Positions 1 through 64,000 of a stretch of DNA of 64,000 bases are shown one piece after another. Position numbers and translations under genes: made by a program. A model generated the notes under the pieces. The model had not been told where the DNA came from. It worked only from the letters and a program-made list of their open reading frames with translations, and did not search any database. Within the stretch, counting starts at the first letter, position 1; each line of letters begins with the position of its first letter. The stretch comes from Mustelus asterias (taxonomy: Eukaryota). The DNA is taken from assembly GCF_964213995.1 (NCBI RefSeq), contig NW_027590120.1:310001-374000 (forward strand). Reading direction: 5' to 3'.

Positions 1-290
1 GGGTAAGGGGTAAACTATTTAGAACTGAAGTGAGGAGAAATGTCTTCATTCGGGGGGAGGTGAATGGGTGGAATTCCCTATCAGCGAATGTATTTGAGGT
101 CAAAACGTTGTCTGATTTCAAGATGAAATTAGATATAACTCTTGGCGCTAAAGGGAATCAAGGGATGTGGGAGGAAGGGGGTAACCAGGATATTGGATTT
201 GATGATCAGCTGTGATCAATATGAATGGCGGAGCAGGCTTGAAGGGCCGAATTGCCTACTCCTGCTTCTAGTTTCTATGTTTCTATGTAT
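1..290 (+). mobile_element. CR1-type LINE 3' end fragment
   Basis: ORF2 C-terminus-like translation (RRNVF..GEVNGWNSL..FKMKLD), 3' UTR 'gaatggcggagcagg..gaagggccgaa' and (tttctatg)n tail. Confidence 0.85.
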
Positions 291-416
291 CAATTAACAG
301 AGGGTAATTGAATTCCCCTCTATGTGTTTGAGTGGCTGACAGCCTCGTTGTGACTGCACCTTTCCGAGATTTTAGACAATCTCACCAGGCAGGAATCGCA
401 GTTTCAATCAGAAGAC

Positions 417-455
417 AGTTTTTGTACAGCGTAGGTACTGTTTTCTATTACTGTG
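417..455 (-). other. 23-RSS of V segment
   Basis: CACAGTA + 23 bp + ACAAAAACT. Confidence 0.9.
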
Positions 456-900
456 AGTCCCAGGGCGCAGTAATAAACGGCGGCGTTAGTCGGTTGCAGG
501 TCCATGATGGTTAATCTTGTGGTGGAGTCTGACAGCTGGAGGTCTGATGCAAAACGATTTCCTAACGCCGAGCCTTTCCATTCCACAACATCACAAGACC
601 ATCTCCACACAACAAACTGGGGCTCTTTCGTTGCTTGCTGCAAGTACCAATATACATAATACCTTTCTTCTGTAGTGCTATAGATACATTTTATAGTCAC
701 GGCTTCAGCTTCTTTCACGCTCACTGATGCGATGGACTGAGGAATTGAATCTCCATCACTCTGATTTGTAATGTGTTCAGGAACAAGACAAGATGGGCAT
801 TAACAAAAAAGTAAAACTTTAATTTGAACGGAACACTGTTGAAATCGTCCTCACCGTCAAAAATTATCCCAAACACAATCCAGACTCTGAATATCTGCAC
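456..900 (-). pseudogene. TCR alpha/delta V segment, open V exon but probably non-functional
   Basis: V domain C..WYLQ..YYCALG. Leader-like exon 855-900 (VQIFRVWIVFGIIFD, gtgag donor) starts with GTG. The expected phase-1 acceptor reads ttacAA instead of AG. Confidence 0.75.
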
Positions 901-2339
901 GGCCGCCGCCGAGCCCGATCCTCTCTCCCTTTACAATGTCAAACCCGGAGCAGTTTAAAAACCCACACAGGATTGATTTGGTCAAAATCTCTTCCTCCTG
1001 CAATCATTTGCCGGCAATGACGCAATCCACAAGATACCCGCCAGATATTTAAATCAGATTCAAATGCGGGTCCTGGGTGAGCTGATGTTCTTTCACAGAC
1101 AGGATTAAATATTTCCTCGTGGTCAGTCATTCAGTGAGTCCACTCAAACCAGTAAGTTAACTGTCTTTACTGAGGTCTGTGATTTATTTCCTGGGGCCAC
1201 TGATCTTATTCCACTGATGTGTGATTATATTTAGTGGAGCCACTGATAAAATATAATCACACATCAGAAATCGAATAAGATGATATTAGACTGCATTTTT
1301 GCCTCTCTGTCTTTGTCTAAGGCCCTGTCTCGCTCTCTCTTATTATCTCCCTATTTCTCCCTCTCCCACTTCTATATATTCTTCTTACTTTCTTATTTTC
1401 TATTTTTCTGATCCTAACTCTCAGAGAGTCTTTCTTTAACTCTCTGGCATCCCGCGCGCTACCTCTTTGTGTCTCACGGCCTTTTACTCCCTTTTTTCGC
1501 TGCCGTTCTATCTTCCTGTTTATTTTTCCTTGCCTTTCCCTCGCCCTATTTTGTCAGGAGCTCAATCATTCAGAATGTCTTTTCACATCGATTAACTCTA
1601 TTTTCGACTACATTCACACAGCAATAAACGGTCTCGGTCTGATTCTGCAGCTGCCAGAGGTGAAGGTTCAGATTTCACAAACTGAGCTTCCATCACTCGG
1701 CTGATATGGCATTCCAGTGATAGTTTCCGTAGTTAGTTTGTTAGTTTGTATCACTGCGAATGATCAGCGCACAATAATACACCCCAATGTCACTCAGCTG
1801 TATGTCTGTCAAGGTTAAACTGAAGAAACGATCCAATACTCAGAGCGTTGAAGAAAATCGGCCTCCCACACGCTCAACTTTCTCTGTTTCTCCCTCCGAA
1901 TTCCTTTTGATTAAAAATACCGGCTCTTCCCTCGGTTTTTGTCGGTACTAGAGCAGATCATAGCGGCGACTGGCTATGGAGAATGAATAGGGCAATGAAT
2001 AGGTTCTTGCTCCAAACATGATAGTGACGGTGCAGTTTGCTTAACAGTATCAGAATAACACAGTCCTTCAAATGGTAACCAGAAAATAAATACATGTTTA
2101 GATATGGGGAACCTCAGTCAAAATTCATTCATTCTCCTCGACATTGAATCATTGAATGTTACAAAAAATAACGAGAATATTCAGTACATATTGCCCGCAT
2201 TGACAGACGATGGAGTTACTATTTTATCCCGCAGTCTGTTCTTTCCGCATAGCGCTGAAAATCTATTGCCTTCAAATATTCATGCAATTTCTTAACAGTT
2301 GAGATAAAATTTACTTTAACTAACCTTTCAATCAGCATT

Positions 2340-2765
2340 TGGAAACAGAATCTTCTGCATAAACTCAGCCGGTCTGGCAGCATCTGTGAATGGTAGGCAT
2401 GATGTGGAGATGCCGGCATTGGACTGGGGTAAACGCAGTAAGACGTTTAACAACACCAGGTTAAAGTCCAACAGGTTTATTTGGTAGCAAAAGCCACACA
2501 AGCTTTCGGAGCCCCAAGCCCCTTCTTCAGATGAGTGGGAATTCTGTTCACAAACAGGGCATATAAAGACACAGACTCAATTTACATGAATAATGGTTGG
2601 AATGCGAATACCTACAGCTAATCAAGTCTTTAAGATACAAACAACGTGAGACTTCTTACAGCATCTGTGAAGACAGAAGCAGAGTTAACATCTGGAGTCC
2701 ATATGACTTTTGTTCAGATTCTGTAGAAGGATCATTTGGGCTCGAAACATTAACTCTCTTTCTCT
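2340..2765. mobile_element. Penelope-associated short repeats (nested)
   Basis: Motifs 'gatgtggagatgccggc..aacaccaggttaaagtccaac' and 'cagcatctgtg..gagtcc' recur many times in the window. Confidence 0.55.
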
Positions 2766-3529
2766 CGTGATTGACATACTTCAAGTGAAGCCTGTTTACC
2801 TGTGAAAAAACCTTTTGTTTTTGTATTTGCACATTATAAATAGAGGCACGAATTCTATATAGTTTTTAAAGTGCAATTTGAACCAACACCTTCAGCGTCT
2901 TCCATACATACATCCAATGTTCTTTCCCTCCAATTACCTAATTTTTCACTGCAGCAAACTATTGTAAATTTCACTCAATCAAAGTGAATGGTCATTCAAA
3001 ACTCGCATCCGTCCGTCCCTCCATTCATCCTACTGTCGGTCCGTTCATCCATCCATCCTCTATTATCCCCTTAAATGCCCCAATGTTCACTCCTTGTTTA
3101 CACATCCACCCCTCGTTCAATATTTATGTTACAAAACTTCGTTCTATTGCAAGCTAAAGGACTCATCGAGCTTCAGAACAAGAATCAAAAGGGGAACCCA
3201 TAAATTCTTTCACATTTTTGTTCCCTTAAAATTAAATTTCCCACAGACTTTGAAGGGTTCCGGAAGTCGAACTAGAATCCAACTGTTCGAATCCTCCTAA
3301 GTATCCCGCTGTTTCGCAGTTAATATCTCTATTGTGGGTTTGATCTCATTTGATCCTATCAGCCGCTGTTTGACTCCGGCGAATAAGGAGTGTAAACTGA
3401 GTCAGCTGCTCTGAATAACACAGGAAGTATAATTAGTAGGATGCGCCTCCAGTGAAGCTGTCCTTCTTACTAAGACTAAGGAGGTAGTTCTAAAGTTGCA
3501 CACTGAGATTCCAATTTACAGGGCGTTGC

Positions 3530-3930
3530 ATTCAGAACAAAGCAGACCCGTTTGATTGGTGCCGCTTTCACCAGCATTCACTCGCTCCACCAACAATGCA
3601 CAGTGGCAACCTTCTGTACCATATACACGATGAACTGCAGGAACTCACCAAGCCTCCTTAGGGGCTTCATTTCAGACACAAAACAGCTACAATTTAGAAG
3701 GCCATGCGAACACCACCACTATCCAGACTTAGAAATATCCTCCGTTCCTTTACTGTCCCTCGGTCTCGGTTAATATTCTGGAATTCCCTCCCGAATCGTG
3801 CGGAGGGTGTACTTACACCGCAGGGACTGCAACCGTTCAAGAACGCAGTTCACCAGCATCTTATCAAGGGCAATTAGAGATTGACCATGTCTGCTGCCAT
3901 CGCCAGCCAAGCCCACATCCCCTGAATTAA
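3530..3930 (+). mobile_element. LINE 3' fragment
   Basis: Homologous to 29660-30260 (..HSLHQQCTVATFCTIY..). Confidence 0.6.
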
Positions 3931-4216
3931 TAACAATAAATAATCTACTCGAGAGCAAGTAGAGCATGGCAGACACTGCTGTGGGTAGCGGGATGAGTCT
4001 CTGTGTTCTGGCTGCCGGGTAGTTTTGACTGAAAGTTCACAGCTGCATTCACCATTTAAATCCTTGAATTTAATTTGAAGGATGGGCGTGGCCTATCTTA
4101 CCAGTGTTCGGGTCTGACGTATTTCAATTCAGCTCTGAGGTCCAGTCTCCAAGAGCAGTCCAGCTCTGCAGTCTCAGCTCCCCGTCATATAAACCTCAGT
4201 TCCAGGCAGCAGAGCA

Positions 4217-4698
4217 ATGGGAATCCTCCTTGTTTTCACCGTGTGTGCCTATTTACCCCGTGAGTACCGATCAAACTAACTCACATTGTGTGGATTGAAC
4301 ATAAAGCTGCCCCAGTCCATTTCAATTACAAACACTGTCTGGGGTTTTAGCCCCGTTGTGCGATTCGGCTCTGATGGTCCATTAAACTCTCTGTGTTTAA
4401 TTTCCAGGATGTTTCAGTCAGTCAGTGACTCAAAGCCCGGCAGCGGTGACCAGGAAGGAGTGTCAGTCTCTCACCATCACCTGTGTTTTCAATGGTGTTT
4501 ACGATTTAGAAAATGGCCATTTCTTCAGACAAACCCAGACTGGGACAGAGCGGGAGCGGATCTCCAGCGGAGGGAGGTTTGTTGTGTCGGTGAATGAAGC
4601 AGAAAAGACATTTTCGCTGGAAATTCGGGACATGAGAATTGAAGACACCGCCACCTATTACTGTAAAGCTCAGCATTGGTACTACACACATGGGACAC
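4217..4698 (+). CDS. NAR-TCR (IgNAR-like) V segment, intact; leader exon 4217-4259, V exon 4408-4698
   Basis: Leader MGILLVFTVCAYLP with gtgagt donor and in-frame tttccag acceptor. V is QSVTQSPAAVTRKECQSLTITC..RERISSGGRFVVSVNEAEKTFSLEIRDMRIEDTATYYCKA. The short FR2/CDR2 is typical of VNAR, and there is an extra FR1 Cys. TATA-like catataaa at ~4187. Confidence 0.88.
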
Positions 4699-4726
4699 CA
4701 CAGTGGAAGAGAGGAGAACAAATACT
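4699..4726 (+). other. 12-RSS of NAR-TCR V
   Basis: CACAGTG + 12 bp (gaagagaggaga) + ACAAATACT. Confidence 0.88.
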
Positions 4727-5057
4727 TAAGTATTTCTGAACAAGCGAAGCAATAATTTCCAGGACACGGACCATAGCTTGTCGGGTTGTTGTTATTATCG
4801 TTGCAACATGGTTTCATTTCGTTGTAATTTCCTCCTTTCAGTTATCTTTCTTTAACTTTTTTATTCCATTTCTACGAAGCGTCCATCTCCGCTCCGTTCC
4901 TGGGCCATTTTGCCAAGAGTTCAGAGTGTCCCAAGGAACAGTTTATTCCAATGGGAATTATAAAACTATCATTCTTCATTATTGACCTATAACCCCTGAA
5001 TAATTGATAAACGCTGACTATTCGGTAATTTTTTCCCCATCAGTTTGAGGTGTCAGT

Positions 5058-5149
5058 CATTCTTGTGCTGGGCTGACTGAGAGCGCTGACACTGTGGGGA
5101 GAGTGGAGATTTACAGACGGGTCTGGGACGGTGGTGACTGTCTCAGCTG
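5058..5149 (+). CDS. NAR-TCR J segment (coding 5097-5149) with 5' 23-RSS (5058-5096)
   Basis: cattcttgt + 23 bp + cactgtg, then GEWRFTDGSGTVVTVSA and a phase-1 gtaagt donor. Confidence 0.88.
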
Positions 5150-6639
5150 GTAAGTGACTCCAAATCCCCCCGTATTGCAGAATGTCCTGGTTCGTTTTCG
5201 CCGTCAGTTCATTCTTGTCGTCTGCCTCTCTTCAATCCTCTGTGACTACAATAGCAGCGTGGGGGAAGGGGGTTTCTGTGGAAGATTTTCAATTGCAGTT
5301 TTAGATTTGGGAGCAGAATAGGAAACTGGAGTCGGGTCCACATTTTGAAGCTATGACTTCTGTCCTCGTGTCAACTTTGCTTCTCTCTGTGGCTCTTACG
5401 GAGGGTCATCCAGACTGGAAACGTTGACTCTATTCTGTCTCCACAGATGCTGTCAGACCTGTTGAGGTTTGCCAACATTTTTCAGGTTTTGGTGTTGATA
5501 TAAATCTTTAGCATTAATTGATAGATTCATTAATGTACGTGTGGAGAAAATGATTCAGATTAAAGAAACATTTAATATGATGCCAGTGAGATAAAAGAAA
5601 AAGAAATTAGGAGGAATGTGGAGCGAGCTGCCACATGGGGTGGTTGCAGTAAATGGCGTAAGGAATTTTTCAGACGGCGTGAAAGATCGAGGAGGGAGAA
5701 GGACACAGTGCTCAGTGTACAAAGGTTTCGTTAGGGATCGAGTGTGAGAGGGGAGTAGTGCGCAGTGCAAGGACAAGCGTACTGTGAGCCGACTGGCCTA
5801 CTTCTGTTCTGTGGAATCTATATAATATAAAATACAGAGAGGATTCTGCCCAGAAAGCATGGGGAACAATCAACCAATGGATGGAAGGAATTGAAAATCT
5901 CAGGCACCTTGAAAAGGCAATTTTCACAGTGAGTAACAGTGAGCAAGTCGATCGGGGAAACTGAGCATGCTGATCTCAACTGACATTGGAGAGTGTCTGG
6001 GACAGGTTCTCATGGTGGCAAGAAATCGCAAGCAGTACAAAGAGAACAACTCAGATTTATAAATCCACTGGTATTAACTGTAAATCATTCTAATATATAA
6101 TATAAATTGTAGAATTGATGGACGAAACTGTGCAAAGAGTTGGACTGTAGTCAAAGGTTGATCTTTGACACAGATATGCAATGTCAGTTTCGCTTAATCA
6201 GTTTCGCTGGGCGAGGATGACCGTCTTTGCCTGAATCTTGATGCGACCCAGCATATAAAACGGCAGGGTTACTCTCAGTCAATCAACTCTGGACAGCAAT
6301 TGTTATAGTGAGAAGAGTGAACTTTCATATAATTTCCTCAGGTTTGTAAATCGCCAATATACACAGAAGCAGACACTAAATATAAAATATAAAATCAGAA
6401 ACCAGAGAAGGACATCACTCTGACCAAGTGGCCATTCTTTGCAGGTGCTACTGAACGTTTCCTATTTTACCTTCCTGCTCTTCAAACCCCCGGAATTCTA
6501 ATCTGATTCTGTATATTTCTTCCATTTACCGTTCGAAAATGAGTGTTGAATTTGTTTCCAACACACATCTCCAAATAATCCAGATGAGCAAAATTCGCTG
6601 TGTACAAAAAAAATCATCTAAGTATCTGCCCCTCGGCTC

Positions 6640-7040
6640 TTTTGCCATTTTTTTTCAATTCATCCTCTGGATGTGGGTGTCCCTAATTGCCTTTGAACAG
6701 GATGGCTTGCGAAGCCCATTTTAGAGGGCATTTAAGAGTCAACCGCATTTTTGTGTATCAGGAGCCACATGTAGGCCAGACCAGATAAGGATGGCAGATT
6801 TTCTTCCCTCAAGAACATTCGTCAAACACATGTGGTTTTAACGGCAATCGACAATGTTTTCATAGTCATCTTTGAATTAACATGCTTGTTTTATTGAAAT
6901 CAATTCAATATTGAATTGAAATTCAAATTTCACCATCTTCCGTGGTACCATTCGTACCCGTGTCCCCACCGTATTACTTGGATTACTAAATCTCTGGATT
7001 AAGCAATCCAGTCATAATACCACTTTGCCACCGTCTCCCT
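6640..7040 (-). mobile_element. SacSINE1/DeuSINE-like SINE
   Basis: 'catgtaggccagaccag..gatggcagatttt..ccct' core shared with 10910-11250, 51025-51410 and 63780-64000. Confidence 0.6.
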
Positions 7041-7192
7041 AATTAATTATAGTGAATAAATGTCGCACACCCTTTAATGAAACAATTACGGGAAAATGGC
7101 GAGCTATTGACGCGATTATATTTCCCTGGGCAAACTAACATGCAACGCAAGTAATGGAATCATAGAAATGCATTATTTTATAGGTTCTGCAG

Positions 7193-7498
7193 AATCCAGT
7201 TCATCTGTGTCACAGAATTCGTCTCTCCAAACCTGTGCTGCTGACGACACCATTACTTTAAACTGTGAATATCCAGGATTTTGTCAACACACACTCTACT
7301 GGTACCGTCACTCTCCAGGACAGACCCCAAAATACCTGCTTAAGAGACACACATCAGGCGAGGCGATCAAAGAAAACGCTGCCGGGCAGAGAATTTCTGC
7401 GTCTGTCGACCCTGTCGAAAAAATCAGCTGGTTAAAGATCTCCAAGGTGCAACTGAGCGACTCCGCTGTGTATTACTGTGCACTGAGTGGGCGCACAG
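7193..7498 (+). CDS. NAR-TCR supporting TCR Vdelta segment (leaderless), intact
   Basis: Open V exon ..TLNCEYPGFCQHTLYWYRH..LSDSAVYYCALSGRT with an extra Cys in CDR1. No leader exon found. Acceptors at 7183 and 7192 are both in phase with the NAR J donor. Confidence 0.87.
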
Positions 7499-7795
7499 CA
7501 CAGTGATGCAGAACAGGGAGAGAGCCGTACAGAAACTTGAACATGGTGAGGATTACAGACAAAGTGATACAGAACACGGAGAGAGCTGTACAAATACCTG
7601 GACCTGGTGAGGATTACAGGCACAGTGATACAGAATACGGAGAGAGCTGTACAGAAACCTGAACATGGTGAGGATTTCAGACAGAGTGATACAGAACACG
7701 GAGAGAGATGTGCAATAACTTGTACATGGTGTGGATTACAGACACAGTGATGCAGAAGACGGGGAGAGTTATACAGAAGCCTGAACATGGTGAGA
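7499..7795 (+). repeat. Tandem array of five 23-RSS units, 61-bp period
   Basis: Heptamers at 7499 CACAGTG, 7560 CAAAGTG, 7621 CACAGTG, 7682 CAGAGTG, 7743 CACAGTG. Each has 23 bp + nonamer (ACAGAAACT, ACAAATACC, ACAGAAACC, GCAATAACT, ACAGAAGCC). Confidence 0.92.
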
Positions 7796-7813
7796 TCACA
7801 AGAATCTGAAATG

Positions 7814-8043
7814 CATGTTCAGGTTTTTGTACAGCTCTCTCCGTGTTCTGTATCAGTATGTCTGTAATCCTCACCATGTCCAATTTATTGCACAGCTCTC
7901 TCCGTGTTCTGTGTCACTGTGTCTGTAATCCTCACCATGTCCAGGTTTTTGTACAACTCTCTCCGTGTTCTGTATCACTGTGTCTGTAATCCTCACCACG
8001 TTCAGGTTTTTGTACAGCTCTCTCCGTGTTCTGTGCGACTGTG
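7814..8043 (-). repeat. Tandem array of four 23-RSS units, 61-bp period, inverted relative to the first array
   Basis: RSSs at 8005-8043 (CACAGTC/ACAAAAACC), 7944-7982 (perfect CACAGTG/ACAAAAACC), 7883-7921 (CACAGTG/GCAATAAAT), 7822-7860 (CATACTG/ACAAAAACC). Confidence 0.92.
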
Positions 8044-8348
8044 CTGTGCGCCAACTCAGTTCACAGTAATAAACAGCGGAGTCGCTCAGTTAAAGTTTGG
8101 AGATCTTTAACCGGCTGATTTTGACGGAAGAATCGATAGAAGCAGAAATCCTCCCCCCGACCCTGTTTGATTTATTCTCCTGTCCAGAAATGTGTGTCTG
8201 AAGCAGGTATTTCTGAGCCTGTCCTGGGGTCTGAGGGTACCAGTGTACTGTGTACTGACAGAGACCTGAATATTCGCAGCTTCAAATAACCGGTCACCGG
8301 CAGCAGAGGTTTGTAGAAGGGAACTTGGTGACACAGCTGAGCTGGAAT
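8044..8348 (-). pseudogene. Supporting TCR Vdelta pseudogene
   Basis: Paralog of 7193-7498 (CEYSGLCQYTVHWY..AVYYCELSWRT) with an FR1 frameshift and an in-frame TAA (ISKL*LSDS). Confidence 0.85.
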
Positions 8349-8456
8349 CTGCAGTGTAGAAATAAAATGAATTGTTTGTTTAGCCACTGTTTACTCGGGA
8401 AAACTTGTCAATCGGATGAATACCTGTCTGTTGCGGCAATTTGTTTAATTTAATTA

Positions 8457-8790
8457 GGGGGCGGCACGGTGGCAGAGTGGTTGCCAATGCTGCCTCACAG
8501 CGGCAGGGACCCAGGTTCAATTCCGGCCTCGGGCCATTGTCTGTGTGGAGTTTGCACATTCTCCCCGTGTCTGTTTGGGTTTCCTCCGGGTGCTCCGATT
8601 TCATCCCACAGTCCAAAGATGTGCAGATTACGTTGATTGGCCAAGGTAAATTGACCCGACTGTCCGAGGGAGATTAGAAGGATAAATATGTGGGGTTATG
8701 GGAATATTGCCTGGGACTGGGTGGGATGTGGTCGGTACAGACTTGACGGGCCAAATGGCCTCCTTCTGTCCTGTAAGGATTCTATGAATG
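8457..8790 (+). mobile_element. HE1/V-SINE family tRNA-derived SINE
   Basis: tRNA-like head gggcggcacggtggc, V-domain 'ctgtgtggagtttgcacattctccccgtg..cccacagtccaaagatgtgc', and tail 'gattctatg'. Confidence 0.85.
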
Positions 8791-10909
8791 TGTTTCAAAA
8801 TGCATTGATTATTGGAAATAAACAAGCGTGGCAGATCTTTAGATCTTTTTTTCACAGAGAATTGCAGTCACCTGAAGTGCACTGCGGAAGGGGTGGTTCT
8901 GGAAGCAGATTGAACATTAACTTGAGGGGCAATTGAGGGGCAAAGACTTCTGGGACAGGACAAGATTCCAGTGGGGACAAAAAGAAGAACGAATGGATAT
9001 ATTGGCAGCACCTTCAAATTACTGTCATTATTGACAGAATTGTGTTTTTTTTGCAGAGTATGATTTTATTTTTATTAAATATCTGCTAATAAATATGTTG
9101 GTGAAATGCGAACCAGAAAACTAAATCGTAAAGTTCACTCTTCCCTTCAATGAATCAATTGCTGTCTAGATTTGATTGTCCGAAGGAAAATCAGCAGTCT
9201 TATATTTCTATACATACCAAGGTTCAGCACAGAACAGAGATTTTCGTCCACATCTATTAATCAGAAATGACAATGTAAATCTGTGGGTCAAAGATCGACT
9301 TTTGGCCGCATTTCAACATTACAAGGTAAATCCAGTCTGCCGTTGGGCTATTTGTCTCTTTCCGTCCATCAATTCTACCGTTTTACTTCTATTAGAAATA
9401 TTTGCAAGTTGATTTCATTTTATTTCTACATCTGAGTTGTTTTCTGTCTGTTCATGGCGGTTTCTAACCGTCATGAAAACTTGCCCTAATTTCTCTCAGT
9501 TATCGGTTGGTTCAGTCTGTTCAGTTTCCGCAGTGGTTTTACTGTTACTCACTGGGAACTGCCTTTAGGGTATGTGATAATTTCAATCCCTTTAGTCCAT
9601 TGGCTGATTGTTCCCTGTCTTTTCCGAACAGATAGTCTCTGAGTTTTATATTCTACACTTTCCACTGAACACGAATAGGCCACTTGGTCCAGATGATCGA
9701 AGCTTGTTCTCCTCTCATCCTGAGCTGTGTGTCTATTTATTCCTCTCTCCCGCCCATGTTTTTCATGCTGTGCCATAAATTCATCACGCCGTTTCTCCAA
9801 AGAGCGAGCTTCACATGCTGACGTGTCTCCGTGTAAATATACCCGAATGTTCCTATCTCATCTGATAGTCATTTCATATTTCATATATAAATGTCTACTT
9901 CTTCTGGGGAACCTGATTCGAATCCTGTCTCGGCAGTTGGTGGAATGTGACTTCAATTTTAAAAACATCTGAAGTTAAGTATCTGCTGCTGACCGTGAAA
10001 CCATTTCCGATGTTTAGAAAAAGCCACAGAAATGTGATTGACTCTCAACTGCCCTTAAATATGGCCCAGCCAGCCATTGATTTGAAGGGCGACCAGGAAT
10101 GCACAATAAATGCTGGCCAACCAGCGACGACATGTCACACGAATTAAGTAAAGAAGAAAAAAGAACAACTCTCCCAGCGAAGGAACAGTTTCTACACATG
10201 GAGCTCCTTAAAACTACAATATAATGTTCAGTGTTTCTGTGCTGCTTTTTCATGTCTTCCCGGCCTTCGAAAGACAAATGGCAAAGCTTTTCCAAACTTT
10301 CGATATCCATACACGTTATTGATTATTTATTTTCTCAGAGGTGTAAGAAATTCATGCGGATAATAACTAAGCCACCTTGGGGTCTCGCAGTACAATTCAG
10401 AAATGTTTAGATCTGATCATCCATGGAACGGTTCAGCACCCTCAGCCTCGACACAACCCAATCCTTGAGGGATTCATTATGCTTCAATGAGCACAATCCC
10501 ATGTTTTTGAAATCGACAAAAAACATAAAGCAAACGGATTTGTCCACCATTAGCGGTCAATATGTGGAGGAGAATGCAATTCAAAGTTTTCGGAGTTCTG
10601 CCAAAATGATTGTTTATAGGAAGGAAATAAAAATCAGTTCGGATATAATTATTGTTAGTCACTGATTGCACATGAAATGTCACCTACACCTATAAAATAA
10701 GCTCTCGAAGCTATTTGTGTCATGTTCCCGTTTTCCTGCCGCTGCAGGTATTGGACCTGCCGCTTCAATTTTGGGTTACCTCTCCCGGTACCTCGTTGAC
10801 ATTTCCTGGCCTCTGTTAGACCATTTCCTGGAGCAGAGAGAAATCCTGTGCTCGTTGGCTCCGCTCTCTCCCAGCGGAGAGCAGGGAGCAGGGTTCGGAG
10901 CGTCCATAA

Positions 10910-11250
10910 TGTATTTTTATTCACTGATGTGACATGGGCGTCGTCGCTGGCTTGCTGCCCATCCCCAGGTACCCTGAGGCAGTTGTGAGTCAACCACATT
11001 GCTGTGGCTCTGCTGTCACATGTAGGCCAGACCAGGCAAGGACAGCAGGTTCCCTTCCCTGAAGGGCATTAGTGAATCAGATGGGTTTTTCTGACAATCG
11101 ACAATGGCTTCATGGTCATCAGTAGATTCTTAATTCCAGATATGATTATTGAATTGAAATTCCACCATCTGCGCTGGCGAGACTCCCAGAACTTTAGTTG
11201 TGTTTTTGAATTAATAGCCCAGCGATAATTCCACTTGGCCATCACCTCCC
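10910..11250 (-). mobile_element. SacSINE1/DeuSINE-like SINE
   Basis: Same core as 6640-7040. Confidence 0.6.
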
Positions 11251-11334
11251 CGAATGTACACTCACTGAAACCAGTTAGGAGAGTGAGAGTGCGGGATGTT
11301 GTGAGGATTACCCGATGCCTTTCTTAAACCATGA

Positions 11335-11865
11335 TTGGAGACGCCGGCGTTGGAATGCGGTGGGAACGGTAAGAAGTCTCACAACACCAGGTTAAAGTCC
11401 AACCGCTTTATTTGGAATCACGAGCTTTCGGAGCACTGCTACTTCCTCAGGTGAATGGTGAGTTGGGTTCGCAAACATGGCATATGTAGACAGAGACGCA
11501 ATTCCAAGATAATGGTCGGAATGCGCGTCTTTGAGGACCGGGATCTTGGGTTCATGTCACACTACATGTAACCTCTACCATTTTCCCTGGCTTGCAAAGT
11601 CCTACCATCTGTCCTGGTTTGAGACAATTCACACCTCTTTAACCTGTGATTATCCCTCTCTTCACTCGCATTGTCTGCACCTGTAAAGATTTGATTACCT
11701 GTAATGACTTGCATTCCAACCATTTTCTTGCAATTGCGTCTCTATCTATAGCTGCCATATTTGTGAACCCAACTCTCCACTCACCTGAGAAAGGAGCAGC
11801 GGTCTGAAAGCTCGTCATTCGAAATAAACCTGTCGGCCTTTAATCTAGTGTTGTGAGACTTTTTG
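11335..11865. mobile_element. Penelope-associated element with long terminal inverted arms
   Basis: aagtctcacaacaccaggttaaag.. at the left end and its reverse complement ..tgttgtgagactt at the right end; hammerhead-like cores in the arms. Confidence 0.6.
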
Positions 11866-12148
11866 CTGTTCCTTAAACCAATAATAGCCCAGATAGGATC
11901 AGCTGAAACTCCTTCCCCGGAGGAAACCTGTCCTTTGGGGTCTCACACTGCTTCAATCTGGTCTCACAGCCGGACTCGACTTCGGTTTCTTACTCTGCTC
12001 CTAAGTCTAAATCTGCAATTCAAAATCTTCCTCAGGAAACCACCCTGCTTTAGAAGCAGACAATTGAACATAACTGATAATGAATTTAAACTGACGGTGA
12101 ACACTAACCTAAACAGGCTGCAACATAATGGGATTAGGAGTCACTTAC

Positions 12149-12239
12149 CGGCTGTGACAGTCACCACCGTCCCAGACCCATCTGCAATCTCCATTCTCCC
12201 CACAGTGTCAGCGCTCTCAGTCAGCCCAGCACAAGAATG
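12149..12239 (-). CDS. Second NAR-TCR J segment (coding 12149-12200) with 23-RSS (12201-12239)
   Basis: GRMEIADGSGTVVTVTA with gtaagt donor; RSS identical to that of the first J. Confidence 0.85.
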
Positions 12240-12574
12240 ACTGACACCTCAAACTGCCGAGCAGCCATTACCGAACAATCAGTGTTTCTCGATTATTCAG
12301 GGGATTTGAATCAATAATGAACATTGGTTGTTTAAAAACGAAACATCATTGGACAAAATTTTTCCTTCTGACTCTCTGAGCTCCTGGTAAAATTTCCCAG
12401 GAACAGGAGCAGAGATGCAAGATTCTTATTAACAGCGAAAAGCCTTGAAGAATTATAGCTGATGGTGGAAATTACAATGAAATTAAACTAGATTGAACTG
12501 GGAATAACATCAACCCGACAAGTCAAGTTACCGAACATGGGAATTGCTGGGAATTACAGTTTTGATTGTCCTGA

Positions 12575-13070
12575 GGTTTTTGTCGAACTCTCTCCCAATG
12601 CGGTGTCCTGTGTGAGTAGTACCAGTGCTGAACTTTACAGTAATAACTGGCACTGTCTTCAACTCTCACGTCAGGAATTTCCAGTGAAAATGTCTTTTCT
12701 GCTTTATTCACCAGTACAATAAATCTCCCTCCGCTGGAGATCCGCTCCTGCTCCGTCCCGGTCTGGATTTGTCTGAAAAAAATGACCATTTTCTAAATCA
12801 TAAACTCCATAGAAAACACAGGTGATGGTAAGAGACTGACACTCCTTCCTGGTCAACGCTGCCAGGCTCTGTGTCACTGACTGATTGAAAGATCCTGGAA
12901 ATTAAACACAGAGTTTAATGGACCAAACAAAGGGGCTAAAATCCTAGACAGTGTCTGTAATTGAGATGGACTGGGGCAGCTTTATATTCAATCCACGCAA
13001 TGTGGGTGAGTTTGATCGGTACTCATCAGGGTAAACAGGCACACAGGGTGAAAACAAGAAGGATTCCCAT
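12575..13070 (-). pseudogene. Second NAR-TCR V, pseudogene (V exon 12603-12894, leader to 13070, 12-RSS 12575-12602)
   Basis: Paralog of 4217-4698. It has a +1 frameshift in a T-run (~12780), a disrupted leader donor (gatgagt) and a heptamer mutated to CGCATTG. The 12-bp spacer and ACAAAAACC nonamer are retained. Confidence 0.87.
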
Positions 13071-13384
13071 CGTTCTGCTAACGGTTTATATGCCAGGGAG
13101 CTGAGACTACAGAGCTGGACTGCTCTGGGAGACTGGATATCAGAGCTGCACTGAAGTACTTCAGACTCGAACATTGGTAAATTAGGCCACGCCCACAGTT
13201 TAAAATGAAACTCAAGTATTTAAATGGGGAACTGAGCTGTGAATTTTCAGTCGAAACTCCCGGCAGCGAGAATCCAGAATTTCAGCAGGTGTTCGACAGT
13301 TGTGGGTGGCATGCTCTACTTGGTCTCGAGTACATTATTTATTGTTATTGATTCAGGGGATGTGGGCTTCGCTGGCGATGCCAG

Positions 13385-14482
13385 TAGAGTCATAGAGTCA
13401 TGGAGGTTTACAGCATGGAAACAGGCCCTTCGGCCCAACTTGTCCATGCCGCCCTTTTTTTTAAACCCCTAAGCTAATCCCAATTGCCCGCATTTGGCCC
13501 ATATCCCTCCATAGCCTTCGCATCCATGTAGCTATCTAAAAGCTTCTTAAAAGACAAAATTATACCCGCCTCTACTACTACCTCTGGCAGCTTGTTCGAG
13601 ACGCTCACCGCCCTCTGTGTGAAAAAAATGCCCCTCTGGACAGTTTTGTATCTCTCCCCTCTCACCTTAAACCTATGCTCTCTCGTTTTAGACTCTGCAA
13701 CTCTGGGAATGGATATTGACTATCTAGCTGATCGATGCGCCTCATCATTTTAAAGACCTCCATAAGATCACCCCTCAGCCTCCTACGCTCCAGAGAAAAA
13801 AATACTAGTCTATCCAGCCTCTCCTTATAACTCAATCCATCAAGTCACGGTAGCATCCTAGTAAATCTTTTCTGCACTCTTTCTAGTTTAATAATATCCT
13901 TTCTATAATAGGGTGACCAGAATTGCACACAGTATTCCAAGTGTGGACTTCCCAATGTCCTGTACAACTTCAACAAGACGTCCCAACTCCTGTATTCAAT
14001 GTTCTGACCGATGAAACCAAGCATGCCGAATGCTTTTTTCACCATTCTGTCCACCCGAGACTCCACTTTCAAGGAGCTATGAACATGTACCCTTAGATCT
14101 CTTTGTTCTGTAACGCTTTCCAACGCCCTACCATTAACTGAGTAAGTCCTGCCCTGGTTCAATCTAACACAATGCATCACTTCGCATTTGTCTAAGTTAG
14201 ACTCCATCTGCCATTCATCAGCCCACTGGCCCAATCAAGATCCCGTTGCAATTGAAGATAACTTTCTTCACTCTCCCCTATGCCACCAATCTTAGTGTCA
14301 TCTGCAAACTTACTAACCATGCCTCCTATATCCTCATCCAAATCATTAATATAAATGACAAATAACAGTGGACCCAGCACTGATCCCCGAGGCACACTGC
14401 TGGTCACAGGCGTCCAGTTTGAAAAAACAACCCTCTACAACCATCCTCTGGCTTGCGTCAAGAAGCCAATTTTGTATCCATT
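13385..14482 (-). mobile_element. 5'-truncated CR1 LINE (RT C-terminal half, frameshifted)
   Basis: [39 protein letters not shown], (atgactct)n tail. Confidence 0.92.
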
Positions 14483-15579
14483 GGAGGAGGAGACAATCTC
14501 GATCTTGTTTATCCCTGCATCCTAATCAAACAGGATGAAGCAATATTATAGAGAGCCTAGTGAATTCATGAATGACACAACGACTACTAAATAAATAACC
14601 AGAGCTTTAAAACCACCAAAAAACAAGGAGAACCTAGCTAGCACAATAGAAATGGGGTCCAGAGAAAAATAAACATGGAAAGAAACGACTGGAATAGTCA
14701 AGACGGCTGGGATTGTTATCAACATATCTATTAATTTCCACATGTTCTTCTGTCGGATTTGTTGACAGCTCCCACGTGGTGCGCATTGGGCAGTTTCATG
14801 ATGTTTCTGGTGCTGTGTGAATGTGTTTGTGAGAATGCATACTATTGTGACGTTATGGTCGGTGGAGTCTGTCGGCATCATTTGTACTGTCTGGGAATGA
14901 CTTACATTTTATGAGGAACTTATATGTTGCATGGGACTCCTACTTCTGTTATATGAGGCCATTCGATAGCATGTGACTGTCACTGTCATTTCGATACAAA
15001 AACAGAAAATGCTGGAAAATCTCAGCAGGTCTGACAGCATCTGCAGAGAGAGAATAGAGCCAACGTTTCGAGTCTGAATGACCCTTTGTCAGACCGCTTC
15101 GCTCCACAGATGCTGTCAGACCTGCTGGGATTTTCCAGCATTTTCTGTTTTTGTTCCAGATTCCAGGATCAGTAGTTTTTTAAATCTTACTATCATTCCG
15201 ATTTTCATCAGTTCTAATGTCACTGAGCTATGCTGCCTGCTGCCTCGTGGCTATAATATTTATTAGCTGTATCATTACAATGAACATTTCACATGATAAG
15301 CATCCGTTACTTTTGCCCAAGTATTAAGTAATTCAACTCAAAATTACCCAGGCTGCAGGAGACATAAAGACTAGATCGTCCCCTCCCTGGAATATCGCAA
15401 TATGCTAACCCTCCCAGAATGAACATGGAAAATGAATGCTGAATCTGTTTGTTCAAGTCAGTGTAAATAATTGTGAAAATTAATTGCGTCCCTGTAGGTT
15501 TCCAACAGTATTAATGTGGGTTCCTTTGACCTTGTCACAAAGAATCTTTGTGTTCAACCGTCATCGTTTCTCATACAGA

Positions 15580-17698
15580 ATGCACGGGCGAATATCTGGT
15601 GTAGTTTATGCCATTTACTATCCAAATCTTGCTGCCATTGGAGTTCCGGGTAAGTTGTGATACTAAATCATGAACTTGACGCATCATTGAGTTATTAAGT
15701 TAGCGCTGATTATGGTAATAAAGAACATGACATTATTGTTTCCAGGTATCTTCTAAAACCTTATTTGCACAGTGATAGTTTGTCTTTCCATCACTTAAAT
15801 ATGTATTTTATTTAAACTTAAGCCTTACTCTTTAAGTCTGTGATACATTCAATACTCTGTGGCTGTTCTTGCCAGCATATGTATACCGAGGCGAGGTTTT
15901 TCATATCTTTGTAACATATAGTTCCTGGGCATTCAGCTACAGGGGGTAACGTGAGAAAACATTTCCAGCAATACAAACTTTGGGCATGATTCCAAAATCA
16001 GCGGGCACAACCTCCCAGTATTTACTCTGTCAAACCTCTTGGGAATTTCATTTGTTTCAACAGGATCGCCTTCACTCTTCGAAACTCCAGACAATGTATA
16101 TCCTTTTCTTTCACTTCTCATTATGGAACAATTAGTGTCATTGCTCAACAGAACGGGAATGTATTTTCCCAGCAAGCGGGATTTCTGATGAAAACACATC
16201 TGATGCTCCTTAAATTGCGTTAACTTGACACATCATACTTACTGAAAATATTCCCGTGGAATTCTACAAGCCAAACCGAATCCTTATCACATTATACATT
16301 TTAACAACACGGGTGTAACTAATATGACAACCGTATTTACAGGCTATTCTGCTTATCTATTACATGGTTCAAAGCTTGAATGCTGAATTTTACATGCAAC
16401 CCGGAGATCTTCAGCCTTTCGGTCCTAAAATTTGCAATTCCCGCCTTGTGCCACATTGCCTTTCTTGCTCATTCTGCTCATTGCATAGTTTCCTTAAGTG
16501 TATCTCATTGTCAAGTTATTCAGCATTTAACTTAATATCGCCTCATATTATTCGGTGTCAAATTTTGCTGCATTGCTTTCCTGTGAAGCGACTTGAGACA
16601 CCCTTTCCGTTAAATTTGCGACATATTTGGAGTCTGCCCTTGTAGCTCTTTTTGAAACATAATTGACCTTGAAAAGCCAGGAATAGCTGTCTTCCATAAC
16701 GAAGATAAACCAGCAAAAATGCCACAAAAAACCCGCCACATCCATGTGTGTGCTTGGAAGTTGTTGAATTAATTTTGCTTTTGCTCTCAATTAACTTGAT
16801 GGCTACTGTGATCCTCTCCTGAGCAAGGTGTGGTCTCTCCAAGTGCATCACTCGATATCTGGTTTCCATGGCAGTGATAGATCTCTTTGTGGTTGTCACC
16901 GCTGTGATATTCAACCGGATTATTGGCATTTAGTTTCCATTAAGTTTATGCCGTTGTCTCCAGCTCGTACTCTGAGTACTGTGATAATCTATGCAGTCAC
17001 GGAGAGTTCTGCCTGGTTAACCGTCGTTTTCACCTTTGATCGTTATGTAGCCATTTGCTGCCAGAAACTGCAAGCAAACTATTGCACCGTGAAAACTGCA
17101 GCTGTGGTGATTGGAATGGTCTGTTTGTTGAGTTGTTTAAAAAGCATTCCCTGGTATTTTATGTATGAACCGCTCTATGTAATGAACAATGTGCCATGGT
17201 TTTGTAACTATAAAGTCAACTTTCTACACTTCCTTCTCATGGACAGCCTATGACTGGTTTGCACGTATATTAAATCCCATTCTGCCATTCCTTCTGATTT
17301 TGTTGTTTAATGTACTGACCGTCAGACACATCCTGGCGGCCAGTAGATCCCACCGTCGACTCCGGGCTCACAGCAGTGCAGATAATCATAGTGATCCAGA
17401 AATGAAGAACAGGAAGAAATCTGTTGTTTTACTCTTCGCCATCTCGGGAAGTTTCATTCTGTTGTGGATGACATACGTTGTGGATTTCCTCTATGTGAAA
17501 ATTACAAATGAAGCATATTTCAGAGGATCCAATTTCAATGACCCATAATTCATTCGCCAATGAAGTGGAAACATGCTACTGCTGCTGAGCTGTTGCACTA
17601 ACACGTGTATTTATGCAGTGACGCAGAGGAAATTCAGAGAAGAGTTTAAACATGCAGCAAAATGCATTGGCAGTCTCATTGTAAGCATAGTAAAGTAG
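15580..17698 (+). pseudogene. GPR139/GPR142-like class A GPCR pseudogene (exon 1 15580-15649, exon 2 16791-17698)
   Basis: MHGRISGVVYAIYYPNLAAIGVP|VNLMATVILS*ARCGLSKCITRYLVSMAVIDL..FTFDRYVAIC..NTCIYAVTQRKFREE. Multiple stops and frameshifts; acceptor reads CAA. Confidence 0.85.
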
Positions 17699-19829
17699 AA
17701 AATCCAAAAGTTTTGGTTTACATTACAAATCGAAATGTATATTTTTATCTCAGAATTTTTCGCCTTGACTTGTGAGGTGAAACTGGTCTTCGGCAGCTCT
17801 GTAAGAAAACTATCACGAGTTTCCCTTTTATTCCACTGAGGTGTCAATTGAAGAAAGTTGTATCACCTGTAAAGAAGGCAGCTGCTTTCTGGTCACCAGG
17901 CTGATGTAACCTTTCCCTTCCATTCTCTCTCCATCCTTCCTTCGAGATTTCCTCTTAAGAAAATAAGAATCGGGAGAAGAGAGGCCACTCGGCTCCTCCA
18001 AACAGTGCTGTTATTTAACATGTTTGGGACCAATCTTCTTCATGAAACAATAAATCTGCTCTGTCCCTTCATCCCTTAAACCACTTAGTGCCCCAAAATC
18101 CATCAACATCAATCCTGAACATGTTGAACAATTGAATAACCACAGCGATCACATAGTGAAATCCAAAATTATGAACAATTTGAGAGCAGCTATTTCTCAT
18201 CATCCCAGTTCTCCTTCATTAATCTGAAACTCTCATCCTTCACACTATCTGGATGGAGAAATAGCTTCTGAGTATTCACGCTGTTAACTTCAAACAGGAG
18301 TTGAAACATGTCACAGAGATCTTCACATGATTTGAATCCAGCCACTATATACCCATACTATTCAATTTTCACCCGGTCTCTCTCGCAGTTCCTGCCTCCG
18401 GATACAAAAAGGATAGTATCAAGTATCAAGTGAAGGTCTTCAGAGGTCAGAAGTGAAATGCTAAAATAGATCAGTGAGGAACATTATTTGATGATTTGTC
18501 CTTGCATGAATCATTGAACTAGTTTAAATGCAGGTACTCTTTCTTTGAGAAAACATTCCACACATTAAGGCCATCAGGAAGAAAATCAGCCGGTCACAGC
18601 CCTCAGGATCGTCAAGGTTTCAACCAAGTGGCTTCTTAATCTTCGCAATTGTCACGCATTGTCTGCCTCTAATACACATCTGTTATGTACCCTACTAATG
18701 TTAAATACGAGGGTATCCCAGAACCAGGAGGTGTAACTTGGAACACTGGTGCTTAATGGTTTATATTTCAATTTGGTGTCCATTAAGTACGATATGCAAA
18801 CCCGGGAGGAACAGTCAAGTCTTGTTGCGATCATTTAATAGAGAACATTTATTAACATAAAAAGAAAAGCGCATGACAAGCATGATGATAAAACACCAAT
18901 ACAGTGCACGTAACTACACTAATGGCTATAAATACGCACGTTAACATGAAGTAACCCCTTCTTTTCCCCAACAACCAACTTTTCCTGAAATCTGACATGC
19001 CCCTTATTGCCAAACAGCAACCAATATTATACAACTGTATGAGCATCTAGAGCATATAAGTTCCAATTCCCTGAACGATCACATTGAAGTTACCTCTTCC
19101 ACACCTGATCGTATTCCCCCAATCATATATGTAGACCCTTGCTTTTCTGACTGGCATGTTAATTCACTTATCAGTACCCCCTTCTTCCAGCTGTCCTCAT
19201 AAATTTCCTTTTAAAAATTTTATTACCCAATTTTCTTTTGTTTTAATAAGTTTATTCCTAATCTAAATTTTTCCCAGAATCGTAGGTGCGATCTGGTTTG
19301 TTTCCTGGCTCCTCGTGTTGAAAACCCTTGTGCCAATCTGAAGGATTTATCCTTTAGGGAATGGAACAAAGGCATATAAGTAAAACAAAATGAGTGTGCA
19401 GAGGGAGTTGCGCTCCTGGATAGTGGACAAAGCAGAAAACGAATTCACACAGTCAACTGAGGACGACATTTGGAATAACAAAGATGGAACGTGGCATGAT
19501 CTAGGGCAAAGCAACCTCCTTCATTGGAACCCCTTCCATGCATTGACATATATCAGCCCTCGTTAACGCCTTTTGTCAAGATGCATCACCTTAAATTCCA
19601 GCTTTCACTCATTTACCAATTCTGCTAGCCTGCACCGGTCCGTTTGCAGCTGAAAGGTACAATTCTCAATCTGTGACACATTTCGAAATATTTAGAAATT
19701 TCAATCAATATAACAAGAACACGGAACATATATAGTGCAGAACAGTGATGCGAGCACTGAACTTTGGGGGATCAACCATTGTTTATCACCAAAAACTAGG
19801 TTACATTGACATTTGTCCCTGAGGCAAAA

Positions 19830-20440
19830 GGGGCAAAAATGAAATTGTCCAGATTACTGGATTGAATAGAAAATAAGACTATTTTGGGATGGACTACAGA
19901 CTGCACGCTCCCGAAGTACATATGTACATAAATCGCAACATGTTAGCATTGCAGATACGGTACATATTTAGGAAGGCAAACAAAATGTTCTGAATATACA
20001 GAGTGTTGGTGAAATCATCGCTCAACACAATTTTCTTGTCCTGAATTAAGAAGGGTTATACGTGCATGGAAGCTGTTCGGGGAAGATTCACCACGTTATT
20101 TCCAGAGAACATTTGCTTGAATTATGGCAATATGTTTAGTTAGAAGTGCCGACATACACTGGAATATCGATGAATGAGAGACGATCATTTGGAAACATAA
20201 CCTTTTCTCAGCGTGTTTCACAACATAGATGTGGAGATTGGAGAAAGGGGAACTCGTGGCACAATTTCAAAATAAGAGACCTCCAACTTAGCAGAGATTA
20301 GGAGGAATTTCTTCTCTCAGATGTTTTTTTGTGGCCTTCCAAAGATCGAATGCTGAATTGGACATGTTTCTGATCTACAACTGAGTCAAAGGATACGGGG
20401 CGCAGGCAGGATGGTAGATTTAAGTCTACAGTTAAATTAA
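19830..20440 (+). mobile_element. Degenerate CR1 3' fragment
   Basis: Decayed motifs 'aggaaggcaaa..aatgtt' and 'gaggaatttcttctctcaga'. Confidence 0.55.
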
Positions 20441-20967
20441 TTGGTGGCAAAGACCGATGAGCACATGGTTTTCAAAGAGCAATAGCATTAACAGCTGAAT
20501 GAAATGAAATTCCACAGTTATTAGGAACTGTCGGCTAGTGAATATAGGTAAATTGTTATTGCAAGGAGCGAGCCTGGAATGGAAGGGCCGAAAGCTTGGA
20601 TGTGCTGTAATGATTCTGTGATTGTATTCCATGTGGAAGGAGGTGGATGAAGTAGAAAATCTCAGCAATAGTGATCATAGTATCAGAAATTGATGTTACC
20701 AATAGAACGGTTGTGGGACAATATAAAATAAAAACTGGATGAGAAACCGTGTCACCGAATTGAGGAGAAATATTGATCCAGTAAACTGCAATCTAATACC
20801 GCTAGGCACTAATGTATTGGATCAGTGGGTGTGGTTAAGAGAAAATTAATTTTGTTACAGTTGCAAACCGTTGAGCACGACGTAAGTCCAGCTGAGAGAA
20901 CAACAGTGAAAATAGAGAGGCAGAACTATAGAAAACGATAGACAGAAAGAATAGAAAGAGAAAGAGG

Positions 20968-21003
20968 GACACACACACGCACAACACATAGACAGACAGA
21001 CAG

Positions 21004-21035
<32 letters not shown>

Positions 21036-21050
21036 ACACACACACACACA
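20968..21050. repeat. (CA)n/(CAGA)n microsatellite
   Basis: Seen directly. Confidence 0.95.
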
Positions 21051-21445
21051 ATAATTCAGCTCAGCTTCTGTCAAATGCCAACCCAGAGGATGATAATACT
21101 CGGAGATAATTAATACCATTGCATATCAACGGGAGATGAGACCGAGTGCAATGCGTCTGATGGAGGTGATATAAACGGGAATGTGAGAAAAGAAAACTGA
21201 GAATGAGGGAGCGAGCGAGAGAGAGAGAATGACAAACCTAGCAGTCAGGCATGCGGGAACCACATAAAGAGATTTGCGAAAAGAGTCTGAGCAGGTGGAG
21301 AAAGCCCAACCGACGAGATAGTGAACCAGATACAGACAAATTTAACTGTTGAATGTAGTTAATAGAATGTACATCACATTGCTGCGGCAGTTGCAAAATA
21401 TCACAACTTGTGTGGAGTCAAAACGCCATATTAGAAAGAAGGAAC

Positions 21446-21484
21446 ATTTTTTGTACGGGTCTCGACTGACCTGGTAACGTTGTG
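21446..21484 (-). other. 23-RSS (non-consensus heptamer)
   Basis: CACAACG + 23 bp + ACAAAAAAT. Confidence 0.8.
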
Positions 21485-21837
21485 TGTCCCAGTACACAGT
21501 AATACATCGCACTGTCAGAGAACTGCGCATAGTGAATGCTTAAAGGAACAGTTCTTGCTGTGTTATCTAAAGTAGCATAAAGCAGCCGCTTCCCAAAGGC
21601 AGTCACATTTTTTCCAGTACTCCTTTTTTCCAAAAGATATTGAGGGTGTTTCTCTGGGTGCTGAATATACCAGAAGAAAGCAGTAGAAGTATGTGATGTC
21701 GAATAATTGCAGTTTAGCTTCACACTGTCTCCGTAACTCACTCTGATACTCGGTGGATCCTGAAACACTGCCTCCATTTCCTCACTGGCCTGAATGAGAA
21801 GAATGAATATCGAAGTCAAAAAGAGAAAATGATGCAT
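21485..21837 (-). CDS. TCR alpha/delta V segment, open frame, leader possibly in the same exon
   Basis: MHHFLFLTSIFILLIQASEEMEAVFQDP..VKLNCNYS..FFWYIQHP..SDSAMYYCVLG. Confidence 0.8.
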
Positions 21838-22994
21838 AATATCAGAATACAGAACACAGCAGCAACACAGCTTCGGACCCTTAGTAATAGGTTTATAAAG
21901 CCTGCATCACCCACCCTCCACCTCAACAGTGGAACTAAATGAGCCAAAACCTGAAATGAGAACTTGAATGTATATCTGTGCGACCGATGAGCGGAAATGG
22001 CAACTTAGATGACAGAATGACAGGTTTTCTGACAGATGTCACTTTCCATCAGCCCTCCAATCTATATCACTAAAATCGATGACCTGATTATCACTTTGTT
22101 CTTTGTGGAGTTTGAAGCGCGCCTATTAACTGCCACGTCTCCTATATTAAGGCAGTGATGAAAATTCGAAGACTTCTTTGGGTGTAAAGCTCTGTGAAGT
22201 CCTGATGTCATGAACGGCGGTATATAAATGGAAGTCTTTCTTGATTGCCTTTGAGAGACAGCGTGCGAATCAGAATCAGAAGATGGGATGCAAACGTTTA
22301 CACTGAGTGCATTTTAACCGTTACATCAAACTCAATATCAGGAGTTTCTTTCTCAGTATCTTTCGGAATCTGTACATCTTCGTTTCACTCTATAGCTCTT
22401 CACCTCGACAACCCTATCTCTGAACTTATTGTGTCCCTCACCATGTCTCTGCACCGGGAAGGAAGATAGTGGAAGAAATATGCAGACAAATTATGCAACA
22501 ATAGTAATGGAGATTTATATTGTCTCGTATTAATTCTATGCAAGAAGTCGGTAAAGGAGGTAACCGAATAGCTCCTACGATTGATTTTAGATGCTTGTAT
22601 AATCCGAAATGTTGGAAGAAACACCAACAAGGGAAGATTTGCTATTGTATCCTGTAGTCGGGAAGAAAGCAGATCAGATCCGAGAAATAACTGGAGGGGA
22701 ACGTTCAGCAATACAGATCATACTTCCTCATTAAGAGGTTCGAGATGAGTAAGTGTTTGACGGAAAACAGCTAACCACTTGATACAGTGACAGGTATCCT
22801 GAATGGTACACAGTGAACCAGAATGTTTGAGTGATTCCGGTAGATGACTGAAAATTCAATAAAGAAACTCTCATGTCTGTTTGAGCTACATTGCTGGAAG
22901 TAAGCTTACCAGCGCTGCTCCAATTACGTTTGCATGAGGAATATGGAGTTTAGGGAATGCAGTTGATGAAAAGATCAATAATTGTCTTCGAATC

Positions 22995-23295
22995 CATACA
23001 GTGCAAAAGGAGGCCATCAGGCTCCTCGAGTCTGCAGTGACTCTCCGACAGAGCATATTTTCCTGGTCCATCACCGTAACCCCACAGATTTATCGTGGCG
23101 ATTTATTCTAACCCACAAATATTTGACAAGTTGGAATGCTGAACGCATCTAACCTGCACATCATTGAACTGTCGGAGGAAAAGGGGCACCCCATACAGAC
23201 ACTGGGAGCATCTGCCAACTCCACGTAGCCTGGAACTGAACCCGGATCCCTGGAACTATGAGGCAGCAGTGCTAACCACTGTGACACCACTGTAC
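22995..23295 (-). mobile_element. HE1/V-SINE, degenerate
   Basis: 'ggcagcagtgctaaccactgtg' head and tail similar to other copies. Confidence 0.7.
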
Positions 23296-24216
23296 CAATT
23301 AATGACAGCCAAGCACGCACGATGGGGTGAATGACCCATCGCACGATCTGCAAATGTTCTGAATTTACAGAATTTCTTTGGTGGTTTACACACTTCGCTG
23401 TGCGGAAGTGAGCAGTGAGGATAAGGTGGTGCTGCTCCATTGGATGACTGTCAATGAAACGCAAAATACAGCCATGGTCTGCTCCGCTACTTTTGCCTTC
23501 ACTGACTTTGCCCGGGTGCAGACAGCAGCGGAATGAATCGCTTCAGTAATTGCTGATGGCGAGTTGTGGGGCTGATCAACAAGGAAGGATCACTGCTTAA
23601 ATCTGGTGAACATTATCCATTTCCAAACAATCCAAGAGCGGAGAACACACGTGATCTTAAGTTTATGTCGTTAACTTTAGCTGTTTCTTATTCACTCCGC
23701 CATTCACATGGTCTATGGTAATGACGGATTCATTAAATGAGACAAATAGAAAGGACACATTGATTTTCAGGTATCAATGTGAAAACTCCGCAACGACGGT
23801 AAGTCACGCCACCTGCTGGTGGTTTCGGGTAGCTTTGTTTGTCGAGTTTGTCAAAATCGGTTGTCACCCCTTGAATTATTTGAATTAATTTCCAGTCATG
23901 TGATAGCGATAAGGAGGTTTACAAAAAATGAGAGGTTGGTATAACAGAGAGACGGAAGCAATGAGACAGAGTTATGAGGAAAGTCACACGAGACACAGAA
24001 GGAACCAGAAAATGCGATTCTTTACAGCTCTCGTTTATTGGCGGGGAATATCCATCAGTTCCGGCAGCGTAGCCAATCCTGTCTCTGGGAAATGCCCCTC
24101 AGTTTCTCAAAAAATAAAACCAGATTATAACAGGGGCTACCCTTTACACTAGATTGGAATCATCAGCAGAATTAGAGCATTTTGTTACTTCGTATCGAGA
24201 TGTATACACGGAAACC

Positions 24217-24683
24217 ATGTGTTCTCCATGCTCCTTACTGGTTATAATGATCTTGCTGCCCGGCGGGTCCATTATTAAATAGTAACCATGTCATCCAGTG
24301 GTTATTTTTAAACCCTGACTTTTGAGCCAATCTGTATTTGTGTGACAGGAATGAGTGGCAAAACTTCAGTGTTCCAGGTTCATTTCGAATTAACAATTCG
24401 GGAAGGACAGTGTGGACTGGACTGCCGTTACTTGATAACCTGCACTACCCCAGCTCTCCTCTGGTACATGCAGTATTCCGGGGAAGCTCCGAGATATTTC
24501 CTGAAGAAATATAGCTTAGGGGGTTACGAAAGGTCCCCAAACGGAGGTTTTCTGCAGATTTGCAGAAGGGAAATAAAACAGTTCCTTATATCTCGCGGGA
24601 GCTCTTCTGTCGGATACTGCCGTGTATTTCCGTGCGATGGAGCACACACTGATACAGAGATAGAGCGGATCCAGTCCGAAACC
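24217..24683 (+). pseudogene. TCR V pseudogene (leader 24217-24262, V exon 24349-24644, degenerate 23-RSS 24645-24683)
   Basis: Leader MCSPCSLLVIMILLP with GC donor; ..LDC..LLWYMQYSGEAPRYFL..; FR3 frameshifts; LSDTAVYFRAM (Cys to Arg); CACACTG + 23 bp + TCCGAAACC. Confidence 0.85.
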
Positions 24684-25816
24684 CCCCAGAATGGGAGTTC
24701 CAGTTGGTGGCCAGAAGATGGCGCTGTCACACCGATCAATAGGGACAAGAATTAAACCCAGTGAGAGTCACAGAAAAGAACAAAATATAACCCCCCATGA
24801 GAAGAAGTGAGGAACACTTGCGAAATTGTATTCGTTGATTTTAAGGCGCGTTCATAATAAAACTCGCCTTCGGAAATCTATTTGATCTATTTCGTTCAAT
24901 TAGTGTTTTGAAGCTGTTTCCATGCCTGTCTGTAACACTAAACAACTCTTGTTCATCTCCCCTTTTAGATTTCTGGAGCCTTTGGCCCGAGATCAGAGTG
25001 TGTTGTTGGGTCAGAAACAGTTTATGAAAAATGAACAGATTTCAGAACTCATTGACTTTGATCATTCAATTGAATTTCACAATCTTTCCCGAACAGTATT
25101 CGAATACTCATCTGATTTACAGAAACGAGGAGCAGCGAGAAACAGATGAACAATGCGGGTATGGTAAGAAGTTTAATGCTACCCTGGTATTAGGTGGAGA
25201 CAGTCAGGGAGATGTGGAAACTGGCTGCTCTGAACTTCGGATTTATTTGAGAAATCAAAGTCGCAACTTTATGAAATGTGTTCAGGGTGTGGAAGCTGTC
25301 TGGAATATAGCAATAGTGATCAAATAAACGCTATGAACAGCTCACCCTCAAAGGCCCCCAGAAACTGAAAAGGGAGATGGAGCGAGTGGTGTTCAATATG
25401 GTAAGCAGGCATGGAAAAATAAGGAAAGGACAAATAGGGACTTCGGGATCAGAGGACGTCACACAAACATGGAGAACTGTCCGTCTGCTGTGTGTGTGGC
25501 GCTTCACGGCCAGGTTTGACGGATGTTTGGGATTTTATCACCCAGGTCTGATTTTAGAGGAATACAGAGTTGATTAGCAGCAGAAGGGACGATTTAATTG
25601 ACACATTCATTATGTGATGGACTTGTCGGCCTAAAACGGTTCTGCAGTTTGTTTTCTCGGCCTCTCCTGGAAACAGTTGGGTGACAGTTGATCCGAGGTG
25701 AATATGGTTTCCTGTCGGTTTGTGTTTGAGCGGCTGACAGCGCCGCTGCTCATTGTGGCTGCATCTGCCAGAAGTTCTATACAGCAGCGAGGAGCTCTGA
25801 CTTATCCTGCTGAGAC

Positions 25817-25855
25817 AGTTTTTGTACAGGAGTCAGGCTGCTTTCCATCACTGTG
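25817..25855 (-). other. 23-RSS
   Basis: CACAGTG + 23 bp + ACAAAAACT. Confidence 0.93.
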
Positions 25856-26314
25856 AGGCTGAAAGCGCAGTAATACACGGCCGCGTCAGACAACTGCAGA
25901 TCCGAGATAGTCAAACTGATGGATTTCTTCGAGGTTTGGAGGTCAGTCGAGAAACGGATTTTAGCAAAATCTGCTTGATATTCATCACCCCCCGAGTGCT
26001 TTCTCAGTATGTACTCGGGCTGGGAGTCTGGATGCTGTCGATACCAGTATAAAATATAGTAGGTTTCTGCAGTATCATAGTTGCAGTTTAATGTCACCGC
26101 GTCTCCTTCTGGCTTAACATCTGAGGACAGCGACTGAGTGACAGAATCTCCATGGCTCAGACCTGGAAAATATGTTCAAATAGATAAAGAAAAGAGTGAT
26201 GTGTACTCAACAGTAAGATTCAACCCAAGTTTTGGAAATGAGAAAACTAACGTGATGCCCAGAAATACCTGTTAGAAATGCCCCCCACACAATCCAAATG
26301 ATGAGTATCTTCAT
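25856..26314 (-). CDS. TCR alpha/delta V segment, intact (leader 26269-26314, V exon 25856-26162)
   Basis: MKILIIWIVWGAFLT|GLSHGDSVTQSLSSDVKPEGDAVTLNCNYDTAETYYILYWYRQHP..DAAVYYCAFS with canonical GT/AG. Confidence 0.92.
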
Positions 26315-27885
26315 TGTCTCTGTCCGCTCTGTAAAGGAGGAATCGGATATTTGAAGACACCCATTCTAATCCCCACCCTTAATAATCTGACGACATTTCT
26401 CAGAAAGCTCACGCGTCAGTTCCGTGTCTCGCCAGTGGCTCCGTGAGATTGATAATTGCTCAGATGACTGTTAGTGAATGGAAGCTCTCCAACCTGTCCT
26501 CCATTCGGTGTCCCTGTTGGGCGAATTGTTCCGCTTTGGAAACGGGATGTCAAGAAAAAAAAACTTCATTTTGTTATTGGAACGGAGGAGCAAGGAGTGT
26601 TGATTGATTTGGTGGATTTCCAATCAATGTTCTGTGCACATTCTCTTAGCTTTCGCATCCGAGCATTAGTGCCTGAGACTCCAGTGAGAGTCCAGAGAAC
26701 GGTGGAGGCTGAGGGCCACAGAATAATTTTAAAGCTGAGTGAAACCAATATTTTAACTAAAATTTATGCCACGGTTCAAGAAGATCAAGGCAGCAAAGTG
26801 GATTTAAACGGAAGATCAGATGAACTGTAATCTGACTGAATGGTAGAGCAGATTTGCAGGCAGCCGAAGTTTTATGTTCGAATGTTCAGAAATCAGTGGA
26901 TGGGCTGTGAGATACTTTGCAATCTTCGTTGTTTTACTAAAGGAACAGGGAAGTCGATCAGTGAGCTCTAGTTGCCTGTTTATTGTTCCTGAGATAATGT
27001 AAAAAGTGTACTGTGGATGTTGTACTGAAACTCGACAGTGCCTGAAATCAGCAGGGTTAGGATATCAAATTGTTATAGTGCAGCTAATTATGAGATTGCC
27101 TTTTCTTCAAAGGTCCACTCAGGGACAACAAGATGCACTTGGTAGTTGTGGCCCCATCTCATATAATATACTGGGAAGTGTCAACTTCAAGAACTTCCGT
27201 TTTTTCTTCTTAATCATTGTCAACATGGAGTCACTGGGAAAGTAATTCACGAACCCAGAATGATGCTTTGGGAAAAGTAGTTCAATCCCATCATATCAAC
27301 TGGTTACATTTAAATTCGATTGACGAGAAAAGTAGTCAAAATTCTACCCCAGCAGCTGGTTAAATTTAAATGTGATTAATTGATATTGAAAGCTACTCGC
27401 AATGATCGTTCCGAACGCGATCACTGCAAATCCACCTGGTTCACTAATGCACTTTGTGGAAGGAAATCTGCCTTCCTAGCCTAGCCTGGTCTGTGTGTGA
27501 CTACAGAACAACTGTAGTCACATAACTAACTCTCAAATTGCCCAGCCCGTTTCGAGGACAATTAGTGATCGACAAAATCTTGGACTTGTGACCAACACCC
27601 AATAAATATTTTTCTTTAAAAAGAGTGGTCATCATTTGATTAATATACCTAAATTACAGCAGTCAGGAGAACAGCATATTCTTTACTTTTAATTGGGAAG
27701 GAAACGCTAAGTGAAAAAGTGATATATTGACGAGCAGAGGTCCTTCTCCCGAATCAGTAACGTTGCAGCTCAGGAAATATTCTCCTGGAGTGGAAACACA
27801 GATTCACGCCCCCACAACGCTCATAGATCCACCCGCATTTCTGATACAACCAGTGCCAAACAAGTAAATCAACAGAAGTCTCTTC

Positions 27886-28180
27886 ATAGAATCCCTACAG
27901 TGCCGAAGGAGGCCATTCAGCCCATTAAGCTTGCACCGACAACAGTCACACCAAGGCCCTATCCCCGTAACCCCGCGTGTTAATCTCCTAATCCCCCTAA
28001 CACTAAGGGACATGACTATTCCACCTAACCTGCACATTTTTGGACTGTGGGAGGAAACGCACGTAGAGTCGGGGAGAAGGTGAAAACCCCACACAGACAG
28101 TTACCCAAGGCTGGAATTGAACCTGGGCCCCCTTTGCTATGAGGCAGGAATGCCAGCCATTGTGCCACCGTGTCGCCCAT
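27886..28180 (-). mobile_element. HE1/V-SINE
   Basis: Reverse complement of the 8457-8790 type. Confidence 0.8.
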
Positions 28181-28659
28181 TTACTAATACAGGATACATG
28201 AGGTGAGAGCAGAAAAATGGGACTGTGTGGTTACTGCCAATAGCAACGATATGCGAATGGTGCCAGAGGTTTTGTCGCCATCATTTCAAGTTGGGAGAAA
28301 TATGTGACGACTGCGCCCTCTGGCGGTGACTCAGGTTACGTGACGCTGTCCGCAAGTGCAAGGTTGTCGATGGGCCGTCTCCAGCGGGCTTTTACTGAGA
28401 GACGTGTTTTCAAACAATGCAACTATATAAATAGACGTGAGTGAAATATGAGTAATTTGAGAGAACAATGCATTCAGGGTCATTTCTGAATCTCTTCCTT
28501 TCTGTCTTTCTCACAGCTTTTGACTTTGTATTTCGCACTCGTAATGTCTCACTTTCCTTCAATTCTCCTTTCATACTTTTCTGATTTGTTGTCCTCTGCC
28601 CGTAATCTTAAACCGAAAACCAATTCCAGGATTTTGACGCAAGGGAGCCGCGTTACGTA

Positions 28660-28996
28660 GAGCACAGTGGTTAGCACTGCTGCTTCACAGCTCCAGGGAC
28701 CTGGGTTCGATTCCCAGCTTGGGTCACTGTCTGTGTGGAGTTTGCACATTCTCCTCGTGTCTGCGTGGGTTTCCTCCGGGTGCTCCGGGTTCCTCCCACA
28801 GTCCAAAGATGTGCGGGTTAGGTTGATTGGCCATGCTAACATTGCCCCTTAGTGTCCTGGGATGCGTAGGTTAGAGGGATTAGCGGGTAAAATTAGCAGG
28901 GAAATGGGGTTGGGCTTTGGTGCGATTGTGGTCGGTGCAGACTCGATGGGCCAACTGGCCTCTTTCTGCACTGTAGTGTTTCTATGATTCTATGAT
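28660..28996 (+). mobile_element. HE1/V-SINE
   Basis: Near full-length copy with tctatgattctatga tail. Confidence 0.85.
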
Positions 28997-29659
28997 ATGG
29001 TTCAAAATGAGGATGGTGTGCGGCTTGAAGGGGTGTTCTCATGCAGCTGTTCCTCTTATCCTTCTAGATGGAAGAGATTCCGGGTTCGCAAGGTGCTGTC
29101 GAAGCAGGCTTGACGGATTAATATAATCACAATGTAAAGTATATGCATTAACTTCTAGTGTAGGATTGTGATTTTGTTGGTTAACAAATAAGGAACTGTG
29201 GACGCCGTTATTTTTAAGTAGATTTGTTTATTGATGAGAAACGTTGTGCAAACATTGTTGCCCAGTCTGCCCAGAGACATTGGAATGCAATGATTTATAG
29301 AGTCCACTCTCTAGGCCTCTTGTGCCATTCACCTCCTGCTCTTCCAGTTACCATGCCCTAAGAGGGCATTGCTGACCATGAATGTCCTTATCATTCTGTG
29401 ACTGTTTATTTCAAATTATTCCAGCGGATTGCCATTGACCTCTGCAGTATTGTTGACCAGGCATCTGTTCCGTTCCCATCACCTGCCATCAGGAATACTG
29501 AAAGGGTTTACACGGCACACAACCCCAGAATAGAGGGACGACACTATAGAACCGATTTGACTTTAATGTCTCTTTCCCGGGTGACTGTTTGCGTGCCAGG
29601 CAACCATCTTATGTGTACCCATCTGTATATGGGTACACATAAGATGGGACTTAATAGAC

Positions 29660-30260
29660 ATTAAACCCCCACCCCATCAACATCCTGGGAGTTGACAGAA
29701 AACTGAACTGGACCCAGGAATATAAATACAGTGGCTACCAGAGCTGATCAAAGGTTAGGAATCCGGCGGCGAGTAACTCACCTCCTGACTCCCCAAAGCC
29801 TGTCCACCATCTACAAGGTACAAGTCAGGAGTGAGATGGAATACCCTCTACTTGCTTGGATGAGTGTAGCTGCAACCACACTCAAGAGGCTCGACAGAAT
29901 GCAGGACAAATCAGCCCGCTTGATTGCTACCCATTGCATGAACATTCATTCCTGCCACCACAGACGAACAGTGACAGCCGTGTGCACCATCTGCAGGATA
30001 CACTGCAGCAACTCACCAAGGTTTTTTTTTAGGCAGCACAATCCAAACACACGAGCACTGCCATCTAGGAGAAGAAGGGCAGCGGGCACATGGGAACACC
30101 CACAACCTCGAGGTTCCCTTCCAAGTTATTCTACATCCCTACATGGAAATATATCGTTGTTCCTTCACGGTCACTGTGCCAAATCACTGGAACTCCCTCA
30201 CTAACAGCACAGTGTGTGTACCTGCACATCAGGGACCACAAGAAGGCAGTTCACCACCAC
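29660..30260 (+). mobile_element. LINE ORF2 3' fragment
   Basis: LSTIYKVQVRSEMEYPLLAW..LDRMQDKSARLI, a typical post-RT region. Confidence 0.75.
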
Positions 30261-30725
30261 ACAATACACCAATGTCAGCTGCGGGAATAGACTATCTTCG
30301 TGCTGCGAGGTGAGTCTCTGTCCCGGATTTATAATAATAGTCGTGTTGCTAAGTGAGTCTATGTGGCGGTTATTGTGCATTTCATTTGTTATGAACTTCA
30401 GCAGACTTTGATCCATTCTGAATTTAGTTATAGGAACGAATGCCGAGAAGTCTGTGTCCGTGGGCTCATCTGAGTTAACAATTCTGGATGAACAGCCGGT
30501 AATTTTCTGCTATATTACCTCCACTTCTGAGCGCATCCTTCAACTGATAGCTCGATACTCCTGGTATCTGCTTACTATATAAATCGCGGCATGGGGTTTA
30601 GTCTCGAGATTTACCAAAGTGCTTCTATGATGATTTGAACAAGGTCAAATTGTCTGGTAAATAGAATCGCCGCCTTCGTGAACACGTGATCAAAACATCT
30701 TCGTGGAGTTGTAAATACTCGCTGA

Positions 30726-30764
30726 GGTTTTTGTAGGGGGTTTTAGCTGTAATCTAATCCTGTG
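30726..30764 (-). other. 23-RSS
   Basis: CACAGGA + 23 bp + ACAAAAACC. Confidence 0.88.
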
Positions 30765-31252
30765 CCTCACTGCACAGTAATAGACCGCCCCGTCCTCCAA
30801 ACTGAGGGCGCTTATATTGAGGGAGCCGCTCTGTGTGGACTTGTCAGTAGCCGGCAGATATCGTCCTGAAACTTCATTTTCCTCCACTACTAATGCATTG
30901 GTAATAATCCATCTCGGTGGCTGTGCCGGTTTCTGCTGATACCATTGCATGTAGCTCATACCCTTGTCTGTATAGTTACAATCCAACTGCACCGAATCCC
31001 CTTCTGATGCTGTTATTGTCACCGGTGACTGAGTTACTGGATCTGCGCACAGTCCACCTGTAAAGGTAGAGGAATTAAATATCAAGAGTTCATGTAAATT
31101 TATAGTTTGTGGAACCTCCCATCTACACCTCACATGGATATTTTTGATGGTTAATTAAATTGGCATCTTTGTGTATAAATATGTTTCCGTGGTTTGATGA
31201 ACGTTATCCGGTACTTACTGTGCAAGAGCGCCGCCAGAATGATCAGAAACAT
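30765..31252 (-). CDS. TCR alpha/delta V segment of a different family, intact (leader 31219-31252, V exon 30765-31057)
   Basis: MFLIILAALLHS|GLCADPVTQSPVTITASEGDSVQLDCNY..MQWYQQKP..DGAVYYCAVR with canonical splice sites. Confidence 0.9.
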
Positions 31253-31689
31253 GTCCGAGTGGATTTATTCCAGTGAATGAGAATAGATGAGTCAGAGAGT
31301 GAGAAAGAGAGCGGGAACCCAGGCTCTGCTCCGTTGATTGCAGTGTGTGAGTGAGTGTGAGTCAGTTTGTCTGTGTGGGTGTGATTGTGGGGAGCGGAAG
31401 TGGAGTCTATTGTGACCTCAGCAGCCTACCATCCATACAGGCTCCAGTGATAATGTCACGTGAGATTGTAGCACCGCCCCTCCCCCCGACATCCCTCCCC
31501 ACTCCAAAACCGGGCTCGAGATTGGCGCCCTCTGCTGACAAATGTTGTTTAATGCAAGTTCGCATTTGGCTGTTGAGTCGATTCAGGGTTTACTCCAACA
31601 CATACCAAGGCACAAATGCTGCCCAGGAATCCGAATTGGTGCTCTGTAGAAAGTCCTTGTTACGTTTCCTACTTACATCGTAAAATGAT

Positions 31690-32100
31690 GCGGGCATCAT
31701 TCCTGGAATTCTCTGTTCTAATCCCGGGTACACCGAAGTCCAGAGCATACCAAGACTTTGGGAAAAGTGCGGTGCTGGGGGAGATATTTCCGTGTAAGTC
31801 AGAGAGACGAGGATCCAAGGGCACAGCCTCAGAGTAAAGGGACGATCCTTTAAAGTGGAGATGAGGAGGAATTTCTTCAGCCAGTGGGTGGTGAATCGAT
31901 GGAATTCATTGCCACAGAAGGGTGTGGAGGTCAGGTCATTGAGTAGATATGTTTTTGATTTGTAAGGGGATCAAAGTTTCCGGGAAAAGGCGGGAGAATG
32001 GGGATGAGAAACTGAGCAGCCACAATTGAATGGCGGAGCAGACTTGATGGGTCGAATGGTCTAATGCTATTCCTATATCTTATCGTCTTAAAGGCTTATG
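31690..32100 (+). mobile_element. CR1 3' end fragment
   Basis: gagatgaggaggaatttcttcagccag..tggaattc..gaatggcggagcaga. Confidence 0.8.
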
Positions 32101-32279
32101 GTTATAAATCAGAATAGTGCCAGGGATCAACAGACTAATTTGGTTTATTTTGCTTACAAACAAGAAGGTACAAAGGCGACTCAGTTGATATGTTTAGAAT
32201 TTTCCTCTTTTCAGAGAGTAAAATTTAATATTATAAATTTAATATATGCCGCGATTTATATAATTGTATAATTTAATAT

Positions 32280-32362
32280 TGTAAAGTCACCGCTTCTCCT
32301 TCTGTCTTTACTGCTGAGGACAGCGGCCGAGTGACAGAATCTCAGTGGCCCATATCTGGAAA
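32280..32362 (-). pseudogene. Truncated TCR V relic (FR1 only)
   Basis: Matches the 5' end of the 25856-26162 V exon (ttccag..*DSVTRPLSSAVKTEGEAVTL), then ends in AT-rich sequence. Confidence 0.7.
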
Positions 32363-32431
32363 AAGGTTGTCTTTGGAGGAGGTGGACTCATAAGAAAATA
32401 TTCACGTTCATTCAGTTTGGCACTCGACATT

Positions 32432-32503
32432 CTTTGTGTAGTGTAGCGGGTAACATCTGTATTTTATACACGACAGCGCCCAGTTCCAAACAGTCGAGTT
32501 AGC
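32432..32503 (+). pseudogene. Highly degenerate tRNA-Val-like sequence
   Basis: gtagtgtagcgggtaacat..tacacgacagcgcccagttccaaac resembles vertebrate tRNA-Val A/B boxes. Confidence 0.4.
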
Positions 32504-32616
32504 AAAATACTAACATGCTGCGTTTGTTCAACAATTTCGGGCCTTTACCAAGGATTTCTGAGCTGCTTTGGATACAAGCAAACCAGTTATATTTCGGTGA
32601 AAGCGCCGGTTGCATA

Positions 32617-32661
32617 GACTCGTTGGTCTAGGGGCATGATTTTCGCTTTGGGCATTTGAGG
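32617..32661 (+). pseudogene. tRNA-Pro(TGG) 5' part, pseudogene
   Basis: gactcgttggtctaggggcatgattttcgctttggg is nearly the vertebrate tRNA-Pro 5' half; no T arm. Confidence 0.7.
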
Positions 32662-32789
32662 TGAAACTGTGTGAGAGGTTGACTGGGACAGCCATTGTAT
32701 TAGACGGTTGGATGGAGCGAAATTTGTTGAGTGTATTCAGGAGGAATTTCTCATTCCCGACGAGAGGGGGCAAAACTTTACTTCCTCTT

Positions 32790-35700
32790 GGGAAATAATG
32801 TGTTGTTTCTGCATGATGTGGGAGCTGGTGGACCCCACTGTGGTTCCCAGTGAGCATGTCTGCAGTAAGTGTTGGTTGCTTGAGGTACTCCGGCTCAGGG
32901 TCGATGAGCTGGAGTCTGAGCTTCAGACACTGCGACATATCGGGAGGGGGAGAGTTACCTGGACGCTGTGTTTCAGGAGGCAGTCACACCCTTTAGACTA
33001 ACTAATTCAGCCGGGGGTCAGGGACAAGAGGGTGTGGCTGCGAGCGAGGCAGGAAGTGGGATCCAGAAGGTAGAGTTGCAAGAGCCTCAGTCCCTGAATC
33101 TGTACAACAGGTTTGAAATTCTTACTCCCAGTGTGGATGGGAACGGGGACTGCAAGGAGGACGAGCAAACTGCCCACGGCACCGTGGTACAGGGAGCCGT
33201 TCAGGTGGAAGAAGAAAAAAGAAATGTAGTGGTAATTGGGGATAGTGTAGTTAGGGATATTGACACTGTTCTCTGTGACCAAGATCGAGAATACCAAAGG
33301 TTGTGTTGCCTGCCTGGTGCTCGGGTCCAGGATATCTCATCTGGGCTGCAGAGGAACTTGGAGTGGGAGGGTAAGAATCCAGTTGTAGTGGTCCACGTAG
33401 GTGCCAACGACATAGGCAGAACAGGAACAGAGGTTCTGCAGAGGGAGTATGAAAAGCTAGGAGCCAAATTAAAAAGCAGAACCAACAAGGTGGTAATCTC
33501 TGGATTACTACCTGAGCCACAAGCAAATTGGCGTAGGGTCAATAAGATTAAGGAGGTAAATGAGTGGCTCAAAGATTGGTGTGGGAGGAATGGGTTTGAA
33601 TTCATGGGATATTGGCACCAGTATTGGGGAAGATGGGACCTGTTCAGATGGGATGGTCTTCGTCTGAATCGTGCTGGGACCAGAGTCCTGGCGAATAGTA
33701 TAACCAAGGCTGTAAATAGGGCTTTAAACTGAATAGTGAGGTGGGGGGGGGGGGGGTGAGGGAGGGAGGGTTCAGGGGCATGGGGAATTATAAAATCAAA
33801 GGTAAAGGAGAGGGTACGAGTGCAGGTTAATGATGAGGACATTCACCTAGTTAAAGGAGTCAAGGGCTCAGGCAGAGTAAAAAAGGTGACAAACACAAGA
33901 AGAGAGGTGGTTAACGCAGTGCAAGGAGATGGTCTGGGGAAGGATAACCAGTTTGAGACAGGTAGGGACAGAGCATGCAATCAAAAGAATGCACTAACAA
34001 ATCGGGTCCATATAAAGGCTAGCATAAAGACACTTTACCTGAATGCACGTAGCATTCGAAACAAAGTGAATGAGTTGATGGCACAAATCAGTACAAATGG
34101 GTATGATCTAGTGGCCATTACAGAAACGTGGTTGCAGGGTGACCAGGACTGGGAACTGAATATCCAGGGGTATCAGACATTTCGGAAGGATAGACAGGAA
34201 GGAAAAGGAGGTGGGGTAGCTCTGTTAATTAAAGATAACATCAGGGCGGTAGTGAGAGACGATATAGGCTCTAAGGAGCAGAATGTGGAATCGTTGTGGA
34301 TGGAGATAAGGAATAGTAAGGGGAGAAAGTCACCGGTGGGCGTGGTCTATAGGCCCCCAAATAATAACTTTGAGGTGGTCGGGCTATAAACAAGCAAATA
34401 ATGGGTGCGTGCAAAAACGGAACAGCAATAATCATGGGGGATTTTAACCTGCATATTGATCGGTTGACTCAAGTCGGACACGGTGGACTTGAGAAAGAGT
34501 TCTGAGAATGCTGTCGGGATAGTTTCCTCGAACAGTATGTTACAGAACCTACGAGGGAGCAAGCCATCTTGGATCTGGTCCTGTGTAATGAGACAGGTAA
34601 AATTAATGATCTTCTTGTGAGGGATCTTGGAATGAGTGATCACAATATGGTTGAATTTCTAATACAAATGGAGGGAGAGAAAATAGGGTCCCAAACCAGT
34701 GTCCTCTGCTTGAACACAGGGGAGTACAATAGGATGAGGGCAGAATTGGCTAATGTAGACTGGGAGCGCAGACTAGTTGGTAGGACAGCTGAGCAACAGT
34801 GGTGGATTTTTAAGGAGATTTTTCTCAGTACTCAGCAAAAATATATTCCTGTGATAAAGGGGAAATATGAAGACATAAGGCAGCAAATTAGAGGAGTAAA
34901 TTGGAAGGAGGGATTCTCGGGGAAATCTACTGAAGAGAGGTGGCAGTTTTTCAAGGAATGTCTGTCTAGGGTTCTACAGGACAATGTTCCGAGCAGGCAG
35001 GGAGGAGTTGGTAGGTTAAAGGAACCGTGGTGCACGAAAGCTATGTGGGACCTAGTCGAGAAGAAAGGAAGTGTATAAAAGGCTTAGAGAGCTTGGCGAA
35101 GATAGGGATTTAGAAGAGTATAGGGCTTGTAGGAAGGGACTAAAGAAGGAAATTTGGAGAGCCAGAAGGGGTCACGAGAAAGCCTTGGCAAGTAGAATTA
35201 AGGAAAACCCTAAGGCGTTTTATAAATATGTGAAGAGTAAAAGGATGAGACGTGAAGGAATAGGGCCTATAAAAGGTGAAGGCGGGAAAATCAGTACGGA
35301 ACCAGTAGAAATGGCAGAGGTGCTTAATGAGTATTTTGCCTCGGTTTTCACAGAGGAGAAGGACATGGGTGGATGTACTGTGGGCTTGCGGTGGACTGAA
35401 AAGATTGAGTATGTGGATTTTAACAAAGAGGTTGGAATCGTTGAATGGCATCAAGATAGATAAGTCGCCGGGTCCGGATGGAATGTACCCCAGGTTACTG
35501 TGGGAGGCGAGGGAAGAGATTGCAGAGCCTCTGGCAATGATCTTTGCGTCGTCGATGGAGACAGGAGAGGTGCCGGAGGATTGGAGGATTGCGGATGTGG
35601 TTCCTATTTTCAAGAAGGGGAATAGGGATAGCCCAGGTAATTACCGACCGGTGAGTCTAACCTCAGTGGTTGGTAAGCTGATGGAGAAGATCCTGAGGGA

Positions 35701-37735
35701 CAAGATTTATGAGCATTTAGAGAGGTTTAGTATGCTCAAGAATACTCAGCATGGCTTTGTCACAGGCAGATCGTGCCTTACAAGCCTGGTGGAGTTCTTC
35801 GAAAATGTGACTAAACACATTGACGAAGGGAAAGCGGTAGATGTGCTTTATATGGATTTTAGCAAGGCGTTCGATCAGGTCCCCCATGCAAGGCTTCTCG
35901 AAAAAGTGAGAGGGCATGGGATCCAAGGGGCTGCTGCCCTGTGGATCCAGAACTGGCTTGCCCAAAGGAGGCAGAAAGTGTGTATTGATGGGTCTTTTTC
36001 TAAATGGAGATCGGTCACCAGTGGTGTGCCCCAGGGATCTGTTCTGGGACCATTGCTGTTTGTCATTTTCATAAATGACCTGGATGAGGAAATGGAGGGA
36101 TGGGTTGGTAAGTTTGCCGACGACACGAAGGTTGGTGGGGTTGTGGATAGTCTGGAGGGATGTCAGAAGTTACAGAGGGACATAGATAGGATGCAAGTCT
36201 GGGCGAAGAAGTGGCAGATGGACTTCAACCCAGATAAATGCGTAGTGGTCCATTTTGGCAGGTCAAATGGGATGAAGGAGTACAATATAAAGGGAAAGAC
36301 TCTTAGTACTGTCGAGGATCAGAAGGACCTTGGGGTCCGGGTCCATAGGGCTCTAAAATCGGCCCCACAGGTGGAGGAGGTGGTTAAGAAGGCGTATGGT
36401 GTGCTGGCCTTTATCAATCGAGGGATTGAGTTTAGGAGTCCGGGGATAATGATGCAGATATAGAAGACCCTCGTCAGACCCCACTTGGAGTACTGTGCTC
36501 AGTTCTGGTCGCCTCATTACAGGAAGGATGTGGAAAAGATTGAAAGGGTGCAGAGGCGATTTACAGGGATGTTGCCTGGATTGAGTGGCATGCCTTATGA
36601 GGATAGGCTGAGGGAGCTCGGTCTTTTCTCCTTGGAGAAACGTAGGATGAGGGGAGACCTAATAGAGGTATATAAGATGTTGAGAGGCATAGATCGGGTG
36701 GACTCTCAGAGGCTTTTTCCCAGGGTGGAAATGGCTGCTACGAGAGGACATAGGTTTAAGGTGCTGGGGTGTAGGTGCAGGGGAGATGTTAGGGGGAAGT
36801 TTATCACATGGAGGGTGGTGGGCGAATGGAATTGGCTGCCATCAGTGGTGGTGGAGGCAAAGTCAGTAGGGTCTTTTAAGAGACTCCTGGATGAGTACAT
36901 GGGACTTAATAGGATGGAGGGTTATAGGTAGGCCTAAAAGGTAGGGATATGTTCGGCACAACTTGTGGGGCCGAAGGGCCTGTTTTGTGCTGTAGTTTTC
37001 TATGTTTCTATGTTAAAGAAGGAATGTAAGAAAAGGGATAACCAGCCGTGGATAACTAAGGAAATAAAGGAGAGTATTAAATTAAAAACCGATGCGTACA
37101 GAGTGGCCAAAACTAGTGGGGGATTAGAAGGTTGGGAAAGCTTTAAAAAACAACAAAGAACTACTAAGAAAGCGAGAAAGAAAGGAAAGATAGATTATGA
37201 AACTAAACTAGCACAAAATATAAAAACTGATGGCAAAAGTTTTTACAAATGTATAAAAAGGAAAAGAGTAGCTAAAGTAAATGTTGGACCCTTAGAAGGC
37301 GAGAAGGAGGATTTAATAATGGGAAACGAGGAAATGGCCAAGGCCTTAAACAAGTTTTTGTGTCGGTCTTCACGGTAGAGGACACAAATAGCTTACCGAA
37401 AATTGACGGTTGTGGGACTATAGGGGGTGAGGTCCTTAAAACGATTACTATTACTAAAGAGGTAGTGCTTGGTTGGCTAATGGGACTAAAGGTAGACAAG
37501 TCCCCGGGCCCGGATGGAATGCATCCCAGGGTCCGGATAGAAATGGCAGAAGTAATAGCAGATGCGTTGGTTGTAATTTATCAAAATTCACTGGACTCTG
37601 GGGAAGTGCCGGCTGATTGGAAAACAGCTAATGTGATGCCACTGTTTAAAAAAGGAGGTAGACAAAAGGCGGGTAACTACAGCCCGGTTAGCTTAACATC
37701 CGTAGTTGGGAAATTGCTGGAATCCATCATTAAAC
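32790..37735 (+). mobile_element. CR1 LINE (ORF1 Zn-finger/SGNH esterase, ORF2 endonuclease and start of RT), interrupted and 3'-truncated
   Basis: ORF1 VVVIGDSVVR..VVVHVGANDI..DGLRLN; APE domain YLNARSI..AITETWL..VYRPP..SDHN; resumes at 37014 with QPWITKEIKESIK..KSPGPDG. Confidence 0.92.
34860..37013 (+). mobile_element. Younger 5'-truncated CR1 nested in the older CR1
   Basis: Complete RT (GVPQGSVLGP, KFADDTK), own (tttctatg)n tail ending ~37012, TAAAG on both sides. Confidence 0.9.
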
Positions 37736-38692
37736 ATTTCTAAAACAAAAAGGTAAAAGTGATGGTCAATTGAGCCAGGATTTTATTCTGGGACCTTCCT
37801 GTCCAGAAGTCCAGAAGTAACATCAGCTGAGATTGTAACTTAGCAGCAGAAACCCATCTTCTGTTCTATTCCCCCAATTCCCACAAAATAGTTTTTAGAT
37901 TTGGGTGAGTTTGTATAAAATTGACAATGGTGGAGATTCAAGACACTTAACAAGTGAATAAAGGCAAAAGATTCCACAGATTCTGCACAAACAAAATAAA
38001 CTTTACTATACACAATGATAAAGGGAAAACAAGTTACAATATGTGGAAGGTAAAACATTCAAGGACTTTAGAGAGGAAAGGGAGGTGGGATGGTAGTTTA
38101 CAAGGGCATGTGTCAAAGATATTTTAATGAGAAGTGGGTGATGATATCGGATTTGAAGGAGAGGAAGATATTGGCAATATCAGCTGATATGGAGAAGTTG
38201 TGCTGTCAGTAGGACAGTGGGAATAGGATTGAGGGATCAAGAGATGGGTCTCATGGGCAAGATGAGCTCTAAGAGGACATGAGGGGAGGCAGGAGAGAAA
38301 CTGCAGAAAGATGAGAGTTCAGAGCTCAGACAAAGGGGAGCGTTAGAGGAGGTTTGTTCCAGTGAGTTAGGGGAAGGAGGGAAGCAGGAGAGGCAGCTGA
38401 TTGGATTGTCTCAAACTTAGTGACAAAGAAGATTGTGAGTTTTATTTCCAATGAGCACTTGTGGGGAGGTGAAGATGGGAGAGGGACAATGGGAGAGCAA
38501 CTCAAAAGGAATTCAGTTGTGCTGATGATATTAAAAAGATTCACAGTACTGAACACAAAGATAATTGATTTGACTTTTATTCAGAATATTAAACAGTATA
38601 ACTGGCTGGAGTTCATTAACATCAACAAAAACAAACGCAATGAACGTATTACAGTCCTGGATAGGATTAACAGCAGATTCCAATCACTGTGG

Positions 38693-39562
38693 TTACTCGT
38701 GAATTCTTTGGTGTCTAAGCAGGTAGGATGACTGAGTGAATCTCTTCCCACTCTCAGAGCAGGTGAATGGCCTTTCCCCAGTGTGAGCTCGCTTGTGTCT
38801 CAGCAGGCTGGAGGACTGAATGAATCCCTTCCCACACTCGGAGCAGGTGAATGGCCTTTCCCCAGTGTGGGTGCGCTGGTGTAGAATGAGGTCATATGAT
38901 CGCCTGAACCCAGTCCCGCAGTGAGAGCACCTGAACGGTCTCTCATCAGTGTGAACACATTGATGGGAAGTCAGTTCACCAGAACTTTTATAGCACTTCT
39001 CACAGTCAGAGCATTTAAATGGTCTCTCCCCAGTGTGAACTCGCTGGTGTGTCAATAGTTGGGATGACCGAGTGAATCCCTTTCCACACTCGGAGCAGGT
39101 GAATGGTATCTCCCCAGTGTGAATTCGCTGGTGTACAGTAAGGCTATGTGAATGCTTGAACCCAATCCCACAGTGAGAGCATCTGAACGGTCTCTCATCA
39201 GTGTGAACACGTTGATGGGACGTCAGTTCCCAAGAACTTTTGAAGCATTTCCCACAGTCTGAGCATTTAAAAGGTCTCTCATCAGTGTGAACTCGCTGAT
39301 GAGCAAGTAGATTGGATGACTGAGTGAAACCCTTCCCACACTCAGAGCAGGTGAACGGTCTCTCCCCAGTGTGACTGCGCCGATGAGCTTCCAGCTGGGA
39401 TGGGTAATTAAATTCCTTCCCACAGTCCACACATTTCCACAGTTTTTCCAAGGAGTGGCTGCACTTACGTTTTGACAGGCCAGAGGATCGGCTGAAGCCT
39501 CGTCCACACACAGAACCCGTGTACGGTTTCTCTCCACTGTGAATAGTGCTTTTTCCTTCCAT
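38693..39562 (-). CDS. C2H2 zinc-finger protein, 289 aa (~8 intact + 2 degenerate fingers)
   Basis: Tandem CxxC..H..H with TGERPF/TDERPF linkers in an uninterrupted ORF; acceptor-like tttcacag at ~39645. Confidence 0.88.
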
Positions 39563-40077
39563 GTTCCAAATTGGACGACTCTGGCAGTTCCTGATATGAT
39601 ATTTACTTTCAGTTTCCTGACTGCAAATCGTCCCCTTCTAGTCCCTGTGAAACTGATTTAAAACAGAAAAAAGGGGATTGAGAGAGAACCCATAGAGACA
39701 GGTGATGAACAGAGTCCAGACCGAAGCAACAGTTAAAAAAACACGCAGGAGGCCAGGAACTGAGTTCTGCATCCAACACGCAGCCTGATTCAAACCGGCT
39801 CCTAACTGTGTTTCTAAATTCGAACCTATAAAAGAATAACACAGAAAACTCTGTGGAGACTGTATCTTCGACAAAAAAACAAATCCTCGAGATATTCAGC
39901 AGACTAGGCAGCCTGTGAGAGTTACAAACAGAACTGAGGGCTCAGGTAGCTGACCTGCCCTCAGTCTATAATGAAACATCTAGAGTCAAGCACTGACTAA
40001 TGGCCGTCACATTTCCCACAATGCTCTGCGCCCCAGAAACCCCTCTATTCAAAAGTTGCTCACCGTTATTCACTAAT

Positions 40078-40895
40078 CATAGAATCCTTACAGTGCAGAA
40101 AGAGGCCATTTTACCCATCGAGTCTCTACTGACTCTGAGAGCATCTTTCCCAGGCTCACCCCCTATCCCAGTAACCCCACGCACTTACTCTGCTAATCCC
40201 CATCCTGACCTTTTTCTTCACCCTGCCTGCAACCGCAACAATATATTCTGTACCCGACTCTTTTCCTTTCCCCAAATGTACTTTATCAAATTATGACTTT
40301 TTTTTCTGTATAACACGCAAGAAATAATTTTCACTGTATCCCAGAACATGCAACAATAATAAATCAAATTAGACCCTACACATCTTGGGACACTAAGGGA
40401 CAAATTTAACATGGTCAATTCACCTAACCAGCACACGTTTGGGCAGTGAGAGGAAACCAGAGCACCCAGAGGAAATGCACACAGACGGCGGTGGGGGGGG
40501 GGGGGGGGAATTGTGCAAACTCCACACCTGAGGTGGCGATGTTGGACTGGGGTGGGCACAGTAAGAAGTCTCACAACATCAGGTTATTTGGAACCACGAG
40601 CTTTTGGAGAGCTGATGAAGGAGCAGCTTTGACAAACGGTCATCTGGACTCAAAATGTCAATTCTTTTCTCTCTTTACAGATGCTGCCAGACCTGCTGAG
40701 ATTTTCCAGCATTTCCTCTTTTGGTTTCAGATTCCAGAATCCGCAGTAATTTGCATTGATTCCAAATGAATTTATTGGACGTTAACCTGATATTGTGAGA
40801 GTTCTTACTGTGCAAACTCCACACAGACAGTCACACACCCACGGCTAGATTCGAACCCTGGCGCTGTGAGGCAGCAGTGCGAACCATTGTGTCAC
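40078..40895 (-). mobile_element. HE1/V-SINE with nested Penelope-associated repeats
   Basis: SINE split by an insert at ~40530-40810; 'tgtgcaaactccacac' is present on both sides. Confidence 0.65.
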
Positions 40896-43121
40896 AGTGA
40901 AGGTAGTTTGCCGCAAATTTGGGGTGATAACAATGGGCTGGATGTTGCTCAGAATGTGGAGCACTGCAGCAAAGTACAGAGAGACAGAGCAGCAGACTGG
41001 ACTGAGAAATGGAGTCTGCAGACTGGAACTGGCAGCATGAGGAGAGGTTATTTAGTCTAACACTCACAGCAATCTACAACCCACCCCCATTACCGAGACA
41101 GTGAGACAGAGATTACAAACACTCACCAACACAGCTCCACAGAAACGTCCCAGGAAAAAGAGGGAATCTGTGGCAGTTCCTGTCCTGAAATAGCCCCAGG
41201 ACTGTCACTCAAACCCCCAACCCGGCCCAGTTCACAGCTCAGCCTCTCAGCTTGCAGCTTCCTGCACCTTGAGCCAACCTTGCCCAGGTGTGGGAGGGTC
41301 TGTGAAACCACAGAATGGGGGGAGGGGTGACCTCCTGCTGTGTCCCAAATAGTTTGTCCTTCCCCTCCCCCTTGGCGCTCTAAGCTCTCAATGTGGACAG
41401 ATTGCTGGACTTTGCAGAGCCTCACTGAGCTGCGCCTGTCCCTTATCCTGGGTCACCCCCTCTCCCTGGGTTTAGTGTGTGTGAAATCGCTGCTTGTTTC
41501 CCTGCTGAACCTTCAGTTAAACACAAACAGAAAATGCTGGAGAACCTCAGCATTTCTGGCAGCACCTATGATCATCCAGACTGGAAACATTAATTCTGTT
41601 CTCTCTCCACAGATGCAGTCAGACCTGCTGAGATTTCCAGCATTTTCTGTTTCAGATTCCAGCATCCGCAGTATTTTTGCTTTTATCTTCATTTAAACAA
41701 GCATTCTTTGATGGCCTTTACCCCCATTGCTCCTTTCCAGAGCTTCCCACCTTCTGCTATTGTCCCTGACTCCCACATTAACTCTGTCATTCCTCCCCTT
41801 TACCCCGCTCACCCTGTCTAAACTCAGGCTCAGAGTTTTCCCGCCATCTCCCCCTCCCCCAGCTCCCACATCCCAACACCCGGAATCTCTAACCCAGCGG
41901 TTCCAGTTTGTCTGGTTTGAGTTCAGATTTGCCGCAGCACCGACAGGATTTCACTTCAAACCAGCCGGAACTGACTGCTCACAAATCCCCAAATGTTTCT
42001 CCAGCAGCCCGGGCTTGTTAACGTTGTTTAAAGTCAGTTTCAGTTACTCTCTTCAGTTTAAAAAACTTCTCCATTTAATTTAAGATATTACTCGCACCAG
42101 ACACAAATATAAAACAGTGAACATTATCCCCCCACCCTGACCCGAGCTGGAGTGTCCCGAGGAAGAGACATCTGTTCCGGGTGTAACAATTCTTCGACAT
42201 TCTCTGTGACATAAAGCAGGAAACGCTGGAAATACTCAACAAGTCAGGCAGCCTCTGTGGAGAGAGAAACAGACTGAATGTGACCTGTCATCGGAACTGG
42301 GAAAAATATTATTTCCTGCAACTAAAAGAGACACTTTACAGCCTTCAGAACAAAACTGAGCTCAACAATTTTACACCACAATCTCTGCCCCCATTGTGTT
42401 CTGTGTTTCGTTGTTGCTTCTTTCACCTCATTTCCCTCTTGTTTTCTTTACTTTGCATTCGGACTATTGCTAACCGGCTATTTCCACCTCATCCAGATCA
42501 TCTTTTGTGTCTTTACTTGTCCCATTAACACTCGTTTTGGTCTTGGGCTGTGAATCATGTTATCAGTTTGCAGATTTTTCATTTTGTTCTTCTCCACCTC
42601 CCTCTCTCCCTTCTTCACGGGTCTGGCTTTCCCTGTGTGGCTCCGGAGAACGAGCGGATTTAAGACGTCTGAAAGAGAGAGAATGAGATTTTTTTTTCTC
42701 TCAGAGGGTCTTTGGTCTGTGGAATTCTCTTCCCCAGAGAGCAGTGGAGAGAGAGTCATTGAATATTTTTAAGGCTGATTCATTGAATTCTTGAGAGGAA
42801 AGTGGAGTTTTGGTCACAGTCAGATCAGCTGGGATCTTATCTGGAGCAGAGCAGCCCAAAGGTCTACTGCTGCTCTTGATTCATATGGATGTTTAACTGT
42901 GTGTTTCACTCTGTTTCTGCCTCCACACAAACTGCCGGGCCTGTTGACTCTTTGTGGCGTTGACTGTTTTATTTCAGATTTTAACACTCTAACCTCACGG
43001 TTAAGCTATTGCAGAAGATACGGAGGCATGGGATTGAGGGTGATTTAGCGGTTTGGATCAGGAATTGGCTAGCTGTAAGAAGATTTTAAACTCTCTGGGA
43101 ACTGTGCCCAGGGACACACAC

Positions 43122-46100
43122 ACAATTAATCCAGTTCTCCTGGATTACTGCTCTGTAACATATCACTGTGTAATCCAACAATTAATCCAGTTCCCCTGGA
43201 TTTCGGCTCTGTTACATATCACTGTGTAATCTAACAATTACTCCAGTTCCCCTGGATTCCTGCTCTGTAACATATCACTGTGTAATCTAACAATTACTCC
43301 AGTTCCCCTGGATTACTGCTCTGTAACATATCACTGTGTAATCCAACAATTAATCCAGTTCCCCTGGATTACTGCTCTGTAACATATCACTGTGTAATCC
43401 AACAATTAATCCAGTTCCCCTGGATTACTGCTCTGTAACATATCACTGTGTAATCTAACAATTACTCCAGTTCCCCTGGATTACTGCTCTGTAACATATC
43501 ACTGTGTAATCTAACAATTAATCCAGTTCCCCTGGATTTCTGCTCTGTTACATATCACTGTGTAATCCAACAATTAATCCAGTTCTCCTGGATTTCTGCT
43601 CTGTAATATATCACTGTGTAATCCAACAATTAATCCAGTTCCCCTGGATTGCTGCTCTGTAACATATCACTGTGTAATCCAACAATGAATCCAGTTCTCC
43701 TGGATTACTGCTCTGTAACATATCACTGTGTAATCCAACAATTAATCCAGTTCCCCTGGATTCCTGCTCTGTAACATATCACTGTGTAATCTAACAATTA
43801 ATCCAGTTCTCCTGGATTCCTGCTCTGTAACATATCACTGTGTAATCTAACAATTAATCCAGTTCCCCTGGATTCCTGCTCTGTAACATATCACTGTGTA
43901 ATCTAACAATTAATCCAGTTCTCCTGGATTCCTGCTCTGTAACATATCACTGTGTAATCTAACAATTAATCCAGTTCCCCTGGAGTCCTGCTCTGTAACA
44001 TATCACTGTGTAATCCAACAATTAATCCAGTTCCCCTGGATTACTGCTCTGTAACATATCACTGTGTAATCTAACAATTAATCCAGTTCCCCTGGATTAC
44101 TGCTCTGTAACATATCACTGTGTAATCCAACAATTAATCCAGTTCCCCTGGATTACTGCTCTGTAACATATCACTGTGTAATCCAACAATTAATCCAGTT
44201 CCCCTGGATTACTGCTCTGTAACATATCACTGTGTAATTCAACAATTAATCCAGTTCTCCTGGATTTCTGCTCTGTAATATATCACTGTGTAATCTAACA
44301 ATTAATCCAGTTCCCCTGGATTACTGCTCTGTAACATATCACTGTGTAATCCAACAATTAATCCAGTTCTCCTGGATTTCTGCTCTGTTACATATCACTG
44401 TGTAATCTAACAATTAATCCAGTTCCCCTGGATTCCTGCTCTGTAACATATCACTGTGTAATCTAACAATTAATCCAGTTCCCCTGGATTACTGCTCTGT
44501 AACATATCACTGTGTAATCCAACAATTAATCCAGTTCTCCTGGATTTCTGCTCTGTTACATATCACTGTGTAATCCAACAATTAATCCAGTTCTCCTGGA
44601 TTTCTGCTCTGTAATATATCACTGTGTAATCCAACAATTAATCCAATTCTCCTGGATTTCTGCGCTGTAACATATCACTGTGTAATCTAACAATTAATCC
44701 AGTTCCCCTGGATTTCTGCTCTGTAACATATCACTGTGTAATCCAACAATTAATCCAGTTCCCCTGGATTACTGCTCTGTAACATATCACTGTGTAATCC
44801 AACAATTAATCCAGTTCGCCTGGATTACTGCTCTGTAACATATCACTGTGTAATCCAACAATTAACCCAGTTCCCCTGGATTTCTGCTCTGTAACATATC
44901 ACTGTGTAATCTAACAATTAATCCAGTTCCCCTGGATTTCTGCTCTGTTACATATCACTGTGTAATCCAACAATTAATCCAGTTCTCCTGGATTTCTGCT
45001 CTGTAATATATCACTGTGTAATCTAACAATTAATCCAGTTCTCCTGGATTACTGCTCTGTAACATATCACTGTGTAATCCAACAATTAATCCAGTTCCCC
45101 TGGATTACTGCTCTGTAACATATCACTGTGTAATCCAACAATTAATCCAGTTCCCCTGGATTACTGCTCTGTAACATATCACTGTGTAATCTAACAATTA
45201 ATCCAGTTCCCCTGGATTACTGCTCTGTAACATATCACTGTGTAATCCAACAATTAATCCAGTTCCCCTGGATTACTGCTCTGTAACATATCACTGTGTA
45301 ATCCAACAATTAATCCAGTTCCCCTGGATTACTGCTCTGTAACATATCACTGTGCAATCCAACAATTAATCCAGTTCCCCTGGATTACTGCTCTGTAACA
45401 TATCACTGTGTAATCCAACAATTAATCCAGTTCCCCTGGATTTCTGCTCTGTAAAATATCACTGTGTAATCCAACAATTAATCCAGTTCCCCTGGATTTC
45501 TGCTCTGTAACATATCACTGTGTAATCTAACAATTAATCCAGTTCTCCTGGATTACTGCTCTTTAATACGTCACTGTGTAATCCAACAATTAATCCAGTT
45601 CCCCTGGATTACTGCTCTGTAACATATCACTGTGTAATCTAACAATTAATCCAGTTCCCCTGGATTTCTGCTCTGTAAAATATCACTGTGTAATCTAACA
45701 ATTAATCCAGTTCTCCTGGATTACTGCTCTTTAATACGTCACTGTGTAATCCAACAATTAATCCAGTTCCCCTGGATTACTGCTCTGTAACATATCACTG
45801 TGTAATCTAACAATTAATCCAGTTCCCCTGGATTTCTGCTCTGTAAAATATCACCGTGTAATCCAACAATTAATCCAGTTCCCCTGGATTACTGCTCTGT
45901 TACATATCACTGTGTAATCCAACAATTAATCCAGTTCCCCTGGATTTCTGCTCTGTTACATTTCACTGTGTAATCCATCAATTAATCCAGTTCCCCTGGA
46001 TTCCTGCTCTGTAACATATCACTGTGTAATCTGACAATTAATCCAGTTCCCCTGGATTCCTGCTCTGTAGCATATCACTGTGTAATCCAACAATTAATCC

Positions 46101-48829
46101 AGTTCCCCTGGATTACTGCTCTGTTACATATCACTGTGTAATCCAACAATTAATCCAGTACCCCTGGATTTCTGCTCTGTTACATTTCACTGTGTAATCT
46201 AACAATTAATCCAGTTCCCCTGGATTTCTGCTCTGTAACATATCACTGTGTAATCCAACAATTAATCCAGGTCCCCTGGATTACTGCTCTGTAACATATC
46301 ACTGTGTAATCTAACAATTAATCCAGTTCTCCTGGATTCCTGCTCTGTAACATATCACTGTGTAATCTAACAATTAATCCAGTTCCCCTGGATTACTGCT
46401 CTGTAACATATCACTGTGTAATCTAACAATTAATCCAGTTCCCCTGGATTCCTGCTCTGTAACATATCACTGTGTAATCTAACAATTAATCCAGTTCCCC
46501 TGGATTCCTGCTCTGTAACATATCACTGTGTAATCTAACAATTAATCCAGTTCCCCTGGATTCCTGCTCTGTAACATATCACTGTGTAATCTAACAATTA
46601 ATCCAGTTCCCCTGGATTTCTGCTCTGTTACATTTCACTGTGTAATCTAACAATTAATCCAGTTCCCCTGGATTTCTGCTCTGTAACATATCACTGTGTA
46701 ATCTAACAATTAATCCAGTTCCCCTGGATTCCTGCTCTGTAACATATCACTGTGTAATCCAACAATTAATCCAGTTCCCCTGGATTACTGCTCTGTAACA
46801 TATCACTGTGTCATCCAACAATTAATCCAGTTCTCCTGGATTACTGCTCTGTAACATATCACTGTGTAATCTAACAATTAATCCAGTTCCCCTGGATTAC
46901 TGCTCTGTAACATATCACTGTGTAATCTAACAATTAATCCAGTTCTCCTGGATTACTGCTCTGTAACATATCACTGTGTAATCTAACAATTAATCCAGTT
47001 CCCCTGGATTCCTGCTCTGTAGCATATCACTGTGTAATCTAACAATTAATCCAGTTCCCCTGGATTCCTGCTCTGTAACATATCACTGTGTAATCCAACA
47101 ATTAATCCAGTTCCCCTGGATTTCTGCTCTGTAACATATCACTGTGTAATCCAACAATTAATCCAGTTCCCCTGGATTACTGCTCTGTAACATATCACTG
47201 TGTAATCCAACAATTAATCCAGTTCCCCTGGATTACTGCTCTGTAACATATCACTGTGTAATCCAACAATTAATCCAGTTCCCCTGGATTTCTGCTCTGT
47301 AAAATATCACTGTGTAATCCAACAATTAATCCAGTTCCCCTGGATTTCTGCTCTGTAACATATCACTGTGTAATCTAACAATTAATCCAGTTCTCCTGGA
47401 TTACTGCTCTTTAATACGTCACTGTGTAATCCAACAATTAATCCAGTTCCCCTGGATTTCTGCTCTGTAACATATCACTGTGTAATCTAACAATTAATCC
47501 AGTTCCCCTGGATTTCTGCTCTGTAAAATATCACTGTGTAATCTAACAATTAATCCAGTTCTCCTGGATTACTGCTCTTTAATACGTCACTGTGTAATCC
47601 AACAATTAATCCAGTTCCCCTGGATTACTGCTCTGTAACATATCACTGTGTAATCTAACAATTAATCCAGTTCCCCTGGATTTCTGCTCTGTAAAATATC
47701 ACTGTGTAATCCAACAATTAATCCAGTTCCCCTGGATTACTGCTCTGTTACATATCACTGTGTAATCCAACAATTAATCCAGTTCCCCTGGATTTCTGCT
47801 CTGTTACATTTCACTGTGTAATCTAACAATTAATCCAGTTCCCCTGGATTCCTGCTCTGTAACATATCACTGTGTAATCCATCAATTAATCCAGTTCCCC
47901 TGGATTACTGCTCTGTTACATATCACTGTGTAATCCAACAATTAATCCAGTTCCCCTGGATTTCTGCTCTGTTACATTTCACTGTGTAATCCATCAATTA
48001 ATCCAGTTCCCCTGGATTTCTGCTCTGTAACATATCACTGTGTAATCTAACAATTAATCCAGTTCCCCTGGATTCCTGCTCTGTAGCATATCACTGTGTA
48101 ATCCAACAATTAATCCAGTTCCCCTGGATTACTGCTCTGTTACATATCACTGTGTAATCCAACAATTAATCCAGTTCCCCTGGATTTCTGCTCTGTTACA
48201 TTTCACTGTGTAATCTAACAATTAATCCAGTTCCCCTGGATTTCTGCTCTGTAACATATCACTGTGTAATCTAACAATTAATCCAGTTCCCCTGGATTCC
48301 TGCTCTGTAACATATCACTATGTAATCTAACAATTAATCCAGTTCCCCTGGATTCCTGCTCTGTAACATATCACTGTGTAATCTAACAATTAATCCAGTT
48401 CCCCTGGATTCCTGCTCTGTAACATATCACTGTGTAATCCAACAATTAATCCAGTTCCCCTGGATTACAGCTCTGTAACATATCACTGTGTAATCTAACA
48501 ATTAATCCAGTTCCCCTGGATTCCTGCTCTGTAACATATCACTGTGTAATCCAACAATTAATCCAGTTCCCCTGGATTACTGCTCTGTAACATATCACTG
48601 TGTAATCTAACAATTAATCCAGTTCCCCTGGATTCCTGCTCTGTAACATATCACTGTGTAATCTAACAATTAATCCAGTTCCCCTGGATTCCTGCTCTGT
48701 AACATATCACTGTGTAATCCAACAATTAATCCAGTTCCCCTGGATTCCTGCTCTGTAACATATCACTGTGTAATCCAACAATTAATCCAGTTCCCCTGGA
48801 TTCCTGCTCTGTTACATATCACTGTGTAA
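43122..48829. repeat. 56-bp tandem satellite, ~102 copies
   Basis: Unit caattaatccagttcccctggattactgctctgtaacatatcactgtgtaatccaa. Confidence 0.97.
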
Positions 48830-48872
48830 CGGAACCCGTTCCTGCTGCCGTGAACACACAAACACAGCGAGG

Positions 48873-48891
48873 GAGCTCCCTCTTGTGGCGA
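48873..48891 (-). promoter_or_regulatory. CTCF-like motif
   Basis: CGCCACAAGAGGGAGC on minus; similar motifs at 23805(-), 24708(+), 28311(-), 31523(-). Confidence 0.55.
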
Positions 48892-51024
48892 TGTGAGGTA
48901 AATGGCCTCTGCCTGGGAAATCACTGAATTCTCAGATTACTGAAGGATCTTGTTGGAGGATTGTGCTGCTGTATTTTTCTTATTCCTACTATTCTTATTT
49001 TAATATATTTTAATGCAGACGAATCTATTCCCATAACTGATATCAATCTCGGAAACAAATACAGACAAACTCATAGACACACAAATACTCAGAAAAATGC
49101 AGACACATACAGAGGATTCCAAGAATAAATTAGATATAGCTCTTGGGGCTAAAGGTGTGGGAAGAAGGGGGATCAGAATATTGAATTCGATGATCAGCCA
49201 TGATCAAAATGAATGGCGGAGCAGGCTCGAAGGGCCGAATGGCTTCCTCCTGCTTCTAGTTTCTATCTTTCTATAATCTCACACAAACACACACACAGCA
49301 CACACAGATACACACTCATACATACACACGCTCAGACACACACACTATCTCAGACACTCTCACAAACACAGAGACAGACTGAGACCATGAAGGGTTGATG
49401 TCAGTCTCACTCCAAATAATCTGCTGGGCAAATTAAAACAACAGAAGCAAATCTGAAATTCAGTGTGTGAGTTTTATTGTGAAATGAGATAATGTATAAA
49501 GATATCCCCATAGCTCAGGGTGGGAGTGGAATTGATGATTTGTCTGCTGTCTGAACAAATATTAAATTGTAGAGATTATAAAGTTTGAATTGTAATATCT
49601 AATGGTGTGAAGTATCTGGGAGCAGAGTGGGTGTGGTAAAGGCTGGAATACAAACTGGGGGAATGAGGGTGAAACTGCGGTGCACAGTGAATGGTTCTTG
49701 TTGTAGGGAGGGATGGGAGGAGGGATAGAGAGAGGAATGGGGGGGGGGATGACCTTCCAGAATGTCTTTCCCAGCCTTGAGATCCAGGGAAGTTTTCAGC
49801 ATTAAAACAGAAAATGCTGACAATAAGAATCCACACTTTTCCAAGTACCAGTTGATTGTGCCCCAGATTATTGGTTTCATTTTTCTCCACCGCTGATGTT
49901 AAGATGATTGTTCTGTAATTTTTTGAACAGGGATGTAACATTTCCAATCTCTCAGCCTTTTGGCACCACAACTCTATGAGAAGGATTGGAAGATTGTGGC
50001 CAGAGCCTCCACAAGCTCCATGTGAAGGACAGTGTGTGTCAGAGTGCAGCAGTCCCTCAGTGTCAGACTGCAGTGTCAGCCTAGATAATGTGCTCAGCTT
50101 GATGAGTATTTCCTGTTGTTATTGATGTGGATCATTCAGAAACAATGGACTCTGATGATGTCATCCAGTCCTGCTGCGATGATGTCATAGAGACTATTAC
50201 ATCACAGTGGAGCCTTTGTGGTGAAAACAGTTTTGTTCCAGACGGCAGCAAGTCCATTACTGATAGATCTGGAAATAGAATTACTGGGTCACAGAGCACA
50301 ATATTAGGATGGATGGTCAAAACCTTGTTTGGAGAGACAGACCTTAACAAACACCTTTAATCTGGACAGTTAGGGAGGGAGTTTCAGAATCTCATATCCA
50401 GGCCTTGTTCCATTCACTCAAAATATTTTACAGAAATTGATAAGTTATAATGATCAGGAAGGTTTGAAAAGCATTAATCTCTTCTCTTTGGAACAATGTT
50501 GACCCCATTTTCTGTCTCAATCTGATTCTCTTTGTCTCAGTTTACGAACTTCCATCCCATTCACTCTCACTGTCTCTTTCCCCATTTACTTTGCTCCCTC
50601 TATTCACTTGTTCTCTGTCTGTAATAATCACAATGACTGCCGGTGATTCTCTGACTACAATCAGAAAAGAAATTAATCCGAAGTGTGCAGTCCCACCCAG
50701 CTGGACAACAATGGAGAGGCACTGGAGGAAGATGGTTTGGTCAATGGTGTCAATAACTGCAGACTGGCTGAGAAGGACAGTGACAGATAACTTACCTCAG
50801 TCATATTCACACAGTAATTTGAGACTTTGGTAAGAGCTGGTTTAATACTGTGGAAAGACAAATGTAATCGGAGGGATTCACACAGGGAATTTCAGGACAT
50901 ATGGGCAGAGATTTGGGAGACGACAGGGATTTTGGAAGTTGTAATGAGAGATGGGCAGGAGGGGAACAAAGACACCGGGGTCAAGGGTGGGCTCGTGGGA
51001 GGAAGGGAAGCAACAGAGGCAGCT

Positions 51025-51410
51025 TTTTAAATTTCATTTGTGAGACATGGATGTTGTTGCATGGCCAGCATTTATTGCAAGTTGCCCTTGAGAAGGTGGT
51101 GGTGAGCTGCCTTATGAGTGGCTTGCTCGGCCATTTTAGAGACAACCACACTGCTGTGGCTCTGGAGTCCCATGTAGGCCAGACCAGGCAAGGACGACAG
51201 ATTTCCTTCCCGAAAGGACATCATTAAACCAGATGGGTTTTTACGACAATTGTTTCACGGTCATCAGTAAATTCTTAATTCCAGATATTTTTTATTGAAT
51301 TCAGATTTCACCATCTGCTGTGGCGGGATTGAAACCTGGTACCCAGAACATTAGCTGAGTTTTTGGGTTAACTGTCTAGTGTTAATACCACTAGGCCATC
51401 ACCTCCCCTC
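51025..51410 (-). mobile_element. SacSINE1/DeuSINE-like SINE
   Basis: Same core as 6640-7040. Confidence 0.6.
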
Positions 51411-51691
51411 AACCTTAGTGACAAAGAAGCTCCATGCGCTCCTCACACTTGTTGTTGGAGGTGAGGATGGAGAAGACAGGGGAGAGGGAGAGCCCTTCAA
51501 AAGGATCCAAATGGAGTTAGAGACATTAAATGGATGCAACACAGTGTGTTCAATATAAAAATAGTAATGTAAAACTGATTTATTTGACCTTTATCCACAA
51601 CATTAGCCCAAACAACTGGTTGGAATTTATTGACATCATCCAACAGACCCCAACGAACATCATCCTGGATGTCACTGACAGCAAAATCCAA

Positions 51692-52750
51692 TCATTGTCG
51701 TTGTTTGTGAGCTTGTTGGTGTCTCATCAGTACAGAAAAATAAGCAAATCCCTTCCCACATTCAGCACATGTGAATGGCCTCTCCCCTGTGTGAACTCGC
51801 TGGTGTGTCAGTAGGTTCGATGACTGAGTGAATCCCTTCCCACACACAGAGCAGGTGAACGGTCTCTCCCCAGTGTGAACGTGCTGGTGCATCAGAAGTT
51901 TGGATGAGGAAGGGAATCCCTTCCCACACTCAGAGCAGATGAATGGTCTCCCCCCAGTTTGAACACACCGGTGTGTCAGAAGGACGGATGACTGAGTAAA
52001 TCCCTTTCCACAGTCAGGGCAGGTGAACAGCCTCTCCCCAGTGTGAATTTGCTGGTGCACAGTCAGGTGAGACGATCGCTTGAATGCAGACCCACAGTGA
52101 GAGCATCTGAACGGTCTCTCATCAGTGTGAACAGGTTGATGCTGCATCAAGTCCTGGGAACTTTTAAAGTGTTTTCCACAGTCTGTACATGTAAAAGGTC
52201 TCTCATCAGTGTGAACTCGCTGGTGTGTCTGCAGTTTGCATTGCTGAGTAAATCCTTTCCCACACAAGGAACAGGTGAATGGCCTCTCATTGCTGTCAAC
52301 ATGTTGATGGCGCATCAGTTCCCCAGAACATTTGTAACACTTCCCACAGTCTGAGCATTTAAATGGTCTCTCCTCAGTGTGAACTCGCTGGTGATTCAAC
52401 AGGGTGGATGACTGAATGAATCCCTTCCCACACACAGGACAGGTGAACGGCCTTTCCCCAGTGTGAAGTCGCTGATGTATCAGAAGGTAGGATTGACGAG
52501 TGAATCCCTTCCCACATTCGAAGCAGGTGAACGGTTTCTCCCCAGTGTGACTGAGCCAATGACTTTCCAGGCCAGACGGGGATTTGAATCCCTTCCCACA
52601 ATCCCTGCATTTCCACGGTTTCTTCCTGGATTGACTGCATTTGTGTTTCAACAGGTCAGATGATTGGCTGAAGCCTCGTCCACACAGAGAGCACGTGTAT
52701 GGTTTCTCTCCATTGTAAATGGTGCTTGTTCCTTCCATGTTCAAAATCAA
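51692..52750 (-). CDS. C2H2 zinc-finger protein, ~350 aa (~12 finger units, ~3 degenerate)
   Basis: Tandem fingers with TGE(K/R)PF linkers; paralog of 38693-39562, including similar flanks. Confidence 0.88.
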
Positions 52751-53139
52751 ATGATATTCAAGTTACGATAAATTGGAAAACTCCACCAGATTGTGATGTG
52801 ATGTTTCGTTTCAGTTTCCCGACTGCAAATCCTCCTCTTCTAAAATGCTGTGTAACTGTTTCAAAACAGAAAAAAATGGAGTGAGAGAGAACCCACAAAA
52901 ACACAAAGGCAGTTTGTGAAATTGAGCTGAATGAATCTGGTCATTTGCGGGGCCGGCTCCAGGGAAAAGTGACCATTAAAACTGGTGGATTCTCATAAAA
53001 ACCCAACTGGTTCACTAATGTCCTTCGGGAAGGAAACCTGCCACCCAGTCTGAGTCGACACAGATTCTGTCCACAAATTTCTAAACTGTCCCTGAACACC
53101 AAGGTCTGGGTCATTTGTATACATTAGGAAGAGCTGGGT

Positions 53140-56100
53140 GTTAACACCAGCTCCTGAGGAACTCCCAAACATCCATTAACCAGTATTTTGTGTGTTTCCT
53201 GTCCCCCAGACAATTTTGTGTCAATGCTGCTGCTGTCCCTTTTATTCCACGAGTCATACCTGTGCTCCGATGTCTGCTGTGCGGCAATTTATCTGATGCT
53301 TTTTGGAAGTCCATGTTCACCACATTAACAGCATTATCCTCAACAACGGGATCTGTGACCTCATCAAAATATTTCAGCAGGTTCGATAAACACCATTTCC
53401 TCTGAACACTGTCCTTCTTAACCCACATTTACTCAGGTGACTAGTAAATATGTCCTGAATTATTGTTTCAGGAATCTTCCCTATCACTAGCATTGAACTG
53501 ACTGACCTGTAGTTTCTGGGATTATCTTTTGAGCAGTTATTGACTAATCCACCTAACCTGCACATCTTTGGACCACGGGAAGAAATCCATGCAGACACGG
53601 AGAACGTGCAAACTCCACACAGACAATCGCCCGCGGCTGGAATCGAACCCTGGTCTTTGGCGCTCTGTGGCAGCAGTGCTAACCACTGTGCAGCCCCAAA
53701 ACGTTTTCCATGTTCCAATTTCCAATTGCTGTATCCTGTAAATAGAGTTTCCAAAAAGATCATCACTGTTAAACCAGGACATAAATTCAGAAGAGACAAA
53801 CCGTTCCTTGATTTGAATATTCTGTGTGTAAATCCCCCACTTCTAACCAAATAAAAGCAAATTACTGCGTCTGTTTGAATGAGGAACCAAAAGAGAAAAT
53901 GCTGGAAAATCTCAGCAGGTCTGGCAGCATCCCTAAGGAGAGATGCAGATGGTCTGTTAGCCTTTATTCCCCAGGGATGCAGTTTCCGAGTGAGGAAATC
54001 TTTCTGAAATTGTATCGAGTTTTGGTGAAACCACATGTGGAACACTGCAGAGTTTGGGTCTCCTTACCCAGAGAATTGCCCCAGAGGACGAGTAACAAAC
54101 GTTCACCAGACTGCTTCCTGGGATGACAGGACTGTGCAATGAGGAGAGATTGAGCAGAACTGGTCTTTACTCTCTGACCTGATCGTAACCTCAAATCTTC
54201 ATCCTGCTGACCTCCAATAACCTTTCACCTCCTTTCTTACCAAGAATCTATCCACCTTTGCTTAAAATATTCAAACACTCTTCTTCCACCACCTTTTCAG
54301 GGAGAGAGTTCCAAAGACTCACGACACTTGGAGAAAAATTCTCCTCATCTCTACTTTAAATGGGTGACGCTTTATTTTTTAAAACGGTGACCCCTAGTTC
54401 TGGATTATCCCACAAGAGGAAACATCCTCTCTACCTCCATCCTGTCAAGGCCTTGCAGGAACAAGTCGCCATTTACTCTTCTGAACTCCAGCGGATACAC
54501 TCCTAGCCTGTCCAACCTTGCCTCGTAACACAACCCATCAATTTCAGGCATTGTAAGAAGTCTCACAACACCAGGTTAAAGTCCAATTGGTTTATTTGGA
54601 ATCACGAGCTTTCGGAGCGCTGCTCCTTCGTCAGGTGCGGAAGGATTCCAAATTCCAAATAAACCTGTTGGTCTTTAACCTGGTGTTGTGAGACTTCTTA
54701 CTGTGCCCACCCCAGTCCAACGCCGGCATCACCGCATTATTTCAGGTATTGGTCTGGTAAACTTCTCTGAACTGTCTCCAGCACACTTACACCCTTCTTT
54801 AAACAAGGTGACCAATACTGTACATAGTACTCCAGACGTGGTCTCACTAGTGACCTGTACAACTGAAGCATAACCTCCCTAGTTCTGTATTTAATTCCCT
54901 TCACAATGAATGATAACATTCTATTAGTGTTCCTAATTACTGATTTACTTGCATATTAGCCTTTTGTGATTTATGTACTAGAACACCCAGATCCCTCTGA
55001 ATCTCTGAGCTCTGCAATCTCTCACCGTTTAGACAAAATGCTTCTTTTTCATTCTTCCTGCCGAAATGGACAATTTCACATTTGCCCACATTCTACTCCA
55101 TTTACCAGATATTTTCCCACTCACTTAACCTTTCTGTCTTTTTGAACCCTCCGTATGTCCTCGTCACAACTTACTTTCCCACCTATCTTTGTGTCATCGG
55201 CAAATTTGCCAACCAGCCCTTCATCCAGTCATTTCTATAAATCTTTGATTCCTTGCCCCAAATTTGTTTCCCTGTCTACTATTTAGTTTTAAAATGCTTT
55301 CCCCAGTACTGGTGTCAGTGCCCCATGAACCAGAACCCACCTCCCACACCAATCTTTGAGTCACTCATTCATCTCTCTGATCTGATTTGTCCTAAGACAA
55401 TTAGTAAGTAGTTAAGGTAATTATCCAGATTATGAACTTTGAGATCCTGCTTCTTAATTTGGTACCTAGGTCCTCATACTAGCCATGTAAAACCTCCTTC
55501 TTTGTCCTGCCTGTGTCATTGGTACCTACATGGACCACAATGACTGGGTCCTCCCCCGTGCAGCTGTTTTTGAGCTGCAGATCCGACACAATACTGTAAG
55601 TTCCTCTTCAGACCTGAGCAGATGTCCTGAACCCTGGCACAAGGCAACACAGCGATCTGGACTCATGCTCTTTGCTGCAGAGAACAGTGTGAATCCCTCT
55701 GATTACACCATCCCATACTACCCCTACATTCCCTTTTTCTCCTCCAACTTGAATGGCTTCCTGTACCACGGTGCCAAGGTCAGTTTGCTCATCCACCCTG
55801 CAGCATAAACAAGCTGAAAAAACTGCAATCCGGTTGGACAATTGTGAAGGCTGAGGCTCCTACCACCTGAATCCCCTTACCTGCCTCACTCACAGTCATC
55901 CTCCTGTCCCTGATCACTGACCAAATCAGCAGGTCCTGTCCTAAGAGGTGTGACTGCTTCCTGGTGTAAAGAATCCAGGTAATGTTCCCCCTCCCTGATG
56001 CATCGCAGTGTCTGTAGTTCAGCCTCCAGCTCATAAACTCTAACCGGAGCTGCTTGAACTTCAAACACTTACTGCAGATGTGTTTGCCCTCGATCAAACT

Positions 56101-56160
56101 GACACCCAGGAGCTCCCACACGCTGCAGCTGTGACACATCACCTGTCCTCCCATCTTTAA
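53140..56160 (-). mobile_element. Cluster of decayed CR1 pieces (RT fragments 53140-53535 and 54736-55235, ORF1 55480-56155) with nested SINE and Penelope-type repeats
   Basis: MDFQKASDKLPH; LQLYRSLVRPRLEYYVQYWSP; CHSCSVWE..HICSKC..ELEAELQTLR. Confidence 0.75.
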
Positions 56161-56507
56161 TGTGTGCGAAAAAAGTATTTAATTATTTTATCCAATGATG
56201 TATTTTACTTTTGATTTTATATATTTTATTAACCTTACCAGCAGTTGCTATACGATTTTGATCCTTAGACATCGAATAAACTTTAGTCACTTTGCAGATA
56301 CTCAGCAAATAGCTCGCCGCTCTTTCTCCTGTAGAAGAGGAAGATCACTTCCCAAAGGCTGAGAATATTAGAAAGCAAAAGGGTACCTCGTTCCCTTCCT
56401 TCCCTAAGTCCCTTAATCACCCAACTCTTAGCACACTGTTCTAAGCTGCATTCAAGTGATGCCAGTTCAGAGCTGTTTCTGAGCTGCAGATTCAATACAA
56501 TACTCAC

Positions 56508-57694
56508 TTGCAGACATGGACATCAAGGCCTGTATGGGTCTCCAGGCCATCATGCACACCATCATGATAGGGAGGATGGAGATGGTGTTGCCAGCCATGT
56601 ACATGATGAACAGATTCATGGGCAGCTGTTTCAATGGGCCCAAGGTGATGAAAACAGAAAGTGAGCAGGGTATCAGTAAAGGGGGCCGGTTTGGGGAGGC
56701 CATATGCTGATCTTATACACAGGTCTGGAAGTAACAATTAACTCAATAAGTCCCTTTATCAAACAGGCTGCTGTGGTTCACCAAGGCACTTCACCACTGT
56801 GGACAAACCAGGGGCGTTGTCAGCCACACACTAAAGACACATTCAAATCTAACTTACCTTCTCAACTCGGATCCGGTCTGTTTCTTGGACGCGGATGTCC
56901 GGTAGCTGTTTGTCCGAATATGCGACTGGGTACATGGAGTCTCTCTGGCCACACTGTTGATCACGGCTCCTGTGAGAAACAGAAAACACAAATTGGTCAC
57001 CCTTTCAAGACCTTGTTTAAAGAGGGAGTCTCTCTGTTGAGGACCCCAACGTGGTGACAATAGTGCCAGCATGAACTAAAGCTTGGGCAAACCTCAGACA
57101 CACACTGCCGTTGCGTGTACCAAACTGCCAGGGGAATGGAGGGCTGCAGAAGTGGATTAGTGTCAATCAGGGTGCCAATCCACTTGCCCTCCATTGAGGG
57201 ACAAAGCGACAAATCACCACATGTACCAAATTGTATCTTGAAAACAAACACTGCGGGACATTGAGAGAGATCCAGTTCAGCACCCGGCCCTGGAAACGAG
57301 CAATCGTTCCTCCAACCACCACCGCAGTTGGCACCTGATCAGGTGGAGGGGCTGAAACCAAAAGGGCATCTCAGGGTCATGACCTGGGGAAAAGATGCCA
57401 AGTGGGGTCTGAGTGGTTTCTGGGGGATTTGAGGGGCTGCTTTGTGCTGAGGGGCTCGGTGAGGAGTAAAAGACGCGTGAAAAACCCGGGGTTGGGAAGT
57501 TTTGGGTTGGTTCCACATCCCCGGGTCAGTGTGCGGTGGCGTCCCCTCGGGAGAGGCGGGCTGACCCGGCTTGCCGCTTACTTGAGCCCCCGGCTCCCCG
57601 CGCGGCCTCCGCAGCTGCTGCTGCCGCTCAGGTTAAACTCGAGGGTCCACTTGTGCCAGCGCGCGCGGTTGACAAGCCCCGCCCCTGCAGCCAT
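56508..57694 (-). pseudogene. EMC4: ER membrane protein complex subunit 4, exons 1-3 only (57582-57694, 56858-56969, 56508-56649), probably a partial non-functional copy
   Basis: [93 protein letters not shown]. Exon 3 lacks its AG acceptor and the RCWD codons; later exons were not seen. Confidence 0.82.
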
Positions 57695-57930
57695 GGCAAC
57701 GCCGGCGACAGTTAACCGCTTTCAAATCTGATTCCGATCCGAAGAAGAAGCCGCGCGCTTCCGTCAACAAACCACAACCGCAGCAATGCGCATGTGCGGT
57801 CCCAACCTCCTCAGCCCATTGCCCCGCCCCCACATCGCAGCCATCTTTGTTAGGGGCACATCGGCTCCGACACTTCACCTTGTCAAACGGAGCACGTCTG
57901 CCCCGCACAAAGATGGACGTCACTTAACCT
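57695..57930 (-). promoter_or_regulatory. CpG-rich housekeeping promoter of the EMC4 copy
   Basis: High CpG, NRF1-like tgcgcatgtgcg (~57787), YY1-like gccatctt (~57840), ETS-like cttccg, GC box. Confidence 0.65.
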
Positions 57931-58619
57931 CAGAGGTATTTACATCGCTTTTTTCGCCTCAAAAAACGTGTAACACAGTATAAAACGTCAATAAAACCTA
58001 AAGGACCTTGCCTCCTCAATCAGCAATCAAAATCATAAATATCTATTGTAATGGGTTTCTCCACAGATGCTGCCAGTCCAGCATTTTCAGTTTAAATTTC
58101 ACAATTCCAACATCCGCAGTATTTTAATTTTATTTCCTTTCTATTCTGCCTCTAATGTAACTGGATATCATGAGTAAAGCTGCCACCAGGCTGATCCTTC
58201 AGTGTGGCACAGTCGTTAGCATTGCTGCCTCACAGCGTCAAGAACCTGGGTTTGATTCCCATCCTTGGATCATTGTCTGTGCAGAGTTTGCACGTTCTAT
58301 GTGGGTTTCTTCTGGGTGCTCCAGTTTCCTCCCATACGCCATCCTTTTCTTCACATGAGAATCCAGTATTTTGTCCTGAATGAATTTTGAGGCCCAAGTC
58401 AGAGCGAATAAGTAAAAGCAAAAAACTGTGGATGCTGGAATCTGAAACAAAAACAGGAAATGCTGGAAAATCCCAGCAGGTGTGACAGCATCTGTGGAGA
58501 GAGAATAGAGCCAAGAGAGCCAGCGAATAAATAACCCTATAAGATACCAGATTCACATAGAATTCAGCAAGAAATTCTGCAAACGTCCTTCAAACTGAAC
58601 AGGAAACATTGCCATTCAA

Positions 58620-58691
58620 GTTTTAGCCTGGTTTCGGAACGGGGACCTTTCACATGCGAGGTAAACGTGATAACCACTACACTGCAGAAGC
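58620..58691 (-). pseudogene. tRNA-Val-derived pseudogene
   Basis: gcttctgcagtgtagtggttatcacgtttacctcgcatgtgaaaggtccccgttccgaaaccaggctaaaac matches tRNA-Val(CAC) with a mutated anticodon (CGC), T loop and acceptor stem. Confidence 0.8.
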
Positions 58692-58903
58692 TGTTGACAG
58701 CACAGGGCAGCCAATCGGCCTGTCGGCAATGTTCAACTCTGCTATGTTACTGCAGGTTCCAATAGTTAGACTGAGAGCCCATGCCACTTAATACAAGAAG
58801 ACAACTTTTACTTTCAACCTGATGTCTCAACTTATATTGAACTTCAAAATTTAAAAGTGTCCGTCTGGCAAATGTCTAAAGGAGCAATTATTTCTGCTCA
58901 ATT

Positions 58904-59182
58904 ATAGAATCCCTAAAGTGCAGAAAGAGGCCAGTCAGTCCATCGAGTCTGCACCGACAACAATCCCAACCAGATCCTATCCGCATAACCCTATATATTT
59001 GCACTGCTAATCCCATGACACCAAGGGGCAATTCAGCATGGCCAATCCACCTAACCTGCACATTTGAGGAAACGTACACAGAGACGGGGACAATATGCAG
59101 ATGCCACACAGATTTCCTTCCCAAGGCTGGAATCGAACCTGGGTCCCTGACACCATGAAGCAGCAGTGCTAACCACTGTGCC
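58904..59182 (-). mobile_element. HE1/V-SINE
   Basis: Same family motifs. Confidence 0.8.
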
Positions 59183-59501
59183 AAATTCATCATTCTCAGT
59201 CTATATTACTCGGTATTTGTTTCATTATTCAACATTTAATATCAATACATTTATTTAACATAGATGTCATCATTCTGAATTGCATATCTCTGAACTATAT
59301 CACATTGAATTGCAAATGTGACTGACCAACAATACAGATCGAGTCACTGGGTAACACACATCCCATGGTGCTTATTTGAGATTGAGTCAGTCTTTAAACA
59401 AAATCAAATATCTTTAATGGGAAGAGATTTAGAAATGATCAGTTAGTTATACTTGATCCTTCTTTATTCTGGGTGTGAAACATTCTGGCACTTAAATCCC
59501 A

Positions 59502-59827
59502 CGGGCGGCACGGTAGCACAGTGGTGAGCACTGCTGCTTCACAGCTCCAGGGTCCTGGGTTCGATTCCTGGCTCGGGTCACTGTCTGTGTGGAGTTTGCA
59601 CATTCTCCTCGTGTCTGTGTGGGTTTCCTCCGGGTGCTCCGGTTTCCTCCCACAGTCCAAAGATGTGTGGGTTAGGTTGATTGGCCAGGTTAAAAATTGC
59701 CCCTTGGAGTCCTGGGATGCGTAGGTTAGAGGGATTAGTGGGTAAATATGTGGGGGTAGGGCCTGGGTGGGATTGTGGCCGAATGGCCTCCTTCTGCACT
59801 GTAGGGTTTCTACGAATTCTATGAATT
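59502..59827 (+). mobile_element. HE1/V-SINE, near full length
   Basis: Same family motifs. Confidence 0.88.
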
Positions 59828-60994
59828 TATCTATAGGAGAGTCCAGCAGATCCGCACTGATTCTCAATTTCCTCATCTGCCAAGTGTTTTTTTCTATTTC
59901 TCTATTGTGAAGACCGATTTTTAAAAAAAGATTGTTTTGCGCAATGTGCGTCATTTCCTCTAGTTCAGTTACAGTATCACTTTAGTGTCTGTCTTTATGA
60001 GCACGCAATACTATTAGACATGTTTCAGGTGGTAATTAACTATGTTAGTCTACACCTACAAATTCTGTTGTGGACTGAACAAATTGCTAATATGTGCACG
60101 GTGTCAAAATGCAAACATTTATTTCCTTGTTGCGTTTTAAAATATCGCATTCCTGATTTTCCTGAAAGCATTTGTACCGAGGTCAGAGCAAAGATAATAG
60201 CTGGAATTTTACCATTGGCCTCGGGTGGGATTTTATGAGCCTCACCAGAGCGATGCTGTAAAATACTGGCCAATATGTCTGTAACATCGAGATTTGGATA
60301 ATGTTCAGCAAATAACTGAAATCATGCAGATTTCCCTCACCCTAAATGGTAAAGTTTCATTCATGTTTCTGCCCAGTTTTGAACCTTCGTGTGTTAGGCA
60401 AATGGGATAATCACAACATTACAAAAACTGCCAACAGCGCCAGGCCTACAATCGACCTGTCTGCAATGTTCAATTTTGCTCTGTTGCTGCTGGTTTTCAT
60501 GGCGAGACTAAGAGCCCATGTCACTTCAGATGTGACAGAGCTCTGATGAAGGGTCATCTCGACTTGAAACATTGGCTCTATTCTCTCCCCACAGATGCTG
60601 TCAGATCTGCTGAGGTTTTCCAGCATTTTCTGTTTTTGTTTCAGATTACAGCATCAACAATATTTTGCTTTTAAAATAAATGGAAATTGCTGAAATGGGT
60701 GAAGGTGGAGGGGAGAGTTCATGCTCGTGATTGTCAGAGATGGACCTTCACATTGTCCATCTCTGAGACTTCTCTTCCCCCTCCTTGACATTTCTGACTC
60801 CATTTCTGGTAGTCATGATGTGGAGATGCCGGCGTTGGACTGGCGTAGGTACAGTAAGAAGTCTCACAACACCAGGTTAAGGTCTGAGTGACTCACCTGA
60901 TGAAGGAGCAGTGCCCCGAAAGCTCATGATACCAAATAAACCTGTTGGACTTTAACCTGGTGTTCTGAGACTCTTTACTGTGTCAATTTCTGGT

Positions 60995-61930
60995 GATAAT
61001 ATCACTGGTATCTATTACAAGCACACCGACACCTACAACTACCTTGACTACAGTTCTTCACACCCCATATCCTGAAAGGACTCCATCTCATTCTCTCAGT
61101 TCCTTCACCTCCGCCACATCTGTCCTGATAATGCTATTTTCCAAAATAGTGTTGCCCATGTCTTTCTTTCGCCAATTGTGGTTTTTCACCTACTGTGGTT
61201 GACAGGGCACTTGACCATGACCGACCCATTCCCCAGCCACTGCTGTCACCCCCTCCTCTCCCTCCCAGAACCAGAATAGGCTTCCCCATGTCCTCACTTT
61301 TCACCCCACCAGCCTCCGCATTCAAAGGATCATCCTCTGCCATTTCTGCCAACTCCAGCATGGTGCCACTACGCATCACACCTTCCCCTCACCCCCCCCC
61401 CCCACCCCCCCACCCCCCCCCCCCCCCCCTCCCGCCACCTCCACCCTCCTCAGCAAGAACTCACAAGGACCGTTCTCTCTGGGACACCCTGGTCCATTCC
61501 TCCATCACACCCACCATCTCACCCCCTGTCCATGTAGCCTTCCCATGCAATGGTTGAAGGTGCAACACCTACCCTTTTACCTCCTCCCTGCTCACTGTCC
61601 CAGGTCCCAAACACCATTTCAGGTGAAGCAGCGTTTCAGACATCTCCTTCAATCTGGTCTATTGCATTCGCTGCTCCCAATGTGGTCGACTCCACACTGG
61701 AGAGACCAAATGCAGACTGGTTGTCTGTTTTGCTGAACACCATCCACAAGCAAAACCCAGACCTTCCTGTCAGTTCAACACACCACCCTACTCTCCTGTC
61801 CACATGTTGGTCCTTGCAATGTTCCAGTGAACCCCAATGCAAACTGGTGGAACAGCACCTCATCTTCCAATTGGACACTTTACAGCCTTCTGGACTCAAC
61901 ATTGAATTCAACATTCACAGCGTGAACTCT
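60995..61930 (+). mobile_element. Penelope-like retroelement remnant (RT C-terminus and GIY-YIG endonuclease)
   Basis: KDSISFSQFLHLRHIC.., NLVYCIRCSQCGRLHTGETK.., EQHLIFQLDTLQPSGLNIEF; frameshifted. Confidence 0.8.
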
Positions 61931-62529
61931 CCCCTCCACCTACACTCCATTTCCATTTATTTCATTTAATTCTGATTCTTCTTTTTGTCTTATTCATCCA
62001 TTTTATCATCCTTCTTTCTCACTTCCATATTTCCAGTTCTCCATTCTTGCTTTCTGCCTTGTCCACCCCACCCCCCATTCAGGGCAACTGTTTCTGCCTT
62101 GTCCACCCCCACCCCCCCCCCCCCCCCCCCACATTCAGGGCAACTGCCTTAAACATCTGTACCACTGTTCTGCCATTCACATATTCTGATCGCTTCATGG
62201 ACACTTTTAACACCTCTCTCAGCTCTCTTCATACATAAAAAGCAAATTATTGCGGATGCTGGAATCTGAAACCAAAAGAGAAAATGCTAGAAAATCTCAG
62301 CAGGTCTGGCAGCATCTGTGAGGAGAGAAAAGAGCTGACGTTTCGAGTCCAGATGACCCTTTGTCAAAGCTGGCAAGGTCTTCACCCTCATTCATCCTCT
62401 CTCCCCCCTGTCTGTTAGACATGCACACGCTCCACTTTCTGGTGAACACACACTGACTCTCTGCTTCAAGCTTTACTCTTTGTACCAATTCACACTCTGA
62501 CTCCTTTTACAATTACTCATTGTTCCCAA

Positions 62530-63482
62530 TAGGCTCCATTCCCTCTGACTCCATTCCCCTGAACTCAGAGCATCCCCCCAGGGACCCTCTATCCCTGCTC
62601 CATTCCCCCTGACTCCATCCCCCTGAACTCACTGAGCATCCCCCCAGGGATCCTCTCACCCTGCTCCATTCCCTCTGAACATCATCCCAGGGATCCTTCC
62701 TCCCTGCTCCATCCCCTTGAACATCACCCCAGGGATCCTCTCTCCCTGCTCCATTCCCTCTGACTCCATCCCCCTGAACTCAGAGCATCACCCCAGGGCT
62801 CCTTCCCCCCTGCTCCATCCCCCTGAACATCACCCCAGGGATCCTCCCTCCCTGCTCCATTCCCTCTGACTCCATCCCCCTGAACTCACTGAGCATCACC
62901 CCATGGACCCTCTCTCCCTGCTCCATTCCCCTGAGCATCCCCCCAGGGATCCTTCCTCCCTGCTCCATTCCCTCTGACTCCATCCCCCTGAACTCACTGA
63001 GCATCACCCCAGGGACCCTCTCTCCCTGCTCCATTCCCTCTGACTCCATCCCCCTGAACTCAGAGCATCACCCCAGGGACCCTCTCTCCCTGCTCCATTC
63101 CCTCTGACTCCATCCCCCTGAACTCACTGAGCATCACCCCAGGGACCCTCTCTCCCTGCTCCATTCCCTCTGACTCCATCCCCCTGAACTCACTGAGCAT
63201 CACCCCAGGGATCCTCCCTCCCTGCTCCATTCCCTCTGACTCCATCCCCCTGAACTCACTGAGCATCACCCCAGGGATCCTTCCCCCCTGCTCCATCCCC
63301 CTGAACATCATCCCAGGGACCCTCTCTCCCTGCTCCATCCCCCTGACTCCATCCCCCCAGGGATCCTCACTCCTTGCTCCATTCCCTCTGACTCCATCCC
63401 CCTGAACTCACTGAACATCACCCCAGGGATCCTTGCTCCCTGCTCCATTCCCTCTGTGAGCATTCCCCTGAACTCACTGAAC
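62530..63482. repeat. C-rich minisatellite, ~66-bp unit with shorter variants
   Basis: gcatcaccccagggaccctctctccctgctccattccctctgactccatccccctgaactcactga repeated. Confidence 0.93.
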
Positions 63483-64000
63483 AGAAGGAGTAATCCCAGA
63501 GAAACTGTTGGGAATGGAGTCAGGGAATGTTCCAGGTTTGTGTATTTTTAGTTATCCTGGTGTCAGAACACACACACATCAATAAAACAGGGCATTCCTG
63601 CAAACACACTGCAGCTCCTCATGTCTGTTGTATAACTGTCCCAGGCTCCTGTGAATTCCTTCAACTAGTATGTAATGTAGACTTGAATTGATTTATTTTA
63701 AAACGGTTTATTTTAAACATATTAACACCGGTCTGAAAGTTGTAGACTCAGGACTGTCACACAAATGCTCTCAATCTGATGGTGTGGTGGTATTGTCACT
63801 GGGCTGGGAGCCCAGAGTCCGAGGGTAATGCACTGGGGAGCCAGCTTCCAATCACACCACAGCAAATGGTGAAATCTGAAGTCAATAAAAATCTGTAATT
63901 AAAGGTCTAGCGATGACCATGAAACCATTGCTGTTCAAACCCATTTGGTTCACCGATGTTCACTGATGCCCTTTAGGGAAGGAATTTATACGACTCCAGA

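What the first reader, a model, noticed from the sequence alone, without database searches (positions are those of the whole stretch)
43122..48891. 5.7-kb satellite made of ~100 12-RSS-like units beside a TCR V array
Seen: on the minus strand essentially every 56-bp unit reads CACAGTG + exactly 12 bp (atatgttacaga or a variant) + GCAG(A/T/G)AATC. The GCAGAAATC variant (e.g. 43535-43562) matches ACAAAAACC at 6/9, including C2 and A5-A7, and resembles real nonamers in this window (ACAGAAACC, GCAATAACT). The heptamer is almost invariant and oriented like the RSSs of the minus-strand V segments. The would-be coding flank starts with TAA, and a CTCF-like motif lies ~45 bp past the end. Inference: a 12/23-compatible RAG sink or V-inactivating element (compare the kappa-deleting element and deltaRec), or a terminator of RAG scanning at the locus edge; at minimum a fragile site in lymphocytes. 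Alternative: the unit resembles the head of the local SINE (agtggtaatgtcactgg..taatccagag), so the RSS likeness may be fortuitous.
Basis: partly seen in the sequence, partly recalled or inferred. Interest (0 to 1): 0.75.

Follow-up and report, generated by a model that had tools for sequence, protein, structure and literature searches.

The report
Shark minisatellite mimicking RAG cutting signals
A short DNA unit repeated about a hundred times next to a duplicated zinc-finger gene in a shark-like T-cell-receptor region looks like a weak cutting signal for the immune recombinase, but it is likely an ordinary variable-number repeat that spread with that gene, and whether it is ever cut is untested.

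Summary
The array is real: 101.9 copies of a 56-bp unit, with CACAGTG in 100 of 102 units. Its nonamers score within the range of this genome's own J-segment signals, and one variant is one base from a real J nonamer.

It is not a unique locus-edge element. It lies about 3.5 kb upstream of a C2H2 zinc-finger coding exon, in a cassette with at least 26 near-identical copies. Unit number runs from 1 to over 100. About 3,900 unit matches exist genome-wide, on the TCRα/δ–IgH chromosome, V-bearing unplaced contigs, and scaffolds where no V or J was listed.

The signal positions are not more conserved than the rest of the unit. No array lies in 129 kb sampled around δ D–J clusters, and no germline joints were found.

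Verdict: a VNTR carrying a weak cryptic 12-RSS, likely neutral; occasional RAG cutting is plausible but untested. The scan had not noted this satellite before.

The parts
43122..48829 (-). 56-bp minisatellite (VNTR), 101.9 units. Each unit has a heptamer, a 12-nt spacer, a degenerate nonamer and an 8-bp inverted repeat that overlaps the nonamer
43535..43562 (-). Example of the best-scoring unit variant (nonamer GCAGAAATC, 31 of 102 units)
48875..48890 (-). CTCF-like motif (motif name recalled; binding untested). The same element also occurs beyond the 3' ends of cassette zinc-finger genes with no repeat attached
48830..49700 (-). 5' flank of the duplicated cassette, shared with other arrays
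42250..43060 (-). 3' flank of the duplicated cassette; at least 26 copies at 95-100% identity, this one included
41000..42200 (-). Cassette block between the array and the zinc-finger exon, likely promoter and first exon (inferred from a splice-donor-like site near 41125; no RNA evidence)
38693..39637 (-). Open C2H2 zinc-finger coding exon, 314 aa stop to stop, identified by its repeated finger and linker motifs (not scanned against Pfam)
30756..31046 (-). Nearest TCR alpha/delta-type V exon (Pfam V-set) with a 23-RSS at 30764
51692..52762 (-). Second open C2H2 zinc-finger exon on the other side of the array, 356 aa

Best explanation
This is a variable-number 56-bp minisatellite lying upstream of a zinc-finger gene in a cassette that has been duplicated many times among shark-like TCR alpha/delta V segments, and each unit carries a weak cryptic 12-RSS that is likely incidental and not selected. 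Shown: the cassette, its copies, the range of unit numbers, an 8-bp hairpin in each unit, and no extra conservation of heptamer or nonamer. Inferred: a single unit expanded by slippage or unequal exchange, perhaps helped by the hairpin; segmental duplication then spread the arrays along with zinc-finger and V genes, which accounts for the immune linkage. Predicted: RAG cuts such units at most at the low off-target level described for cryptic sites in mouse Tcra/d, with no programmed role.
For: Cassette: 26 of 50 listed flank matches are near full length at 95-100% identity (40 of 1,797 candidates scored). Of 40 fetched 9.9-kb array loci, 35 carry the cassette 5' block, 23 show a zinc-finger exon downstream in the same orientation, and 0 hold a V exon. 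29 of those loci were chosen by flank, so the less biased figure is 6 of the 11 chosen by the unit. Unit number: 1 in L043, 2-7 in many copies, and 51 in a twin region on C71 that is up to 99.9% identical over 9.9 kb, against 102 here. No selection signal: among 268 distinct units out of 1,120, rare changes per site are 12.0 at CAC, 7.8 at heptamer 4-7, 6.7 nonamer, 6.3 spacer and 7.8 linker (p=0.62), and nonamer position 5 is the most variable site of the unit. Diverged arrays keep the heptamer in 2 of 6 and 5 of 13 units. Arrays also occur in LINE-rich settings with no V, C or zinc-finger exon in about 20-40 kb sampled around them on C38-C67. Seven arrays on C71 lie in both orientations, 5 plus and 2 minus. 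No unit in 13 stretches around two delta D-J clusters. No germline signal joint; 10 of 15 candidate V-unit joints were inspected and none has a V upstream. The commonest variants carry G4 and T8, and 67 of the 98 units of the three main variants lack A5; such changes lower synapsis in PMC7337519 (passages). None of the three nonamers was found in the top-1000 table of PMC12711392.
Against: The signal is a good mimic. On a matrix from 15 nonamers of this genome the variants score 8.1, 6.8 and 5.2, against -2.0 to 11.6 for real J nonamers left out in turn. Only 3, 5 and 9 of 313 background heptamers reach those scores at a 12 spacer, and the top three look like genuine RSSs. A real delta-type J uses GCAGAAAGC, one base from the best variant. 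The single-unit cassette already has the best variant. One-base neighbours GCAGAAACC and ACAGAAATC are in the top-1000 table, and two of three variants fit the purine-A/T-purine rule of that paper. Exact copies are absent from C1-C37 in the listed matches, so the family is enriched where RAG works. Locally the array does sit near the border of a V island and a zinc-finger block. The conservation test counts related units, not independent mutations. A germline assembly cannot show somatic joints.
Confidence: 0.7

Rival explanations
1. The units are efficient cryptic 12-RSSs, possibly descended from a decayed real signal, and the long arrays would be heritable, copy-number-variable RAG break hot spots in shark lymphocytes, without a selected role.
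For: Scores in the range of real J signals; one base from a real J nonamer; about 3,900 unit matches with 23-RSS partners on both strands nearby; closeness to a probable promoter. Cryptic sites take about 1% of junctions in mouse Tcrd (PMC4995090, passages).
Against: No homology to any J segment: the best J ranks 97 of 1,051 heptamer windows. Likeness to the 61-bp V-RSS repeat is not significant once the heptamer is held fixed (94 of 1,000 shuffles). No array near the sampled D-J centres. In mouse, off-target use is confined to the loop that holds the recombination centre. A diverged paralogue has a broken heptamer and different spacing in its first unit.
Confidence: 0.16
2. The array is a selected RAG decoy or V-inactivating element, like the kappa-deleting element or deltaRec, or a terminator of RAG scanning.
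For: 12/23 compatibility with V signals, convergent orientation to the plus-strand V at 7198-7497, an adjacent CTCF-like motif, and enrichment on the antigen-receptor chromosome.
Against: No conservation of signal positions. Unit number ranges from 1 to over 100. Orientation is tied to the zinc-finger gene, not to J segments. Copies lie on scaffolds with no listed V or J. V segments lie on both sides on C88 and C71. The CTCF-like element also occurs without the repeat.
Confidence: 0.06
3. The VNTR with its CTCF-like neighbour modulates or insulates the zinc-finger promoter, and the RSS likeness is irrelevant.
For: Fixed position and orientation upstream of the zinc-finger 5' block in 35 of 40 loci. 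Cassette pieces are present in runs of four other organisms.
Against: No RNA data are available. The same repeat occurs without zinc-finger genes. Twin cassettes tolerate very different unit numbers.
Confidence: 0.08

Closest known systems
Cryptic RSSs as RAG off-targets (PMC12711392: abstract, introduction, results parts 1-2 of 3, term searches in Table S2; PMC4995090: 12 of 15 passages)
   Same: Perfect heptamer with a degenerate nonamer at a legal spacing, no gene segment attached, inside an antigen-receptor region.
   Different: Those are scattered single sites with measured cutting in mouse or human cells. Here one site is amplified head to tail up to 100-fold or more, and cutting is unmeasured.
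Minisatellite / VNTR within segmental duplications (general class, recalled); SINE-derived satellites of squamates (PMC10702118, abstract and outline only)
   Same: 56-bp period, homogenised units, large differences in copy number between near-identical loci, clustering in repeat-rich regions.
   Different: A SINE origin is not shown here (110-251 of 2,000 shuffles score as well); the unit carries an RSS-like motif.
Kappa-deleting element and deltaRec (recalled; PMC2198968 seen only as a search listing)
   Same: An RSS without a coding gene segment inside an antigen-receptor locus.
   Different: Those are single, positioned elements with demonstrated programmed joints. This is a multi-locus variable repeat in both orientations, unconserved at signal positions, with no joints seen.
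Elasmobranch antigen-receptor complex (PMC12227049, abstract and 12 of 23 passages)
   Same: C71 carries TCR alpha/delta V and J segments and many C1 exons; IgM-like exons were read on unplaced contigs.
   Different: The term 'zinc finger' has 0 occurrences in that paper's main text, and the passages seen mention no such satellite.

Membership tests
Minisatellite / VNTR | Head-to-tail units of roughly 10-100 bp | tested here: met
   56 bp x 101.9, 95% matches
Minisatellite / VNTR | Unit number varies between homologous loci | tested here: met
   1 to 102 units; twin region has 51. Allelic or paralogous status is not resolved.
12-RSS, sequence definition | CAC-initiated heptamer | tested here: met
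   100 of 102 units CACAGTG; 101 of 102 begin CAC
12-RSS, sequence definition | Nonamer-like motif at 12-nt spacing | tested here: met
   Scores 5.2-8.1, inside the range of real J nonamers; 5-6 of 9 consensus matches; weak side by PMC7337519 and PMC12711392
12-RSS, sequence definition | Passes the RIC-12 threshold | not testable with these tools
   No RIC model is available. Only 23-RSS-context values for neighbouring nonamers were seen.
Bona fide 12-RSS | Flanks a V, D or J coding segment | tested here: not met
   The flank is the next repeat unit or cassette DNA; no J homology
Bona fide 12-RSS | Cleaved by RAG with a 23-RSS partner | not testable with these tools
   Needs biochemistry or lymphocyte DNA; no such run was listed
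Kde / deltaRec-type deleting element | Single element at a fixed place and orientation relative to J-C | tested here: not met
   Many arrays, both orientations on C71, none in the sampled delta D-J stretches
Kde / deltaRec-type deleting element | Signal positions conserved by selection | tested here: not met
   Rare changes are not depleted at heptamer or nonamer, p=0.62; within one genome only
Kde / deltaRec-type deleting element | Programmed somatic joints in lymphocytes | not testable with these tools
   Only germline joints could be sought; none found
SINE-derived satellite | Unit alignable to part of a SINE beyond chance | tested here: inconclusive
   68 of 300 shuffles and 110-251 of 2,000 score as well; a colinear match of about 50 nt is visible in some copies

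The most novel reading that the evidence does not exclude
The shark antigen-receptor chromosome carries thousands of tandem, cleavable 12-RSS mimics in arrays of heritably variable length, interleaved with V segments and zinc-finger genes. They act as RAG break hot spots or decoys that delete or invert V and zinc-finger blocks in thymocytes, so repeat length would tune the T-cell repertoire.
Probability: 0.15. Interest if true: 0.75.

Novelty: new member of a known kind. Interest (0 to 1): 0.3.

Why it matters
If neutral, it is a caution: in shark antigen-receptor regions, linkage to V genes comes for free through segmental duplication, and RSS-like repeats can look functional. If the units are cut, it would be a natural, copy-number-variable test of how RAG treats dense cryptic signals in the oldest lineage with V(D)J recombination. 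The shared unit sequence makes that test cheap: one primer against V primers in thymus versus erythrocyte DNA.

Tried and rejected
A DNA search of the genome with three units returned nothing, probably because repeats are skipped; pattern searches replaced it.

Derivation from a J segment was rejected: the best J ranked 97 of 1,051 windows. A D-like structure at the first unit was rejected by reading, since there is no inverted heptamer ending in GTG and no nonamer. Derivation from the 61-bp V-RSS repeat: 24 of 1,000 plain shuffles but 94 of 1,000 heptamer-keeping shuffles score as well, so it is not accepted. A SINE origin is neither accepted nor excluded.

A general link to IgM clusters is not supported: 2 of 23 LINE-junction arrays lie within 8 kb of a listed C1 exon, with only 150 of 793 C1 candidates scored. 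Rfam found nothing in 15 loci from the C38-C67 scaffolds.

Expression: no RNA holder was listed, and laying contigs gave no usable splice evidence. Depth over the single unit in other organisms' runs was higher than the upstream flank in three of four runs, but that depth is not a copy number, so it is not used.

Literature: none of the nine answered searches listed a paper whose title or abstract start describes this repeat or an RSS-like satellite; the library lacks most subscription papers.

Rows dropped: L093, a SINE false hit, was left out of the J training set. In the training set, V nonamers under 5 of 9 matches would have been dropped, but the single distinct one passed.
Full report
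OBSERVATION. Tandem Repeats Finder gives one array at 43122-48829, period 56, 101.9 copies, 95% matches. On the minus strand 100 of 102 in-phase units begin CACAGTG. After 12 nt come GCAGTAATC (42), GCAGAAATC (31), GCAGGAATC (25) or four single variants, and no 11-, 22- or 23-nt spacing gives a better nonamer. The CTCF-like motif lies 46 bp past the array. The description is accurate, but the 97 matches against 0.1 expected reflect one unit amplified. Each unit also has an 8-bp inverted repeat that folds as a hairpin (z -4.66, 0 of 200 shuffles) and overlaps the last five nonamer bases.

SETTING. The window is G000:C88:310001-374000. The nearest V signal is 12.4 kb away. C71 (20.4 Mb) has V segments from 6.5 to 17.4 Mb on both strands, an alpha-type J cluster at 18.37-18.41 Mb, three delta-type J clusters and many C1 exons. 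This fits the elasmobranch antigen-receptor complex of PMC12227049 (abstract and passages). The window is colinear with C71:16.02-16.09 Mb, up to 99.9% identical over 9.9 kb; whether it is a haplotype or a recent duplicate is not resolved. On C88 the array lies near the border of a V island and a zinc-finger block, and the next V found is about 96 kb further on. It is a local border, not the edge of the locus.

DISTRIBUTION. An exact 29-mer of the unit has 965 matches and a 26-mer with up to two mismatches has 3,882. Only the first 100 of each are listed. Listed exact matches begin at C38 and, skip C68-C70 and C72-C86, so the large chromosomes with the other V and J clusters (C7, C22, C24, C69, C73) lack exact copies. 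Diverged copies there are not excluded. The 3' flank has 26 near-full-length matches at 95-100% (40 of 1,797 candidates scored). Of 40 fetched array loci, 35 carry the cassette 5' block, 23 show a downstream zinc-finger exon in the same orientation, and none has a V exon within the 9.9 kb. Of the 11 loci chosen by the unit alone, 6 carry the block. Unit counts are 1 (L043), 2-7 in many copies, 51 in the C71 twin and 102 here; an array on C87 spans about 26 kb by its listed ends (not fetched whole). A second family of arrays abuts a LINE (23 junctions). Two of these lie a few kb downstream of an IgM-like last C exon. Others are on small scaffolds C38-C67 where I found LINEs and other satellites but no V, C or zinc-finger exon in the stretches sampled. 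So the repeat is neither genome-wide nor specific to V arrays: it travels inside segmental duplications of repeat-rich regions, mainly with a zinc-finger cassette.

HOW GOOD A SIGNAL? Better than I first assumed. I collected J signals by the J coding motif, not by the nonamer, and found a delta-type J with GCAGAAAGC, one base from the best unit variant. On a matrix of 15 distinct nonamers the variants score 8.1, 6.8 and 5.2, against -2.0 to 11.6 for real J nonamers left out in turn. At a 12 spacer, 3, 5 and 9 of 313 background heptamers reach those scores; at 12 or 23 spacing, 14, 19 and 28 do, and that background includes unannotated real signals. In PMC12711392 (introduction, results parts 1-2 of 3, Table S2 searched by term, not read whole) none of the three nonamers was found among the top 1,000, but two one-base neighbours were, and two of three variants fit its purine-A/T-purine rule. 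That screen used a mouse 23-RSS. PMC7337519 (12 of 29 passages) reports that breaking the A tract, or C to T at position 8, lowers synapsis; 101 of 102 units have T8. I read this as a weak but plausible cryptic 12-RSS. As for chance, 10 of 192 other tandem consensus units in the fetched DNA contain the heptamer; they fall into three families, one being the real V-RSS stack. The coincidence is therefore uncommon per repeat family but not implausible across a genome; this step is inference.

IS IT SELECTED OR USED? Among 268 distinct units out of 1,120 from 54 loci (some overlapping), rare changes are not depleted at heptamer or nonamer (p=0.62). CAC has the most per site, and nonamer position 5 is the most variable site. 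Diverged arrays keep the heptamer in 2 of 6 and 5 of 13 units, and one paralogue has a broken heptamer and altered spacing in its first unit. Seven arrays on C71 face both ways. None lies in 13 stretches around two delta D-J clusters; in mouse Tcrd, off-target joints are about 1% of junctions and stay within the loop of the recombination centre (PMC4995090, 12 of 15 passages). No germline signal joint was found. Of 15 candidate V-unit coding joints, the 10 inspected have satellite or other non-V DNA upstream; 5 were not inspected. These tests cannot see somatic events. The CTCF-like element also occurs beyond zinc-finger 3' ends without the repeat, so it belongs to the cassette.

ORIGIN. There is no homology to J segments (best rank 97 of 1,051). 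Likeness to the 61-bp V-RSS repeat and to a local SINE head is visible but not significant. Pieces of the cassette are present in runs of four other organisms. The origin is unresolved.

MECHANISM AND VERDICT. Most likely (0.70): a hairpin-containing unit upstream of a zinc-finger gene expanded as a VNTR and was spread by segmental duplication among V segments; its cryptic 12-RSS is incidental and would be cut rarely, if at all. Rivals: an efficient but unselected RAG hot spot (0.16), promoter modulation (0.08), a selected decoy or deleting element (0.06). It works like a cryptic RSS in sequence, is a member of the VNTR class, and fails the tested features of Kde/deltaRec-type elements. My literature searches listed no description of it, and the scan's own notes had no look-alike. 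Interest 0.3; new member of a known kind.

Noticed in passing
window 7198-8344: Two convergent V segments, one open and one with a stop, each followed by stacked 61-bp units that each contain a 23-RSS (4.9 and 3.6 copies). These are true tandem RSSs, unlike the satellite, and they recur in L137 and L122.
   Followed up: partly
window 4398-5096 and 12201-12900: An open NAR-TCR-like V ends in a perfect heptamer with a 12-nt spacer and a 7/9 nonamer, facing a J with a 23-RSS 400 bp away. The paralogue at 12612 has a 22-nt spacing instead.
   Followed up: partly
G000:C71 7.12, 11.03 and 12.25 Mb, and 14 unplaced contigs: Delta-type J clusters are multiplied through the V field in addition to the single alpha-type J cluster; some may be haplotype duplicates.
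   Followed up: no
L151-L153 (G000:C479) and L155-L158 (G000:C194): The same satellite lies a few kb downstream of the last C exon of two IgM-like clusters, in the orientation of the VH signal.
   Followed up: partly
window about 56500-57800, minus strand: Exons of an EMC4-like gene (name recalled from the translated motif; not searched), next to the second zinc-finger gene.
   Followed up: no
L167-L168 (G000:C41:89000-108900): A retrovirus-like insertion with long open frames resembling gag, pol and env (labels recalled), lying between two satellite arrays. Observed only.
   Followed up: no
G000:C87:1250810-1277400: A very long array of the same unit, about 26 kb, whose listed variants recur at intervals, suggesting higher-order duplication.
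   Followed up: no
L090 (G000:C116:36000-39900): An unrelated CA-rich satellite also contains the heptamer with a 5-6/9 nonamer match at a 12 spacer, a useful control for chance RSS likeness.
   Followed up: partly
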